Positions 1 to 64,000 of a stretch of DNA of 64,000 nucleotides are shown one piece after another (the stretch's first letter is position 1; every line of letters begins with the position of its first letter). Source of the DNA: a virus (lineage: Duplodnaviria > Caudoviricetes); IMG/VR virus record IMGVR_UViG_3300020050_009513, positions 12,597-76,596 of that record, one strand, 5' to 3'. The translations under genes were made by a program, and so were the position numbers. The notes under the pieces are model-generated. The model was given only the letters and a program-made list of their open reading frames with translations. It was not told the origin of the DNA and did no database searches.

Positions 1-85
1 TCTGCTACGGATTTAGGCTGGACTCATCAGCCAACGCATCACGTTGGGACAGGTACGTTCTGTGCATACCTGTTTCGTCCTGAGA

Positions 86-256
86 CTATCGTGCCAAGAA
101 CTGTGCCCTAGTCATAAGCTGGGACGGATGCAGGGTCTCGCTATAGCCTGCACCTTGCCGCTTGACGTGTAGCATACCCAAGCCAGTACGGTAAAGCAAG
201 CGATAAATCTCAAACCGCATACCACTACGGGTATTAACCATGCGATAATACTTCAC
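86..256 (-). CDS. hypothetical protein (56 aa from GTG; track ORF starts at 283)
   Basis: GAGGAGG SD upstream of GTG at 256; same strand as neighbours. Confidence 0.4.
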   Translation of the reverse strand: MKYYRMVNTRSGMRFEIYRLLYRTGLGMLHVKRQGAGYSETLHPSQLMTRAQFLAR

Positions 257-281
257 AAATCCTCCTCTGTTAAGCTCCAGC

Positions 282-308
282 AAAGGCCCGAGGTGTTACG
301 CTCAGGCC
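282..308 (-). terminator. possible intrinsic terminator
   Basis: GGCCTGAG/CTCGGGCC hairpin followed by only TTT, just downstream of ORF 319-675. Confidence 0.35.
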
Positions 309-318
309 CTCAGGGAAC

Positions 319-675
319 TTAGCCGACCTTGCGGTTAAGAAACTCAGCGATCTGTTCACCAGTGATTCCAGCACGTTGCAGGGCTTCCAGTGCGGCAGTA
401 GCTTTCTGGCGTTCCTTTTCGAGAAGCTTAGCGGCTTGCCGTTGGGCTTTCTCCAGGTCCTTCTGCTTGCTACGGTTACCTTGACGCTCTTGGGCTACCT
501 CGATGCCTTTCAGCAACTCTTCTGCGCTGTTGACAATCAGCTTCGCTACGTCTACGCTGAACATAGCCGTGTGTCCAGTAACGGGGTCAGTGATCTTCAT
601 GTACCCCTTCTCGCTTACGCTTACAGGTCCGTTGGTGTAGTCCCAGTTAGCCTTGGGTTTCATCTGCTCGCTCAT
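319..675 (-). CDS. hypothetical protein with coiled-coil C-terminal half
   Basis: 118-aa ORF with GGAGAG SD; K/E/Q/A-rich helix. Confidence 0.7.
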   Translation of the reverse strand: MSEQMKPKANWDYTNGPVSVSEKGYMKITDPVTGHTAMFSVDVAKLIVNSAEELLKGIEVAQERQGNRSKQKDLEKAQRQAAKLLEKERQKATAALEALQRAGITGEQIAEFLNRKVG

Positions 676-751
676 ACTCTCTCCCTCGTTAGCGCCTACG
701 GTGTAGGCTTGGTTTGTTCGACCGGAAAACCCGACCGATGCAAACCACTAG

Positions 752-767
752 AGCAACCGCCGTGCCA
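752..767 (-). promoter_or_regulatory. sigma54 (-24/-12) promoter
   Basis: minus strand TGGCACGGCGGTTGCT matches TGGCAC-N5-TTGCW exactly; non-coding; faces ORF 319-675. Confidence 0.7.
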
Positions 768-772
768 AGTGC

Positions 773-785
773 TAAGTGGTTGAAA
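773..785 (-). promoter_or_regulatory. IHF-binding-site-like element
   Basis: TTTCAACCACTTA vs WATCAANNNNTTR (1 mismatch), immediately upstream of the -24 box. Confidence 0.5.
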
Positions 786-810
786 TCATTCGGTTCTCGT
801 TTTGGGATTG

Positions 811-827
811 TGTCGATCTTCTCGACA
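811..827. promoter_or_regulatory. palindrome, candidate enhancer-binding-protein site
   Basis: TGTCGA-N5-TCGACA perfect inverted repeat; TGTCGATC recurs near 905. Confidence 0.4.
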
Positions 828-943
828 AAACGACCGTTGACCGATCGATCAAGTCGGCGAAATCACTCGGGTTTGTTGCAAAAGTGTCTAATCGTCAAAA
901 AGTTTGTCGATCAAAATGAGACGGCGTCCGACAATCGCGCCTG

Positions 944-1028
944 CGTGCGTGTGCGCGTGTGCGGGCATGCGTGTGTACGTGCGTGTGCGCGTGTGCGGGC
1001 ATGCGTGTGTACGTGCGTGTGCGCGTGT
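944..1028. repeat. 34-bp tandem repeat (2.5 copies) of alternating purine/pyrimidine
   Basis: CGTGCGTGTGCGCGTGTGCGGGCATGCGTGTGTA at 944-977 and 978-1011, partial at 1012-1028; G-runs follow at 1033-1049. Confidence 0.95.
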
Positions 1029-1172
1029 AGGCGGGTAGGGGGGTAGGGGTTATTTTTTGTAAGAAAGCGGTTAACACTCACCGAGTACACATAAGTGTAT
1101 TTTTAGACTTAATAACCTCCTAGGTCACCGGAATAGGATAGCTTCCGCCCTTCCAAGCATTATGCTCAGGTT

Positions 1173-1424
1173 TTATAAGAGACATGAGGACATAGGCCCG
1201 TCCATTATTGAACGTATCATATCAACAGGCATATACATATGCAGTAATGAGTCGTAAGTCTGACTAATGTGCAATTGTCGGGCAGCATAGGGCACCAGCC
1301 TCTTTCCGTTTCGAATATACACGGTAAGCGTAGGAGACATAGTCCCACCTCGCGTATATTGCTCAATGTCAAGCTTTTCCTTAACTCCATTGACTAGAAC
1401 GGGAATTTTATAGTATTGTTTCAT
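1173..1424 (-). CDS. hypothetical protein, paralog of 1435-1647
   Basis: AAGG SD before ATG 1424; KIPVxVN...DIE...RG...IRNGKRL shared with neighbour. Confidence 0.7.
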   Translation of the reverse strand: MKQYYKIPVLVNGVKEKLDIEQYTRGGTMSPTLTVYIRNGKRLVPYAARQLHISQTYDSLLHMYMPVDMIRSIMDGPMSSCLL

Positions 1425-1434
1425 AGCCGTCCTT

Positions 1435-1647
1435 CTAAAACGTAAATGATCCGTATGCCATTTTAAATCTACCATTCATTGTAACTTTTATATCTAAATC
1501 TCTAACCTCTTGCTTTGTAAGTCTTTTGCCATTTCGAATTACTACATAGTCCCCGAGGCAGTCAAGTTCGCCCCTAGAGTGTTCCTCTATGTCTACATAT
1601 TCTTGTACATCGTTTACAGTCACTGGAATTTTAGTATGGTATTTCAT
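1435..1647 (-). CDS. hypothetical protein, paralog of 1173-1424
   Basis: 70-aa ORF with the shared motifs. Confidence 0.7.
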   Translation of the reverse strand: MKYHTKIPVTVNDVQEYVDIEEHSRGELDCLGDYVVIRNGKRLTKQEVRDLDIKVTMNGRFKMAYGSFTF

Positions 1648-1708
1648 ACACTTAATAATTTAAGCCCGCACCAAATAATGGCCAGGGTTAGTCTTTCTGT
1701 TGCTTCCA

Positions 1709-1897
1709 TTAAACTATCCACGCAATCTTAACACGACCTAGCACCAAAGAGAGAACATAGTCCCGTCCAAGTTTATGTCGGGTAACACCAATTAGAGTAT
1801 CCACACGTTGTCCCTCCCCAAGCCGTTCATACCAACAGGTACCCTTAGGAGCAATGGAAATTCCAATAAGGCCTTTACCTACTTTAATAACTCTCAT
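1709..1897 (-). CDS. hypothetical protein
   Basis: 62-aa ORF in tightly coupled operon. Confidence 0.55.
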   Translation of the reverse strand: MRVIKVGKGLIGISIAPKGTCWYERLGEGQRVDTLIGVTRHKLGRDYVLSLVLGRVKIAWIV

Positions 1898-2025
1898 TAC
1901 TGAGAACCTTTCTTACGTTTATGCAAAGTAGATTTATATACAATCTTATGGGTACTTCCATCGCAATGTGCCGGAGGTTTAGTTAGAACACTCTCGCCAC
2001 AGACAAGACATTTCCCGTCAGACAT
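1897..2025 (-). CDS. small Cys/His (zinc-ribbon-like) protein, 42 aa (below track cutoff)
   Basis: MSDGKCLVCG...HCDGSTHK; start and stop overlap both neighbours (TAATG). Confidence 0.55.
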   Translation of the reverse strand: MSDGKCLVCGESVLTKPPAHCDGSTHKIVYKSTLHKRKKGSQ

Positions 2026-2324
2026 TATTCCTGCCCTTCCAGACGCTCTAGGAGGCGTTGGTTGCCTTCCTGAGGATCTACGGGCCTAGCAGCCTCAATA
2101 AGCGTTCTAATGAGCTCCCAGACGCTTTGGTTGCGGTCATAGCCCTTAAGCTGTGCAAACAATGCTGGGGTGCCCGACCAATTGTCAGCCGCAATCCAGG
2201 CGTCATAGCTGTGCCCGTTTCCATTCTCTCGCGAGAACGACACGTTCGCAGCCATCATCTCACCAATCTTTTTCTTCTGATCTTCATTTCCGAAGGGAAT
2301 CAATTCTACCGTAATACGTAGCAT
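2025..2324 (-). CDS. hypothetical protein
   Basis: 99-aa ORF, coupled. Confidence 0.7.
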   Translation of the reverse strand: MLRITVELIPFGNEDQKKKIGEMMAANVSFSRENGNGHSYDAWIAADNWSGTPALFAQLKGYDRNQSVWELIRTLIEAARPVDPQEGNQRLLERLEGQE

Positions 2325-2325
2325 T

Positions 2326-2640
2326 TTAATAACCTAACTGAGCACATAGCTGTGCTTGTTCTGGGGTTGTAGGGTTAGTGCAGGCTGATGCAAAGTCTGT
2401 AGGATTTATGTTCACTAAACTCATCTTGTCAAAGGTACACTGAGCCACCGCTTGATTATAAAGTTCCTCGCTAGGAAAGTTAGATTCTAAATTAAGTTGT
2501 TTACATAAAGCATTGATTTCAGCGATGAAGCCCATTTCAATCGTGACTCGGCTTTCACCGGAAGCAATGACGTCATACCGCCCTGAGGAGGGGCCGCAGG
2601 AAATAAGAAGTAGAGGTAGAGTTAATAACAAATATTTCAT
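2326..2640 (-). CDS. putative lipoprotein
   Basis: MKYLLLTLPLLLISC signal with lipobox; four further Cys. Confidence 0.7.
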   Translation of the reverse strand: MKYLLLTLPLLLISCGPSSGRYDVIASGESRVTIEMGFIAEINALCKQLNLESNFPSEELYNQAVAQCTFDKMSLVNINPTDFASACTNPTTPEQAQLCAQLGY

Positions 2641-3032
2641 TTAGTTCCTACGATACGTGCACATTTAACTTGATTAATCGGAATGTATAAATTATCCTGA
2701 GTTATAAAAAATCCATCTTTAAAACTCTCCTTTAATTTAAAGAGAGTTAAGTCCTCACTTGTCCATCCAGTGAATACCATATCATCTTGTACCACTGGAT
2801 AACTAGTTGTGAATAATGTTTGATTACTGGTTGTTGTGAGTTCGATTTTGTAAACAGGATTTTTTTCTTGTTCCTTGCCCCAAGCTAAAGCTTTAATAGC
2901 CCTTTCTTGTAACTTGTTATTATCTGTCCGTCGGCTTAGATAGAAACCTACAGAACAAAATGCTATAGACATAGCAACAATAACCCACCAACCAAGATCA
3001 ATCACCGTTTCCATGATCTGCCTCCATATCAA
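2637..3032 (-). CDS. membrane-anchored hypothetical protein
   Basis: N-terminal hydrophobic helix WWVIVAMSIAFCSVGFYL; true start may be internal. Confidence 0.6.
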   Translation of the reverse strand: MIWRQIMETVIDLGWWVIVAMSIAFCSVGFYLSRRTDNNKLQERAIKALAWGKEQEKNPVYKIELTTTSNQTLFTTSYPVVQDDMVFTGWTSEDLTLFKLKESFKDGFFITQDNLYIPINQVKCARIVGTK

Positions 3033-3270
3033 GCATCATTACGTTCAGTCCGATCGTCTCTCTGACCCGGAGTTTTGCTCCTCCTTGCACCAAGCGACGC
3101 TGAATCTCATATGGATTAAAATACACCAGATTGTAGGGAATGTCAATACGTAAATACAAGTCTCCCTTACGAAGCCGGTATTCGTATGCAGCTGAATTTT
3201 GAGACTGAACATAGGTTAATTCAACATCGCGTAAATAATCGGGCTTAAGCTCAACAACATTAGACGGCAT
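2998..3270 (-). CDS. hypothetical protein
   Basis: 90-aa ORF in operon. Confidence 0.6.
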   Translation of the reverse strand: MPSNVVELKPDYLRDVELTYVQSQNSAAYEYRLRKGDLYLRIDIPYNLVYFNPYEIQRRLVQGGAKLRVRETIGLNVMMLDMEADHGNGD

Positions 3271-3511
3271 AACTTAAAGACACCTGTGCTACGCTAAACT
3301 GTTCACCTAGGACTACAATGTATTCTCGATCGTACAGGCTAAGAAGAAAGGCTTGCTTAGAAAGCTCTTCTACCCGATTCAAGGAGCGAGCTTCGGCCAG
3401 AATGCCGGGGTACATACGTGTGGTCAATTCCACACGAACCCTACCGGCAGATGCCATGTTACCTTCCTCAACAATAGTAGCCAACAGATTATTAAGTGTT
3501 TTCAGTGTCAC
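3260..3511 (-). CDS. hypothetical protein
   Basis: 83-aa ORF in operon. Confidence 0.55.
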   Translation of the reverse strand: MTLKTLNNLLATIVEEGNMASAGRVRVELTTRMYPGILAEARSLNRVEELSKQAFLLSLYDREYIVVLGEQFSVAQVSLSYAV

Positions 3512-3734
3512 GCGGACTCTCCAGTTGCGGCGTCTCTACGACGTTAAGATCTTCAATGGTATACTCTTGATCGGCAAAATAGGGCCAAATATATAGCACC
3601 TCTTCGCCTGTGTCTTGGGCGGTAAGAACTAGGTAGGACCCTGTTACGTCTTTCTTTTTGGCAACTTCATGAGAAAGAATATTTCCCGCGGTAATATCAA
3701 ATAGACGATTCGTCGCTCGATGTTTCAAAATCAT
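3492..3734 (-). CDS. hypothetical protein
   Basis: 80-aa ORF, GGAGG SD. Confidence 0.6.
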   Translation of the reverse strand: MILKHRATNRLFDITAGNILSHEVAKKKDVTGSYLVLTAQDTGEEVLYIWPYFADQEYTIEDLNVVETPQLESPRDTENT

Positions 3735-4038
3735 CGGTTACCTCCACGTAGGAATAGAAATTTAAAGCTTCTGCAGAATAGAAGATTTTAGCACGACCTT
3801 CTTCAAATACAAAGTTCCGAAGTTGCATGTAGTCGTGAAACTTTTCATGAGCTGAATTAGTAATTACCTGTTCAATAAGTCGAGTAGTGCGAGTAACACT
3901 GCCGTAGTTATTAAATATATATCCACTGGATTGATTTTCTGAATAGGTGGCTGGCCTGGTAATAGTTTCTTGGGTATCTTCGAATACCTTAGAACGAATA
4001 GTACCGTCTTTCATATGGAAGCTTACTAATAGCTTCAT
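3697..4038 (-). CDS. hypothetical protein
   Basis: 113-aa ORF, GAGGTG SD. Confidence 0.65.
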   Translation of the reverse strand: MKLLVSFHMKDGTIRSKVFEDTQETITRPATYSENQSSGYIFNNYGSVTRTTRLIEQVITNSAHEKFHDYMQLRNFVFEEGRAKIFYSAEALNFYSYVEVTDDFETSSDESSI

Positions 4039-4220
4039 GTCTCACCTCGAATGAGTCCGCCACGTTTCATAATCTCTAGCGTATCTTTGGATTTCTCCTT
4101 GACCTCAGCTTCGATAACATCTAGGCGGAAAAGCATTTCCATAAATGGCATCTCTGGGTAAGCCGTAGCCCACTCTATAAGTGCCCATATGATTTCTTTA
4201 TTAGCTTCTTGATTGGTCAT
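4035..4220 (-). CDS. hypothetical protein (start moved to MTNQE)
   Basis: the longer track ORF overlaps the 4201-4419 gene; internal ATG gives normal packing. Confidence 0.5.
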   Translation of the reverse strand: MTNQEANKEIIWALIEWATAYPEMPFMEMLFRLDVIEAEVKEKSKDTLEIMKRGGLIRGET

Positions 4221-4419
4221 CAGATACATCCGTAGTGCGAATAAGCATTTGAAGAAACTCGTCAGCGGCATTATTAGCGTTTGCAATAAGTTTATCTTCG
4301 GGAGTTCTGCGTACTTGATCGTAGAAAGAAATAGCAATATTGGCTTTCCAACTATCATAATAATCTCGATCGTCTTGTAAGGCTCTTACTAATTGTTCTA
4401 CGGCTTCTTTTGTTGTCAT
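4201..4419 (-). CDS. hypothetical protein
   Basis: GAGGT SD, 72 aa. Confidence 0.65.
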   Translation of the reverse strand: MTTKEAVEQLVRALQDDRDYYDSWKANIAISFYDQVRRTPEDKLIANANNAADEFLQMLIRTTDVSDDQSRS

Positions 4420-4610
4420 GTTACCTCAAAAATATTTTGCCCGGCCACTGCGACACGGGGAAGAGAGGGGAACGCAGTTACTCTTGCGTAAGTAAATGTA
4501 ACAAAGCTAGAATTTTAGTATGAACATCAATAGTCCAGCCTTCTTTTTCTATCTGCTTATTTAGTTTTTTAGCTAAATCTCTAGCTTCCTTCATGTATCC
4601 TCCCTAAAAA

Positions 4611-4783
4611 GGTGAAGAGGACCTGCGCTACTAGGTCTCCTGCTATACTGACGGCTACTGCACCTTTACGTGGTAGTTCCGAATTTCCGCAGGCCTCGCC
4701 AGGCGTGTCTCCAGTGGAACCCAGTTCCAGGTTCAAGAGGGCGTTTATACGCGCCCATCCACAGCTTTCCACGCTGCTCTTCT
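4611..4783 (-). ncRNA. unnamed structured RNA, copy A
   Basis: closing stem GAAGAG/CUCUUC; GCGUG/CACGC helix with CUGGAGA; GACCU-AGUAGCGC-AGGUC hairpin; homologous to 27179-27393 with compensatory changes. Confidence 0.7.
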
Positions 4784-4791
4784 TATAATTT

Positions 4792-4831
4792 AAAAATAAA
4801 AGAGATGGACGGGTACGATTCCGTCCTTCTC
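4792..4831 (-). terminator. intrinsic terminator
   Basis: GAGAAGGACGG/CCGUCCAUCUC stem followed by UUUUAUUUUU, right after the stop of 4846-5007. Confidence 0.75.
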
Positions 4832-4845
4832 ATCTAAAAGTTTCA

Positions 4846-5007
4846 TTAGCATACCTTAGCTTGATGCAGTCGAATAAGTGACATAACCAAACTTTCAATC
4901 GTCAGCGCGTGATCACGCAGTTTCTCAGAGTCGAACTTATCCTTGCCTTCGATAGTCTGCATTTTTTCCAAAATGCGTTCGATCTCTTTTTTAATCTTCG
5001 TATCCAT
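4846..5007 (-). CDS. small helical hypothetical protein
   Basis: AAGGAG SD before ATG 5007. Confidence 0.65.
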   Translation of the reverse strand: MDTKIKKEIERILEKMQTIEGKDKFDSEKLRDHALTIESLVMSLIRLHQAKVC

Positions 5008-5088
5008 CTTTATCTCCTTTGGAGGGAACAACCCTCACTTGGTTTATGTGGCCACTTTTGTATTCGGTATTGCCGCTTTTCATAAATA

Positions 5089-5117
5089 ACTATATCAAAC
5101 TTTATTCATCTAGTCAA
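5089..5117 (-). promoter_or_regulatory. sigma70-type promoter
   Basis: TTGACT-17-TATAGT. Confidence 0.8.
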
Positions 5118-5880
5118 GATACTTTTTTGCTACTGCAATAAGCGGCTCAGCAAAAGGAGGATCAAAGCTTCGACGCTGATCAAAAATATAACGAAGAGCA
5201 CCGGCATAATCCATACTCTTATAGATACGCCCTGCTAACCAACTAAACGGAGTAGTCATAGTCCTAACACCAGCTACGATATCACACAGGAGCATTGTAT
5301 GTGCGTCAGTGCGGCTACCATCTGTCTTAATATCTTTACGATCAGTATATGCAGTAAGCGCTAAATCCACCAATAAAAAGACATCGAGTACTACAAGTAG
5401 TGGGTAGAGAAGCTTATTTTTAGTAGTGCGGATGTACATAGTAATTTGAGACGGGATGACATTGTCCGGAATCTTCCACTTCCACCCGTCTTGACCGGGT
5501 TTCACATAGTTAGGACGTACGTTGTTGTGCCACCCCAGTCGTTTTGCTAGATTACCCATGATTCGCTTTGAGGTAGCCACGTCGTCCATTGCGTAGGCTG
5601 CAGCGAGCAGCATGCGAGTCTGGTCCCGAGAGAAATTGTCAGGACGACTATACCAACGGGAGGGGTCCGGATGGCGTCTGGGGAGTTGGTTCTCGGGAAT
5701 ATATTGAGAAATACCGTGGGAATAGTAGCTATCTACGTCATCTTCCCATTCAGTTTCCGGTTGATCTAGCAGTTTTTTAACAAAAATATAGCTACCAAAA
5801 CGGTGAGCACTGTCTCCACCGTCTCCGCCACAGTCAAGTCGCTGTACAATAAGGCGCCATTGATCTAAAAAATTTTTCAT
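5110..5880 (-). CDS. conserved phage hypothetical protein, mostly helical, possible enzyme
   Basis: 256 aa; DGGDS, RRHP and SRDQ motifs; function not recognised. Confidence 0.7.
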   Translation of the reverse strand: MKNFLDQWRLIVQRLDCGGDGGDSAHRFGSYIFVKKLLDQPETEWEDDVDSYYSHGISQYIPENQLPRRHPDPSRWYSRPDNFSRDQTRMLLAAAYAMDDVATSKRIMGNLAKRLGWHNNVRPNYVKPGQDGWKWKIPDNVIPSQITMYIRTTKNKLLYPLLVVLDVFLLVDLALTAYTDRKDIKTDGSRTDAHTMLLCDIVAGVRTMTTPFSWLAGRIYKSMDYAGALRYIFDQRRSFDPPFAEPLIAVAKKYLD

Positions 5881-5883
5881 AGC

Positions 5884-6312
5884 CTACGCAGCCTCAATTG
5901 TAATCGGAGTGCTGTGGCTAGCAAGGAAAATATGTACCAATTGCTCCGATGTAATCACAGTTTTCCTCTTGCCGCTGATAAAATTTGTTAAAATAATACG
6001 ACCTGAGGGTGTCATGTAGGCAAAAACCACGTGAGCAACGCCTGGCTCTAAAGAAAACGCAATAAAACAACAGCCACGAGAGTACAAAAGGTTCAAAGCT
6101 TCCGATCCGTCGTCTCCAAGGTACAAAGCACGCCCTGGATTTAGTGTATCTATGAAATTTCCAAAGGTTTCCATGGTACTTCCACGCTTATTTGTCAATA
6201 AGGCGTAGCGCAGCAGTGGAATATCCTTAGAATTCCAAGATTGGCCTGCCCAGCGCATGAAATTAATGATGGCTACGGGACCGCAGTCGAACTTTGTAGT
6301 CTGGCTGATCAT
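5884..6312 (-). CDS. papain-like cysteine peptidase (C39-like)
   Basis: Q-x4-DCGP catalytic motif and downstream HVV. Confidence 0.7.
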   Translation of the reverse strand: MISQTTKFDCGPVAIINFMRWAGQSWNSKDIPLLRYALLTNKRGSTMETFGNFIDTLNPGRALYLGDDGSEALNLLYSRGCCFIAFSLEPGVAHVVFAYMTPSGRIILTNFISGKRKTVITSEQLVHIFLASHSTPITIEAA

Positions 6313-6668
6313 TAGAAACTCCGGATGTCGGCTTTTTCGAGGTATTCGGTAGGAATTTTGTGGTTATACAGATAAGCTTGTACATTATCAATACGATGTC
6401 CAGTGTCACGTTCAAATACAGTGATAGGAGTGCGTGTATACATAGTGGGATGCCCTTCAAGACGATCAAGACGCTTGAGAATATCGCTGTCGATGCGGTA
6501 TAGCTCACCTACCACCCCCGCACCTTTGATTTTTTGCATGAAAGGAAGGCCTGCTACGTTTAAACTATATTCATTTGTCGTGTGAGCCACGCCTAGATAC
6601 ATAGCTCCGTCTAGAAAATGATGATTACCCTTACCTTTACGAAGGGTGCCGTACGTAAACACAATCAT
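6312..6668 (-). CDS. gamma-glutamylcyclotransferase (AIG2-like)
   Basis: VFTYGTLR, VVGELY and LDRLEG motifs. Confidence 0.9.
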   Translation of the reverse strand: MIVFTYGTLRKGKGNHHFLDGAMYLGVAHTTNEYSLNVAGLPFMQKIKGAGVVGELYRIDSDILKRLDRLEGHPTMYTRTPITVFERDTGHRIDNVQAYLYNHKIPTEYLEKADIRSF

Positions 6669-6681
6669 ATAAGCTCCTTAA

Positions 6682-7605
6682 TTAAAGATGACCTAGATCT
6701 ACTTGATCTGTAATAGCTTTCCAGGACTTTTTTGTTTTTACGTATCTAATTTGAGTTTTAGATACTCCGTATTTAGTAGAAAGCTCTGACATACTTGCTG
6801 TTTTGTCTTTATAAATTTCTACTACCTGAGTTTTATTCAATTTAGCCATACCATTAGCTAAATTAATTTGAGTAGATTTTCGAGCTTTTCTTACCTTACG
6901 ATTTGAGTTTTCTTTAGCAGTACACCATTCCAAATTTGATAAATTATTGTTATTTCTTTTTCCATCAATATGATTAACCATAGGTTTATTTTCAGGATTA
7001 GGAATAAACGCTTCTGCTACTAGTCTGTGTACCTGCTTTTTTTGACCTTTTCTATTTTTACTTTTAAGTTGAACCATTGGGTAGCCTGTTTGCAAATCTT
7101 GGTCTTTAATTTGGTAGCTTCCGTCATTACAAATACGACGTACTCGACCATAACTACTTACTTCATACTCACCTTCATAACCTACTACATATTTCCAGTC
7201 CTCTCCACTAAGCGTATCATGAAAATACAAATGCTGCCCTAGTACTTTGTCGGCAGGCAAATCATCATAAAAAGCGGTAAGCTTATTCATAATAAGATCC
7301 ACATTAGACTCGATACCAAGTACCTTAACTACCTCACTTGCCCAACTACCGCCTGCGGCACTCCACACAATAACTTTAAATCCGCGATGTTTATATGTTT
7401 TAAGTAAAAATAAATGATATTTATGTGGGGTTAAGTATACTGATTCGCCGTTTCCAGGTACAATAAATCTAATTTTTCCTGGACCAGGAGCTCTCGCGTC
7501 GTCATCCCATTTGACCAATGTTTGGTCAACATCAAAAGCAATAGTAGGAATATCACCAAAAAAAGAAGGATTTGTAAAGTCATGAATTTTCATAATGCTA
7601 CTCAT
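6682..7605 (-). CDS. HAD-superfamily phosphatase fused to NUMOD4-HNH homing endonuclease
   Basis: FDVDQTL, WSAAG and YDD; then WKYVVGYEGEYEVSSYGRVR and VHRLVA...NHIDG...NLEW. Confidence 0.85.
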   Translation of the reverse strand: MSSIMKIHDFTNPSFFGDIPTIAFDVDQTLVKWDDDARAPGPGKIRFIVPGNGESVYLTPHKYHLFLLKTYKHRGFKVIVWSAAGGSWASEVVKVLGIESNVDLIMNKLTAFYDDLPADKVLGQHLYFHDTLSGEDWKYVVGYEGEYEVSSYGRVRRICNDGSYQIKDQDLQTGYPMVQLKSKNRKGQKKQVHRLVAEAFIPNPENKPMVNHIDGKRNNNNLSNLEWCTAKENSNRKVRKARKSTQINLANGMAKLNKTQVVEIYKDKTASMSELSTKYGVSKTQIRYVKTKKSWKAITDQVDLGHL

Positions 7606-7922
7606 TTAATATCCTTAATCCAGCGATCATCCATGTCCGGTCGGTTTTTTTCCATCCACAATAGGAACATAAGATTACAAGCTGCATGGGCTGCGTGGCT
7701 AATGCCAGTTTCATTGTCAGTGTCTATGCCTGAGTTATATTGATTCAAATGGCGCATTGCTGCTGCAATAAGACGAGAGTAATTAATGCCGTTGGCCCAA
7801 TTAGCACGACCGTATTTTTGTTTACCAAAGTCCAGCACTCGTGCAATTTCTTGTAAAGCCTCATACGGAACGAGATCAAGGGGCTCTTTCCCATTGTCAT
7901 GCTTTACGCCGCCTTCGCTCAT
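7602..7922 (-). CDS. dATP/dGTP diphosphohydrolase-like (DUF5664) protein
   Basis: GVKHDNGKEPLDL...FGKQKY...NW...AAMRH...SHAAHAACN pattern. Confidence 0.8.
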   Translation of the reverse strand: MSEGGVKHDNGKEPLDLVPYEALQEIARVLDFGKQKYGRANWANGINYSRLIAAAMRHLNQYNSGIDTDNETGISHAAHAACNLMFLLWMEKNRPDMDDRWIKDIK

Positions 7923-8416
7923 TGTTTTGCTCCTACTCCATCAACATTAGCCCATTTACCACGAAATGTCAACAGAACACTGTGCTCAGCTGTTAGCTGC
8001 ATATCCGGAATCTGAAGATAGTAGGACCCAAAACGTACCTTATTCTCATCTCCGACAGTAAGACGGTAGTTGCCCAGAGCTTTTTCAAATACAACGTCCA
8101 TTAGGTAGTTGAAATACTCAGGTTTTTCCGAAGCAATAGCCGCTTCTTCTTGAGGAATTTCTATATTGTAGACAATTTGAAAAACATCTACATCTTGACT
8201 AATAAGACTAACCCTGGCCGGGGCATTTAATTTAGGATTGGCAAGACGGGGTTCAATGATTGTACCGCCTCCTTTACCTACAGTAACTACGGGTACTTCA
8301 AAGACAGCTCCGTCTTTTTCTGCAGCCAAGTATACATTTTTATTTAGCTCGACCAGGCGCTTACTATAGCGAGCAACAAACATACGGTTAAATTCAATAA
8401 GTTGTTCTTTAGTCAT
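7919..8416 (-). CDS. hypothetical protein
   Basis: GGAG SD before MTKEQ. Confidence 0.65.
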   Translation of the reverse strand: MTKEQLIEFNRMFVARYSKRLVELNKNVYLAAEKDGAVFEVPVVTVGKGGGTIIEPRLANPKLNAPARVSLISQDVDVFQIVYNIEIPQEEAAIASEKPEYFNYLMDVVFEKALGNYRLTVGDENKVRFGSYYLQIPDMQLTAEHSVLLTFRGKWANVDGVGAKQ

Positions 8417-8612
8417 CTTTTTTCTCCGACTTAGCATATTCTTGTCGTAATACTAGTTCAGTAAATGTCAGTTGAGACTTAAGATCTACAGCCATTAGAA
8501 AACCAAATACAGCTAGTACAGTAACTAAGGATACCTGTGTAATCATAGATAAGGCTACTGCTATTCCAAATGTAATCACTACAGATACTAGACGAAATAC
8601 AGTACTAGACAT
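8409..8612 (-). CDS. small two-TM membrane protein
   Basis: two hydrophobic stretches. Confidence 0.6.
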   Translation of the reverse strand: MSSTVFRLVSVVITFGIAVALSMITQVSLVTVLAVFGFLMAVDLKSQLTFTELVLRQEYAKSEKKDD

Positions 8613-8892
8613 TAATTACCTCTGCTGTACACAGTGCCGTAGCTTTTTTACGCATGGCTGAAGCCATAAATCGCATACCGGGATCTTCTAGAACAAGAAG
8701 ATCTGAATATTTCATGAAGTCATTGTAGGCTCCAACCATATCCATTGCATGTTTAAATTCTAATTCGTATAAACGTACTTGTTCTTGGTAATCCAGTTCT
8801 TGATTATTAAGCTGCATATCAATATGAATAAGATTTGCATTAGCTTCTTCAAGTTCTGCCGATAGATCTTGGCATTTTTCTAAAAGTTCCAT
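8605..8892 (-). CDS. coiled-coil hypothetical protein
   Basis: start moved to MELLEK to remove a 108-bp overlap. Confidence 0.55.
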   Translation of the reverse strand: MELLEKCQDLSAELEEANANLIHIDMQLNNQELDYQEQVRLYELEFKHAMDMVGAYNDFMKYSDLLVLEDPGMRFMASAMRKKATALCTAEVINV

Positions 8893-9155
8893 TTTACGGT
8901 TACCTGTTTCTCCGACAAGGCTTTTCCAACCGGCGCGAAGTAGCCGACCCACTTTTGAATGTTTGAATTTACTCTGTGCTTTACCCATTCTTCCGCCATT
9001 CTGTCGATTTCAGTTTGGCGAAGGAAGGCTTCTCCAGCCTTCTTCCCCGCCTCGTCATATTCAGATGCCTTAGCGGTAGAAATCCCCGCGAGTACGAACA
9101 TCAACAGCAGGAACGTTAATCTTAAGACCCAATTTGTCAACGCTGTTCCCAACAT
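8880..9155 (-). CDS. secreted or membrane hypothetical protein
   Basis: AAGGAGG SD; signal-peptide-like N-terminus; overlaps the 3' end of the ClpP-like gene. Confidence 0.6.
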   Translation of the reverse strand: MLGTALTNWVLRLTFLLLMFVLAGISTAKASEYDEAGKKAGEAFLRQTEIDRMAEEWVKHRVNSNIQKWVGYFAPVGKALSEKQVTVKWNF

Positions 9156-9864
9156 CAAAGCCTCCTTGGGGTTGATTTTTTACTAGTAAAATCAAAGAAT
9201 CTGCAAGGCCGTCATTGATAGCATCTTGAGATTCAAGCCAGTATTCGCTTTCCAAACGTGCCTTAAACTCTTTATAGTCAATGCCAGAACGTTTAGCTAC
9301 TTCCATATCCATACGATCAACTAGACGAGAGAAAGCTCCCAATTGACCGGACATCTGTTCCATAGTACCTTGAACCCCGCCACTGGCCGGATGAAACATA
9401 AGTACACTACCCGGAGTCATGTAGCGGGTTTTGCCTACCTGGTGAATCTGAGCTGCCATAGAAGCGCACAAACCTTCACATACGGTATGAATAGTAACTC
9501 CAGAATTTTTCATGAAGTTAATTAGTCGAGCACCTGCCAGAACACTACCGCCAGGACTGTTCAATACAAGGTAAATCTCATCCTCACCTCGAGACGCAGC
9601 CTCAATGGCTTGCAAAGTAAGGTCTACTGTCTCGTCTACAATGGGGGTATTTAGGTAAATAACTTGGTCACCGTTTACACGGGCCGTTTTAGTTTTTACT
9701 TTTTTATCTTTAGTCAAATCCGCTGTTGCGGTTTGCTCAATTTTCAAAAGAGGTTCGGTAGTCTCTTTAGACTCGGTGTCCCGGCTTGTAAAAATTGCCG
9801 TAGCCACAAAAGCTACACCCAAATAACCGACAATAGATCCAATCAATAGCTTGTTCAGTTTCAT
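9070..9864 (-). CDS. ClpP-like (S14) serine protease with N-terminal TM anchor
   Basis: LNSPGGSV, ASMAA and MFHP motifs; AAGGAG SD before MKLNK; hydrophobic residues 5-25. Confidence 0.85.
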   Translation of the reverse strand: MKLNKLLIGSIVGYLGVAFVATAIFTSRDTESKETTEPLLKIEQTATADLTKDKKVKTKTARVNGDQVIYLNTPIVDETVDLTLQAIEAASRGEDEIYLVLNSPGGSVLAGARLINFMKNSGVTIHTVCEGLCASMAAQIHQVGKTRYMTPGSVLMFHPASGGVQGTMEQMSGQLGAFSRLVDRMDMEVAKRSGIDYKEFKARLESEYWLESQDAINDGLADSLILLVKNQPQGGFDVGNSVDKLGLKINVPAVDVRTRGDFYR

Positions 9865-9882
9865 AAATCTCCTTATAAGATA

Positions 9883-9912
9883 ACTATAGCATAGGAAATA
9901 TTTAAAAGTCAA
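9883..9912 (-). promoter_or_regulatory. sigma70-type promoter
   Basis: TTGACT-18-TATAGT. Confidence 0.7.
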
Positions 9913-9919
9913 CCACTAT

Positions 9920-9934
9920 TAACATATATTTATA
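9920..9934 (+). promoter_or_regulatory. late-promoter motif, copy 1
   Basis: TAACATAT-W-N4-TA. Confidence 0.65.
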
Positions 9935-9958
9935 GATAGTTAAACAGCAAATAGCCCT

Positions 9959-9987
9959 TTGACACAATGTCAACCTAATGGTATAGG
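9959..9987 (+). promoter_or_regulatory. sigma70-type promoter
   Basis: TTGACA-17-TATAGG. Confidence 0.6.
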
Positions 9988-10030
9988 CCGTAACGCTAAC
10001 TAGATTATCTATTTTTTACAAGGATGTGGT

Positions 10031-10309
10031 ATGCTTAAAAAACTGAATATCGACTATATCTTTGCTAGTCTCCTTCTATTGGGACTGGCTTCTATCTTTG
10101 TCCAGTCTATTACACTGGCAGTGTCTGTGGTGTGTTTTTCTGCGCTCCATGGATTTGATAAATGGCGAAAAGACCAGGAAAAACCAGATATTAACGCTGA
10201 AATCCAAGAAGAGCTAAAGGAAGTTAAGAACTTTGTAGCTAGCCTTAGTATGCGAAATGTTAATAAAGCTAACGTAGCTCCTCCTGCTGACGGAAGACGG
10301 TTGTTTTAA
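10031..10309 (+). CDS. membrane protein (holin-like candidate)
   Basis: hydrophobic N-half, charged C-half. Confidence 0.55.
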   Translation: MLKKLNIDYIFASLLLLGLASIFVQSITLAVSVVCFSALHGFDKWRKDQEKPDINAEIQEELKEVKNFVASLSMRNVNKANVAPPADGRRLF

Positions 10310-10755
10310 TGTCTTCTAATGTTTACGAAGTTATTTCTATTGATGATCTCCGAGAGCAGTACAAAGAGAAAATCAAAGCTAAAGATATCAAAGAGTTTGC
10401 TGCCGTGCAGCAAAAGCTTATTGAAGATTTATTGCTTCGTAACAAAGCTTTAGAAGATAAGCTACAATCTGCAGAGAGCATCCTTAAGGGTTTACAAAAA
10501 CCTTCTGGCTTGGTTAATATTATGTCTGAAGAAGAACTCATCTGCGTAGAACAAATTCAAATCCTCAAAGGAAAGTCTGCTCAACGTGAGCTTTCTCTTG
10601 ATGAAGTTAAACGCTTAGACATTCTCATTAAGAATTTACGTCTTATTCGAGATAAGTCCACCGAAGCCATCGACGTTACAGATTATTCTGATATGAAGGA
10701 GGCCGATCTTGTCGCACTTATCACCGGAACAGGAAAAGGTTCAGAAGAAGGCTAA
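10309..10755 (+). CDS. possible terminase small subunit
   Basis: helical 148-aa protein directly before terL; positional call only. Confidence 0.45.
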   Translation: MSSNVYEVISIDDLREQYKEKIKAKDIKEFAAVQQKLIEDLLLRNKALEDKLQSAESILKGLQKPSGLVNIMSEEELICVEQIQILKGKSAQRELSLDEVKRLDILIKNLRLIRDKSTEAIDVTDYSDMKEADLVALITGTGKGSEEG

Positions 10756-12193
10756 GGAAACACTCTGGCGCAAAGCCAGTATTGCTAGCTGGAAACTCGA
10801 TGTTAATCAAAAAGAAATGTATAAGTTTGCCAGAGAGAAACCGGACAAAATTATTGTCATTGGATCTTCTCGTCAGTTAGGTAAGACCTATTTCCTTGTA
10901 ACTCTGGCTTTAGAGGAGTGTCTCCGGACCCCGCATGCCATTGTTAAGTTTATTGCTCCCAAAGTTCGGGACATTAAGCGTATCATTGCCCCGCTCATTC
11001 GGGAAATCACTGACGACTGCCCCAAAGATCTACGGCCTTCCTATAAAACCCAAGAGAACATCTTTCGTTTTCCTAATGGAAGCGAGATCCAGTTAGCTGG
11101 GACAGATAATGGACATGCCGAGTCCATCCGGGGTAACAAAGCCAATCTTTGTATTATCGATGAGGCTGGATTCTGTAATGATTTAGCCTACATCGTAAAT
11201 AGTATTTTAATTCCTACGACAACAACAACGGGTGGAAAGATCATTATGGCATCTACTCCCTCCAAGTCACCCGACCATGACTTCATGCAATTTATGAAGC
11301 AGGCTGAAATTGAAAATCGATTCATTAAAAAAACAATCTTTGATAACCCGCGTCTTACTAAAAAAGACATTGATGACCTAGCAGAAGCCATTGGTGGATA
11401 TGAGTCTGTAGATTTTAAACGAGAATATCTAGTAGAAATCATTACTTCCATTGATGACGCAGTTGTTCCGGAATTTAATTCTGACGTTAAGCCTGAGATT
11501 ATCAAAGAATGGGAGCGACCTGCCTTCTATGATGCTTATGTTGGGATGGATATCGGTGTAAAGGACATGACTGTTGTCCTATTTGGTTACTACGACTTCC
11601 TTACTGCCAAACTTATCATTGAAGACGAGGTTGTTCTTAGCGGACGTAGTATGCTTACCGATAATCTGGCTGCAAAAATTGCAGAGACAGAAGCTCGGCT
11701 TTGGTTTAATAAGTATACAGGAGAACCTAAGACTCCGTTCTTACGCGTATCAGATAATAATAACCTAGTTCTATTAAACGACTTAGCAGGGTCTCACGGT
11801 CTTACTTTTCTCCCAACTCGCAAAGACGACAAGGATGCGGCTCTTAATAATATGCGTATGCTTATTCGAAATAAGCGAATTATCATACACCCACGCTGTA
11901 AAACGTTAATTTTCCACCTTGAGTCCGCCATCTGGAACAATGATCGTACTAAGTATGTCCGTAGTGCAGTAGATAAAAGTCACTACGATGCCGTGGATGC
12001 TCTTGTCTACTTGTGTCGTAATATTAATTATAATAAAAATCCCTATCCAGCAAACTATGACTATTTAGGTAAGGGTCCGATGTTCCACAGAGATCCACTC
12101 CCCAAAGGGGATAATCAATTTGAGCAAGCTTTGAATAAGATGGTCAAAGAACGCAACCCTTTCGGAAGTACGCGAAAGCTCAAGAGATATTAA
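10709..12193 (+). CDS. terL: terminase large subunit
   Basis: SRQLGKT Walker A, IIDEAG Walker B, VGMDIG and HYDAVDA nuclease motifs. Confidence 0.95.
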   Translation: MSHLSPEQEKVQKKAKETLWRKASIASWKLDVNQKEMYKFAREKPDKIIVIGSSRQLGKTYFLVTLALEECLRTPHAIVKFIAPKVRDIKRIIAPLIREITDDCPKDLRPSYKTQENIFRFPNGSEIQLAGTDNGHAESIRGNKANLCIIDEAGFCNDLAYIVNSILIPTTTTTGGKIIMASTPSKSPDHDFMQFMKQAEIENRFIKKTIFDNPRLTKKDIDDLAEAIGGYESVDFKREYLVEIITSIDDAVVPEFNSDVKPEIIKEWERPAFYDAYVGMDIGVKDMTVVLFGYYDFLTAKLIIEDEVVLSGRSMLTDNLAAKIAETEARLWFNKYTGEPKTPFLRVSDNNNLVLLNDLAGSHGLTFLPTRKDDKDAALNNMRMLIRNKRIIIHPRCKTLIFHLESAIWNNDRTKYVRSAVDKSHYDAVDALVYLCRNINYNKNPYPANYDYLGKGPMFHRDPLPKGDNQFEQALNKMVKERNPFGSTRKLKRY

Positions 12194-12205
12194 CATATTA
12201 AATTA
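12191..12205 (+). promoter_or_regulatory. late-promoter motif, copy 2
   Basis: TAACATATTAAATTA upstream of portal. Confidence 0.65.
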
Positions 12206-12214
12206 GAGGTGTTT

Positions 12215-14227
12215 ATGTCAGACTCGGTGTATTTCGCAGCCAAGGAAGCGGATAAAACAGCCGGAATTTTGCTAAGTAAGGCAAATGGCTGGTATAATCA
12301 ATTACAAACTAACGGGTATCTCGACAAAGTTCGTGAGATGTGGTTAGCCTACCATGGAGCCTATCAAACAGGTCCGGGTGCTGCCCACATGATTACCTTT
12401 GGTGGTGAGCAAGGTGAGCTAGCACAGATGGCGGTGAACCATTTGCGATCTATCGCCGATAATATCATCACTATGATTACATCCAGCCGCCCTGCATTTC
12501 AGGCTCGTGCTACAAATGGTGATAGTAAGAGTATTGTACAAGCTACGCTTGCAAATAACCTACTTGATTACTACATGCGTGAAAAACGTTTGGAGAAATA
12601 CCTTCGTACAGCCATTCAATATGCTGTAGTATTAGGTAGCGGTTATGTTAAAATGGAATGGAACTCCACTACTGGAGAAATTTACGACACAAATGAAGAG
12701 ACTGGCGCACCAATTTATGAAGGTGACGTTGCGTTCTCTAACCTGTCTCCTTATGATGTTGTATTTGATACAACTAAAGAGTCGAGTCTTGGTCATGACT
12801 GGGTACTAACACGTACCTTTAAAAATAAATTTGACATTGCAGCTAAGTATCCCGAACTTGAAGGTCGTATTAAAGGTCTTCAGACTAAAAATCAATTGCT
12901 CCGTTATCGTATGGACTTGATGGCTTATGAGGATACAGACGATGTTCCCGTATATGAATTCTATCACCGTCGTAGCGAAGCTTTGCCAGATGGTCGATAT
13001 CTTTTGTTCCTAGAAGATAATCTAATTCTTATTGATAGTCCAATGCCTTATAGACAGTTACCCGTGTATCGTGTATCACCTAGCGATATCCTTGGTACTC
13101 CTTACGGCTATACTCCGATGTTCGACCTGTTACCCATTCAAGATGCGGTTAACAGTTTGTACAGTACTATCCTGACTAACCAGCATACGTTTGGTGTACA
13201 GAACATCTATGTTCCTCGTAATGCCGATATTCAATTGAAATCTCTTGAGGGTGGATTGAATATTATTGAAGGTAATAGTGGTGCGGGAAAACCTGAACCT
13301 CTAAACTTTACACAAACTCCTAAAGAAGTATTTGAGTTCCTTCAAATGCTTGAGCGACAGATGGAGATTGTATCGGGAGTCAACTCGGTTGCTCGTGGTA
13401 ACCCGGAAGCTTCGCTTAAATCCGGATCTGCTCTTGCCATGGTGCAATCTATGGCACTGCAGTTTATTTCTGGTATTCAACAACAGTACATTCACTTGAT
13501 TGAGGACGTTGGTACAGGTCTTGTGAATATGCTTAAGGACTTTGCTGTTGTCCCTCGCATTGCTATTATTGCAGGGGAAACTCGTAAGCACTACGTAGAA
13601 ACTGAATTTACTGGTGACGACCTTAGTATGGTAAGCCGTGTAATTGTTGACGTAGGAAATCCTATTAGTAAAACTACTGCCGGACGTATGCAGATGGCGA
13701 CGGAGCTTATCCAATATGGTATTGTATCTACTCCTCAAGAGTATATGACAGTACTTAATACTGGAGATTTGAGCGGTATTACTGATGATACTCAGGATGA
13801 GCTTGATAATATTCGTCGCGAAAATGAAACTATGCTTAATGGCGGTCAAGCCATTGCTATCGGTATTGATCAACACAGTGTACACATTAAACGACACAAA
13901 GCCCTTCTTTCCGATCCAGTTATTCGTTCTCAACCTGGAGTTAGAGATCAAGTCCTTGCTCATATTATGGAGCACGTAAATCTTTTACGTACTGTTGACC
14001 CTTCTCTTCTTGCAATTATCGGAGAACAACCAATTGGACCTATCGGAGGAACGCCTAACAACCCAGTTCCCGGTCCACAGAATCAATCTATGCCTGTAGA
14101 TCCGGCTAGCATGAGTCAGGAACAACAACCGTTACCTAATATGCCATCCATACCTACAGTACCTGCTGAAGCTCTCGCCAATCCCGAGGCTCAGCAGCAG
14201 GCTATGGGTAATGTAGCACCTCAGTAA
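12215..14227 (+). CDS. portal protein (podovirus type)
   Basis: about 670 aa after terL; helical, with SGSAL motif and P/Q-rich tail. Confidence 0.85.
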   Translation: MSDSVYFAAKEADKTAGILLSKANGWYNQLQTNGYLDKVREMWLAYHGAYQTGPGAAHMITFGGEQGELAQMAVNHLRSIADNIITMITSSRPAFQARATNGDSKSIVQATLANNLLDYYMREKRLEKYLRTAIQYAVVLGSGYVKMEWNSTTGEIYDTNEETGAPIYEGDVAFSNLSPYDVVFDTTKESSLGHDWVLTRTFKNKFDIAAKYPELEGRIKGLQTKNQLLRYRMDLMAYEDTDDVPVYEFYHRRSEALPDGRYLLFLEDNLILIDSPMPYRQLPVYRVSPSDILGTPYGYTPMFDLLPIQDAVNSLYSTILTNQHTFGVQNIYVPRNADIQLKSLEGGLNIIEGNSGAGKPEPLNFTQTPKEVFEFLQMLERQMEIVSGVNSVARGNPEASLKSGSALAMVQSMALQFISGIQQQYIHLIEDVGTGLVNMLKDFAVVPRIAIIAGETRKHYVETEFTGDDLSMVSRVIVDVGNPISKTTAGRMQMATELIQYGIVSTPQEYMTVLNTGDLSGITDDTQDELDNIRRENETMLNGGQAIAIGIDQHSVHIKRHKALLSDPVIRSQPGVRDQVLAHIMEHVNLLRTVDPSLLAIIGEQPIGPIGGTPNNPVPGPQNQSMPVDPASMSQEQQPLPNMPSIPTVPAEALANPEAQQQAMGNVAPQ

Positions 14228-14236
14228 GGTATATAA

Positions 14237-14851
14237 ATGGCTTTTGACACTAGTCCGTTAAGTCAAGAGAATATTTTACGGGACGTACACGATCCTGTAA
14301 CCCAGACGCTGCGTACAACGGCTAGTGCGACTATTATTGTACCTGGCGGCCTTGAAGTTGACATTGACCAAGCAAGCGATAGCATTAAGCTTGGAGACGG
14401 CACTACGTTGTTTACGTCTACTACGGTAGGACCTAAGACCGGCCTCGATGTTAGCATTATTAGCGGTAATCTTCAAGGGGAGGTGGATGCCTACCCTCTG
14501 GAAAAAGGCATTACGCGCAACACCTACAATGAAGTTCTATCTGTAACACCGGGAGTAGAGACTACTATAGTCACCTATACCGTCCCCAGCGGTAGGATAG
14601 CTTACTTAAGCCGAACTGAATACTCAGGCACTAATATTGCCACTTATACAGTAAAAATCAACGGTGCCACACAAGATAAAAAGCGTACTAACTATGCAAC
14701 TAGCTTAAATGAAAGCACTATATTGAATTCTTCAGGTAATACCGGAATTGCTTTAGTAGCTGGTGATGTAGTAATCGTAACAGCTACACACACCAATGTG
14801 TCTACTGGAGACTTTAACTCTCGAGTAGAGACAGTAGAAATCATACTATAG
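14237..14851 (+). CDS. virion accessory/decoration protein
   Basis: beta-rich; N-terminal QENILRDVHDP motif shared with 31071 and 31884. Confidence 0.6.
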   Translation: MAFDTSPLSQENILRDVHDPVTQTLRTTASATIIVPGGLEVDIDQASDSIKLGDGTTLFTSTTVGPKTGLDVSIISGNLQGEVDAYPLEKGITRNTYNEVLSVTPGVETTIVTYTVPSGRIAYLSRTEYSGTNIATYTVKINGATQDKKRTNYATSLNESTILNSSGNTGIALVAGDVVIVTATHTNVSTGDFNSRVETVEIIL

Positions 14852-14897
14852 CATTATAAAATATCCGCGGGCTATTTTATAGCAAAAACAGTCAGAA

Positions 14898-14912
14898 TAA
14901 CATATATTTATA
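14898..14912 (+). promoter_or_regulatory. late-promoter motif, copy 3
   Basis: TAACATATTTATATA. Confidence 0.65.
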
Positions 14913-14925
14913 AAGGAGGCTAGGT

Positions 14926-15507
14926 ATGCAAGATTTTGCGCAAGGTATCCCAGTAAGAACGCAAAATAACGGCGATGTTGTCGTTCGCGTTGCCGATGCC
15001 ACTACTCCTACAGACGTATTAAAAGTTAATACAGACGGTAGCATTAATGTAGTAACTACAGCTACAGCTCTAGATACTAGACCTCTGGCCTTTGCAACTG
15101 ATTCAGTTGATGTATCTGGGTCTATAATTGCGTTAGACACCTCTACTTTAACTTCTATCTTAGGCGCTACTTATAAAGTAGACGACGACGCTACTCAAGC
15201 TGCTCTAGGTTCCATTCTAACTCAGTTATCTTCTGGTGAAATAATCATTGGTACTGAGGATGGTACTCCTTCTGGTACTCAGCGTGTCTTTGTAAACAAT
15301 GTATATCTTCAAATCTTGGCCGCAAAAGACAGAGATCAAGATATTTCCTACGCTGATTTTGGCACAAAAGACCAAAGAATTATGCAAATAGACTACACTG
15401 CCCCCAGCATTGGTGTTGGAGCTGGGTTTATTGCACGAAAAACATTTACTTATGTTCTAGACGGCGGACGCTACAAAAGAACAAAAATAACAAGATTAAT
15501 AGTATAA
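14926..15507 (+). CDS. virion accessory protein
   Basis: T/V/D-rich structural composition; AAGGAGG SD. Confidence 0.6.
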   Translation: MQDFAQGIPVRTQNNGDVVVRVADATTPTDVLKVNTDGSINVVTTATALDTRPLAFATDSVDVSGSIIALDTSTLTSILGATYKVDDDATQAALGSILTQLSSGEIIIGTEDGTPSGTQRVFVNNVYLQILAAKDRDQDISYADFGTKDQRIMQIDYTAPSIGVGAGFIARKTFTYVLDGGRYKRTKITRLIV

Positions 15508-15516
15508 GAGGTACAG

Positions 15517-17580
15517 ATGAAATATGTAAAGGCAGATCTTTTAGCAGACGTTGTTGGGACATACGACCAAACTAAAACTACAATCCAAGGTCGAGTGCAG
15601 ACTAAGACCATTGATGGAGACTCGGCCCTAGGCCCGCCCTTAAATAGATTTATTGACGTAGTAACGGACTCTGCTCCGGCCTCCCCGGTTATTCCTGCAC
15701 TAACCTATTTGACTGCCAATGGTAGACTATTTACAATTGGAGCTGAGGTCAATGGTCTTATTCCCGTAAGTCTGCACACTGTGAATCTAACTACCGGAGC
15801 ACATGTTTTTATTGGAACAATCCGAGTACAAGTAGCAGATAACGCAGCAACAAGCCACTCGCTTAAGGCACTCAAAGTAATAGACACTGGGACTACTGGC
15901 TGGCGTATTTTTATTGTGACTTCTGGTTCTGTTCTTATCAATGGCGGAGTTTATTGTGCCAACAATGTGGACCTAGCTGATTTTTTAGCTGTAGGACTTG
16001 GTACTTTATTCCCAAGCGGAACTGGATCAAATCAAAAAGCAACTTATTTTCTACAAGATCCGTCTAATATAGGTGTAGGGCAGCTTAATATTGCGTCTGC
16101 AGGAGCTGTGTTAGATGTTGCAAACAACAGAATTTATGTACATAATGGTGTGGCAGCTACGCACCAATATTATGTATACAGTACCAATGCAACCTTGGAT
16201 TGTCCTAAAACAGTAGGCGTATCTATGGACTCTACCACTGACAGGATTACTCAAACAGCACATGGATTTGTAGACAACACTCCTATTTTTATTAGCAATT
16301 TAGTAGGAGCCGCTCCATTAACCAATAATACTATTTACTTTGTACGAAATGCTACTCCAAATGATTACCAACTTTCCACAACTACTGGAGGAGCGGTAAC
16401 GAATGTAACAACAAACGGTACTATGGACGTAAACCGTGCATTTGGGACAACTGGAGATGCTTGGGTACATAAAACTGGAAACTTACCGGCTTTAGCTGGA
16501 ACTTTGATTAGCTCTGACTCGGAAGATTTTGCTCAACCTGCTCATACAACTAATGCTGGATTTGATTGTATATTTCTTGCGTCAACTTCAAATTTGTATT
16601 TAGGTAAAATATCGGAGCTGACTTCAGGCGCAGTCACTTGGCCGTCCTTAGTAACAGCAAACATACTCGGTTCCCCAAATCAAATAATTGCCCCGTCTAT
16701 TACATTAGCTGCGTGGAGTAATGCTCTTGACCGAGCCATGTATTTAACTAATGCAAATATCTTAGTTACAAAACAAATGGTTAACAACTCTATTGATAAA
16801 ATATTTGGCGGAGCAAATAACATTTATCGAGAGACTTTTGTAAGTGATAGTATACCTCTACAATGGCTAGTAGCTGGTGCACTAGATGTAGAAAGCGGCT
16901 GGCTTGTAGTACAAACTTCAACAACTGTTGGGCAGCGTGGAGTTTTATTAGCCGATACTAGATCAGATGAATTGTTTGATTATTCTTTTATTGTTACTAA
17001 AGTACTAGACACTCCCAACTCTGTGTATAAATTTATAACAACTGTAGATAAACTTTACGACTTTACTGGATCGCTACGTATTCAGTATCGCACATCAGGA
17101 TTTGGATCTATTTCTGGCGGTTGGACAGACATTGCATTTGCAGAAGATCTAAGTGGAGTTGCTACTGCAGCACAAGTTCAATTTAAAATACTATTTGATA
17201 CACTAGGACTAGACACTTCTATCCCGGCTCAATTGGTAGATTTTTTTCTTGGATTTGAAAGCAACACTGCTATCTCTGATAACTGGGAATTTAGCGATGA
17301 TTTTTCGGATAATGGTGTGCCTTCGCGCTGTGCTTTCCGTTTAAAGAAAGCGTATACATCTACTGTACCGGAATTGTTTTTCCGAGCTTACGACCTTTCA
17401 GATGCTTTAGTTGTAAATCACAATACAACAGCAGAGGCTGCTCAGTTTGAGTACTCTACTACAAACGGAGTGTCTTGGTTGCCACTTGGAACAATCCCTA
17501 ATACAGTAGGGACTCTTGTTCGCTATACCTTTACCTCTCCTCCTGGAGTAGACATCCGACCCGGACTTAAGGAGTCGTAA
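15517..17580 (+). CDS. large beta-rich virion protein (fibre or spike)
   Basis: 687 aa, T/G/A/S-rich. Confidence 0.65.
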   Translation: MKYVKADLLADVVGTYDQTKTTIQGRVQTKTIDGDSALGPPLNRFIDVVTDSAPASPVIPALTYLTANGRLFTIGAEVNGLIPVSLHTVNLTTGAHVFIGTIRVQVADNAATSHSLKALKVIDTGTTGWRIFIVTSGSVLINGGVYCANNVDLADFLAVGLGTLFPSGTGSNQKATYFLQDPSNIGVGQLNIASAGAVLDVANNRIYVHNGVAATHQYYVYSTNATLDCPKTVGVSMDSTTDRITQTAHGFVDNTPIFISNLVGAAPLTNNTIYFVRNATPNDYQLSTTTGGAVTNVTTNGTMDVNRAFGTTGDAWVHKTGNLPALAGTLISSDSEDFAQPAHTTNAGFDCIFLASTSNLYLGKISELTSGAVTWPSLVTANILGSPNQIIAPSITLAAWSNALDRAMYLTNANILVTKQMVNNSIDKIFGGANNIYRETFVSDSIPLQWLVAGALDVESGWLVVQTSTTVGQRGVLLADTRSDELFDYSFIVTKVLDTPNSVYKFITTVDKLYDFTGSLRIQYRTSGFGSISGGWTDIAFAEDLSGVATAAQVQFKILFDTLGLDTSIPAQLVDFFLGFESNTAISDNWEFSDDFSDNGVPSRCAFRLKKAYTSTVPELFFRAYDLSDALVVNHNTTAEAAQFEYSTTNGVSWLPLGTIPNTVGTLVRYTFTSPPGVDIRPGLKES

Positions 17581-18926
17581 TGGCTAATATTCTAATAGAG
17601 AATAATTTTTATCAGGGGACCAGTCAGGCTTGCGTCATTGATTTGACGCCGCCTACCTTTGCAGGAATTACTTTCCTTGACGTTGAGTCTAGGGGTCAAA
17701 TTCGTGCAGGGTGGTCTGCTGCCTCAGATGCTACGGCTCCTATCCGGTATGAAGTATACATCAAAGCTTCTACGGCCACGGGTCTATTTAGTACCTCTAA
17801 TATCATTGCAGTTACTCCAAATCTTCAGTATGATATTTTTACACTACCGGACGGTTCGTTTTTGCAAAATGGCACCACATATTACGTAGGTACTCGTGCT
17901 ATTGACGGTGTTAACAATAGAGATAGTAACGTAGTCTCTATGAGTGTAATCTCTACTGGAGTCCTTACTGCAGTTGATACATATAAATGCAATGCTTCTT
18001 GGTCAATAAACAATACAAATCAATTTATTCTTACTATGTGGGCAGATAAAAATGACAGTATTGCTGATGGATCAAATGGAGTTTTAGGTACGGCTTCTTA
18101 TCAGGTGTATGATAAAACTGGCGCGGCTGTCGTAGGCATGAGTGCCTCGGGTATTTCTCCTAATGGGCAGGGCCTTTTTACAGCGCCTTCTGTATCTAAC
18201 TTACTCGTAGAAGATGCGGAACATTATGAAATTAAAGTTACTGTTGTCGTAGACGGGGAAGCTCGCTCAAACATGATTCCTTTAATGGATCAAAAAGCCG
18301 AGTATAAAATTGGCGGGCTATTTTTTGTCAACGTAGAGAATAACTTTGATGGTACTTTTTGGGTTTCTAAAAACGAAATTGTAAAAACTACTGGACTAGG
18401 GGCAGGGGCTTATCAAGTTTACGATCACGACGGCGATCTTATCTCCGGAATGAACGGTTCTGGTATTACTGCTGATATTAACGGGGTATACAAAATACCG
18501 CACGTTGCTTCTCTTTTGGAAGAAGACTATCCCGGATTTTCTGTCAAAGTCACATTGGTTGTGGATGGAATTACCAGGTCGCAGATGTTCTCTCGTGCAA
18601 ATGATCCTATCCACTATAGCACAAAAGCTCAATTTTCAATTAATGCATCTAATCAACTGCAAGCTACGTTTTGGCTAGAATACGATTCTAATGTTGAGAC
18701 AAGTTCATTGGGCGCAGCTAATTATACAGTGTACGATGTAAATGGTAATACTGTTGTGGGGCTTTCACAATCAGGCATCACTGCTGATGTTAACGGAAGA
18801 TTCCAAATTACGCCGGTAAGCGCCGCTCTGCTGACAGATCTCACACACTATTCTGTTAAGGTCGGGATTGTTGCGCACGGGGTCGAGAGAGTTGCATACA
18901 AAGGATTTACTTTACTAGGAACATAG
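17580..18926 (+). CDS. virion protein with FN3-like domain and three tandem Ig-like repeats
   Basis: three repeats of W...LG.A.Y.VYD..G....G....GI.....G. Confidence 0.7.
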   Translation: MANILIENNFYQGTSQACVIDLTPPTFAGITFLDVESRGQIRAGWSAASDATAPIRYEVYIKASTATGLFSTSNIIAVTPNLQYDIFTLPDGSFLQNGTTYYVGTRAIDGVNNRDSNVVSMSVISTGVLTAVDTYKCNASWSINNTNQFILTMWADKNDSIADGSNGVLGTASYQVYDKTGAAVVGMSASGISPNGQGLFTAPSVSNLLVEDAEHYEIKVTVVVDGEARSNMIPLMDQKAEYKIGGLFFVNVENNFDGTFWVSKNEIVKTTGLGAGAYQVYDHDGDLISGMNGSGITADINGVYKIPHVASLLEEDYPGFSVKVTLVVDGITRSQMFSRANDPIHYSTKAQFSINASNQLQATFWLEYDSNVETSSLGAANYTVYDVNGNTVVGLSQSGITADVNGRFQITPVSAALLTDLTHYSVKVGIVAHGVERVAYKGFTLLGT

Positions 18927-19481
18927 ATGGCTATCATACGAAAATGGGTTGCTCAAAACGATAGCGGAGAAAACCAGTGGTTAAAAGTAGACCACCCGAG
19001 TCGTTTTATTGTAAATCATACTAGCGAATGGCAGCCTATTTTTGGTGTAGACTCAGCTTTAGTACCCGGAGCTCAAGTCCTAAAGTTGGCCGCGCAACTT
19101 GATACATCTACTCTAGATGAAATTAGACTTGTAGGGTATTTGTATAATCCTGCTAGCGGTGCGGTGGATAGTGCGGCTACCGTAGTGTTCTATATTTATA
19201 AAGTAACAGACATTACAACTCCTAGGTGGGATGATCAATTAATCTCGACTCAAACAGGAGATGTGCAGTCTAATAATTATTATTTTAAGAGCATTAATAT
19301 CAGCTCTTTATCTGGAGTTAATTTAGATGGAGACACTACGCTCATGGTAGAAGGCGTGGCTACTAGGTTAGGAATTACTTACAGAGATCGCATCTACGTA
19401 AATCATCTAGGAGTGTATGATAGTATTGTTCGACTGCGTAATGATGTTGAATTCTTAGACATAACAAAATTGGATGAGTAA
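18927..19481 (+). CDS. virion accessory protein
   Basis: 184-aa ORF, coupled. Confidence 0.55.
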   Translation: MAIIRKWVAQNDSGENQWLKVDHPSRFIVNHTSEWQPIFGVDSALVPGAQVLKLAAQLDTSTLDEIRLVGYLYNPASGAVDSAATVVFYIYKVTDITTPRWDDQLISTQTGDVQSNNYYFKSINISSLSGVNLDGDTTLMVEGVATRLGITYRDRIYVNHLGVYDSIVRLRNDVEFLDITKLDE

Positions 19482-19969
19482 TGATAAAAAAATATGCGGC
19501 TATAAATAATAATACAGTGACTCAAGTAATAGATATTGACAGCGAGTCCGATGATTTTCAATTAACAGCTAAACAACATCAAATGCTAATTGACATTGAT
19601 TTCCTAAATCCTACGCCTACTGTTGGGTATGTATTAAACGGAAATAAACTTGAACTTCCGCAAGGTTACACCGATCGCGAAATGTACGAAGAGCACCTAA
19701 ATGACCTTAAGGCTACTTTCGGCACGGCCTTGGCTCGAAAGTGTACAAATAAAATTGGAGCTAGAAACAAAATCCTAAATAAAACTGGAACTCAAGTCAC
19801 TACGCTATTAAATGTTTTACTTGGAGTGCGGTTTCTTTTAGAAGGCGGCGCTCTTGGCACAGCTCGCGCAAGTTGTATACAGTTAAAAGCAGTATATAGC
19901 GAATATAGTGACGTTTTTGATTACGTTGTAAATGAAATTAATATATTTGAACAAAACAATAGTCTATGA
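19481..19969 (+). CDS. fibre assembly/chaperone-like protein
   Basis: KKYAAINNNTVTQVI N-terminus typical of tail-fibre assembly proteins; tentative. Confidence 0.45.
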   Translation: MIKKYAAINNNTVTQVIDIDSESDDFQLTAKQHQMLIDIDFLNPTPTVGYVLNGNKLELPQGYTDREMYEEHLNDLKATFGTALARKCTNKIGARNKILNKTGTQVTTLLNVLLGVRFLLEGGALGTARASCIQLKAVYSEYSDVFDYVVNEINIFEQNNSL

Positions 19970-20472
19970 GTAAGATATTTATAGGATTTTCATATCCTCA
20001 TAAATTTAAAATTGGAGCTGCAGCCATAGCTTGGTGGCTGTCTACTCCATATTCTCACGTGTATATTAGATTTGAAAGTGAAACTATGCCGTCTTCGGTG
20101 TATCATGCGGCTCATGGCATGGTACATTTTACAAGTTACGCTAGATTTAAAGAGCAGAATAAATGTGTACATGAGTATGAGGTAGCTGTTACTACTACAC
20201 AACGTCGGCAAGCTTTAATACAATGCATGGAACTAGCTGGAATAGAATATAGTACTACCGAGCTAGTGAATATTCTAATGACTGATTTATGTAATTCATT
20301 TGGCCATAAGCTAAGTACTACAAACTCTAAAGGTTACATATGCTCTGAGTTAGTCGGTGAATTTTTAATTCAACTTGGAGCAACTTTCAATAAACCTACC
20401 CATTTATTAACTCCGCTAGATATAAAGCAAGGATTGACTACGTGGCAAGAATCACTCTTATACCGGACATAA
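19966..20472 (+). CDS. permuted papain-like (YiiX/NlpC-P60 type) amidase
   Basis: YSHVYI (His) precedes YICSELV (Cys). Confidence 0.75.
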   Translation: MSKIFIGFSYPHKFKIGAAAIAWWLSTPYSHVYIRFESETMPSSVYHAAHGMVHFTSYARFKEQNKCVHEYEVAVTTTQRRQALIQCMELAGIEYSTTELVNILMTDLCNSFGHKLSTTNSKGYICSELVGEFLIQLGATFNKPTHLLTPLDIKQGLTTWQESLLYRT

Positions 20473-20556
20473 AAGATGCTGGGCACAAAAAGCTCATCGC
20501 TAAAAGCAAACGACATAATTGGCTTATAGCCCTCTGTTCGCTTCAATTTGTTTTAT

Positions 20557-20571
20557 TAACATATTTAATTA
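20557..20571 (+). promoter_or_regulatory. late-promoter motif, copy 4
   Basis: TAACATATTTAATTA. Confidence 0.65.
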
Positions 20572-20582
20572 TGAGGTAACTA

Positions 20583-21182
20583 ATGGATTTTTCAAAACTA
20601 AAGCAGCTAATGCAAAATGCTGGTACTGCAGTTTCTGATTGGAAACAAGGTATGGATAAAAATGCAGATCAAGCAATGGAAGACATGGCTCGTTCTTCTG
20701 TTATGGTAGGTAGATCACAGGATTATCAACCTACAGAACAAGAAATGTTGGATGCCCGTAAAATGGTAGAAGATTCCATGAGTATGGGTACGGGTGCTGT
20801 AGGCTCTGTAAAGATGCTTGGTGCCGGTGAGAATGCTGCCCAAATGCTTATGCGTAAAGCTGCAGAAGAAGCTGGTACGGGCGTTAAGATTGCAGGTAGA
20901 GGCAAGTCTGCTGCGGAAATGATTAAAGAAGGTCAGGCAGCAAAAGCTGCAGCTAATCCTCCTGTCCCTAAAAAGACAGCCGCCGAACTCTACAGAGACG
21001 CTAAAGCAAGCGGTAAGTCGGTAATGAATATTGATGAGATGCGTGCAAACCCTGTTAAAGAACCTATGAATATGGGTAAACTGCAACAAGAAGCTACTGG
21101 TCTTGTTGATGATGTCTCAGAAAAACTTAAATTTCGCCGTCTCCAAGAACTAATGGAGCTTAATAAGCTCAAAGGTAAGTAA
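20583..21182 (+). CDS. putative internal virion protein
   Basis: M/A/K-rich; FSKLKQLM at N-terminus and FRRLQELM at C-terminus. Confidence 0.6.
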   Translation: MDFSKLKQLMQNAGTAVSDWKQGMDKNADQAMEDMARSSVMVGRSQDYQPTEQEMLDARKMVEDSMSMGTGAVGSVKMLGAGENAAQMLMRKAAEEAGTGVKIAGRGKSAAEMIKEGQAAKAAANPPVPKKTAAELYRDAKASGKSVMNIDEMRANPVKEPMNMGKLQQEATGLVDDVSEKLKFRRLQELMELNKLKGK

Positions 21183-21301
21183 TGGCTGATTATCCTGGTT
21201 CTAATAGTGAAGCTACTATGGAAGGTAACGAGAAAGAAACCTACGCAAAAAAGGTTGCTCGTTTCTATAAGCTTCGTAAGCTATTGAAAGAGAAGAAATA
21301 A
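21182..21301 (+). CDS. 39-aa peptide (below track cutoff), putative internal virion protein
   Basis: TAATG coupling on both sides; ends RFYKLRKLLKEKK. Confidence 0.65.
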   Translation: MADYPGSNSEATMEGNEKETYAKKVARFYKLRKLLKEKK

Positions 21302-21900
21302 TGGATGATACATACGCACGTCTACTAAAATCTATTCTCGAAAGTAAAGAAGGGCGCAGTGAGACTGTATACCCTGATGAGAAGGGTAATCCTACTGTTG
21401 GTGTTGGGACTAATCTAAACAGCCCAGAAGGTCTGCGGGATTTAGAACGTGCCGGTATGTCTCCAGAGCGCGTTCTAGCAGGAGAGAGTGTTCCTACTGA
21501 AATCCAGGACGCTGCTATGAACAGTGCCATTAAGCGTAAAGAGGCAATGCTTCAAGATAAACTTCCCAATGCTCAGCTTAAAGAAAATGAGCGCGCTGCT
21601 ATTATGTCGCTTATGTACAATAGCCCAGCCCTGGTTGGGCCTCGTCTTACTGAGATGCTGAACAAAGGCGATAAAGAATCTGCAGCTAAAGAGATTCTTC
21701 TAAACTCTAATAAAAATAAAAGTCCCGGCCTTGCTAGCCGACGTATAGAAGAGAGCGCGATGTTCCGTGGAGATAATAGCTTGCCACCTATTAACATGGA
21801 GGAAGAGGCTAATCTTAAGGGTACTCTTAGTGGCATTGAGAATAAAAACGAAAAAGAACGCGTATTTAAGCGTTTATCTGAGTTATTACGGAGTAAGTAA
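21301..21900 (+). CDS. GH24 (T4-type) lysozyme, probably virion-associated
   Basis: E-x8-D-x5-T triad (EGRSETVYPDEKGNPT), GLASRRIEE; C-terminal FKRLSELL. Confidence 0.85.
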   Translation: MDDTYARLLKSILESKEGRSETVYPDEKGNPTVGVGTNLNSPEGLRDLERAGMSPERVLAGESVPTEIQDAAMNSAIKRKEAMLQDKLPNAQLKENERAAIMSLMYNSPALVGPRLTEMLNKGDKESAAKEILLNSNKNKSPGLASRRIEESAMFRGDNSLPPINMEEEANLKGTLSGIENKNEKERVFKRLSELLRSK

Positions 21901-22748
21901 TGGCTGGGCCTATTTCGTCAAAACGTGTATTTAAACTTACTGAAGACTACTTTAAAGCTATAGCTGATCGTGCGGCTAGTAGATCTCATGCAACAGCGGT
22001 TCCTATTTTTGCAGATGATACTATAAAAAATAAAGCTAAAGAAATGATGAGTGAGGAGACTGTTACTAGAATCAATCCTACCACACAGGAAAAAGAATAC
22101 CTTCTATTTAGAGGACCTTCTGAAAAAGATATTACCAATCATATGAAAGATGGTAAATTTATTAGTCAACAAGCCTCCAGTTGGACAACTAGACCGGATA
22201 CTGCTAGTGGGTATGCTAATAGTCATTCTGCTAACCTAGAGGGTACACCAATTGCAGCATGGGTACCAGAGTCCAAAGTAAAGAATTTCTTACCTGCTAA
22301 TTTTGAAAAAGCTTCTGATGTTCCTGCGCATAGTGAAGTTATTGTTGATAGTGTAAATCTTCCATTTGATACTTTTAGTAACCATAGAATCGATAAAAAA
22401 ATGCCATTTGATCAATCTATTGGTAAGCTATTTGGAAATCCTAAAAAGTTAGCGGCTATTGCTCCTCTGTCAATAGGATCAGAAACATTAGATGCTGCTA
22501 AAGATTTAGCTTCTCAATACGTACAAGGTAAAGATTGGGTATCTGAAAAACTTGCACAGCAATTAAATCTCACTAAGAATTCAGAAGTAGAAAAACAAAT
22601 TAAGAATGTAACTGATATTGCAGTAGATCCCACTATGTTAATTCCAGGTGTCGGTGGTATAATGACGGGTCCTGCTCTAGAAATGTTGGCAGAGTCTAAT
22701 AAAAACAGCTTTTCTAAGATAAAAAACTTATTAAGTAATAAAAAGTAA
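21900..22748 (+). CDS. ADP-ribosyltransferase-fold protein (R-S-E type)
   Basis: LLFRG, ASSWTT...TASGYA and HSEVIV in the expected order; C-terminal FSKIKNLL. Confidence 0.65.
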   Translation: MAGPISSKRVFKLTEDYFKAIADRAASRSHATAVPIFADDTIKNKAKEMMSEETVTRINPTTQEKEYLLFRGPSEKDITNHMKDGKFISQQASSWTTRPDTASGYANSHSANLEGTPIAAWVPESKVKNFLPANFEKASDVPAHSEVIVDSVNLPFDTFSNHRIDKKMPFDQSIGKLFGNPKKLAAIAPLSIGSETLDAAKDLASQYVQGKDWVSEKLAQQLNLTKNSEVEKQIKNVTDIAVDPTMLIPGVGGIMTGPALEMLAESNKNSFSKIKNLLSNKK

Positions 22749-22751
22749 ATC

Positions 22752-22766
22752 TAACATATATTATTA
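22752..22766 (+). promoter_or_regulatory. late-promoter motif, copy 5
   Basis: TAACATATATTATTA. Confidence 0.65.
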
Positions 22767-22843
22767 TAAGGCTTACCCATACCGGATGGCCACTTAAACT
22801 CGCTACCCTGTCTAAGTACAGGATGTGACACAAGGAGAATAGT

Positions 22844-23809
22844 ATGTCTGACTCTGCTGCTGCAGCCGCTAGTGCTGCGCCCGCTTCCACTGGTGCCGAA
22901 TCTACCGGCGCTGAATCCCAAGAACTTGCTGCTGAAGGTACTGAAGGCATTATTGAAGATGACGCTTCAGATGTACTTGCCGAAGAAGCCAAGGCTACCG
23001 AGGAAGCCCTTAAAAACCTCAAACGCAAATATAATGTTAAGGCTAATGGGAAGTCTCGCGAAATCGAGCTTGACCTGTCTAACGATAAACAAATCCAAGA
23101 ATACCTATCTAAGGCCGCTGCAGCTGACGAGAAATTCGAAGAAGCTGCCAACATGCGTAAGGCAGTTGAAGAGCTTGTACGAGAGCTGAAAAGCAATCCT
23201 AAGGCTATTCTGAGCCACCCTTCGATTGGTTTAGATCTTAAGACATTTGCCCAAAGCATCATGGATCAAGAGCTGGAGGATATGTCCAAGACTCCTGAGC
23301 AGAAGCGTATTGAGGAAATGGAACAAAAGCTTAAACAATACGAAGAAGACAAGAAAAAACTGGAAGAAGAGAAAACTACGGCTGAACGGGCTCGTATTCA
23401 AGAAGAACAGTTTCAAAAGCTGGATGAACAAATCACTGATGCTCTGTCGAAATCTGAACTTCCTAAGTCTCCTTATGTACTTAAACGTATTGCTGACACT
23501 ATGATTGAGGCTGTTAATCTGGGGTATACAGACGTATCTGTTGAGCAAATTCTACCCTATGTAGAACAGCAAATCGTAGGTGAAATCAATAGGTTATTCG
23601 AAGAAGCTCCGAGCGCAACTGCAGGCAAACTTATGGAAAAGTTAGTCGGTAAAAAGAACCTAGATTCTTACCGCAAAGCTCGTGTTTCTAAAGCTAAAAC
23701 CACAGCTTCTGCTTCTACAGTTAAAGATTCGGGTGCTTCCTCTAAGACTGCTGAGAAAAAAGAAGACGTTAAACCTGTCCGATTTAAGGACATGTTCGGA
23801 CGTTTCTAG
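22844..23809 (+). CDS. capsid scaffolding protein
   Basis: acidic disordered N-terminus and coiled coil, directly before MCP. Confidence 0.8.
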   Translation: MSDSAAAAASAAPASTGAESTGAESQELAAEGTEGIIEDDASDVLAEEAKATEEALKNLKRKYNVKANGKSREIELDLSNDKQIQEYLSKAAAADEKFEEAANMRKAVEELVRELKSNPKAILSHPSIGLDLKTFAQSIMDQELEDMSKTPEQKRIEEMEQKLKQYEEDKKKLEEEKTTAERARIQEEQFQKLDEQITDALSKSELPKSPYVLKRIADTMIEAVNLGYTDVSVEQILPYVEQQIVGEINRLFEEAPSATAGKLMEKLVGKKNLDSYRKARVSKAKTTASASTVKDSGASSKTAEKKEDVKPVRFKDMFGRF

Positions 23810-23814
23810 AACGT

Positions 23815-23829
23815 TAACATATAGTTATA
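23815..23829 (+). promoter_or_regulatory. late-promoter motif, copy 6
   Basis: TAACATATAGTTATA. Confidence 0.65.
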
Positions 23830-23975
23830 GGACTAGTAGAGTAGTGTAACGGATCGGTTGGTAAGCTTCGCGCCCTAACGGTACCCGGAAATGAAAGCGG
23901 CCTATCATGACAACAGGTGTATTTTTAATAAACAAAGTCCTCTAGCTAAGGCAGAGGCAACAAGGAGAATTTGAA

Positions 23976-25229
23976 ATGGCTGAATACGGTGGCGCGAATA
24001 ACATGGCAACCCTGAACGGGTTGTTTAAAGAACGCTATGCTGATAAAATGGAGCGTCTGATTCCTGATGGAAAGAAGCTCTTGAATGAAATCCCCTTCAT
24101 CTCGAAGGACAAACAACCCGGTAATGCTTATCACCAGCCCGTAGTTTTGGGTATGGAACATGGTGTTACTTTTGCTGATGACACCGAAGGTGCATTTGAG
24201 TTGGCAGCTCCTATCGCTGGTCAAATCAAAGATGCAGTTGTCAAAGGTTACCAATTGGTTCTGCGTTCGGTTCTGTCATACAGTGCCGCTTCGCGCGCAA
24301 TGGGTCCTGGCGATCGCGCTTTCGAAGATTCGACTAAGTTCTTGGTTGGAAACATGCTGGATTCTATTTCGAAGAAACTCGAAATCGAACTTCTGTATGG
24401 TCAAATGGGTTACGCTGTAGTTACCAATGCTGAAGCTGCTGCTGCTGGCGTTGTTATCGAACTGAACGCTGCTGACTTTGCTCCCGGTATCTGGGCTGGT
24501 GCTGAAGGTATGAAACTGGACGTTGTACGTACTGGTGCCTTGGTTCCCACTCTGTCGGGTGTCAATGCTATCACCGTTTCTTCAGTTGATTTGACTGCTC
24601 GTACCATTACTGCGGATCTCCCGGCTGCTTTGGTTGCTGGCGATGTTCTGTATCACAAAGGTGCTTTCGGTAAAGAATTTGCTGGTATCCACAAAATCCT
24701 GACCAACACTGGTACTCTGTTCGGTATCTCGGCTGCTACCTACACTCTGTGGAAAGGTTCGGCTTTTGCTCCCGCAGTTACTTCGGTATTGTCGTTTGCT
24801 ATCATGCAGCAAGCTATCAGCCAAGGTGTTGCTAAGGGTCTGGACACTGACGTAATGGTCATGGTTAACCCCGGTCACTGGGACGATTTGCTCACTGAGC
24901 AAGCTGCTCTGCGCATGTACGATTCTTCGTACAAGTCGGACACTGCTGAAAGCGGATCGAAGTCGATCAAATTCCATAGCCAAAACGGTATGGTTGAGAT
25001 CACTCCCTCGATTTACGTTAAAGAAGGCTACGCTTACGTACTCTGCGTTGAAGACTGGGTTCGTGTCGGTTCGACCGATATCACCTTCAAACGTCCGGGT
25101 CAAGGCGATAACTTCTTCCGTGAACTGGAAGACCACGCTGGTTTCGAACTGCGTTGTTACACTGACCAGGCGATCTTCTGTAGTAAGCCCGGGCGCTCGA
25201 TAATCATTTCTAACTTGAAAGTATCGTAA
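23976..25229 (+). CDS. major capsid protein (HK97 fold)
   Basis: 417 aa after scaffold; strong codon bias; AAGGAG SD; terminator follows. Confidence 0.9.
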   Translation: MAEYGGANNMATLNGLFKERYADKMERLIPDGKKLLNEIPFISKDKQPGNAYHQPVVLGMEHGVTFADDTEGAFELAAPIAGQIKDAVVKGYQLVLRSVLSYSAASRAMGPGDRAFEDSTKFLVGNMLDSISKKLEIELLYGQMGYAVVTNAEAAAAGVVIELNAADFAPGIWAGAEGMKLDVVRTGALVPTLSGVNAITVSSVDLTARTITADLPAALVAGDVLYHKGAFGKEFAGIHKILTNTGTLFGISAATYTLWKGSAFAPAVTSVLSFAIMQQAISQGVAKGLDTDVMVMVNPGHWDDLLTEQAALRMYDSSYKSDTAESGSKSIKFHSQNGMVEITPSIYVKEGYAYVLCVEDWVRVGSTDITFKRPGQGDNFFRELEDHAGFELRCYTDQAIFCSKPGRSIIISNLKVS

Positions 25230-25260
25230 TTCTACGGTATAATTACAAGTAAAGTTGTGG

Positions 25261-25289
25261 GCCGGGGGTGCAATGCTCCCGGCTTTTTT
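25261..25289 (+). terminator. intrinsic terminator after MCP
   Basis: GCCGGG.../...CCCGGC stem followed by TTTTTT. Confidence 0.85.
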
Positions 25290-25968
25290 ATTTTACAAAT
25301 CTATTTTTCTTCCAGTTGTCCTTGGCCCACAGAGGTTGAAGATTAGTATAGTGTGTAGCTTTTAGAAACTGCTGTCTATTTGTTAAATCAAAGCTAGATA
25401 ATGGAATAATATGATCAATATGCCAACCAGTTAAGTTATGATTTTCCCAAGTCATTCCGGGCTGCCATTTTGATTCTATATACAATTTAAATTGCTCTAT
25501 AGAACAGCCTAGATCGGCAACAGCAGATCCTTTTTTTGTATTATTTTTTATACAGTTAGCAATGCGTGCTCTAAGTAAAGCTTTAAGTCTATATTGTAAA
25601 TCAGTTTTCTTTTTGTCTACGTGGTATCGACTACGTCGAGCTTTTACTTCAGGACGCGAATGATACTCTTTCTTTTGTGCGGCAATATGCTCAGCATTAT
25701 CATCCCTATACTTAGCCTTACGCTGAGCTATCTTTTCTGCATTCTTTTTATCATACTCTTTACTACGAGTACGTACCGCATCTCTGTTTGCCTGCTTGTA
25801 GGCATTTGTTTTAGCTTTAATCTCTTCTTTGTTCTCTTGATATTTAGCTGCAGATTTGGTTTTACGACAAGGCTTGCATAGGCTATCAACACCAAAAGCC
25901 CCCATAGCTTTCTTATGAAAAGCTTCGAGAGGCAGAGATTGTTTACAGCACCTGCATACCTTGGTCAT
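25288..25968 (-). CDS. HNH homing endonuclease with N-terminal CxxC zinc finger
   Basis: CRCC...CKPC; WHIDHIIP...NLQPLWAKDN. Confidence 0.85.
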   Translation of the reverse strand: MTKVCRCCKQSLPLEAFHKKAMGAFGVDSLCKPCRKTKSAAKYQENKEEIKAKTNAYKQANRDAVRTRSKEYDKKNAEKIAQRKAKYRDDNAEHIAAQKKEYHSRPEVKARRSRYHVDKKKTDLQYRLKALLRARIANCIKNNTKKGSAVADLGCSIEQFKLYIESKWQPGMTWENHNLTGWHIDHIIPLSSFDLTNRQQFLKATHYTNLQPLWAKDNWKKNRFVK

Positions 25969-26204
25969 TATTTTAAATATTTCCTAAGTCTATCTAGACA
26001 AGCTTTTCCGTCTGTATTGGCAGTAATGTGCCCTCCAAGTTGGGCATATAAAACTGTCTCTACGTCCTGCAATAATTTATTATAATCCTTTAAAGAAACT
26101 ACAGCTTCAAATTGTCTTTCCGGAAAGTTCTTTGTATACTCAGGTTCACAGATAATATCACAATCAGTGTGTAGCCCTTCTTGGGAAATGTATAGTATTT
26201 TCAT
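25968..26204 (-). CDS. hypothetical protein
   Basis: 78 aa, coupled. Confidence 0.6.
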   Translation of the reverse strand: MKILYISQEGLHTDCDIICEPEYTKNFPERQFEAVVSLKDYNKLLQDVETVLYAQLGGHITANTDGKACLDRLRKYLK

Positions 26205-26728
26205 ATTTTATTTACTTCACTAGCTTCAAATAGAGGGGTAATTTCAAACTCTTTCTCCGTAATATAAAAAGAAATGGGACCAGCAGGCCCGGAGATTTGA
26301 ATACTTTGATATCCATTACTAGTCCAAATAGGAGCGTATCCTCCGTATTTATATCGATTATTTAGTTCATCTCGCAATGAATAATAAATGCTTACAGACA
26401 CGGCAAATTTAGTAACATGCCGATTGTATGTTACATGGTGAGTACATTGATTAAAAATATAATTAATTACGCCATCATATAAAGTAATTCTTTTACTGGT
26501 AATTGTATTATTTATAAGTGGAGGCACTTCCTCCATGTATTGATAGGCAACTGGAGGAGGACTTGAGTATACAGGTATAGTCTCATATCTACCGTTGGGA
26601 TATACACCCGGCAAACTATTAGGTGCGGGAGGAGGAGTGGCAGCAGGCCACGCATTGAGCATTAGTGCAATTTCATCCGCATCCATAGGAGTACCATCAG
26701 GCAATAGAAAATCTGTAGGTTTAAACAT
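26201..26728 (-). CDS. hypothetical protein with Pro-rich N-region
   Basis: 175-aa ORF. Confidence 0.6.
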   Translation of the reverse strand: MFKPTDFLLPDGTPMDADEIALMLNAWPAATPPPAPNSLPGVYPNGRYETIPVYSSPPPVAYQYMEEVPPLINNTITSKRITLYDGVINYIFNQCTHHVTYNRHVTKFAVSVSIYYSLRDELNNRYKYGGYAPIWTSNGYQSIQISGPAGPISFYITEKEFEITPLFEASEVNKI

Positions 26729-27074
26729 CGATTTGAGCCTTAAAGGAATCTACAATGCCCTTAAAAATATAATCTTTAATACGTTGTTCCTTTGGTAGAA
26801 ATGAATAGTGCCCAATACAGGGGTGTGTTTTAGCAACAGGATCTTTTACTGCTCCCCAAATCCAACCGTCTTCAATTTTTTTAGCACACCACATAAGATG
26901 TGATTGTTCAGGGCTTAGGTTTTCTTTTAAATGACCCTCTACGCCGGATATGGCAGACTCTTTCTGCCAAGTCGGGGCATTTTCCCAATTAGGTTGACTA
27001 AAATCTCCAATAGCTTCACAATAAGCCTTGTTAGCCTCATGGCAAATTTTGGCAATAGATTCAGTAGAAATCAT
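26721..27074 (-). CDS. RyR-domain protein
   Basis: AKICHEAN...H..W...K..DGW.WG..KD...KTHPC...Y..LP..Q..KD; AGGAG SD before ATG 27074. Confidence 0.8.
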   Translation of the reverse strand: MISTESIAKICHEANKAYCEAIGDFSQPNWENAPTWQKESAISGVEGHLKENLSPEQSHLMWCAKKIEDGWIWGAVKDPVAKTHPCIGHYSFLPKEQRIKDYIFKGIVDSFKAQIDV

Positions 27075-27178
27075 AAATACTCCTAAAATCCGGTTCTTGT
27101 TTGGTGGAAAACCGGCAAGCCCTTGTGTTTTTATCGTGTCTCTCCAGAACACGCCCTTTGTCATTCCTAAGGGAGGAA

Positions 27179-27393
27179 GGTGAAACGGGAGGTGCGCTAC
27201 TACCTCTATCTTGTACTTCGAATCTGGCGGGTTCCCATGGTGCCCGACCACCTAGATTATGAATATAGGAAAGTTACTCCTACATATCAGCCTCTAGCGT
27301 CATCCCAGTGCGTGTCTCCAGAACCGACTATCCTGCCCACCTCGCGGTTTAAACAATGCAGGGTCCACCTCATCTACCACGCCGCTCGTTTCA
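27179..27393 (-). ncRNA. unnamed structured RNA, copy B
   Basis: closing stem UGAAACG/CGUUUCA; GCGUG/CACGC helix with CUGGAGA; GAGGU-AGUAGCGC-ACCUC hairpin; GCGA tetraloop; begins at predicted TSS. Confidence 0.75.
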
Positions 27394-27398
27394 ATATA

Positions 27399-27427
27399 AC
27401 AGTAACATATTCATGTATGGAGGTCAA
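27399..27427 (-). promoter_or_regulatory. sigma70-type promoter for ncRNA B and the RyR operon
   Basis: TTGACC-17-TACTGT. Confidence 0.7.
27403..27417 (+). promoter_or_regulatory. late-promoter motif, copy 7
   Basis: TAACATATTCATGTA upstream of endolysin. Confidence 0.65.
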
Positions 27428-27808
27428 GTGATTTCTAGGGCTGAAGTTCTTATGGGCCGTGATAAAGACTATCCGTTGGATAAAGAGCAAGAAGCAAACC
27501 TTGCAATCCTGCTGGAACGTGTTAATAAGCTTAGGGCTCTATATAACAAACCAATGACTGTCACTAGCGGGTACCGCCCTGCTGCTATCAATGCCGGCGT
27601 AGCTGGTGCTGCTAAGCGTTCTAATCACATTCTGTGTGCTGCCTGTGACTTTAGGGACAGTGATGGTGCTATCGACGCCTGGTGCCTAACTAACCTAGAT
27701 AAGCTGGCAGAAATCGGCTTATGGCTGGAATCTCCTGACCATACGCCTAATTGGTGTCATGTGCAGATCTTTCCTCCCAAGTCAGGTAATCGGGTATTTA
27801 AACCTTAG
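27428..27808 (+). CDS. peptidase M15 family endolysin
   Basis: TSGYRP, SNH, CDF and HVQ; GGAGG SD before GTG. Confidence 0.85.
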   Translation: MISRAEVLMGRDKDYPLDKEQEANLAILLERVNKLRALYNKPMTVTSGYRPAAINAGVAGAAKRSNHILCAACDFRDSDGAIDAWCLTNLDKLAEIGLWLESPDHTPNWCHVQIFPPKSGNRVFKP

Positions 27809-28467
27809 TCAATATAGCGAAAGACCAATCCTTTCAAAGACTTCATCTTTCCACGACATACTGCAGAGATACTACTTCGGTCGCAATTAAGTTCTGCTGC
27901 GGCATCCTGAATACAATCATAGGTTTTACCATTAGTTTCACAGTAGACTTTACGACGAGTGGGTGAAGGTTTACCCCAGAATTTGCTTTTCTCTCCGGAC
28001 CAAAGCTGAGAAAGGTGAACTTTTTCCTCAGCAGTACGAGGGCGAAGTTTTTTTCCGGTCATGGCTTTTCGTTTAGCTTCAATTTGCTCTGGAGACTGTT
28101 TGTGTCCTAAGGTATGTTTATTTCCTAAAAGAGCCTTACTAATTTTATTACGAGTTTCAATTGTAATCTCAAAAACCCCCCCTCCATACGATTTATTATA
28201 TCCATATATAGGATCAATACTCTTATAATTGCGAATAAATTCTTGTTCTTTACGATTAAGCTCTTCTAGAGATTCTGCGGCGGCAATACGTTCAAATAAA
28301 AAACTATCTTCTCCATATTTAATCCAAGCTCTCTGTAGATGTTCATTAAAATGAGTACCTTTTCTCAGATAATATCGATGATTAGCCCAGCGACGAGCTA
28401 ATGTAGAAGAGGTTTGTCCAATATAAACTTTATTATTGATTTGATTTGTAATTTTGTAAATAAACAT
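27805..28467 (-). CDS. GIY-YIG homing endonuclease with NUMOD-type C-terminal domains
   Basis: FIYKITN...VYIGQT; C-terminal ISAVCRGK helix-turn-helix. Confidence 0.9.
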   Translation of the reverse strand: MFIYKITNQINNKVYIGQTSSTLARRWANHRYYLRKGTHFNEHLQRAWIKYGEDSFLFERIAAAESLEELNRKEQEFIRNYKSIDPIYGYNKSYGGGVFEITIETRNKISKALLGNKHTLGHKQSPEQIEAKRKAMTGKKLRPRTAEEKVHLSQLWSGEKSKFWGKPSPTRRKVYCETNGKTYDCIQDAAAELNCDRSSISAVCRGKMKSLKGLVFRYID

Positions 28468-28476
28468 AACTACCTA

Positions 28477-28505
28477 ACTATAGCCTAAATTTTAAGTAAA
28501 GTCAA
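28477..28505 (-). promoter_or_regulatory. sigma70-type promoter
   Basis: TTGACT-17-TATAGT. Confidence 0.8.
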
Positions 28506-28519
28506 TGTATTTAAGTAAT

Positions 28520-28534
28520 TAACATATTACAATA
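28520..28534 (+). promoter_or_regulatory. late-promoter motif, copy 8
   Basis: TAACATATTACAATA. Confidence 0.65.
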
Positions 28535-28548
28535 GGAGACCTAATAGA

Positions 28549-29004
28549 ATGATTCAACTTACTATTGCAGGTAACACATATGCCTACCCAAGTGCAGGTG
28601 AAGATCCCGGCTGGGGCTCCGAAGCAACTGACTGGGCTACAGCCGTAACTGATGTATTAAATAGCTTTCTTGGTCCCGGAGATATTCTACCAACCGCATT
28701 TGAAATTGTAGATAATACTCCGTCTCCTACTGAGGTTGTCGGCCTTACTTTTGATGGCGCACTTGTTCGTGCAGCTAATGTAACGTATGCAATTGTTCGG
28801 GGTTCTATCACTCAAACAGGTACTCTTTACCTAAGTTATAATGGCACGGCTTCTGCTGGAAACCAATGGACCTTGTCTGAACAGCTCAGCAATGATGCAG
28901 GAGTTAGATTTTCTGTCACGGATGCTGGTCAAGTACAATATATATCTTCTTCAACCGGAACAAACGGACAAATGCGTTTTTCCGCTAAAACATTGGGAAC
29001 ATAA
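28549..29004 (+). CDS. virion structural protein
   Basis: 151 aa, beta-rich. Confidence 0.65.
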   Translation: MIQLTIAGNTYAYPSAGEDPGWGSEATDWATAVTDVLNSFLGPGDILPTAFEIVDNTPSPTEVVGLTFDGALVRAANVTYAIVRGSITQTGTLYLSYNGTASAGNQWTLSEQLSNDAGVRFSVTDAGQVQYISSSTGTNGQMRFSAKTLGT

Positions 29005-29006
29005 AA

Positions 29007-30605
29007 ATGGCTATTTCTTTAACTAAGTGGATCAAGTCGCTCGTCGTCAGTCAAGAAGGCACGACTACCCCTAATGAAATTGAGCTTACTCCTGGCGGAT
29101 CAGCTAGTACTAAGACTACTATTACTGGTGCACAAACTTCCAATGTAACTGTGACTATGCCTAATGCCACAGATACCCTGGTTGGTCGGGCTACTACCGA
29201 TACTTTGTCAAATAAGACTCTAGATGTCTCTACTATTGCCAATCTACGCGATGACCGTCTTTCTATTCAGGATAATGCTGATGTATCTAAGCAGCTTCGC
29301 TTTGACTCCTCGGCTATTACTACTGGTACTACTCGTACTCTCACTGCTCCTGATGCTAATACTACTATTGTTGGTACAGATGCTACTCAAACTCTCACCA
29401 ATAAAACTCTCACCTCTCCCGTTATCAATTCACCTACTGGAATAACCAAATCAGACGTCGGTCTTGGGAACGTCGATAATACTTCAGATGCGACTAAAAA
29501 CTCGGCTGCAGTCAGTTTAACGAATAAAACAATTGATGCAGATCTAAACACGATTACAAATATCGAGAATGCAGATATCAAGGTCAGCGCTGCGATTGAC
29601 TATTCAAAACTTGCATCTTTGACTCCATCAAGAGTCCTGGTTTCAGAAGGTTCGGGTTTTGTTTCGGCGTCTTCTGTCACCTCGACAACGCTCGGATATG
29701 TTGACGCGACAAGCTCAATCCAAACTCAACTCAACGCAAAGGCTGCAACCTCTGCAGTAGTTCTAAAGACTGACTATACGGCTAAAGGTGCAATTCTCGC
29801 AGCAAGTGCCGCTTCGACTCCAACCGACCTTCCTGTTGGGGCGGATGGTACGGTTCTCACTGCAAGTTCCGGTCAAACAACTGGGCTCATCTGGGCAACT
29901 CCGACTGATCCCGCGCTAAATATTACTGCGCAAACTTCGACCTATTCTGCCGCAATAGGAGACTACGTTTTGGCGAGCGGTTCTGCCTTTACGGTCACTC
30001 TACCTACTGCAGTCGGAGTTAGTGGAAAGGCAATTCGGATTAAAAAGACCGATTCAAGCCTTTCAAATATCATCACGATTGCTACAACGTCCGCCCAGAC
30101 GATTGACGGTTTCTCGACTCGGAAACTTGCGACGCAAAACGAATCAATCACGCTCTATTCTGATGGCGCAAACTGGCAGATCACCGAACGTCGGATTCCG
30201 TCATATTGGATCTCTCAAACTGCCACAGGTTCTTGGAATACCAATACAACATATACCATGCGTATGCGTAGGGTGGGTGATACCGCGGAATTTGATCTCA
30301 CGGTTGCAACTACAGGTGCGCCCAACAATACCGCGCTTACGGTCAATCTGCCCATCACTATTGATACAGCCAAGATGTCGGCTTTTGGAGATTTCGAAAA
30401 TTTTGGTGTGGTAAACATCCGAGATTCCGGTGTCGCAATCTATGTTGGTAAGGTCAGCTATAGCTCTACGACTGCAATTACAATCTCATCGATCAACTCC
30501 ACGCCTGCATTATTGGCATTCAGTGCATCAAATCCAATGGTCTGGGCGAATGGTGACCACGTTCACGCGATCTTTCGAGTTCCCGTAGTAGATTGGGAAG
30601 GGTAG
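29007..30605 (+). CDS. tail fibre protein
   Basis: TLTNKT repeats, VGLGNVDNTSDA motif, T/S/A-rich. Confidence 0.8.
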   Translation: MAISLTKWIKSLVVSQEGTTTPNEIELTPGGSASTKTTITGAQTSNVTVTMPNATDTLVGRATTDTLSNKTLDVSTIANLRDDRLSIQDNADVSKQLRFDSSAITTGTTRTLTAPDANTTIVGTDATQTLTNKTLTSPVINSPTGITKSDVGLGNVDNTSDATKNSAAVSLTNKTIDADLNTITNIENADIKVSAAIDYSKLASLTPSRVLVSEGSGFVSASSVTSTTLGYVDATSSIQTQLNAKAATSAVVLKTDYTAKGAILAASAASTPTDLPVGADGTVLTASSGQTTGLIWATPTDPALNITAQTSTYSAAIGDYVLASGSAFTVTLPTAVGVSGKAIRIKKTDSSLSNIITIATTSAQTIDGFSTRKLATQNESITLYSDGANWQITERRIPSYWISQTATGSWNTNTTYTMRMRRVGDTAEFDLTVATTGAPNNTALTVNLPITIDTAKMSAFGDFENFGVVNIRDSGVAIYVGKVSYSSTTAITISSINSTPALLAFSASNPMVWANGDHVHAIFRVPVVDWEG

Positions 30606-30676
30606 CGTGACTAATCTCATCGGGGACTTCGCGCCTCTCTTTGGCAATGTATCTGTATTTATAGAGTTGGAAATTA

Positions 30677-31078
30677 ATGACTAAAATCGCTACACTTCTT
30701 AGACTTCTGCAATTGTTTGCCCACAATGCACATAATATGGCGAGTGGGCCTACATTTTTTGCAGACCATGATCACCTAGGAAGTCTGTATCCTCAATATG
30801 AGGAACAGTATGATAGCGTTATTGAGCGTATGCTAGGCCTGGATGAGCAACCTAATCTAGTAGAAATCACTCTACAGGCAGCACAAGGAAGTTCGGCAAT
30901 GACACTTGAGATGCCCTTTCAAGAACTAGTAGAAGCTGAATCTTTGTTAAGAGAAGAAATTGCTATCTACTTGGCCACTGCTCAGTGCACTGAGGGAACA
31001 AAACAATTACTTGGTGAAATCTCTAACCAAAGTGAAATGCGTCAATACAAACTAAGACAGAGGATTAAAAATGGCTAA
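30677..31078 (+). CDS. ferritin/Dps-like four-helix protein
   Basis: HNAH...G..F..DH..L...Y......D...ER pattern. Confidence 0.7.
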   Translation: MTKIATLLRLLQLFAHNAHNMASGPTFFADHDHLGSLYPQYEEQYDSVIERMLGLDEQPNLVEITLQAAQGSSAMTLEMPFQELVEAESLLREEIAIYLATAQCTEGTKQLLGEISNQSEMRQYKLRQRIKNG

Positions 31079-31466
31079 CCATACTCTTACAGGTGAACAC
31101 GTACTACGAGAGGCCTGGGACCCTACGCAAGGTGCGGTAAAGGTTACAGTAGATAGTGAGTTTGCAGTAGCCTTGGATGCCGCTGATGGGGATAGTATAA
31201 CAACTGTTCCTAATAATCTTACTGTCACAGGTGTCCAGGAAATGGATGCTACTAGCTATAAAAGCTTAGTTCTATACACTGCTCCTGGAGCAGGAGAGGC
31301 TAAGGTAGAGGTATCCCCTACTGCATCCGGTGATGTTTGGGTAGACCTAGTCACTGTTACTGCCAATGCTCTTCTTGTTGTTAAGTCCGCTGTCACTGAT
31401 TTTAGAGCTGTACGCATCCGTATTTCTACAACAGGAGCAGCTCCTCACGTGGTGATGCATGGGTAA
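31071..31466 (+). CDS. virion accessory protein
   Basis: N-terminal GEHVLREAWDP motif. Confidence 0.55.
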   Translation: MANHTLTGEHVLREAWDPTQGAVKVTVDSEFAVALDAADGDSITTVPNNLTVTGVQEMDATSYKSLVLYTAPGAGEAKVEVSPTASGDVWVDLVTVTANALLVVKSAVTDFRAVRIRISTTGAAPHVVMHG

Positions 31467-31887
31467 GATCATTATGGGTAAAGGCACACGGCAGCGCGCT
31501 CCTGTTTCGACTGCAGAAGTCGCAATGGAAGTTATTACCCAAGATCAAGCCCCGAGTATTCAAACTATTACAGTAGAAGTTCCTGTTGAAGTAGTCCGTG
31601 AAGTAATTGTAGAAGTACCTGTTACTGTTGAAGTAGTAAGAGAAGTACAAGTTCCAGTTATTGTAGAGAAGATTGTAGAAATTCAAGTCCCGGTAGAAAT
31701 CATTAAAGAAATTCAAGTTCCGGTTGAACGTATTGTTATTCAAGAACGCGTCGAATATATTGAAATTCCTATGGATATCTCACGTATTCGTGAATTAGAA
31801 TCTAAACTAAGATCTACTAATCGGGTGAAATATATTGCCTGTGCAGTAGCACTAATTGCCTTGTCTATTGTAGGAGTCTTGCTATGA
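31459..31887 (+). CDS. V/E/P-repeat protein with C-terminal TM helix
   Basis: repeated VEVPVE/VQVPV units. Confidence 0.65.
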   Translation: MGKIIMGKGTRQRAPVSTAEVAMEVITQDQAPSIQTITVEVPVEVVREVIVEVPVTVEVVREVQVPVIVEKIVEIQVPVEIIKEIQVPVERIVIQERVEYIEIPMDISRIRELESKLRSTNRVKYIACAVALIALSIVGVLL

Positions 31888-32153
31888 ATTCTACCACTAA
31901 GCCTGCATCTAATGCAAGTCATGAGAACGTTCTTCGTTCCGCCCACAATGAAGTAACGGCAACTATTGGAGTTTCCGGATTTGTTACCGCTAAGGTAGGG
32001 CATCGTATTACACAAACAGTAACTACTACTAATACTGCAGATGATACTTTAGTATTTAACTATTTTGATGGATCTATTGCTCTTATGGAATTAACTGTGA
32101 TTTACACAGACGGAACTCGGGAGACCCTTCTTTCGGTTGAAAGGACAGCGTAA
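31884..32153 (+). CDS. virion accessory protein
   Basis: N-terminal HENVLRSAHNE motif. Confidence 0.55.
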   Translation: MNSTTKPASNASHENVLRSAHNEVTATIGVSGFVTAKVGHRITQTVTTTNTADDTLVFNYFDGSIALMELTVIYTDGTRETLLSVERTA

Positions 32154-33826
32154 TGAGTTTCCAGTTCAATCCTCTTATCCTAGATGGCTTCGATATCTCT
32201 GGAGGCGGAGCTTCTACAGTTGTAATTGGAACTACTCCTGTTGTAGGAAGTACTCCTTTTTCTATTCTTATTGTTGATGCTGCAAACACTGTGGGAGACG
32301 TTGGTCCTCTTACTAACGGTCAACTTTTAATTGGAGCCACAGGAGCAGAGCCGGTCCCTGCTACACTCACTGGAACAGCTAATCAAGTATCCATCACTAA
32401 CGGTTCCGGATCAGTTACTTTATCATTACCTCAGGACATTGCTCCTACTTCAAACGTAACATTCGCTGATACAACAGTTGACACACTTACTGCCGACGTG
32501 GTAAACACACCTGTCCTAGACTATGCTGGTGCAATTGCTATCGGTACTGTTGACGCTACAGTAATTAATATTGGTAATGCTTCTTCTGTAGTTAACTTTA
32601 ATGGTACAGTTAATGATAATAATGTTACTAATCTAATCGTATCCGATCAGCTAATCACTCTAAATGCTGGCGGTGGCGTGGGATCTGCTACAGGCGCTGG
32701 TATTGAGTTTGAAGAAGATAGTGTTATTACTGGATATGTAAAGACTTCAGCAGATCGTAATAGCCTAACTGCAAAAGCCCCTGCAACAGCTGGTGTTGTT
32801 ACAGTAACTCCTGGTGCATCAGGTTTTACTATTGACCAAGGATCTCATAATCCCCTGACTATTGATACGGCAAACGGATTATCATTAAATGACCAGGAAT
32901 TATCGTTAGCCTTAGCTACAGCCGGTAATCCGGGTGCTCTGTCCTCTTCTGACTGGACTACTTTTAATGACAAGGCTAATAATACTTTAAACAACCTAGG
33001 TGTTACAAACATTAACGCCTCTCTGTTAGTAAATAGCCCTGGCACATATAACTTAGGTGCAAACTTAGGTCAATGGAATACTGTATATACCAACTTTGTA
33101 CGCCGAGACAATGGAAGTCCTGCAGTACAGCTTCAAACTGGTGGTCTAAATGACACCGCTAATTTTACTTCTTTAAATTGGCAAAATCGTCAATTATTGA
33201 CAGGATTTAGCACAGCTGCTGATTGGGGAAATAGAGTACTTCAGAACTCATCTAGTGTCACTACTTTGAATTGGGAAGCTCAGTCTCTTTCTGACGGTAC
33301 AGATTTGTCAGTTGATTGGGCAGGACGCTCCTTAGAAAATAGTACAGGAGCTATGCTTGATTGGAGTGGATCTCAGGTATCTTTTGAAGGAAAACGTGTA
33401 ATTAACGTTGCTACTCCTACTACAGGTACTGATGCTGCCAACAAAGACTACGTTGATGCTGCTGCTGCTTTGCTGCCCTATGGTGACATCCCCAGCACTA
33501 CCTTTGTAGCTGACTTCTCCCAAACCGACCAGCCTGTAGTAGGTCTTGTAGCCGCGCCAGATGACTTACCCGTAGCTGTATTAGCGTTTAAAGCTCATGT
33601 TATGGTTATTAACACCGATACATCTGCTTATACTTCTTTTGATATGATTGCAACTAGAGATCTTATTGACAATATCTGGCACTTGTCATATTCCCAGTCA
33701 GGAGATAATAGTAATGTTACTTTTGATATTGATTCTACCGGACAAGTTATATATACATCTCCCGCTGCAACTGGATCTCAAGATTTGACCATGTTCTTTA
33801 GAGCACAAGCAATTACCCAAAGTTAA
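32153..33826 (+). CDS. fibre/spike protein
   Basis: 557 aa T/G-rich; about 14-aa xxW repeats (LNWQ, ADWG, LNWE, VDWA, LDWS). Confidence 0.7.
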   Translation: MSFQFNPLILDGFDISGGGASTVVIGTTPVVGSTPFSILIVDAANTVGDVGPLTNGQLLIGATGAEPVPATLTGTANQVSITNGSGSVTLSLPQDIAPTSNVTFADTTVDTLTADVVNTPVLDYAGAIAIGTVDATVINIGNASSVVNFNGTVNDNNVTNLIVSDQLITLNAGGGVGSATGAGIEFEEDSVITGYVKTSADRNSLTAKAPATAGVVTVTPGASGFTIDQGSHNPLTIDTANGLSLNDQELSLALATAGNPGALSSSDWTTFNDKANNTLNNLGVTNINASLLVNSPGTYNLGANLGQWNTVYTNFVRRDNGSPAVQLQTGGLNDTANFTSLNWQNRQLLTGFSTAADWGNRVLQNSSSVTTLNWEAQSLSDGTDLSVDWAGRSLENSTGAMLDWSGSQVSFEGKRVINVATPTTGTDAANKDYVDAAAALLPYGDIPSTTFVADFSQTDQPVVGLVAAPDDLPVAVLAFKAHVMVINTDTSAYTSFDMIATRDLIDNIWHLSYSQSGDNSNVTFDIDSTGQVIYTSPAATGSQDLTMFFRAQAITQS

Positions 33827-33838
33827 CATATAGATATA
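33824..33838 (+). promoter_or_regulatory. late-promoter motif, copy 9
   Basis: TAACATATAGATATA. Confidence 0.65.
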
Positions 33839-33851
33839 TAAGGAGTTTTTA

Positions 33852-34202
33852 ATGTCCGATCTAAAAGATATGCTAGGCAAAAAGCCTAAAAGTAACGACG
33901 CAGACGTAAAAGAAGCTAAACTTACGGCTCTCAAAGAGTTGAAAGGTATGGCTTCGGGTATGCTGGGCGGCGGTCTAAAAGAAATGATGGACGCTCCTAA
34001 AAAATCCGTAACTGTTGCTGCTGATAGCGAAGAAGGACTCGAAGCGGGTCTGGATAAAGCTAAAGAGATTCTCCCGGAAATGCCTGATATGGATGATGAG
34101 TCAGAAGATTCTGATTCTGAAGACATGAGCATGGAAGAAATCGAAGCAATGGAACGTCAAATCGCCGAAATGAAAAAGAAACTCCTCGCGGCCAAAGCCT
34201 AA
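33852..34202 (+). CDS. small charged virion-associated protein
   Basis: 116 aa; AAGGAG SD; biased codons. Confidence 0.6.
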   Translation: MSDLKDMLGKKPKSNDADVKEAKLTALKELKGMASGMLGGGLKEMMDAPKKSVTVAADSEEGLEAGLDKAKEILPEMPDMDDESEDSDSEDMSMEEIEAMERQIAEMKKKLLAAKA

Positions 34203-34211
34203 GGAGGAGAG

Positions 34212-35189
34212 ATGGCTCGTCATCTCACATCTAGCACACTAATTGATAGTGCGGTTCGTCGCGCGACTCTACCAAAGACACAGGTAACCTTCTTAGAAGA
34301 AGATTTCCTTGCATTTGCTAATGAAGAAATGGATATGGCAATCATACCCTATGTAATGGGGTATCATGAGGATTATTTTCTTTTTAAAGAGAATATGCCT
34401 TTGTTAGATTTTACATCTAGATACTCCATTCCGTATCGTGCGGTAGGAAATAAACTCCGAGACGTTCAATTTTTGGATCAAGGTAATACCATTTTTGAAA
34501 TGACGCGTATTGGCGTCGGTGATAATTCATATTTTCAATATGGTTCTATGGGATCTGTTGTCACTCGTCTACGTGCATTCTCACTTGAGGGTGACGAGAT
34601 TGTTCTACATCCGCATGTAGATGGTGCAGCTAATGGCGGTTCCCTGGATATATACTATTACATTCGTCCTAATCAACTTGTATCTGAAAATCGAGTAATG
34701 ATTGTTACTTCTATTTCAGACATTGCAAATGGAAATATTACTGTAGATAAACTTCCTCTGGACTCTGAGTCTGGGGCTAGTCTTTTTATGTCCGGTACTT
34801 TGGTTGATTTCATTAAAGTCAAATCCCCGCATAAGTGTATTACTATTGATAATGCTATTCAATCAGTAAATACTACTACTAAAGTTATAAGCTTCGGCCC
34901 TGATGTTATCCCTGCGTCTATTAAAGTTGGAGATCATATTGCACTTGCCCAAGAGTGCATGATCCCTCAGATCCCTACAGATTTACATAGCATGCTAGCA
35001 CAGCGCATTGCTGCTCGTTGTCTTGAGGCTATAGGTGATAGCGCAGGACTTCAAGCTGCCAATGCTAAACTTGCTGAGATGGAACTTAAAGGCGGAACTC
35101 TTATTGATAGCCGTGTTGATGATGCTCCTATGAAGGTTGCTAATCGTCACGGATTCTTACGTAGATCACGTCGATTTGTTGGAAGGTAA
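34212..35189 (+). CDS. head-tail adaptor (tail tubular A-like)
   Basis: position before nozzle; helical ends around a beta core. Confidence 0.6.
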   Translation: MARHLTSSTLIDSAVRRATLPKTQVTFLEEDFLAFANEEMDMAIIPYVMGYHEDYFLFKENMPLLDFTSRYSIPYRAVGNKLRDVQFLDQGNTIFEMTRIGVGDNSYFQYGSMGSVVTRLRAFSLEGDEIVLHPHVDGAANGGSLDIYYYIRPNQLVSENRVMIVTSISDIANGNITVDKLPLDSESGASLFMSGTLVDFIKVKSPHKCITIDNAIQSVNTTTKVISFGPDVIPASIKVGDHIALAQECMIPQIPTDLHSMLAQRIAARCLEAIGDSAGLQAANAKLAEMELKGGTLIDSRVDDAPMKVANRHGFLRRSRRFVGR

Positions 35190-35192
35190 ACC

Positions 35193-38100
35193 ATGGCTAC
35201 TACTTCAATGTTGCGTGCCAAAGGTCTTCACCTATTTAACAACTACCTAAGTGAAATTCCTGAAGGTGCATTACTAGATGCAGATAATACTGTTATTGAT
35301 CGGGACGGGACTATTGAACCTCGTCGCGGTATTCATCAGTATGGTGAAATTGGTACTACAAGTGCTGATTTGGCAAAACAATTACTTGTATATAAAGATC
35401 GTATTCTTGCTCACTACTCGTCTACTCTTGCTTGGGACGATGGCGTTGGTAATTTTACTGACTATGGAACAGCTTTTGCTGAAACTCAAGCCGGGCTTCG
35501 GATTAAGTCCGTTGAAGCTAACGGTAACTTGTATGTTACTACTTCTGAAGGTGTTAGAAAACTAGCCACAGATAGTCAAGCAGGATTAGGTACAGCTGCT
35601 ATTACATTCGCGGGTGGGATTAAGGCTATCACAGGTACTGCTACTTGTGATTATACTGTAGAAGGATTTCTACCCGGTTACTCTAAAGTTGCCTATCGTA
35701 TTACTTGGATTACTGAAGATATTAATGGTAATCTTATAGAAGGGGCGCCTAGCCCTGCTATTGAAGTAACCAATCAATCAGCGCAAGCGTGCCGTGTTGT
35801 ATTAACTTTTCAAGTTCCAAACGGTATTACTACTGACTATTCTTATCGTATTTACCGTACAAACGTAGCAGTTCAATCTGGAACTCCTACCTTTGCAGGA
35901 ATCTCTACTCTTCAAACTGGCGACGAAATGCGCCTAGTTATTGAATCTCCATATGTATCCGGTACTTCCATTACTGTAGTTGATGAAACTCCGGAAGATT
36001 TTCGTAATAATGGAGTAAATTTATATACAAATGAATTCTCAGGAGAGGGCATTAATCAATCGAATGAACCTCCTCCATTTGCAAAAGATATTGCTCTATA
36101 CAAGAATGCAGTATTCTTTTCTAATACACGCACGCGCCACTTTCTTCAAATTTCCCTATTGGGGCTTAGTGCTTTTAAGAGTTATGGGGGTTTACAGGAT
36201 GCGATTAATATTACTAGTATTACCTACCTTGCTCCAGATACTACTATTACTTTCTCTGCTGACCATGGACTTACCGTAGGAACTAGAATTGTTGTTCTTG
36301 AGTCCGGGTCTGCTCTTGATGGTGTACAGATCATTACAGATGTTCCTACTAGTTCTACTATCGTCGTAGAAGCGGATAGCACTGGAGCTAATGCATCTAC
36401 TACCTCTATCTACGGATCATCAATTGCAATTGTTCGTGGAGCAAACCCTCCTAATTACTACTATTTTGTAGGCCGACCTGAGGTTAATAGTTTTACTTTA
36501 CCTGCAAAAGCAGCTTTAGCCACTGTGGGTACAGCTGATTATATTCGTTTATATGCTTCAGAAGATTCTGCTAATTATGTATTTTGGTTTGATACTAATG
36601 GTACAGTAGACGAGCCGGTAGTAGCAGGAGCTATTCTTGTACGAGTGGATGTTACTGATGCTGGTATTGTGACCGCAGCTAATGTTGCTGACAAACTAGC
36701 AGACACAATTAGCGAAAATTCTTTTGATTTTCTTATTAGCGATGTAACTGGTCCTGTTGTACAAGTTCAAAATTCCAATAGCGGATCAGCTACCGACGCT
36801 ACCGTGACCGGAACTATTGCTGTTGTAAAAGATCAAAATGGACACGGGGAAAATGCGGCTCTTCATTATGTTCGTCTATCAACATACCTAAGTCCGGCAC
36901 AGTCCATTGATGATACAGGTCGCTCACTAGCGAAAGTTATTACTGCAAATGCATCCGAGTATGTAAATGCATTTTATCTATTTGACCCTAACGGTCTTCC
37001 GGGTAATTTGTATTTGCAATCACGAGACTTAGACCCTACCCCCTTCTTTATTACTGCTAGTGATGCTACTACCGGAGCAGCATTCAATCCTGATTTAAGT
37101 ACTCCTACATCCTCTGGCAACGAGGAAAGTAATAATCGTATTTATTATTCCAAGCCCAGTCAGCCCGAGGCTGTACCTCTACTTAACTACCAACCAGTCG
37201 GCCCTAAAGATAAGAAGATTCTTCGTATTATTGCTCTTCGGGATAGTTTATTCATCCTTAAAGAAGAGGCTGTATACCGTTTAACAGGAGATTCTTCTAC
37301 CAATTACTCTATTACTATTTTTGATAACTCAGCTAATCTAACAGCACCAGACACAGCGGTTGTTTTAAACAATCAAATCTACTGCCTTACTACTCAAGGT
37401 ATTGCTACTATCTCAGAAACTGGAGTTAGTATTATATCTCGACCTATCGAGTCTGTATTTAATACAGTAATGTCCCCAGCTTTTACTAATTATAAAACTA
37501 TCTCATTTGCTACCGCATATGAATCGGATCGTGCGTATTTAATTGCAGTTCCTAGCCTGCCTACCGATGAAAACGCTACTCGTATTTTTAGATTTAATAC
37601 CTTTACTCAAACTTGGACTTATTGGTCTAAAGAAGTTACTTGCGCAATTGTTGAACCTAGCATTAATAAGTTATACATTGGGGCAGGGGATACGAATTTA
37701 GTAGAGGTGGAGCGTAAAGAGCTTACACGAGATGACTACGCAGATCGTCAATATCAGCTAGCTATTCCTGTAAATTCTATTGTTAATGGTAATGTTACCT
37801 TAAGCAGCGGTGTTTTGGTTGAACCTGGAGACAGTATCATCCAACTACAGTATTTAACTGTAGGTCAAGTAGAACGCCTTGCTAAAAAAATTGCACTGGA
37901 CACAGCAGTACCAGACACAGTAGGGAATCAAAATAAAGATTTTTATCGTAATTTTGATATTGCTATTGGTGGAAATATTCAAACGCGCCTGTCTGCTCTA
38001 ATTACACAATTGAATGCTGATGTGGGTGGGGCATTTGATACAACCTATTCTTCTGATTTTGAGACCTTACAAGGTGAATTTAATGCCTTGGTAGTGGTCA

Positions 38101-38633
38101 TGAACTCCAGCGCCTTGTTAAATCAAACCAATTATCAAGGATCTATCGGCACTGCTCCAGTAGAAATCTTAGTACAGGCTAAGGTATCGACTAACATTGT
38201 AACACCCTTGGCCCTTGGTCCAATAGTTCAAGGTGCAGTAACCCACTATAAAGCGATTAAGTCCTCTGTAGTATGGGCGCCCTCTTCTTTTGGGGACCCG
38301 TCTTTGTACAAGCATATCCGGCAAGGAACTGTCCTATTTGATACCGCAGGCATTGCCTTTGCTACTATTGGATATAATAGCGACCTAAGTCCTAACTTTG
38401 AAGATATTCCTTTCCTAATGGAAGGGGATGGATCTTGGGGCGGGTTCTTTTATTCGTCTACTACATGGGGCGGAGAGGGGACAGCTCGTCCCTTTAGGAC
38501 TCTTATTCCTCGTCAGAAGCAGCGTTGTCGATTTATCCGGGCTCGTTTTCAGCATAGCACAGCTTTCTATAGGTACTCAATACTAGGTATTTCTTATACC
38601 TATGAAATCTATGGGGAAAGGGCATACAAGTAA
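35193..38633 (+). CDS. tail nozzle (tail tubular B / gp10-like)
   Basis: 1146 aa; beta-propeller-like repeats; IYYSK...PEA motif; C-terminal RCRFIRARF. Confidence 0.75.
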   Translation: MATTSMLRAKGLHLFNNYLSEIPEGALLDADNTVIDRDGTIEPRRGIHQYGEIGTTSADLAKQLLVYKDRILAHYSSTLAWDDGVGNFTDYGTAFAETQAGLRIKSVEANGNLYVTTSEGVRKLATDSQAGLGTAAITFAGGIKAITGTATCDYTVEGFLPGYSKVAYRITWITEDINGNLIEGAPSPAIEVTNQSAQACRVVLTFQVPNGITTDYSYRIYRTNVAVQSGTPTFAGISTLQTGDEMRLVIESPYVSGTSITVVDETPEDFRNNGVNLYTNEFSGEGINQSNEPPPFAKDIALYKNAVFFSNTRTRHFLQISLLGLSAFKSYGGLQDAINITSITYLAPDTTITFSADHGLTVGTRIVVLESGSALDGVQIITDVPTSSTIVVEADSTGANASTTSIYGSSIAIVRGANPPNYYYFVGRPEVNSFTLPAKAALATVGTADYIRLYASEDSANYVFWFDTNGTVDEPVVAGAILVRVDVTDAGIVTAANVADKLADTISENSFDFLISDVTGPVVQVQNSNSGSATDATVTGTIAVVKDQNGHGENAALHYVRLSTYLSPAQSIDDTGRSLAKVITANASEYVNAFYLFDPNGLPGNLYLQSRDLDPTPFFITASDATTGAAFNPDLSTPTSSGNEESNNRIYYSKPSQPEAVPLLNYQPVGPKDKKILRIIALRDSLFILKEEAVYRLTGDSSTNYSITIFDNSANLTAPDTAVVLNNQIYCLTTQGIATISETGVSIISRPIESVFNTVMSPAFTNYKTISFATAYESDRAYLIAVPSLPTDENATRIFRFNTFTQTWTYWSKEVTCAIVEPSINKLYIGAGDTNLVEVERKELTRDDYADRQYQLAIPVNSIVNGNVTLSSGVLVEPGDSIIQLQYLTVGQVERLAKKIALDTAVPDTVGNQNKDFYRNFDIAIGGNIQTRLSALITQLNADVGGAFDTTYSSDFETLQGEFNALVVVMNSSALLNQTNYQGSIGTAPVEILVQAKVSTNIVTPLALGPIVQGAVTHYKAIKSSVVWAPSSFGDPSLYKHIRQGTVLFDTAGIAFATIGYNSDLSPNFEDIPFLMEGDGSWGGFFYSSTTWGGEGTARPFRTLIPRQKQRCRFIRARFQHSTAFYRYSILGISYTYEIYGERAYK

Positions 38634-39040
38634 TGAAAGTCACAAACTTAAAACGGCTTGTAATGGAAGACTTCGAGTCAGAGGACCAAGAGTTAATCAA
38701 CAAAGTTGCCTTCTCTTATAATCCGCTCATTGAACAGATTACTCAAGCCTTCAATAACAATATTGATTTTGATAACTTGAATCAACAGGTTATAACATTT
38801 GATGTTGAATTGGATGCAGCAGGTATACCTAAGGCAGTTACTGAACTTCGTAATAAGTTGAGAGGCAAGCCACAGGGTATACTGGTTATGAGAGCAGAAA
38901 ATTTGGCACTCAATAACCTATACCCAACTGCAACCCCGTTCATCACATTCTCATTAAGAGATAATAATATCCTTATTAAGCATGTTGCTGGAATTCCCGC
39001 TGATACAAAGTATAAACTCACCGTAATATCAGTAGGTTAA
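38633..39040 (+). CDS. virion structural protein
   Basis: 135 aa, coupled to nozzle. Confidence 0.55.
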   Translation: MKVTNLKRLVMEDFESEDQELINKVAFSYNPLIEQITQAFNNNIDFDNLNQQVITFDVELDAAGIPKAVTELRNKLRGKPQGILVMRAENLALNNLYPTATPFITFSLRDNNILIKHVAGIPADTKYKLTVISVG

Positions 39041-39052
39041 CATATTATAATA
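39038..39052 (+). promoter_or_regulatory. late-promoter motif, copy 10
   Basis: TAACATATTATAATA. Confidence 0.65.
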
Positions 39053-39065
39053 GGAGATCCTACTC

Positions 39066-40640
39066 GTGGCAGTTCAAGCAAAGCTAAACCAAGATAAGAA
39101 TAACCAGCAGACCGGCGGTGGACAAGCGCCTGCTACGGCAGCTCCGTCTACTCAGGTATCTACGGTTAACCCTTACAGTGGCGCTACAACTACTCCTACA
39201 GGCAACACATCCTCGGGACGTTTTACAAACATCTCTAGCTATTTGAATGCTAACAAAGGTGCTGGTGAGAAGATTGCAACTCAAGTTGGGTCTAACATCA
39301 CTAAGCAAGTTGATAAAACTCAAGAGCAAACAAATAAAGTAAACGATGTTGCTTCTGCGGTTAATGCAGAAAAAGATCGTTTGGCTAAAGCACAAGAATA
39401 CAATGCTAAGATTCAAGAAAATCCAAATGAACTAGTTAATGACGAGACTACCTACGGTCAAGTTCGTAATTTAATTACTGGAACTAGTGATCAGTCTAAA
39501 CAACAGCAGGATGCTTCTGCTGCTTTGTCTGGAGCTAACACTGCATTGAATACTGTAGGACAAAAGATCTCCGGCCTCGGTAACGAAGCAGGCCGCTTCA
39601 ATGTTCTTGGTGAAACATTTGCTCGTCCTTCTTACTCTCAAGGTCAGAAGCGTTTGGATCAGTTGTTATTCTCTGTTGGCGGCGCTCAACAATTGGCTGA
39701 TACTGCAAAGAATCTTCAAGGTCAAGTACAAACTCGTCAAAATCAAGTTAACGATTTGACTAAGACTATTGGTGATCAACTTACTTCTAACGCTACTGCA
39801 TTAGGAGACGCTTCTACTCTTCTTGGAAATACCTTGAATAGTCAACAAGCTAACCTTATACAACAGCAAACAGATGAAGCTAAAGCTCTGAATGCTAAAA
39901 ATGCTGATTTAAATCAAACACTCACTGCTTTGTTCTCTGGTGGATTCGATCAACTCACCGATACTCAAAAAGAATTAGCTAAACAAGAATTGGCTAAATC
40001 TGGTTTGGGACTTGATAGCAAGACTTACAATGTTCTCAATGAAAACAAATATCGTAACTACCTTACCGAAGGTGCTACGGATTTTAGTGCAGCCGATGTA
40101 CTCGATGACCAAGAATTGGCTCGTTACCAAGCACTAGCTCGTCTCCAAGGAATGACACCGGAACAGTATGCCTATACCCAAGCCGGAAGTAATAAAGCTA
40201 CTGCTGGACTAAAGGGTCAGGATCTTCAATCAGCAATTAAAAGTGCTGAAGAAACATTTAACTCTATTCTATCTGGCACAAATTTAACAGGAAATGCCAG
40301 CACAGTAGAACGTCGTGGCGGGTTCCTTAACGCTCGAAGCCCTGAAGAACAGTCCTATACTACTAAAGCTAATGCTATGGCCCTGTTGCAAGGTATCTTG
40401 AGTGGACAAGGAACTAACGTAGAAGCTCAGTGGAGTCAAGGTAATCAAGTACGCAGCCCTATTACTTACAACATGGCAGCGAACGGTCCTGGACAACTCG
40501 GCGGCATCGACTGGGCTAACGTAGCTACTGCTTCAGGGCAAGACCTCTGGAATCAGTTTCAAAATATTCTTAATCAACAGGGCTACAGCAATACTCTCGG
40601 TGGTATTAAACCCTCTAACGGTAATTTCGGAGTAAGCTAA
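39066..40640 (+). CDS. internal virion/ejection protein
   Basis: Q/N/A-rich helical; after tail genes. Confidence 0.65.
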   Translation: MAVQAKLNQDKNNQQTGGGQAPATAAPSTQVSTVNPYSGATTTPTGNTSSGRFTNISSYLNANKGAGEKIATQVGSNITKQVDKTQEQTNKVNDVASAVNAEKDRLAKAQEYNAKIQENPNELVNDETTYGQVRNLITGTSDQSKQQQDASAALSGANTALNTVGQKISGLGNEAGRFNVLGETFARPSYSQGQKRLDQLLFSVGGAQQLADTAKNLQGQVQTRQNQVNDLTKTIGDQLTSNATALGDASTLLGNTLNSQQANLIQQQTDEAKALNAKNADLNQTLTALFSGGFDQLTDTQKELAKQELAKSGLGLDSKTYNVLNENKYRNYLTEGATDFSAADVLDDQELARYQALARLQGMTPEQYAYTQAGSNKATAGLKGQDLQSAIKSAEETFNSILSGTNLTGNASTVERRGGFLNARSPEEQSYTTKANAMALLQGILSGQGTNVEAQWSQGNQVRSPITYNMAANGPGQLGGIDWANVATASGQDLWNQFQNILNQQGYSNTLGGIKPSNGNFGVS

Positions 40641-41599
40641 TGGTTGCACCTCTTTTAATCGGAGCTGGCGCTAGTCTTGCTGGTGGACTTCTTGGTCAGG
40701 CAGCTTCTGCAGGCGATCGTGCGGCATCTTCCCAGATGCTGCAAGATTTGCTTATGCAATATCAAAATCTTAATACGCCTGATGTTGATGCTCTTAAGGT
40801 ATATTTAGAACAGCAACAATCCATGGGGGATTTGGTTCCTCAACAAGAGGCTTTGGTTGGACAACTAGGCCCTTCTGCCTTAGGTGCTATTTCTCTTGAT
40901 CCTGCTTTGCGGGCTCAACAAATGGAAGCTCTGAATACTATTGCTGAGACTTCTAAAGAAGGTATGTCCGCAGTAGACCGTGCCCAGTTGGATGAATTGC
41001 TGCGTACCAATGCAGCCGCTACAACTGCTGCACAAAAATCTGTTCTGGAGAACCGTCAATCTCGAGGCATGGGTGGCGGTGGTGATGAGCTTGCTGCTAT
41101 GCTTGGTAATACCCAAAGCGCGGCAAATCGAGGAAGCTCTGAATCTCTTAAGATTGCAGCAGAAGCTGCTAATCGCCGTTTGAATGCTACAGACAAATCA
41201 GCTAACTTGGCTGCTGCTATTGAAGCTTCTGATTACAACCGTGCTGCAGCTAAAGCTGGAGCTAATGACGCTATCGCTAACTTTAATGCTCAGCTTAAGC
41301 AGGGTCTTGAGGGTCGTAACACTTCTTCTGCAAATAATGCACAAGAGCGTAATTTGGCAAACAAACAAACAATTGCCAATAATAACACTGCTACTCGAAA
41401 TCAGCAACAGCAATACAATACCAATTTAACTCAACAGGACTTTGAAAATAAACTGAAGAAGTTGGGTGGAGTTGCAAGCGCTACTACCGGAGCTTCGCAG
41501 AATTTACAAAATAATGCTAACGCTACTGCACAAATGTGGTCTAATATTGGGACTGGTGCTGGTGCAATCGGCGCTAATTACATGAATCAAAAGAAGTAA
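40640..41599 (+). CDS. DNA ejection (pilot) protein
   Basis: GAGASLAGGLLG N-terminus; A/N/Q-rich. Confidence 0.7.
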   Translation: MVAPLLIGAGASLAGGLLGQAASAGDRAASSQMLQDLLMQYQNLNTPDVDALKVYLEQQQSMGDLVPQQEALVGQLGPSALGAISLDPALRAQQMEALNTIAETSKEGMSAVDRAQLDELLRTNAAATTAAQKSVLENRQSRGMGGGGDELAAMLGNTQSAANRGSSESLKIAAEAANRRLNATDKSANLAAAIEASDYNRAAAKAGANDAIANFNAQLKQGLEGRNTSSANNAQERNLANKQTIANNNTATRNQQQQYNTNLTQQDFENKLKKLGGVASATTGASQNLQNNANATAQMWSNIGTGAGAIGANYMNQKK

Positions 41600-41608
41600 G
41601 GGATTACA

Positions 41609-43324
41609 ATGGCACGCAATATTCTTGATGATATCCTAGGTAACGGAATGATGCAGGCTGACACTGGCTCTATGGGGCAGTCTATTCAAGATGATATTCG
41701 TCGCCAAGCCAACCTAGAACAAAGCCTTCAGGCTATGGAAGAGGAGCGTCCTACTCTAGCAAGCTCTATCCAAGATGAAAGTGCGGCTGCTGGATTAGAA
41801 GTCCCGCCTCCTATGCCTTCGCTTGCAGAACAAATGCGTGATCCTAAATTGGATAAGATGTTGGGAATCGGCCCTCGTACTCCTGCTGCAACAGGAACCG
41901 CTCCTGCTGCACCTGTTGACATTGACGCTGATCGCCAAAAAGGCTTGAACGTATTTCCGTTTGATCCGGCCATTAATGCTTATCCTGATAATCCTAACTG
42001 GAACCCTCAGGTTGCCGATAAACTTAAAAATATCGGAATGGCTCCCTTCACTATGCCGGAAGAAAATATTCTGGCTAACGTACCTAAGCCTAGTTTGAGT
42101 CTTAAAGATACTTTACCTAAGCCTAAAAAAGCTAAGGCTAAAGTTGAGGACAAGGGTCCATATGATCCTTCTGAAGAAGAAGATGCAAACGCAGCTGCTG
42201 ACGCAGTTGAGGATGTTAAGGACGCTGCTGTTAAAGTTCAGGAATCTGAAGAAGATGAGTTGAGTGCTGCACAAAAGGCTAAGCGCCAAGATCAGATGCT
42301 TCAGGCTATCCTTAAGGCTAGCGCTAACATTGGTGCGGCTATTGCGGGCCAAGGCCACATTAAAGCTGACCTATCTTCTATCGAAGCTTTCGATCCTTTG
42401 GTCGGCTCTCAGCTTGAAGACTTAAAAGAAAAGCGTACTCAAGAAAAGAGTATGATTGAGCTTGACAAATTGCGTGACCAACGCAAAGATGATAAGGCTA
42501 AAGCTGATCCTGCTAGCGAGATCTCTCAGATTGCTCGTAACATGGTTATTCCTGATTTACGTAAACTGGGTATGAATGACCTGGCTGATCGTATTATTTC
42601 TAGCAATGCTAGTCATAAGCAGATTGAAGACTTGTTTGGTCAAAACAGCCTGGCTAATCGTATTAACCAGCATGAAGCTTCGTTGGCTCGTATTGCATCT
42701 TCAAATGCTTTGCGGGAAGCTCGTAAAGAAGGCGCAGATCAGCGCAATGACGACAAGCGTCAGGCTCAGATTCAAGGACTACGTAAAGAACTTATGTCGG
42801 GAACTCTTGGTAAGCAATATGCTAACTACTTATCTGCTGCTCGGGCTGACGAAATGCTTACTGAATTTGCCAAAAATCCTACTGGTTACTCTGATTACGG
42901 TTCCTTGATGGGCGCTCTTAAAGCCTTGCAAGGTGACGAGTCCGTTGTACGTGAGGCGGAGATTCGGTTAGGTATGCAGGCTACATCCTTGCCTAATAAA
43001 CTAGCCAACTGGGTTAGCAGCGCAAGCACGGGTAAAATGTTGCAGCCTAAGCAACGTCAAGATATGATTAAAGCTATTAAGATTTTGTCTCAGGTATCTA
43101 AAGATAAATTCCATGAAGCCTCTGCTCCGGTTATGCAACAAGCTGAACTTATGGGAATTGATCCTAAGTATTTGATTGGCGGCCAAATGACTGGCGCGGA
43201 TCAGCCTCAAGTTTCAGGTGAACAAAAGAAAACCTTAGTTAAGAAGTTGCAAAATAAAGCTGCTAATAAAACTAAGTATATTTATTCTGACGGTTCTGAA
43301 GAAGTTGTTGACGGATTAAAGTAA
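41609..43324 (+). CDS. internal virion/ejection protein
   Basis: 571 aa helical. Confidence 0.65.
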   Translation: MARNILDDILGNGMMQADTGSMGQSIQDDIRRQANLEQSLQAMEEERPTLASSIQDESAAAGLEVPPPMPSLAEQMRDPKLDKMLGIGPRTPAATGTAPAAPVDIDADRQKGLNVFPFDPAINAYPDNPNWNPQVADKLKNIGMAPFTMPEENILANVPKPSLSLKDTLPKPKKAKAKVEDKGPYDPSEEEDANAAADAVEDVKDAAVKVQESEEDELSAAQKAKRQDQMLQAILKASANIGAAIAGQGHIKADLSSIEAFDPLVGSQLEDLKEKRTQEKSMIELDKLRDQRKDDKAKADPASEISQIARNMVIPDLRKLGMNDLADRIISSNASHKQIEDLFGQNSLANRINQHEASLARIASSNALREARKEGADQRNDDKRQAQIQGLRKELMSGTLGKQYANYLSAARADEMLTEFAKNPTGYSDYGSLMGALKALQGDESVVREAEIRLGMQATSLPNKLANWVSSASTGKMLQPKQRQDMIKAIKILSQVSKDKFHEASAPVMQQAELMGIDPKYLIGGQMTGADQPQVSGEQKKTLVKKLQNKAANKTKYIYSDGSEEVVDGLK

Positions 43325-43343
43325 CTAGTGTAAGGTAGAAGGT

Positions 43344-45890
43344 ATGGCTAAACAAGACTCAGGATGGGAAGAAGTACCGCTAACGGGTGACGATTCAGGA
43401 TGGGAAGAAGTTCCTGTTCAGAGCATCGCTATACCTTCTTCTAAAGAAGATATGACAATTCGTCCTGATGATGTCTCCATGCTTGAGAGTGCCGTTCGTG
43501 GTGCGGCTCAAGGGGCTTCCTTCGGCTTTGCCGATGAGCTTACAGGTGCTGCAGAAGCTTTAAAAGAAGCCTATGAAACTGATGATCTAGGAAAGCTTAA
43601 CTGGGAAACCTACGAAAAGGGCCGGGACGAATCCCGAGCTGCTTATACAGCTGCAGAAGAAGCTAATCCTATGACCTCCCTGGCTGGTAACTTAGCCGGC
43701 GGTCTTCTTATCCCCGTACCTGGAGCTAATGCTGCTCTTAAGGGCGCTACTGGGGCTGCCAAGTTTGCTAAATTAGCTGGTATCGGTGCAGGAGCCGGGG
43801 CTCTTACCTCTATGGGGACTAGCGAAGCCGCTACTGCGCAGGACCTTGGTAAGGATGCTGCTATTGGGGCTGTTGGCGGTGCCGTAATCACTCCTGCTTT
43901 AGGTATGGGCGTACCTGCGGTAGCTTCTAAGCTTTCTAATTGGTGGAAAAGTAATAGGTTTGGTAAGGATACCATAAATGCATTTAAACTTTCTCGGGAA
44001 AATCCGGAGTTTATGTCTCCGAAAAATGCCAAGAAGGTAGCTGATGATTTGTACAGTACGGTTGAAAATAAAATTCTTCCTATGGTAACAGATGATCTAC
44101 AGGACGCTGCATCTAAAACCTATCAAGAAGGCATTGAGCAGGCTGGAGGCGTAGCCTCTGTTGATGATTTGAATCATATGGTAGATGAGGCTTTCACAAC
44201 AAGCAATCCTGCCATCTTAGCGGACCCTTCATATCAGGATCAAATTGCTAAGACTAAGGGTGTTGTTTCTGGTCTTGCTGGTGAATTGGAAGTTGCCCTT
44301 CCCTCTAAGGCAGCTAGCACTGCTGATGAAGAGGCGCGTTTAGCAGACAAGCTTAAAGATACAATGGCCAAAGAAAATACTCGTATGCGGACTGAGATTG
44401 ATAATCAGACCCGTGCTGAGACTCGTCGTCTTATCGAAGATGCAGGTAAAACAGATGCGGTTACGGCTGCACAAAAAGCAGCGAATGAATGGTTTGCAGT
44501 AGAAGAACAAAAATCTTTAGCTGATGCATACAATAAAGCTGTATCTAAAGCTGATACAGAAGTAAATGCAGTTCTTAAAGAAACATTAGATGCTATGCGC
44601 TCTAACGGAGCTTCTTCTGCAGATATTGAGTCTGCCCGTAAATCCTTAGTTCCTAAGATTCAAAAGGCTCGGGATGATCTTGCTAAGAAATATCACCAAG
44701 ATTACATGGATTACTACACTAAGGCAAAGGCTGAAAACCCCCTTACTAAAATTAGTACCGAACCTAATCAGGTTGGCGAACAAGTACTAAAAGCAGAGTT
44801 TATTGATCCCACAGGTCGGCGCCGTGTTAAAAGCTACAATCTTAATAAACTTACCGATGCAGTAAAGGCTAAAGATCCTGCTGCTTTAACAGAAATCTCA
44901 GAGCAAATCAAAGCTGAGAAGCTGCGTGCTTTGGAATCTGCTGGCGCCCCTTCCATTGCTAAAGAGACCGATCCCGTAAGCGGTAAAGACATGATGGTAC
45001 TTCGCTACTTCCGTCCTGACGGGACCGAGGTTGTTAAACCTGAGGTCATTAAAGCTGCTATGACTAGCGATACTGCTCGTATTGCTATGAAGTCTGACAT
45101 GGTTGCTGAGGACGTTGTTAAGTTAAAGCGTCAGGCCCAAAATATGATGAATATGTTTGAGACCGGGCCGGGTAAGCAAGGTAACCCGGATATTTATCAA
45201 GCCGCCTCTCGTTTAAATAATGCAGCAGACATTAAACTTAAAAGTCTAGGTGTAGATCTAGATACAATTAATGCCAAATACAAAACTGTCTCTGAGGTTG
45301 CAGGGCAAACAGGTGTAGATTTGCGTGGAGGATCTATTGGTAAAGATCCTTTGCGTCGTCGTGAAGCTGCAGAGAAATTAGCTAAGGACTTCAGTACTCA
45401 ACACAAAAATATTGGTACAAACCAAGAACGTAGACTTGCTAAGACTCAAGAGATCCTAGATGAGTCCGGATTGATTGATCCTAAAAAGGTAGAAGCCACA
45501 TTTAATGAAGCTAATGATCTATCTTATAAGGACTATTTGCTTCGTAATGCGTTCAATGAATCCTACTTAGCTACAGATGCTACCAAATACGGACTAGGGA
45601 CCGGGGCTTTTAATGCTCGTGGTAAACTTCTTCAGGGTACTTCTTTGGTAGGTGCAGCCACTCACCAAGTAGACAAAGGTGTAGCTGCTCTTGGTAGATC
45701 GGTACAGTCTTTGACTCCGGACGGTTTAATTAATCTTGCTAGTAAAGTTAAGGATACAAAAATTGCTCAGCTTCTTAAGAATATTGCTTCTCAACCAGAA
45801 GGCAAACGTAAAGCTCTTATCTTCTCAATGATGCAGACCCCGGCATACCGAGAAGCTCTAAACGGGGTTCTTGGAGATATCGGTGAATAA
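43344..45890 (+). CDS. large ejection protein
   Basis: WEEVP repeats at N-terminus; RGAAQGASFGFADE and G/A-rich membrane-like segment. Confidence 0.7.
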   Translation: MAKQDSGWEEVPLTGDDSGWEEVPVQSIAIPSSKEDMTIRPDDVSMLESAVRGAAQGASFGFADELTGAAEALKEAYETDDLGKLNWETYEKGRDESRAAYTAAEEANPMTSLAGNLAGGLLIPVPGANAALKGATGAAKFAKLAGIGAGAGALTSMGTSEAATAQDLGKDAAIGAVGGAVITPALGMGVPAVASKLSNWWKSNRFGKDTINAFKLSRENPEFMSPKNAKKVADDLYSTVENKILPMVTDDLQDAASKTYQEGIEQAGGVASVDDLNHMVDEAFTTSNPAILADPSYQDQIAKTKGVVSGLAGELEVALPSKAASTADEEARLADKLKDTMAKENTRMRTEIDNQTRAETRRLIEDAGKTDAVTAAQKAANEWFAVEEQKSLADAYNKAVSKADTEVNAVLKETLDAMRSNGASSADIESARKSLVPKIQKARDDLAKKYHQDYMDYYTKAKAENPLTKISTEPNQVGEQVLKAEFIDPTGRRRVKSYNLNKLTDAVKAKDPAALTEISEQIKAEKLRALESAGAPSIAKETDPVSGKDMMVLRYFRPDGTEVVKPEVIKAAMTSDTARIAMKSDMVAEDVVKLKRQAQNMMNMFETGPGKQGNPDIYQAASRLNNAADIKLKSLGVDLDTINAKYKTVSEVAGQTGVDLRGGSIGKDPLRRREAAEKLAKDFSTQHKNIGTNQERRLAKTQEILDESGLIDPKKVEATFNEANDLSYKDYLLRNAFNESYLATDATKYGLGTGAFNARGKLLQGTSLVGAATHQVDKGVAALGRSVQSLTPDGLINLASKVKDTKIAQLLKNIASQPEGKRKALIFSMMQTPAYREALNGVLGDIGE

Positions 45891-46185
45891 GGAAAATTGG
45901 GACAAGCTGGAAGAGTCCATTACTGAAATCAAAATGACTTTGGTACGGAATACCGTTACCTTAGAAGAGCATATGCGCCGGACGGCTGCGGCTGAAAAGA
46001 ATATTGAGATTGCTCAAGAACGTATTACCGTAGTTCAAGAAAAGCTTGAACATGATATGGAACCTATACGGGATCACGTAAAAACTGTAAACTTAATTAT
46101 GCGACTCATCGGTATTGTTACTAGTACCGTTGCTGCCACTCTCCTTTTTGTCAAGGAGTTCGGCTTGTTCAATTTCTTTAAGTAA
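45871..46185 (+). CDS. coiled-coil protein with C-terminal TM (holin-like candidate)
   Basis: coiled coil followed by hydrophobic helix. Confidence 0.5.
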   Translation: MEISVNKENWDKLEESITEIKMTLVRNTVTLEEHMRRTAAAEKNIEIAQERITVVQEKLEHDMEPIRDHVKTVNLIMRLIGIVTSTVAATLLFVKEFGLFNFFK

Positions 46186-46575
46186 GTCTATCCGTTCAAT
46201 GATATGGTCCTCGGGAGAATAGGCTTCTTCTGGCGTAGTTATATCAAAATCTAATACACCCATAGCCCGCGAACGGCTAAAGATATCCCGGTTACGGGCA
46301 TTGTTTGCATCAAATACCGATTTACGATGCTTCTTACTTTTGTGTAAATTACTCTTACGGTTATACTTTTTGTTCTTATTTTCATTTAAATTAGCACCAA
46401 GAAATTCATCTTGAAACTGAGCTAGCCAAGCTTTGTCCTTATCGCTAAGCTTATTAGCGTAATCAATTTCAAAGTACTCCTGCTTAATCTTAGAGAATAG
46501 ATTCTTCTCTAGTCCTGGGAACTTTGCTTTATCACGCTTAGTTGTTTTCTTTTTTGCTTTCTTTTTCTGTGCCAT
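46093..46575 (-). CDS. basic hypothetical protein
   Basis: 160 aa, K-rich N-terminus. Confidence 0.65.
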   Translation of the reverse strand: MAQKKKAKKKTTKRDKAKFPGLEKNLFSKIKQEYFEIDYANKLSDKDKAWLAQFQDEFLGANLNENKNKKYNRKSNLHKSKKHRKSVFDANNARNRDIFSRSRAMGVLDFDITTPEEAYSPEDHIIERIDLLKEIEQAELLDKKESGSNGTSNNTDESHN

Positions 46576-46910
46576 ACCTTAGCTATTTCCTCTCGAATTT
46601 CTTCCGAGTCTGGGAAGGACTTCTTGTCCAACTTATATTTCATCATTCCACTAAAACTGCTTCTTTGTACCCAAGCTGGAAAACCGTGTTGTTTACGAAA
46701 AAACCACTTTTGTGCTAATGGTTTTAGTCCATTAGCTTTACACCAAATACAGTAATGATAGTACACTAAGGCAGCGTCTACTCTATGTTCTAAATTTTCT
46801 ACAACACCGTAGTCTTTAAAGAACATTTGCGGATGGGAGTTGGGGTTTATATACTCCCCCTCAGCCTCCGCCGCTAACTTAAGAAGTTCCTCAAAACTCA
46901 ATACTGACAC
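46509..46910 (-). CDS. hypothetical protein
   Basis: 133 aa. Confidence 0.6.
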   Translation of the reverse strand: MSVLSFEELLKLAAEAEGEYINPNSHPQMFFKDYGVVENLEHRVDAALVYYHYCIWCKANGLKPLAQKWFFRKQHGFPAWVQRSSFSGMMKYKLDKKSFPDSEEIREEIAKVWHRKRKQKRKQLSVIKQSSQD

Positions 46911-47283
46911 TTATACCTGCCGTGGAGTTAGTCATACCCCACACACCTACACCAATGTTAGGTAGTACCTTGCGTTCAATAGCGCCGCCATAGAAGGGCT
47001 TTAAGTCTGTACCTGCCCCTACCATAGCTGTGGCCTTCCATAGCCGCTGATCTGCCTTGATAGTTGTTGTGCTGTTACTATTAACCTTACTCTTGTCTTT
47101 AATTTCTGTAACAGTTTCTTTAGTTCCATCAGGACGGGTTATCTCTTTAACCACCGTGATGATGTCCTTAGTTTCTTTTACTACTTCTACTTGTTCTGTC
47201 TTAGGAGTAGTAAATCTACGTCCACCTTCAAAGCCTAGGATAGCTGTAATTGCACACAAAAAAGCAATGCCTCGCCAGGTCAT
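46891..47283 (-). CDS. N-terminally anchored protein (spanin-like candidate)
   Basis: TM helix, then T/K/E-rich linker and beta-rich C-terminus. Confidence 0.5.
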   Translation of the reverse strand: MTWRGIAFLCAITAILGFEGGRRFTTPKTEQVEVVKETKDIITVVKEITRPDGTKETVTEIKDKSKVNSNSTTTIKADQRLWKATAMVGAGTDLKPFYGGAIERKVLPNIGVGVWGMTNSTAGISVSIEF

Positions 47284-47945
47284 TGATCACCTCTGATATT
47301 AAGTTGTAAATCTAGTCCTACAATAGGACCAAATAGAAGATAGTCCTCATTCACTGCAGAGTTAATTCCGATAACATTATACTGCTCATCTAGAACAGGG
47401 CCACCACTCATGCCAGGCTGAAGAAATCCGCCTTGTGCTCTAAGAAGAAAGTAGAAATTGCCAATAACTTTAGATCGAATACAGAAGAAGTCGGTTGCTT
47501 GTGGGTAGCCACAAGCAACAACATTGATCTCGGATTTCAAGTGGAGTGATTTACCTTTGAAATCTACCGGGTAGGCTTTAAATTGGTTGAAGTCTCCACG
47601 TAAGAGAGCAATGTCTCGACCCTCATCCATATAAGCCATGTTAGCTGTGGTAAATCCTTCCCAGTTTTCAGAGTATACAGAGATTGATTGTTCCGGGTTA
47701 TGTACACAATGGGCTGCTGTGAGTGCGTAATTAGCATCAATTACTACTCCGCTGCAGAAGGCAGGACCAGAGAGTAAACGAATAATCCCGGAGTATTTAG
47801 GGTTGATTGCGATGTCTTCTAGATATAATTTATCTATTTGACTATAGTTGGTTTCAGTATTAAATTCTTTGTACATATTATACAAAGCTCTGCCCATTAA
47901 CCCAAAACAAACAGCAATAATAACTAGACTAATCAATCTTTTCAT
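47280..47945 (-). CDS. trypsin-like (S1) serine protease with signal/TM
   Basis: LTAAHC, DIALL and GMSGGP catalytic motifs. Confidence 0.9.
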   Translation of the reverse strand: MKRLISLVIIAVCFGLMGRALYNMYKEFNTETNYSQIDKLYLEDIAINPKYSGIIRLLSGPAFCSGVVIDANYALTAAHCVHNPEQSISVYSENWEGFTTANMAYMDEGRDIALLRGDFNQFKAYPVDFKGKSLHLKSEINVVACGYPQATDFFCIRSKVIGNFYFLLRAQGGFLQPGMSGGPVLDEQYNVIGINSAVNEDYLLFGPIVGLDLQLNIRGDQ

Positions 47946-48237
47946 TGTCGTCCCCATTAAGTTCGATAGTCTTGTCATCTAAGTCAAGCTTAAAACTATC
48001 TAGCTTACGTAGACGATAGAAGACTACAGCCAGTGCCCAAAAAGAAATAGACACAAAGGCTGCGGTTAGGGTTTTATCTGTAAACATTAATGAGATGCTG
48101 GCAATACAGGAGATAATCCCACTGAGCCAAACAAAGAATAGAGTAACAGATGGGCCATTAGATTGTTTATCGTAGGCAAGAGGAAGATACATACCTCGAA
48201 TGGACCATGTTTTTAAAATGCTTGCTAACTTAGTCAT
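47929..48237 (-). CDS. two-TM membrane protein
   Basis: hydrophobic helices; leaderless start. Confidence 0.65.
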   Translation of the reverse strand: MTKLASILKTWSIRGMYLPLAYDKQSNGPSVTLFFVWLSGIISCIASISLMFTDKTLTAAFVSISFWALAVVFYRLRKLDSFKLDLDDKTIELNGDDNEKID

Positions 48238-48243
48238 GAATTA

Positions 48244-48272
48244 ACTATAGCAAGAACTGTGCCAGAAGTCAA
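48244..48272 (-). promoter_or_regulatory. sigma70 promoter with a sigma54 consensus embedded at 48249-48264
   Basis: TTGACT-17-TATAGT overlapping TGGCACAGTTCTTGCT. Confidence 0.75.
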
Positions 48273-48599
48273 CTATTTTTTATTAGTTTTTCTGATTTCA
48301 TTTTCCTGTTTAGTTTTAATACTATGGCAGGGTTTACAAAGACGGCGCCAACCTTCGGGGGTAGAAGGGTACATACGGTCGATGTAATCATCAAATCCGG
48401 TAAACCCCTGAACGGGATCTACTACGGGAATATGGTGATCCATTTGACTTTCTCGTTTCTTACAGATAAGACCACAGTCCTCGCAGAAATACTCATTACG
48501 TCCTAACTTAGAACGCTTCTCTGCTGCCCAACGGGTGTGCCATTTATATGTAGCCCGTCGTAATGTTTGAATTGCGAAGTTTTTTTTATGTTGATCCAT
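48273..48599 (-). CDS. HNH endonuclease
   Basis: CEDC...MDHHIPV...LCKPCHSIKT. Confidence 0.8.
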   Translation of the reverse strand: MDQHKKNFAIQTLRRATYKWHTRWAAEKRSKLGRNEYFCEDCGLICKKRESQMDHHIPVVDPVQGFTGFDDYIDRMYPSTPEGWRRLCKPCHSIKTKQENEIRKTNKK

Positions 48600-48888
48600 C
48601 TCTGCGTTCCCTATGTCCACATACAGGACATGTCTTATAAATAAACTTACCGAGGTCCATGGTTTGCATGGCTCCTCGGCGACACTCTTTACAGAACTCT
48701 ACATAAGTATCTGCAGTGCTTGTGACCTCAACAGTATCGTCTTGTCCTTCATAATCTCCAGCCTCATACATATGCTCGTGCTTTTGTAATTGCTTGAGTT
48801 GTTTAGTCAGGGACCGATTCTCTGCCTTCAGCCTACGAATTTCTCCACGCAGATGCTCAAGTTCTGAGTGAGTCTTTTTTCTAGTCAT
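48586..48888 (-). CDS. coiled-coil plus zinc-ribbon protein
   Basis: CKEC...CPVC. Confidence 0.7.
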   Translation of the reverse strand: MTRKKTHSELEHLRGEIRRLKAENRSLTKQLKQLQKHEHMYEAGDYEGQDDTVEVTSTADTYVEFCKECRRGAMQTMDLGKFIYKTCPVCGHRERRDGST

Positions 48889-48909
48889 GTTCCCTCTCAG
48901 GGGACAGGC

Positions 48910-49329
48910 TTACTTACCAGTACTCCCAAAGCCACCAGCACCACGTTCAGTGACATTAAGTTCTGTAACCTCTTGCACTTGGATTTTGGGATAAGGTACA
49001 ATCATTAATTGCCCAACACGCTCACCTGGCTCGTAGGCTGGAGCGCCACTGATCTTTTTAAACCGCATTTTAACTTCACCGCGATATGAGCTATCAATCA
49101 CGCCAACACTATTAGCTAGTGTTAAACCAGTCTTACTGATAGACGAACGTGGGTACAGTAGACCCACATATCCTTCAGGGATCTCAACAGAAAATCCTAA
49201 AGGGTATTCAATAAACCCATTAGGACTAAGTTCAATGCTTCTGGCTGTGCAGTCCATGCCAGCCGCGCCAGGTTCAGCGTAAAAAGGTAATGTTGCATCG
49301 GGGGTTTCTTTCTTAAATTTAACAATCAT
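48910..49329 (-). CDS. dut: trimeric dUTPase
   Basis: AGMD, PRSS, GVIDSSYRGE, QL and RGAGGFGSTG motifs. Confidence 0.95.
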   Translation of the reverse strand: MIVKFKKETPDATLPFYAEPGAAGMDCTARSIELSPNGFIEYPLGFSVEIPEGYVGLLYPRSSISKTGLTLANSVGVIDSSYRGEVKMRFKKISGAPAYEPGERVGQLMIVPYPKIQVQEVTELNVTERGAGGFGSTGK

Positions 49330-49335
49330 ACAAAA

Positions 49336-49364
49336 ACTATACCACCTTTCTAGATCTTTGTCAA
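49336..49364 (-). promoter_or_regulatory. sigma70-type promoter
   Basis: TTGACA-17-TATAGT, 6 nt before the dUTPase ATG. Confidence 0.8.
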
Positions 49365-49655
49365 TATTAAACCTGCTAACATAGTTGCAAGACCTATACC
49401 TTGCCAAAAGGTTAGCGTAAATCCATTTACTAATAACGGTACTACTAAGAAACTACAAGTTAACACTGCATCAAAATACATACCATAAAGAGCCAGGGCC
49501 TCTTTAGGGACGCTTCTAGCTAAGGTAACCCATAGACCCGCCCCCAGTATAGCGAACGCTGCAGCAGCACCATAATGCGCTCTGGGTGATGGGTTTAGAA
49601 AGGGGAGGTAGGCATAGCAACTATACACTACCCCCGCTAGGAGAAGTACCATCAC
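49350..49655 (-). CDS. small four-TM membrane protein (SMR/DMT-like)
   Basis: four hydrophobic helices ending WQGIGLATMLAGLIL. Confidence 0.55.
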   Translation of the reverse strand: MMVLLLAGVVYSCYAYLPFLNPSPRAHYGAAAAFAILGAGLWVTLARSVPKEALALYGMYFDAVLTCSFLVVPLLVNGFTLTFWQGIGLATMLAGLILTKI

Positions 49656-50179
49656 GAGTAGTACTTCCGTTTTATTAATTTTTTCTTATCTCTAAACTTA
49701 TCTGCAGTGGGTAGATTGCCAGTTAGATAATAGTATCTATATACCCAAATGTCTAGTTCTATATCCATTTTCAATTTACGTTCTGGAATGGTAATTCCTA
49801 CCTCATGAGCGATCATACTACGGTACGTAGCATCAGATTTTTCACACTCATAAATAAGCTTACGTTTAGCTTTTTCAATTGGCGGATCTTTAGGTTTACG
49901 ATCGCCCTCTTCAATTAACGCATTTAAAAGAGCTGGATCATCTCTCCGACCCTTGTATACAAAACCCATATGATGAGCGAGTTCATGTAGAAAATCTAAT
50001 ACAATCTGCGACTTAGGCTTTCGCGGCCATATGTACATTACAATCTTTTCAGAAATACCGTCAACTGAAATAAGCGCAGCACCAGGATCACCGGGCCGAT
50101 GATTTCGATATTCAACGCGTAGTCCTAACCCCTTAGCGTAGTTTTCTAGTTTTTTAATCTCGTTGTCTCGAATTGCCAC
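49652..50179 (-). CDS. HExxH zinc-peptidase-like protein (ImmA/IrrE-like)
   Basis: FLHELAHH. Confidence 0.55.
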   Translation of the reverse strand: MAIRDNEIKKLENYAKGLGLRVEYRNHRPGDPGAALISVDGISEKIVMYIWPRKPKSQIVLDFLHELAHHMGFVYKGRRDDPALLNALIEEGDRKPKDPPIEKAKRKLIYECEKSDATYRSMIAHEVGITIPERKLKMDIELDIWVYRYYYLTGNLPTADKFRDKKKLIKRKYYS

Positions 50180-50235
50180 GACTATCCTCTAGAAAAAATT
50201 TAGCCATCCTTGGCCATAAAGGGGAACAATCCTTG

Positions 50236-51762
50236 TTAAATCCTTAATTTACCATTAATAACATTAATTAGTTGTCTTTGTCCATTAGCATACACGAGAC
50301 AAGAAGTATTGAGCCAGCTTGAAGCTCCTCGATTGTAGTCTAGTTTAAGTTTACTAGTAGTGCCTACGCACCAAGCATCTCGAAGAATGTTCGGAGTATG
50401 GGTGTGTCCGTATACGCATTTGCCATAAGCACTTTCCATAGATACTGCAGATCCACGAGCACCATTAGATCCTATGTCACCATGCTGACCCAACTCAATA
50501 TCACTAATCTGATAGGACTCGTCTCTCTCTAGCCATTTGATTTCATGCTTAGTAGATTTTACTTTAGAATTAAAGTACTCTTTCAACGGATTCTTACCAT
50601 CCAAAACATGGAGGGCTAGTTGTAATGCTAGCTTATGGTTCTGGTAGTCGGTAACGTAGTAGCCCGCGTCAAGATAACGATCCAAGAACTCATCGTGATT
50701 AGATTTAACAACAACAACTTTACGCTTACTACTCATGTCAACAAGGTCCTGAACAAATACATCAAGCTCATCTTGCAAAGAGAGTTTATTCTCCATTGCC
50801 ATCTTAGCTTTGGTCAGGTGCTTATCTTTAACGTGGTGATTAATCGAGTTACCCGAGAAGGCATCGTGAATAATCCAAGACTTTGTTTTTGTGTCAATAG
50901 ACAATTTATCCAGAGCTGCTGCAACTTGCAAATCGGTCTCGCCGCTATGCCAATCACCTAGTACCATTGCCTCAGGTGCATAGTTGGCGATAGAGCTAGG
51001 AGAATACAAACGGCCCATATCCGCAAAACGACCTTGTTTGTCAGCTTGCACTTGGCGGAAGTGATAGAACCCGCCCTCGGCCAACTCTACAATTACCGCA
51101 CCCATAACATGATCATTACTAGCTACGTAATCATTCTGTGCAATTAGCACTGTGCTCTTGATATAGTTAGGACTTGTGATTGCTCCCGGCGACATGAGTG
51201 CGTGAGGAAGATTGGAGCCTGTGGCTACGTACTTAAGACGCTGCTTGGGGGATGCGCTAATAAACGTACCATTACGTTGTCCTACACGAGGTAGTCCTGT
51301 TACCGGGTCAGCACGTTTAGCACTATTTTTAATTCCCAAGATAGAGATGTTCGAATTAATCTTGGTGTCGTTGACAATGATCGAATACTTGGCCAACGCC
51401 GGATCAATCAAAGTATTCTTGTTATCCGAAATAGACACTAATACTAGTAGCTGAGCTTTGTTCTTAGCGCAATACAAGTCAATGCTCTTAAGGAAGTTAG
51501 TGTCTACCTTTGCTCCAGTAACGGCAGTGGTAATAACAAACCGTTTCTTGGTGAGCTTAGGCGTGCTCAATTCTTCTCGTGCAATATCAAAAATATGCTC
51601 AGACTTTTTAGATACTTCTGACTTAAGTCCATCAAGATTACCATAGCACTTACGTACCATGTCACGAGTTACATCGACTTCAGCCAAATCGGACAAGTCG
51701 GGGTAAGCTTTTTTCTTTTTAGTAATAGATAACGCGAGAGAAAGGATTTCTTCTTTTGTCAT
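50236..51762 (-). CDS. T5 A1-like protein (calcineurin-like phosphoesterase/nuclease fold)
   Basis: KRFVITT, GDWH, HD, SNHD, GHTHT and GASSW...YANGQR motifs. Confidence 0.75.
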   Translation of the reverse strand: MTKEEILSLALSITKKKKAYPDLSDLAEVDVTRDMVRKCYGNLDGLKSEVSKKSEHIFDIAREELSTPKLTKKRFVITTAVTGAKVDTNFLKSIDLYCAKNKAQLLVLVSISDNKNTLIDPALAKYSIIVNDTKINSNISILGIKNSAKRADPVTGLPRVGQRNGTFISASPKQRLKYVATGSNLPHALMSPGAITSPNYIKSTVLIAQNDYVASNDHVMGAVIVELAEGGFYHFRQVQADKQGRFADMGRLYSPSSIANYAPEAMVLGDWHSGETDLQVAAALDKLSIDTKTKSWIIHDAFSGNSINHHVKDKHLTKAKMAMENKLSLQDELDVFVQDLVDMSSKRKVVVVKSNHDEFLDRYLDAGYYVTDYQNHKLALQLALHVLDGKNPLKEYFNSKVKSTKHEIKWLERDESYQISDIELGQHGDIGSNGARGSAVSMESAYGKCVYGHTHTPNILRDAWCVGTTSKLKLDYNRGASSWLNTSCLVYANGQRQLINVINGKLRI

Positions 51763-51769
51763 AAATAAA

Positions 51770-51799
51770 ACTGTACCACGGGTTAAAAGGTTTTGTCAA
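51770..51799 (-). promoter_or_regulatory. sigma70-type promoter
   Basis: TTGACA-18-TACAGT. Confidence 0.7.
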
Positions 51800-51802
51800 T
51801 AC

Positions 51803-54800
51803 TTATTTACAATCGCCGTACGTATTACCGATAATAGGAGTAGCTTTTAACTTAATAGGATTAATATCTACTGCATTCTCCATAGACCATTTTACAATCT
51901 CTGCCGCAAATTCAGCTTGATCCTCACGTACCTCAATGATTTGCTCATCGTGGATAGTCATTACAATGTGTGCATCCAGTCCTTCTTCCTGAAACTTACG
52001 TTGTGTCAACAACATAGCTCGGTTCATGACGTGACCAGCAGTTCCCTGAATCTGAAAGTTAACCGCATTATTAAGCAAGTTCTTAAACGTGCGGCGCTCC
52101 TCTGATAATCCTTTAGAGCGTGCCCAACGGGAATTAAGAAGATCATAGCCGTGCTTACTAAACAATTCTTTACATTCACCTAAGTGACGCACTCGACCAA
52201 ACAAAGTTTGTACGCTACCTTTATGGCAGGCATCATAGTGGGACTTCTGAATAAACTTACGGATGCCAGGGAATGCATTTAGATAACCCTCGATAAGCTC
52301 GTCAGCCTCGTCCACTGAGCAGCCTAGTACTTCTGCGATACGGAAGCCACTGGCACCGTAGAACGTAGCAAGAGAGTAGGTCTTAGTCAAGTTACGACGA
52401 GCCTTATCCTTCTCTCCTAGGTAGTTGGGATCTTCTTTATACGCAGACAAGTGCCCTAGACCAAACTGCTTAATGGCAATTGCAGAGTAGAAATCCTGAC
52501 CTTTAACAAAGATATCAATTAATCCTTTATCTCCGGATACATAGGCAGCAATGTGAGGCTCAAGACTTGAAAAATCTGATCCGATAAGCTTATATCCATC
52601 TCGAGCTTTGATGCCGTGACGAATAGCATTAACATACTTATCAGATACTTGTCCGGTCTTTTGAGGAGCTGGGGCATTTTGTAAGTTAGGATTACGGCTA
52701 GCAAATCTACCTGAGGTAGTGCCGAATTGAAGGAAGGAAGCGTACAATGTATCGTTATGACAACGGTCCACTAGTCCCTCAAGATAGGTACCCTTCATCT
52801 TCTCTATGGTGTTAAGTTCACGCAGCAGCTTTACCCAGTCGTGCTTCTTAGCCATAGTCTCCAGAAAAGCATCGTCTACCTGAGGCTCACCCTTTTCTGT
52901 TTTAGAGATGGGGTCTTCTTTAAAGTAAGTAAAGAATAGCCATTTTAAATGATGCTTGCTTGCTAAGTTAAATACACTAAGATCATCTGGATTCTTATCA
53001 AAATACATACGGTATTGTACTTGTTCAATAGGACCTGTCAGGTCTGCTTTACCTTGCATCCAATCTTTGAAGTTGATTTGCTCTGGGGTTTGCGGGATAA
53101 GGGCTTCAATAGACTTCTTTGCGGTAGAAGTAATATCCAGTCCAATATACCTAGCGTATGCTTTAGGAAAATTACCCGAAGATTTTACTGGATAAGAATT
53201 TGTAAGTACTTCTTTTTCAAAGACTCCAATAGCTTCTGCATTAGCTTCTAAGATCTGCTTTGTGATTTCTTCAATATCCGTCTTAGCTTCTTCTTGAAGT
53301 TTAGTGAACATGGGTACGTCTACGGATACTCCACGCACTTTCATGGGGATAGTTACCTCACGATATAGAGGCATGACCTCATCTTCATAGAAGAACTGAA
53401 GCAAACCTTCCTTTTCCATGCGCTGTTGAAACTTTTCGTACAGTTGATAAGTGAGCATAACGTCCCAGCAGTTATGTGTAATAATTCCGTTGTTTACGAA
53501 ACTAGAATCTCCCTCAACTGTGATATTATACACTAAGCCCACGTACCTTTCTTTTGAAATAGCTTTTACTTTTACGAAATGAGAATAAGTTTCTTCTTCA
53601 TAGCTAAGATTTTGCTTTATTTTAAAGCAAGAAGAAATTTTTGCCGCATGATTACCAAAAGAATATAGTTCATATCTATGGCGTCTTCCTTTGCCGCTGG
53701 CGTAATCTCTTCTAGTTAAGTTAATGCCTAAAGAACTAGCCACAAGGTCTACTGTATTCCATATATGTGGGCTAGTTGTTGCTGCGCGCAATTGAGTCCC
53801 AGAAGAGAGCTGCCGTAAAGATCCGTCTCCATCAAAAAACCCAGCAACAAAATGAAGACCGCGTTCTTTATGAAGAAAGTGCCGTAGCCCTTCTTCTGAG
53901 AGCTGTTTATTCCAAGCCCGAGATCCACTACATAAGCACTCGATTCTTTCTGCTAAATCTCCTACGCTAACGGTAGTTTGTGCTCCCTTATTACCTTTTG
54001 CATAGGTAGTCGAAAATCTCGTATATCCTAATGAATTAAGAACTTCTGTTAACTTAGCTACCTCATCTCGGTGAGTAGAAAATACCACAACTTTTTTACT
54101 ACCGCGCTGCGATAAGTGACCTTCTGCCAAATAAAACCCAACTAACCAAGAAAAATCTTGTTCTGTTTTTGACAGACTGGGTTGGTTATTAATATGAATA
54201 CTACCTTTAACAAGTAAATCTCCAACTAAGATCTCATCAGCTCGTTTCCAAATGGTTTTATTATTTTTTTGATCTAAAACTAAATAAGGATGTTCTGCAG
54301 TTACGCCAACCTGCTTTCTTCCGTGTTCAACTTCGAACGAGAAAATGTCTCCGGAATAAATTTTAGAAAAAGATGATAGTACAGATTTAAATTTCCCCGT
54401 GTGAGTAAGAACTTTTTGGCCTTCTGTAATATTTTCTGCAGAAAGAATAGTTCCATCTTCCATAGTAATTTTAGATGATCCTGGGGTAAAACAGCAGTAG
54501 GTTCCTAGTACTTCTGTGTCAGCTTTAAACATTTGTAAATTGGTTTTAGTAGTAGATCCGCCATTGGCTTCGATACTTGCGTAGAGTTCTTGCTGAGCCT
54601 TGTCAGCCCAAGCACCCAGCTCATGAACAGCAATATCCTTAAGAGCAAAGGGAGGTTCTTCGTTTAAGGTGTGCTTCATTAGGATGGTGTCTGCATGCAC
54701 GCTTCCGACTAGATCAATACCATATCTATGCTTCCATACCGTAACATCATACACTAGGTTATGGCCGATGATTTTTTTACCAGCTAGTAGATTAGATACG

Positions 54801-55036
54801 AAAGGTACAACTTCATTCTCATCAAGAATAGAGTTTCCTTCTTTATCTCTGAGAGGTAGATAAAAGGCTTCAGAATCTTGGAAGGCCAATCCAATACCCC
54901 ATACCTGAGCTTTAATCTCTTCTACTGAATTCGTTTCTAAGTCGAACGAAACGATGTCGAAAGCATCCTTACTTTCTTTTACAAATGATACAAAATCATT
55001 CCATAGATCTTGTGTATCTATAATAAAAGATTTCAT
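51803..55036 (-). CDS. polA: family A DNA polymerase with 3'-5' exonuclease and an intein
   Basis: FDLET, GHNLVYD, TTSGRF..RNPNLQN, DFSSLE, KTYSLATFYG and IHDE. Confidence 0.95.
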   Translation of the reverse strand: MKSFIIDTQDLWNDFVSFVKESKDAFDIVSFDLETNSVEEIKAQVWGIGLAFQDSEAFYLPLRDKEGNSILDENEVVPFVSNLLAGKKIIGHNLVYDVTVWKHRYGIDLVGSVHADTILMKHTLNEEPPFALKDIAVHELGAWADKAQQELYASIEANGGSTTKTNLQMFKADTEVLGTYCCFTPGSSKITMEDGTILSAENITEGQKVLTHTGKFKSVLSSFSKIYSGDIFSFEVEHGRKQVGVTAEHPYLVLDQKNNKTIWKRADEILVGDLLVKGSIHINNQPSLSKTEQDFSWLVGFYLAEGHLSQRGSKKVVVFSTHRDEVAKLTEVLNSLGYTRFSTTYAKGNKGAQTTVSVGDLAERIECLCSGSRAWNKQLSEEGLRHFLHKERGLHFVAGFFDGDGSLRQLSSGTQLRAATTSPHIWNTVDLVASSLGINLTRRDYASGKGRRHRYELYSFGNHAAKISSCFKIKQNLSYEEETYSHFVKVKAISKERYVGLVYNITVEGDSSFVNNGIITHNCWDVMLTYQLYEKFQQRMEKEGLLQFFYEDEVMPLYREVTIPMKVRGVSVDVPMFTKLQEEAKTDIEEITKQILEANAEAIGVFEKEVLTNSYPVKSSGNFPKAYARYIGLDITSTAKKSIEALIPQTPEQINFKDWMQGKADLTGPIEQVQYRMYFDKNPDDLSVFNLASKHHLKWLFFTYFKEDPISKTEKGEPQVDDAFLETMAKKHDWVKLLRELNTIEKMKGTYLEGLVDRCHNDTLYASFLQFGTTSGRFASRNPNLQNAPAPQKTGQVSDKYVNAIRHGIKARDGYKLIGSDFSSLEPHIAAYVSGDKGLIDIFVKGQDFYSAIAIKQFGLGHLSAYKEDPNYLGEKDKARRNLTKTYSLATFYGASGFRIAEVLGCSVDEADELIEGYLNAFPGIRKFIQKSHYDACHKGSVQTLFGRVRHLGECKELFSKHGYDLLNSRWARSKGLSEERRTFKNLLNNAVNFQIQGTAGHVMNRAMLLTQRKFQEEGLDAHIVMTIHDEQIIEVREDQAEFAAEIVKWSMENAVDINPIKLKATPIIGNTYGDCK
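53471..54493 (-). mobile_element. intein with LAGLIDADG endonuclease (341 aa)
   Basis: starts CFTPGSSKIT, ends IITHN before Cys; LVGFYLAEG and VAGFFDGDG. Confidence 0.9.
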
Positions 55037-55236
55037 GGTTTTTTAGCCCCAGGACCTAATCGAGCAGGCTTTTGTTTAGATTTCCTTTTGCATTTGCAGG
55101 AGCACTGACTTGTTGTGAGTCGGATATTATTTTTTTCAAAGAGATCATCGATTATCGAATCCAATCTTTTTCTCGTCTCCGCTAGGTGTTCTCTTGGAGG
55201 ACTTACGCTTTTATTTTTCATATCGAATTGTCTCAT
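55033..55236 (-). CDS. hypothetical protein
   Basis: 67 aa, coupled. Confidence 0.45.
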   Translation of the reverse strand: MRQFDMKNKSVSPPREHLAETRKRLDSIIDDLFEKNNIRLTTSQCSCKCKRKSKQKPARLGPGAKKP

Positions 55237-55516
55237 TTAATATCCCCCAAGGACCCTTAGTCCCGTCGTTATGAATAAATCTAAATATTTTCACTTGTTC
55301 TGTTTTGGTTAGGGTTTCGCCCGAACGCGGGTTAAAAACAGAATGCTCCTGTATTGTAATTTCATATAGAAACTCAGGCGGCCCTTTCTCCCCATAATCT
55401 ACTACACACCATTCTGGAAAATCTCTTTCATTGTACTTACGTTTTGTATGAAAAGCGTAGCCGTTGGAATACTCAACTTTATCTCGTTTTCTTATTAAAA
55501 AAACACACATGATCAC
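55211..55516 (-). CDS. hypothetical protein
   Basis: 101 aa. Confidence 0.55.
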   Translation of the reverse strand: MIMCVFLIRKRDKVEYSNGYAFHTKRKYNERDFPEWCVVDYGEKGPPEFLYEITIQEHSVFNPRSGETLTKTEQVKIFRFIHNDGTKGPWGILNETIRYEK

Positions 55517-55749
55517 TGCACCTCTGTGTCGATAGGCATTTCCCCAAACTCCGAAGGGTGTCCGTATTGAACAGACAAAATCTCACTACGATCAATGGCG
55601 GCGAACACTTCTTTCTTCTCTGAACCAATATACAGGAATTTTTCACAGGCGTCAAGTAAATAACCCTCGTAACTTAAAGCACCTGCACGCTTCTTAATAA
55701 GGATAACTACATGCTCTCCTGCAAAGACGTGAAACAATCGATCTTCCAT
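55513..55749 (-). CDS. small beta-barrel-like hypothetical protein
   Basis: 78 aa. Confidence 0.6.
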   Translation of the reverse strand: MEDRLFHVFAGEHVVILIKKRAGALSYEGYLLDACEKFLYIGSEKKEVFAAIDRSEILSVQYGHPSEFGEMPIDTEVQ

Positions 55750-57704
55750 TAGATATCATCTCCTGCCTTAGCCATCTTTAGTTGTTTACGCAGTGAATCA
55801 AGATCCTCTTCCTCATTGGAAGCAATCTCTTCAATCTCACCACGCCGACCATCCCAAGAAAAGTCCATGCGTCCTGATTCACCTAGGTCATTCTTGAGAA
55901 TGTTGATACTCAAGAAGCGATCGTTCTCAGAGTTCTCAGGATTAAAGCCCTCACGATAAATACCCAAAGCAATACGGAAACTCTGTGCCAAGAAGCTACT
56001 ACCCTTGATGGAAGTATATGAGGTGATGGGTTCACGCATATCTCCGGTCATCTTATTAGGCTGCAATAATACAATCTGAGCTACATCCATAGTATTAACA
56101 ATACCTTGGAGTTCCTGTGCTACCTTCTTGCTGGCCGCGTTATCATCTCCAACATCAGTAGTTACCATTTCGAAGTAGTCAATCAGAACAAGTTTAATTT
56201 TCTCATCGGGACTTGTTGCCATCTCGTTACACCGATTAATGTAATCCTTAATATCCGATACCGTAGCAGCAGACTTATCAAAGAAATACACGTTACCAAA
56301 CTCTTCTTTAACTTTTTGCTCAAGTCGATCGGCCTCTTCCGGATTCTTCTCAAAGATTTCATACAGTTGCTCACGGGTCTTGCCTGAAATCTTATACAGA
56401 ATCTTTTCATACATACGAGTGCGGGCCATATCAAAAGATGCAAATACAGATTTAATGCCAGCCTTTGATGTATTATTTAGAATGTTCAATGCTAGCGAAG
56501 ACTTACCTGATCCAGGCGCACCGACAATACCAACGTTAGCTCCGACCGAAATGAATACCTTTTCATCCAGAGATTTAATCCCAGTCTTGATAGTATTCTT
56601 TTTGATGTTCTTAACATAGTCTTTAAACTTCTCGTGGATACTGTGGATATGAGAAGGTTCGTACTCAACATCCATAGGCTTGTTAACATTAATACCAAGG
56701 CGATCTGCCAATTGAACTAATGTGGGATCTTCGTTGTCTTTGTAGATGCCGCCCTTCCACCCATCAGCATAGACTACTTGAACAATTTTGTTCCACAGTT
56801 CTTTATCAGGAAAACGATCACAGTTATTAATTTCAGATTGCCGCTCTGCTACACCCTTGAGCATTCGGTAGTTAATGTCCTGATTAAATCCCTGCTTCTT
56901 ATACGTTGCACAAAGGACCATAAAGACATGGTTACGTACCCCTTCACCAGAAGGGAAGTGTCCCTCCTGCAAGGCATACCGCAGGTCTGTAAGCCATTTA
57001 GGTTTCATTCGGAAATCAAGTTCTGTCTTGTTCAAAGGAGCAGCCTTCTGCAGAACAGGCGCTGCCGGACGGAGGTTTTTAATAGAGGTAGGGAGTTGCA
57101 CGTTAGGGATGTCCATCAAGTCTGAATTAACATTTGTTCTGTCTGACGCTAGACGCTCAATCGCTGCAGTATCCAGAGTCTTAAGTTGCTCCAATGTAAG
57201 AGGAGTCTTAAACATCTTAGTCTCTTGGTGGCGAGTTCCTACCATACGAATAATCCGCTGGGGATCATTGATACGTTGGTCAAAAGTCTTAAGATTAGAT
57301 CCTAAGGCTAAGACGTAGTCTTTAAATTGTTTTTGGGTAATACTCTCAGAGAGGTCTACTTGAACGTGAAACCCCTTACGTCCTGAGAAACACACTAGTG
57401 CATTCTCTGGCGCAATGCCGTGAGTCTTCAATCGCTCAAGTAGTGCTAGCGTATCTGACTGGGCCTCTTTCAGATCGGCCTTAGAATCAAAATCAAATAC
57501 GAGTTTATTGGTAGTAACGTCTTCAATACCCTGCAAACTTTTCGTGGCATTGAAGTGTTTGTGATGCTCTTCGTTATACTCGAAGATGCTAGTATAATAA
57601 TCCTTGTCGGGATTCTTAATGTAATCGTAAGGGTTCGTATCTACAGGGATAAGCTTATTGTTATTCAAGCCTTCGCTAAAGCGAATGTAATGCATCACCG
57701 ACAA
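55749..57704 (-). CDS. primase (AEP/PrimPol type)-helicase (SF4/RecA-like) fusion
   Basis: LVFDFD and FSGRKGFHV; GAPGSGKS, LVLIDY and KGS; true start may be 57698 or 57695. Confidence 0.85.
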   Translation of the reverse strand: MSVMHYIRFSEGLNNNKLIPVDTNPYDYIKNPDKDYYTSIFEYNEEHHKHFNATKSLQGIEDVTTNKLVFDFDSKADLKEAQSDTLALLERLKTHGIAPENALVCFSGRKGFHVQVDLSESITQKQFKDYVLALGSNLKTFDQRINDPQRIIRMVGTRHQETKMFKTPLTLEQLKTLDTAAIERLASDRTNVNSDLMDIPNVQLPTSIKNLRPAAPVLQKAAPLNKTELDFRMKPKWLTDLRYALQEGHFPSGEGVRNHVFMVLCATYKKQGFNQDINYRMLKGVAERQSEINNCDRFPDKELWNKIVQVVYADGWKGGIYKDNEDPTLVQLADRLGINVNKPMDVEYEPSHIHSIHEKFKDYVKNIKKNTIKTGIKSLDEKVFISVGANVGIVGAPGSGKSSLALNILNNTSKAGIKSVFASFDMARTRMYEKILYKISGKTREQLYEIFEKNPEEADRLEQKVKEEFGNVYFFDKSAATVSDIKDYINRCNEMATSPDEKIKLVLIDYFEMVTTDVGDDNAASKKVAQELQGIVNTMDVAQIVLLQPNKMTGDMREPITSYTSIKGSSFLAQSFRIALGIYREGFNPENSENDRFLSINILKNDLGESGRMDFSWDGRRGEIEEIASNEEEDLDSLRKQLKMAKAGDDI

Positions 57705-57762
57705 CTCCTAGAAAGGTTGAGGGAGGGGACATCCTATCCCCAACCCCCTAGAAATTTATTGA

Positions 57763-57993
57763 TTAATCCTGAACCAATGCCACGTCATACTTAACGTAGT
57801 CGGGAATTTTTGCTTTGATCTCTTCTGCTTTCTCGGCACTCATACGGCCCGAGGCTACAGCATTATCCAAGCTTTTACGCGGGTCAACCAATTGAAGATT
57901 ATCTTCAGCGGTTAGGGTGACAGGGGCAGTTACTTTAATATACAAACCGCCCTTTTTACTTTTACGCAAACTGCCAATTGTCTTCCAAGCCAT
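57763..57993 (-). CDS. small DNA-binding-like hypothetical protein
   Basis: WKTIGSLRKSKKGGLYI. Confidence 0.6.
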   Translation of the reverse strand: MAWKTIGSLRKSKKGGLYIKVTAPVTLTAEDNLQLVDPRKSLDNAVASGRMSAEKAEEIKAKIPDYVKYDVALVQD

Positions 57994-58394
57994 TATCGTA
58001 CTCCTTGTTTTGTTAGGATCTCTTGTGCAATTTTACCTGATACTTCTTCTTCAACTTGTTTCATTGTAGCCTGATTAGACAATACAGCCTGTGTCATAAT
58101 CTGTTTGCACTCAGAGGCATGCAGACACATCATCAGGAGTTCTGTCTCTTCTTTACTGCGAAGTTTAGAAGTCATGTCTCCCAGAGGAAACTCAACCAAA
58201 GCAGTAAGTACTCGGCTTACTCCACGTCCATTGAGTGTCCGGGATCGGGCCTTAATCTGTGGTACTAACTGTCCAAATGCATGAGCTGCTTTGTTTACTT
58301 CGGGAGTATTAAGGGGATCAATAGGTGCCGCTGGAGTAGCTTGAACTTCTTCTGTTGCTACTGCTTCTTCTTTACGCATCATATTAAATATCAT
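57993..58394 (-). CDS. hypothetical protein
   Basis: 133 aa. Confidence 0.6.
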   Translation of the reverse strand: MIFNMMRKEEAVATEEVQATPAAPIDPLNTPEVNKAAHAFGQLVPQIKARSRTLNGRGVSRVLTALVEFPLGDMTSKLRSKEETELLMMCLHASECKQIMTQAVLSNQATMKQVEEEVSGKIAQEILTKQGVR

Positions 58395-58920
58395 CCTCTA
58401 CAGTTGTAGTGGCTACGGGAGCCTTAGGTTTAAACTTATTGAACGACGGTTTTGCTTTAACTTCGGCAACAGGGACTTCTGTTTTAGTTGCAACAGGAGC
58501 AGGGGCTGCCTTTGTTTCTACTTTAGCAGCCTGAGTAGGGCGTCCCATCGCCACCTCTCCATCATCGTCCTCAGCTTTAAGGACAGGCATGGCCTGGAGT
58601 CCGTAGCGACGAGCATAACTAATGGCTGATCCTAGTGCTTGGGGATCATTTTGTTTAGCGCATACGATTGGAGTATGTGAAGCTAAGTATTCTCCAGACT
58701 CATGAATCATGATTGTTTGGACTACAAAATTATCAATAGCTTGTAGTACTGCAATACCTTCTTCATTCAATACGGGAATGGCAGCATCAATGACTGCATT
58801 CAGATCAGCGTATTTAGATTTGAAGAAAGGGTTTTTTGCATCCTTGAGTGCAGCTCCCATTTTCTTTTGGGCCTTAAGAAGGGCCGGTGCAAACTTAGCA
58901 AGACTTTCAGATTTAATCAT
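58384..58920 (-). CDS. erf: ERF-family single-strand annealing protein
   Basis: KNPFFKSKYADL; GSAISYARRY; EDDDG. Confidence 0.9.
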   Translation of the reverse strand: MIKSESLAKFAPALLKAQKKMGAALKDAKNPFFKSKYADLNAVIDAAIPVLNEEGIAVLQAIDNFVVQTIMIHESGEYLASHTPIVCAKQNDPQALGSAISYARRYGLQAMPVLKAEDDDGEVAMGRPTQAAKVETKAAPAPVATKTEVPVAEVKAKPSFNKFKPKAPVATTTVEDDI

Positions 58921-58938
58921 TACGCCTCCAATAAAATA

Positions 58939-58967
58939 ACTGTAACAAAGATTTATTTATTTGTCAA
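58939..58967 (-). promoter_or_regulatory. sigma70-type promoter
   Basis: TTGACA-17-TACAGT. Confidence 0.8.
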
Positions 58968-59356
58968 ACTTTTTCTGTGTGCCGCATAAGTTTTAATGCA
59001 AACCTATCTGCAAGTTTCTTAATAGCTACAGCCAAATCATCTGCAAAAGGTTCAACAGATACAATCTTAGCTTGTTGCATATTTGTAGTATACTCAATCG
59101 TTACTAACATAAACTTACGTTTAGCTGAATCAAAGTATACGTTATAAGCTAAGTGAGTAACAACCTTAGCTTCTGCTTTAGGTGCAACTGCTACTTCTTG
59201 GATAACTTTAACTTCTTGAATTACTTCCTTGACTTCTCCTGCAGCATCTGCTAAGAGCTTCTCTAGCTCTTCTTGACTTAGCGGGCTATTTTCTAGCACA
59301 GCCTTATTAGCTTCTTTCTTCTGATCCTTAATCTTCTTCGTAAAAAACTTACTCAC
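58964..59356 (-). CDS. hypothetical protein
   Basis: AAGGAG SD before GTG. Confidence 0.6.
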   Translation of the reverse strand: MSKFFTKKIKDQKKEANKAVLENSPLSQEELEKLLADAAGEVKEVIQEVKVIQEVAVAPKAEAKVVTHLAYNVYFDSAKRKFMLVTIEYTTNMQQAKIVSVEPFADDLAVAIKKLADRFALKLMRHTEKV

Positions 59357-60464
59357 TTTTTTTCTCCTTGTCAGCAACTACAACTAATCCGTGCATATCA
59401 CCTTTATAGCATAACTTAATGTATGGGCATGGGCCACCGAAGTGGTTTTGGCAAGTGTTTAAATTTTTAGTAAACACTCCGGTCTTAATATTCTCATTGA
59501 TACTATTCATATTTTCAATAACAAGTTCTTCTGTTGCCAACGGGATCTCATCAATAATGATCTGAACAAACACATCGGGGTTAAATGTTTCGTTCCAAGC
59601 ACCGTCGCAACGTATCCCGTTAACTTCATTGTTGCAAGACTTGTGTCTCCCCCCGGTCCCGTCGTATCCGCACACCGAACAAATCTTTACCCTATTTTTC
59701 ATTAGGTTTTTATTTAAAACAATATAGCCTGCTTTACGGGTGTGGTACTTATCTCCTAGGGCATGTGTGTATAAAGAAAGCTGGGCTGAAGTAACTACTG
59801 AATCATCTGCATAGTTTGATGCAGAACTTTTGTTATCTAGAATAACAACCCCGTGCCCTGCCACTTCTGCTACTAGGTCAACAACTCCAGTAATCTTATC
59901 TCCATCCTCATTAGTTAATGAAATCTGTTCCTGTACAGAAAGAACACGACCTAACTTGGGCATTACTTTTTTACGGTAAGCCTGTAACATGATTAGTCCT
60001 TTACGGCGTAGACTAATCCAGTGCATTAAATTAAAGAATTTCTTTTCCTCTAATTTGAACGAGTCGAGTCCTCGTGCTTTTTTCTTTTCTCGTAGAGCGG
60101 CGATACTTCCCACGACATCTTCAACTCTTGCGACATCCCCTTTTTCAAAGAACTCCTCAAGCAAATGATAGTCATCTTCAGTAAAAAGATCCATATCAAG
60201 ATCTGCTGCCGCATATACCAGGCTCGGATACGTTGGTACATAAACACCTTTCCCATTAACCTCTGTGTACTGAAGAGCTTTATCGAAAGTCTCTTCCGGG
60301 TTCCCTGAATCTTCTAACAAAGCATTAAGTCCTGTATCCAAGGATGCCCCAAAGATAAGAGAACTTCTAACTATGTTAGGACGGATGCGGCTGACGTAAT
60401 GGTGCTTGTACATAGTAGGGCAAGCCTGATATGTAGATGCCGCTGAGTGAGATAACTTAGTCAT
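59349..60464 (-). CDS. PD-(D/E)XK exonuclease (RecB/Cas4-like)
   Basis: LSHS...Y..CP; GVVDLV; LDNKS; QLSLY; C...CPY..LC. Confidence 0.85.
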   Translation of the reverse strand: MTKLSHSAASTYQACPTMYKHHYVSRIRPNIVRSSLIFGASLDTGLNALLEDSGNPEETFDKALQYTEVNGKGVYVPTYPSLVYAAADLDMDLFTEDDYHLLEEFFEKGDVARVEDVVGSIAALREKKKARGLDSFKLEEKKFFNLMHWISLRRKGLIMLQAYRKKVMPKLGRVLSVQEQISLTNEDGDKITGVVDLVAEVAGHGVVILDNKSSASNYADDSVVTSAQLSLYTHALGDKYHTRKAGYIVLNKNLMKNRVKICSVCGYDGTGGRHKSCNNEVNGIRCDGAWNETFNPDVFVQIIIDEIPLATEELVIENMNSINENIKTGVFTKNLNTCQNHFGGPCPYIKLCYKGDMHGLVVVADKEKKSE

Positions 60465-60470
60465 AGATAG

Positions 60471-60499
60471 ACTATACTCCATCTTATATTATTTGTCAA
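60471..60499 (-). promoter_or_regulatory. sigma70-type promoter
   Basis: TTGACA-17-TATAGT, 6 nt before ATG 60464. Confidence 0.8.
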
Positions 60500-60974
60500 T
60501 GCAAATTCTATCTCGACGCAAGTTAACTAAGAGGGTTTCCCCTGTACTTGGCCTATGGATTTTTAGACTTAATAATGTTCCGGGCTCTCCTCGAATGTCG
60601 GGTTCACTTGTTTCTAGAATAATATCACCAATAAGAAGTCCAGCTTTAAATGCTGGATAACCAGGTGCTACAGAAAGTAAAGAGTTGTCCATAAAGTTTT
60701 GCGTAATACCGATACCACCATACCAACGATCCTCAATACACTCAGTAAGCTCACCTTTGGAAGATTTCTTTTTTTCTTTTTTCTCTATACCATCCTCATC
60801 TACTGACATAACAATCTCTACATCAACAGACTTAGCGATAATGTTACCTGTAGTCTCAGTGTTACCTCCATAAGAATGCTCACCGCCGTCTCCACCGGCA
60901 CCTATAAAAAAAATAAAAAGGAGCGGGAGACAATGGAATAGAGTGGATGCTAAGAAATATCTAGACTTAATCAT
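60489..60974 (-). CDS. membrane-anchored PDZ-domain protein
   Basis: N-terminal TM; GGIGI and SVAPGYPAFKAGLLIGDII. Confidence 0.8.
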   Translation of the reverse strand: MIKSRYFLASTLFHCLPLLFIFFIGAGGDGGEHSYGGNTETTGNIIAKSVDVEIVMSVDEDGIEKKEKKKSSKGELTECIEDRWYGGIGITQNFMDNSLLSVAPGYPAFKAGLLIGDIILETSEPDIRGEPGTLLSLKIHRPSTGETLLVNLRRDRICIDK

Positions 60975-61422
60975 TCAATCCAAGCTTATCTTCAAGATAC
61001 TCAACCCTAGCCATAAGTTCTTTAACCATTCTTTGTAGTTCTGTTACCTCAGAGGTAGCTCCAGTATTGAGTGTCGTATCATTAAAATCAGATTCTAAAA
61101 ACTTAAGAGCAGCGTGTGTGTCAATTAAATTAGATTGAAGTAATTGACTTGCCATCTGTACCCTGCCTGCAGCATTAGTTGACAATTGTCCTAATGCTAC
61201 TCCGGAAGATACACCTTGCTGCTGTGCTGCACTTGAAGCTGCTTGGTTTACATTCCACTGATCTGACATAGAACGTGCTCTGCTGGCTAATCCGTTCCAA
61301 ACACCATGATCGAACAGCTCATTTGGCACAATATTCTCCGATTTTGGTAAGACAAAAACTAACGCCATCAACAAGAAGCCAAGCAACAATAAGGCAAATA
61401 GCAAGGAAGATACGAACAGCAT
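60967..61422 (-). CDS. membrane-anchored hypothetical protein
   Basis: long N-terminal hydrophobic helix, Q/A-rich body. Confidence 0.6.
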   Translation of the reverse strand: MLFVSSLLFALLLLGFLLMALVFVLPKSENIVPNELFDHGVWNGLASRARSMSDQWNVNQAASSAAQQQGVSSGVALGQLSTNAAGRVQMASQLLQSNLIDTHAALKFLESDFNDTTLNTGATSEVTELQRMVKELMARVEYLEDKLGLND

Positions 61423-61910
61423 TACTTAATCTTTTCTTTAAGGTCTTCCCACGAGATTGGTTTTCCACCTAAAGCCTCCACGCAAACGTTAATGTAACGA
61501 CGATCTTTAACACTATTACTATGAACGTGGCCGTGAATATTCACCTTACCGCGTAATTCATCCGGGTGTATAGGCGCATGACTTAACCATGCAAGTCCTT
61601 TATACTTCTCAAATCCGTGTACTTTATTGAAATACTTATGATAAGTCTCCATAGAAAACTTATCATGATTACCTAAGATCAAATGCTTAGTTCCCCGTAG
61701 CTTAGGTAACAAGTTTAAATACTTAGCATCAAAGCACACATCACCGAGAACGTAAGTCAGGTCATGCTTGGTTACTGTACTGTTCCAGGACTCTATGATG
61801 TAGTCGCTGTGTTCGTCTACTGTAGTGACTCCGCCGCGCGCGGCTCCAGAGAATTCTATAATACCTTTGTGCCCTAGATGTAAGTCTGAAATAAAAAAAA
61901 CTTTGCTCAT
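61422..61910 (-). CDS. calcineurin-like metallophosphoesterase
   Basis: SDLH, GD, GNHD, SHAP and HGHVH. Confidence 0.9.
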   Translation of the reverse strand: MSKVFFISDLHLGHKGIIEFSGAARGGVTTVDEHSDYIIESWNSTVTKHDLTYVLGDVCFDAKYLNLLPKLRGTKHLILGNHDKFSMETYHKYFNKVHGFEKYKGLAWLSHAPIHPDELRGKVNIHGHVHSNSVKDRRYINVCVEALGGKPISWEDLKEKIK

Positions 61911-61982
61911 TTAATTCTCCGCCAGAACGCCAGTCAGCGTACTCTTCTTCTGTGAGTTCGTATACTTTTTGGATTGTATCCA

Positions 61983-62582
61983 TTAGTAAGGTTCCTCTAG
62001 TATTTCCATAGTATCCGGATCGAGTGCTGTAAGAACTCTATCACGACTTTGATCTAAGCACAAGGCAAAAAGTTTACCGTCATCTCCAAAAAAAGATCGA
62101 AGTCCCCAATGAGAATTGTGACCAAAGATTTGTAACTTATTCATTTTCTTAGGCTTATCTCTATTCCAAATAATATCAAACTCAGTAGTCAAAGCCTCAT
62201 CAATTGGGGCGTGGGTTGCGATAAACTTCTCTGTCTCAATGCGAATAGGTAGAGTGTTCAACCAAGTTAAATGAGTTTCTGGGGGACGGTCATCTCCATA
62301 TGTACGCATATAAGATTCAATGGTTTGAATTCCTCCGTTATATTTCCAAATCTCTCCCTCATATTGCTGAGTGTATTTCCAGTAGTCAACCATCATATGC
62401 TCATGATTACCTTTGATCGCACGGACACGACGGGTATTCATTGCAAAAGCCACTACACCAGCAGAGTCTGGTCCACGATCTACCAAATCTCCAAGTAGAA
62501 TAATCTCTTCTGTGTCGGGGCGCCGAGCTATCAACCGCGTGAGTGCGTCTAATTCTCCAGCCACATCAGCAATAATAAGCAT
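61983..62582 (-). CDS. Ser/Thr protein phosphatase-like (lambda NinI type) metallophosphoesterase, copy 1
   Basis: GDLVDRG, GNHE, HA and GH; first motif is DVA instead of DxH. Confidence 0.85.
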   Translation of the reverse strand: MLIIADVAGELDALTRLIARRPDTEEIILLGDLVDRGPDSAGVVAFAMNTRRVRAIKGNHEHMMVDYWKYTQQYEGEIWKYNGGIQTIESYMRTYGDDRPPETHLTWLNTLPIRIETEKFIATHAPIDEALTTEFDIIWNRDKPKKMNKLQIFGHNSHWGLRSFFGDDGKLFALCLDQSRDRVLTALDPDTMEILEEPY

Positions 62583-62769
62583 GGGTACCTCAGTTAGTTA
62601 AGGCTTGCTTATATAACTCTCTAACAAGATTACGAAGCTCTTCCAATTCTTTATCTCGAGCTTCCCAACCTTTTAAAAAACCAATATATAAACCTGCATC
62701 CATAGTCCCCCTGGGAGGAGACTCGTGTTTTTGAATTGTATTAGCAAACTCAAGGGCTTGTTGTTCTTT
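62316..62769 (-). repeat. arm 1 of diverged inverted duplication
   Basis: aligns without gaps to 63547-64000; about 33 substitutions counted by hand. Confidence 0.95.
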
Positions 62770-62778
62770 AGTCCTCAT
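62590..62778 (-). CDS. hypothetical protein, copy 1
   Basis: 62 aa; near-identical to 63535-63726. Confidence 0.7.
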   Translation of the reverse strand: MRTKEQQALEFANTIQKHESPPRGTMDAGLYIGFLKGWEARDKELEELRNLVRELYKQALTN

Positions 62779-63082
62779 GTCGTGCTCCTAATTTAGGGCG
62801 ATCTTCGTGGTCTAGTTCACCTTCTAGAGTCTGATATCCTTGTATAATTTCAGTATTCTCTAGTAGCCCCGCAGTTAAACGGTAAGATGTTTTCTCAGTG
62901 GTACCTGTTGTAGACTCAAGGTGATCTGCCATCAACACTTGCCGCCCATCTGATAAAGTTAATACCCAAGCTTGTTTGTACATGTAGTAACGCTTACGTC
63001 TTGCTCCCGTAAAATGAAATACTTTAAGTAGATCGCCATGCCTAATAGGCAATCCTTTTTTATCCCAGGCTTGATTAATCAT
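62768..63082 (-). CDS. hypothetical protein
   Basis: 104 aa. Confidence 0.65.
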   Translation of the reverse strand: MINQAWDKKGLPIRHGDLLKVFHFTGARRKRYYMYKQAWVLTLSDGRQVLMADHLESTTGTTEKTSYRLTAGLLENTEIIQGYQTLEGELDHEDRPKLGARHED

Positions 63083-63157
63083 TTACGTAGAAAGTATCAC
63101 CAGGCGTAGATCGAGCCTCTAATCCAGATCAAATATAGTGGCTTTTAAGTACTAACA

Positions 63158-63538
63158 GTGGGAGATAACGTGTCATATAAGAAATATCAGAAGGCGGGTA
63201 ATGCTCGCCACTATAGTAAACCTTATCTCAGATTATACTCACAAGTTTTGAAGAATGCTAAGAGTCGGGGGCATGAAGTAAGCTTTACTTACGAAGATTA
63301 CTGTGATATTATTAAGCATAACAAGACTTGTCACTACTGCAATCGTAAATTAAAGTGGATAAAGCATGGACCAAAGGCCTACCTCACTAACTTGGACAGA
63401 AAAAATCCGGCCATTGGGTATACAAAGCGCAATGTAGTGGCTGCTTGCTGGCAATGTAATAACGCTAAGAGTGATACGTTTAGTTACAGGGACTGGTTTG
63501 CAATGACAGAAGTTCTAAGAGAGCGGAGAAGTAAATGA
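63158..63538 (+). CDS. HNH endonuclease
   Basis: CHYC...LDRKNPAIGYTKRNVVAACWQCN..K; true start may be GTG 63170. Confidence 0.85.
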   Translation: MGDNVSYKKYQKAGNARHYSKPYLRLYSQVLKNAKSRGHEVSFTYEDYCDIIKHNKTCHYCNRKLKWIKHGPKAYLTNLDRKNPAIGYTKRNVVAACWQCNNAKSDTFSYRDWFAMTEVLRERRSK

Positions 63539-63726
63539 TGAAATCTAAAGCACAGCAGGCCCTTGAGTTTGCTAATACAATTCAAAAACACGAGTCTCCT
63601 CCCAGAGGGACTATGGATGCAGGTTTATATATTGGTTTTTTAAAAGGTTGGGAAGCTCGAGATAAAGAATTGGAAGAGCTTCGTAATCTCGTGAAAGAGT
63701 TATATAAGCAAGCCTTAACTAACTGA
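63535..63726 (+). CDS. hypothetical protein, copy 2
   Basis: paralog of 62590-62778. Confidence 0.7.
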   Translation: MMKSKAQQALEFANTIQKHESPPRGTMDAGLYIGFLKGWEARDKELEELRNLVKELYKQALTN

Positions 63727-64000
63727 GGTACCCATGCTTATTATTGCTGATGTAGCTGGAGAATTAGACGCGCTCACGCGGTTGATAGCACGGCGTCCCG
63801 ACACAGAAGAGATTATTCTACTTGGGGATTTGGTGGATCGTGGACCAAACTCTGCTGATGTAGTAGCTTTTGCAATGAATACCCGCCGGGTCCGTGCGAT
63901 CAAAGGTAATCATGAGCATATGATGGTTGACTACTGGAAATACACGCAACAGTACGATGGTGAAGTTTGGAAATGGAACGGCGGTAATCAGACTATTGAA
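63547..64000 (+). repeat. arm 2 of diverged inverted duplication (runs off the window)
   Basis: reverse-complement match to 62316-62769. Confidence 0.95.
63734..64000 (+). CDS. phosphatase copy 2 (partial, truncated by window end)
   Basis: MLIIADVAGELDAL...GDLVDRGPNS...GNHEHM; open to the window edge. Confidence 0.85.
   Translation, partial: MLIIADVAGELDALTRLIARRPDTEEIILLGDLVDRGPNSADVVAFAMNTRRVRAIKGNHEHMMVDYWKYTQQYDGEVWKWNGGNQTIE

What the first reader, a model, noticed from the sequence alone, without database searches (positions are those of the whole stretch)
20557..22748. Four-gene cargo cassette sharing a terminal F-x-[KR]-[LI]-x-x-L-[LM] helix, a candidate capsid-loading signal for injected effectors
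Seen: four otherwise unrelated, translationally coupled proteins end in FRRLQELM, FYKLRKLL, FKRLSELL and FSKIKNLL, each followed by a short Lys-rich tail. The first also starts with FSKLKQLM. One is a 39-aa peptide that is little more than the motif. The cassette has its own late promoter and lies directly before the scaffold, whose C-terminus is RFKDMFGRF. Established: T4 loads internal proteins through a short N-terminal targeting sequence, and P22 scaffold binds coat through its C-terminal helix. Inference: a modular system in which enzymes (lysozyme, ART) gain a short amphipathic tag to be packaged and delivered with the genome. It could be used for protein delivery.
Basis: partly seen in the sequence, partly recalled or inferred. 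Interest (0 to 1): 0.85.

Follow-up and report, generated by a model that had tools for sequence, protein, structure and literature searches.

The report
Shared terminal helix tag on phage cargo
Four unrelated proteins encoded just before the head-scaffold gene of an uncultured 77-kb phage, including a lysozyme and a probable ADP-ribosyltransferase, end in the same short basic helix; related phages carry it on dozens of other proteins, so it is probably an address label for loading proteins into the virus head, though no packaging has been shown.

Summary
Four + strand genes (20583-22748) overlap by one base (TAATG), sit between a late-promoter-like motif and the scaffold gene, share no similarity except their tails, and end in FRRLQELM, FYKLRKLL, FKRLSELL and FSKIKNLL plus a Lys-rich tail. 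The first also starts with FSKLKQLM.

In about 70 related uncultured phage loci the literal regex is not enriched. A profile built only from the window's five copies is enriched. It matches 12.5% of pre-scaffold gene C-termini, 2.4% of other genes and 0.4% of internal segments (shuffled tails give 1.1 hits against 20 observed). N-termini are enriched too. Tagged proteins fall into 74 unrelated clusters, and 115 of 119 lie on the structural-gene strand. Cargo is almost completely replaced between close relatives, and a sister lineage uses a different shared tail.

Gene 3 is a GH24 lysozyme. Gene 4 has an ART-like fold with moderate support. The 39-aa peptide copies the capsid protein's N-terminal arm.

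A capsid-loading tag is the best reading (about 0.55), but it is untested. The tag is not a copy of the scaffold tail, and a membrane-binding helix remains a real rival.

Earlier notes from this scan (AI, unchecked) describe similar tag systems on other DNA, mostly giant phages. I class this as a new variant of a known kind.

The parts
20557..20571 (+). late-promoter-like motif TAACATATTTAATTA in front of the cassette
   Evidence: One of 10 exact matches to TAACATATWN4TA, against 0.2 expected by chance.
20583..21182 (+). gene 1 (c1), 199 aa, Ala/Gly/Met-rich, no known domain, tag at both ends
   Evidence: ORF. No Pfam or PHROG hit. Only three close homologues, and both tags are conserved in them.
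20589..20612 (+). N-terminal tag of c1, FSKLKQLM
   Evidence: Invariant in the homologues.
21132..21155 (+). C-terminal tag of c1, FRRLQELM
21182..21301 (+). gene 2 (c2), a 39-aa peptide: a copy of the MCP N-arm (residues 1-27) followed by the tag FYKLRKLL (nt 21263-21286) and KEKK
   Evidence: Third codon positions are saturated (9/27 identical), so the likeness to the MCP is maintained at protein level.
21301..21900 (+). gene 3 (c3), GH24 phage lysozyme (residues 15-151), about 35-residue linker, then tag FKRLSELL (nt 21865-21888)
   Evidence: PF00959 at 1.7e-12, 48 bits against a cut-off of 22. phrog_7. Matches solved lysozymes, and the Glu/Asp/Thr positions align. Homologues at 71% and 38% identity keep a terminal tag.
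21900..22748 (+). gene 4 (c4), 282 aa: ART-like domain (residues ~40-160), conserved C-terminal module QLNLT..DPxxxIPGxGG (residues ~170-270), then tag FSKIKNLL (nt 22710-22733)
   Evidence: phmmer against 1.8 billion representatives, alignment A3, AF2 model, Foldseek and VIA-align hits to ART folds.
22844..23809 (+). scaffold-position protein, 321 aa, acidic N-terminus, ends RFKDMFGRF
   Evidence: Lies directly upstream of the MCP gene. Conserved in 68 distinct relatives, with tail consensus R-M-K-D-F-F-G. It has no family hit, so 'scaffold' rests on position and composition.
23976..25229 (+). major capsid protein, HK97 fold, N-arm helix at residues 10-20
   Evidence: phrog_14242. AF2 pLDDT 85. 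Foldseek E 1e-9 to phage capsids.
19966..20579 (+). context: a permuted papain-like amidase candidate (19966-20472) and a 45-aa ORF with a hydrophobic C-terminus (20442-20579), a likely lysis pair directly upstream
   Evidence: Atlas features 0.94 and structure TM 0.80 to Peptidase_C92/NlpC-P60 clusters. The pair is conserved in this position in relatives.
12209..14227 (+). context: portal gene. In many relatives the tagged genes lie directly between portal and scaffold
   Evidence: phrog_156. Gene orders.

Best explanation
The shared 9-11-residue basic amphipathic helix has the family consensus [KR]-F-x-K-[LI]-K-x-L-[LM]-K-K and is exposed at a free N- or C-terminus. It is most likely a docking peptide that recruits otherwise unrelated late proteins into the assembling procapsid, by binding the scaffold core, the inner face of the capsid protein or the portal. 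No prohead protease was found, so the tag would stay on the protein. The cargo would then ride in the head and leave with the DNA: the lysozyme to cut peptidoglycan locally, and the ART-like enzyme to modify host targets. Shown here: the motif, its terminal position, its spread over unrelated proteins, its concentration in the head-gene module, the turnover of cargo, and the enzyme assignments. Inferred: binding, encapsidation and ejection.
For: (1) Motif statistics. A profile made only from the window's five copies hits 20/160 C-termini of pre-scaffold genes in independent relatives, 33/1384 C-termini of other genes (Fisher p 6e-8) and 0.4% of internal 22-mers. N-termini behave alike. Shuffling each tail gives 1.1 +/- 1.0 hits against 20 observed. 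(2) Spread. There are 119 tagged proteins in 74 sequence clusters across 55 loci. 115/119 lie on the MCP strand against 72% of all genes (p 1e-12). Eight proteins carry the tag at both ends. 25/35 C-terminal tags end within 2 residues of the C-terminus. (3) Gene order. Portal-lysozyme(tag)-scaffold occurs in L071, and similar arrangements occur in L024, L026, L015, L016 and L018. (4) Turnover. Relatives with 72-75% identical MCP share none of c1, c3 or c4. This matches what is written of T4 internal proteins, which are diverse apart from a conserved CTS (PMC3012670). (5) A sister lineage carries a different shared tail (..RKKxMGY) on proteins with no body homology, as expected for a signal that co-evolves with a receptor. 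(6) Cargo types fit ejected proteins. Among the 58 scanned proteins of relatives' cargo clusters (nearly all tagged): lysozyme x4, transglycosylase x3, ART-PolyVal x2, peptidase and weak 'DNA pilot' hits. ARTs and polyvalent proteins are known or predicted head cargo (PMC5512222; PMC5576092). (7) Precedent. The last 16 residues of the 80alpha scaffold form an 11-residue amphipathic helix plus a basic hook that binds beside the capsid N-arm helix (PMC5644958). Here c2 joins a copy of the N-arm helix to the tag.
Against: There is no virion proteome and no cultured relative; the closest phage record has an MCP of only 30% identity and no annotation. The receptor is unknown and multimer modelling was not possible. 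The scaffold-tail profile does not clearly match the tags. Many tagged proteins lie outside the portal-scaffold interval. Only 12.5% of my loosely defined 'pre-scaffold' genes are tagged, although that set is diluted by fibre genes. The consensus logo is partly circular because the same profile chose its members. The relatives are not phylogenetically independent. Cationic amphipathic terminal helices are also classic membrane anchors. The Lys tails of genes 1-3 overlap ribosome-binding sites.
Confidence: 0.55

Rival explanations
1. The helix is a membrane-targeting sequence of the MinD/FtsA type. It would hold late proteins at the inner membrane, for lysis, for membrane-associated assembly, or after ejection to keep effectors at the entry site.
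For: The tag is a short cationic amphipathic helix at a free terminus. In c3 it is the most amphipathic 11-mer of the protein (muH 0.95), and tails carry net charge +3 to +7. It works at either terminus, as membrane anchors do. The cassette lies directly after a likely amidase plus small hydrophobic protein pair. c4 also carries a Gly-zipper-like hydrophobic segment before the tag. The resemblance to MinD and FtsA tails is from my own knowledge and was not tested.
Against: The tag has strongly preferred residues (F 42/58, K 40/58, L/I 51/58 at fixed positions) rather than mere amphipathicity. It clusters between the portal and scaffold genes even where no lysis genes are near (L071, L015, L016, L018). 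The sister lineage's tails (..RKKxMGY) are poorly amphipathic. An ART acting on cytoplasmic targets has no obvious need of a membrane anchor.
Confidence: 0.2
2. The tails are generic basic segments. They would bind packaged DNA, or join the small proteins to one another in an internal core, rather than dock on a specific capsid receptor.
For: The tails are Lys-rich. Many tagged proteins are small (median 94 aa) and basic. c1 carries a tag at each end, as a bridging subunit would.
Against: Composition-preserving shuffles lose the signal. The conserved aromatic and Leu positions point to protein-protein contact. This reading also overlaps the main one, since such proteins would still be head-internal.
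Confidence: 0.1
3. There is no common function. The likeness would come from translational coupling (purine-rich gene ends), base composition or local duplication.
For: The Lys tails of genes 1-3 overlap Shine-Dalgarno-like runs. The literal regex is not enriched in relatives.
Against: The hydrophobic core of the tag lies 12-36 nt upstream of the stop codon. c4 has the tag with no coupled downstream gene. N-terminal copies exist. The tag-coding DNA of the five copies differs. Shuffle and position controls argue against composition.
Confidence: 0.03

Closest known systems
Capsid targeting sequence (CTS) of phage T4 internal proteins IPI-III and the packaged ADP-ribosyltransferase Alt
   Same: A short terminal peptide is the only thing shared by diverse, fast-changing proteins that are loaded into the prohead and injected. 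An ART is among the cargo. The T4 CTS can load foreign proteins such as GFP (PMC3012670; PMC5512222).
   Different: The T4 CTS is N-terminal and is removed by the prohead protease (own knowledge). Here the tag sits at either end, no cleavage motif is evident, and no S77/S78-type prohead protease was found. The phage has podovirus-type head genes rather than T4-type. No sequence comparison with the T4 CTS was made.
C-terminal 'helix-and-hook' of the 80alpha scaffolding protein, shared by the SaPI1 protein CpmB
   Same: An 11-residue amphipathic helix plus a short basic hook at the extreme C-terminus docks beside the capsid N-arm helix, and a second unrelated protein uses the same tail (PMC5644958). 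The tags here have the same layout of amphipathic helix plus K-rich end.
   Different: The cargo tag is not a copy of this family's own scaffold tail: R-M-K-D-F-F-G against F-x-K-L-K-x-L-L. It is carried by enzymes and many small proteins rather than by size-determining scaffolds.
Encapsulin cargo-loading peptides
   Same: Short terminal peptides on enzymes are encoded next to an HK97-fold shell gene, need no proteolysis and are modular (own knowledge; encapsulin shells appear among the structural matches of the MCP model).
   Different: This is a DNA-packaging phage with terminase and portal. The motif is unrelated. The tag occurs at N- as well as C-termini.
MuF-domain polymorphic toxins and polyvalent proteins of phages
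   Same: Variable enzymatic modules, including ARTs, are encoded beside the portal gene and are predicted to be loaded into the head and delivered with the DNA (PMC5576092; PMC5512222). The ART-like domain of c4 has its relatives inside 500-2400-aa multidomain proteins.
   Different: There is no MuF domain. The constant part is a 9-11-residue helix instead of a roughly 250-residue portal-binding domain. The cargo proteins are separate small genes rather than one giant polypeptide.
Ejection or internal virion proteins of P22 (gp7, gp16, gp20) and T7 (gp14-16)
   Same: These are head-internal proteins encoded in the structural operon. They include a peptidoglycan-cleaving activity (the T7 gp16 transglycosylase; own knowledge) and are incorporated during scaffold-dependent assembly (abstracts).
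   Different: To my knowledge no shared terminal motif has been described for them, and the four literature searches on capsid-targeting and cargo tags found none. The cargo set here is hypervariable.

Membership tests
T4-type capsid targeting sequence system | One short terminal peptide shared by otherwise unrelated, hypervariable late proteins | tested here: met
T4-type capsid targeting sequence system | N-terminal position with removal by a prohead protease | tested here: inconclusive
   Tags occur at both termini. No PF04586 match. The PF03420 search rang in no control genome, so it is uninformative. The only ClpP-like gene is membrane-anchored and lies on the other strand.
T4-type capsid targeting sequence system | Demonstrated encapsidation of tagged proteins | not testable with these tools
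   Needs a virion proteome or a GFP fusion.
Scaffold-type C-terminal helix-and-hook (80alpha SP / CpmB) | Amphipathic helix of about 11 residues plus a short basic end at the extreme C-terminus | tested here: met
   Sequences, hydrophobic moment, distance to the C-terminus. Helicity comes only from a low-confidence AF2 segment in c4.
Scaffold-type C-terminal helix-and-hook (80alpha SP / CpmB) | The tail has the same sequence as the phage's own scaffold tail | tested here: not met
   The scaffold-tail profile (R-M-K-D-F-F-G) hits 3/160 vs 9/1384 at threshold 8 (not significant) and shows only weak enrichment at threshold 6.
Scaffold-type C-terminal helix-and-hook (80alpha SP / CpmB) | Binds the capsid protein next to the N-arm helix | not testable with these tools
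   No multimer prediction was available. The MCP N-arm helix is predicted at residues 10-20.
Encapsulin cargo-loading peptide system | Short terminal peptide on cargo encoded next to an HK97-fold shell gene | tested here: met
Encapsulin cargo-loading peptide system | The shell is a DNA-free compartment without portal or terminase | tested here: not met
   Terminase and portal genes are present.
GH24 phage lysozyme (gene 3) | Pfam PF00959 above the gathering score | tested here: met
   48.2 bits against a cut-off of 22.3.
GH24 phage lysozyme (gene 3) | Catalytic Glu with Asp and Thr in the N-terminal lobe | tested here: met
   The alignment to solved lysozymes places E17, D26 and T32 on the ..EG....D(D/E).. 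and ..T(I/V)G.G positions. The residue roles are from own knowledge of T4 lysozyme.
ADP-ribosyltransferase superfamily (gene 4, residues ~40-160) | ART fold | tested here: inconclusive
   The domain is modelled at pLDDT about 90. The best VIA-align rows for it are all ARTs (KptA Z 6.8, Rhs toxin TreX 6.1, diphtheria toxin 6.1, Arr 5.9), but Z is below 8. Foldseek E is 0.009 or worse.
ADP-ribosyltransferase superfamily (gene 4, residues ~40-160) | R-S-E catalytic motifs | tested here: inconclusive
   Alignment A3 shows conserved LFRG, SSWT and (E)xEV(I/L)V. Homologues have E-x-E, whereas c4 has H-S-E and keeps only the second Glu. No Pfam ART model hits c4.
MuF polymorphic toxins | N-terminal Phage_Mu_F domain | tested here: not met
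   No Pfam hit in c1, c2 or c4, and only the lysozyme domain in c3.
MinD/FtsA-type membrane-targeting sequence | Terminal cationic amphipathic helix | tested here: met
MinD/FtsA-type membrane-targeting sequence | Binds the membrane | not testable with these tools
   Needs localisation or liposome assays.

The most novel reading that the evidence does not exclude
This family of mid-sized podovirus-like phages would use a protease-independent cargo-loading peptide that works from either end of a protein, the phage counterpart of encapsulin loading peptides. Its receptor would lie at the capsid protein's N-arm. The conserved 35-60-aa peptide that joins a copy of that N-arm to the tag would be a dedicated adaptor or regulator of loading. 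If so, 10 residues would suffice to package arbitrary proteins into an HK97-fold phage head.
Probability: 0.3. Interest if true: 0.8.

Novelty: new variant of a known kind. Interest (0 to 1): 0.6.

Why it matters
How most phages choose which proteins to carry in the head and inject is known in detail for very few systems (T4, P1 and the giant phiKZ-like phages), and those rely on propeptides cut by a head protease. This looks like a simpler rule: about 10 residues, at either terminus, with no sign of cleavage, in a large uncultured phage family with a T7-like head-gene order. The predicted cargo is readable: muramidases, transglycosylases, ARTs and many small unknown proteins that change between close relatives, which is the pattern expected for counter-defence effectors. 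If the rule is confirmed, it gives a way to list the injected proteome of uncultured phages from sequence alone, and a minimal tag for packaging foreign proteins. The peptide that mimics the capsid N-arm is a separate, unexplained element that could show where the tag or the scaffold docks.

Tried and rejected
I replaced them with a profile made from the window only.
- A motif-free test compared the best ungapped tail-to-tail score within genomes. It was only weakly positive (p 0.015 against other genes, not significant against shuffled tails). The 'pre-scaffold' class is diluted by fibre genes and the test is noisy.
- The idea that the tag is a copy of the scaffold tail is rejected as stated.
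- A ClpP-like gene seemed to carry the strict motif near its N-terminus and might have been a tagged prohead protease. It turned out to be an ORF-extension artefact on a membrane-anchored protein on the other strand.
- The ferritin-like protein's tag-like tail lies inside the Pfam ferritin domain match, so I did not count it as a tag.
- The megablast of the region against phage records found nothing. The only phage record with a near-full-length MCP match (30% identity, unannotated) has the K-D-F-F scaffold tail but no cargo cluster.
- PHROG scans of 20 larger tagged relatives gave almost no annotation.
The context of P0002, a tag-less homologue of the c4 enzyme domain, therefore could not be read.
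- Six literature searches found no description of this motif.
Full report
**What is there.** The window is part of a 76.6-kb IMG/VR virus record that is 91% complete. On the + strand it carries a structural operon: large terminase (10709-12193), portal (12209-14227) and fibre-like genes. These are followed by a candidate permuted papain-like amidase (19966-20472) and a 45-aa ORF with a hydrophobic C-terminus. Then come the four flagged genes, a 321-aa acidic protein in the scaffold position (22844-23809) and an HK97-fold major capsid protein (23976-25229).

The four genes are exactly as described. They are joined by TAATG overlaps. They are preceded by one of ten copies of TAACATATWN4TA, against 0.2 expected. 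They share no similarity apart from their tails. In the whole genome the strict regex occurs only in these proteins. The single other hit is an artefact of an over-long ORF.

**What the four proteins are.**
- c3 is a GH24 lysozyme (PF00959, 1.7e-12). The catalytic Glu/Asp/Thr positions are in place. A linker of about 35 residues separates the domain from the tag.
- c4 has two conserved parts. Residues 40-160 are related to domains inside 500-2400-aa multidomain proteins. They carry LFRG, SSWT and xEVIV motifs and are modelled with pLDDT about 90. Their best structural neighbours are all ADP-ribosyltransferases: KptA Z 6.8, the Rhs toxin TreX 6.1, diphtheria toxin 6.1 and Arr 5.9 (weaker by Foldseek). 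The Z values are middling, so I call this an ART-like fold with moderate support.
- Residues 170-270 of c4 form a module (QLNLT..DPxxxIPGxGG) that recurs at the C-terminus of small proteins from other phages. Those proteins begin MS[KR]FxxLxKxLG, an N-terminal version of the tag. They carry other middle domains, one of them ART-PolyVal.
- c1 is Ala/Gly/Met-rich with no known domain. Both of its tags are conserved in its few homologues.
- c2 is more than the motif. Its first 27 residues copy the MCP N-terminus (14/27 identical). Third codon positions are saturated at 9/27, so the likeness is maintained at protein level. Equivalent peptides in relatives resemble their own MCPs. The copied stretch includes the predicted N-arm helix, residues 10-20.

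**Is the motif more than chance, and is it general?** I collected about 95 related loci through the MCP; 70 of them are distinct.

A profile built only from the window's five copies is enriched. At score 14 or more it hits:
- 20/160 C-termini of genes lying between a recognised structural gene and the scaffold;
- 33/1384 C-termini of other genes (Fisher p 6e-8);
- 0.4% of internal segments.

N-termini behave the same way. Shuffling each tail, which keeps its composition, gives 1.1 +/- 1.0 hits against 20 observed.

Many of the hits in 'other' genes are plainly the same tag on small late proteins elsewhere in the operon. In all there are 119 tagged proteins in 74 sequence clusters. 115 of them lie on the MCP strand, against 72% of all genes (p 1e-12), and eight are tagged at both ends. 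The emergent consensus is [KR]-F-x-K-[LI]-K-x-L-[LM]-K-K. It usually ends within two residues of the terminus.

A sister lineage uses another tail..RKKxMGY, again on proteins with no body homology within one genome.

Lysozyme homologues with a tag lie in the order portal-lysozyme-scaffold (L071, L024, L026). Homologues at 71% and 38% identity keep a terminal tag although the linker changes.

Relatives whose MCP is 72-75% identical share none of c1, c3 or c4. The scanned proteins of relatives' cargo clusters, nearly all tagged, include lysozymes, transglycosylases, ART-PolyVal domains and a peptidase.

**Most likely mechanism.** The pattern is a short terminal peptide as the only constant on diverse, fast-changing late proteins encoded among the head genes. 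This is the signature of the T4 capsid targeting sequence (PMC3012670). It also resembles the head-delivered MuF and polyvalent effectors (PMC5576092, PMC5512222). The layout of an amphipathic helix plus a basic end matches the 80alpha scaffold 'helix-and-hook', which docks beside the capsid N-arm and is shared by CpmB (PMC5644958).

I therefore read the tag as a procapsid-docking peptide (confidence 0.55). It would not be removed, because no S78 protease was found and the only ClpP-like gene is membrane-anchored on the other strand. Binding, packaging and ejection are inferred, not shown.

**What weakens this reading.**
- The tag is not a copy of the scaffold tail. The 67 relatives' scaffolds used for the profile end in R-M-K-D-F-F-G, and that profile does not clearly hit cargo tags.
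- The receptor is unknown.
- No cultured relative or virion proteome exists.
- A cationic amphipathic terminal helix is also what a membrane anchor looks like, and the cassette follows a likely lysis pair. I give that rival 0.2.
- The Lys tails of genes 1-3 double as ribosome-binding sites. This explains part of the tail but not the hydrophobic core, the N-terminal copies or c4.

**Novelty.** The principle is known from the T4 CTS, P1 Dar, the HK97 protease tail, CpmB and encapsulin peptides. New here are:
- the motif itself;
- its use at either terminus;
- the apparent absence of proteolysis;
- the phage family, which is mid-sized with a T7-like head-gene order;
- the peptide that mimics the capsid N-arm.

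Earlier notes of this scan describe analogous shared-helix tags on other DNA, mostly giant phages. Those are unchecked AI notes and I did not use them as evidence. My verdict is a new variant of a known kind, with interest 0.6.

Noticed in passing
window 21182-21262 compared with 23976-24056; also L055:3738-3845, L079:809-964, L021:7659-7781: A conserved family of 35-60-aa peptides copies the first 20-27 residues of the cognate major capsid protein, including the predicted N-arm helix. It keeps the MCP's invariant N8, L13, K18 and Y21 and then continues into a Lys-rich tail with the tag. Each peptide resembles its own genome's MCP. The function is unknown.
   Followed up: partly
window 30677-31078 (+): A 133-aa ferritin/Dps-like protein (PF00210, 1.5e-8, above the cut-off) is encoded in the structural operon. 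Its homologues lie inside the pre-scaffold cargo cluster in L030, L038, L042 and L052. A ferritin-like protein next to an HK97-fold shell gene recalls encapsulin cargo.
   Followed up: partly
L003/L021, L004/L022, L005/L027, L006/L028, L015, L016 (MCP genes): In several relatives the MCP gene is split after about residue 55-120 by an insert that carries a GIY-YIG-like ORF (201-260 aa, starting M..G.IY.I.N). This is probably a group I intron or homing-endonuclease insertion. The window's MCP is intact.
   Followed up: no
window 19966-20579 (+): A candidate permuted papain-like amidase (Peptidase_C92/NlpC-P60 look-alike) is followed by a 45-aa ORF with a hydrophobic C-terminus. The pair is conserved just upstream of the cargo cluster or scaffold in many relatives. 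It is a likely endolysin-holin pair sitting in the middle of the structural operon.
   Followed up: partly
window 9070-9863 (-): A ClpP/S49-like protease (PF00574, 9e-30) has an N-terminal hydrophobic anchor and is transcribed divergently from the late operon. It is not an obvious prohead protease.
   Followed up: partly
window 25288-25968 (-) and 27805-28467 (-): Two minus-strand ORFs flank the region just after the MCP gene. One has an HNH-like ..HIDHIIPL..NLQPLW.. motif and the other a GIY-YIG-like MFIYKITN start. Both look like homing endonucleases. This rests on reading the sequence only.
   Followed up: no
relatives, e.g. L049:6857-7036, L077:3515-3715, L082:4622-4813, L046:16952-17140: A family of 59-72-aa proteins starts with the tag (M.F.KLKK.L) and ends in a conserved ..PSAYASAW(I/V)VK.YK.RGG.Y motif. 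A second family starts MPAKSKAQ.R.M and ends in the tag. Both are uncharacterised.
   Followed up: no
window 22407-22709 (c4 residues ~170-270); P0029-P0064; L099:5981-7285: A conserved C-terminal module (..QLNL(T/S)..DPxN.IPG.GG..) with a Gly-zipper-like hydrophobic stretch is shared by small proteins of other phage lineages that carry different enzyme domains. It may be a second, larger trafficking or membrane-insertion module.
   Followed up: partly
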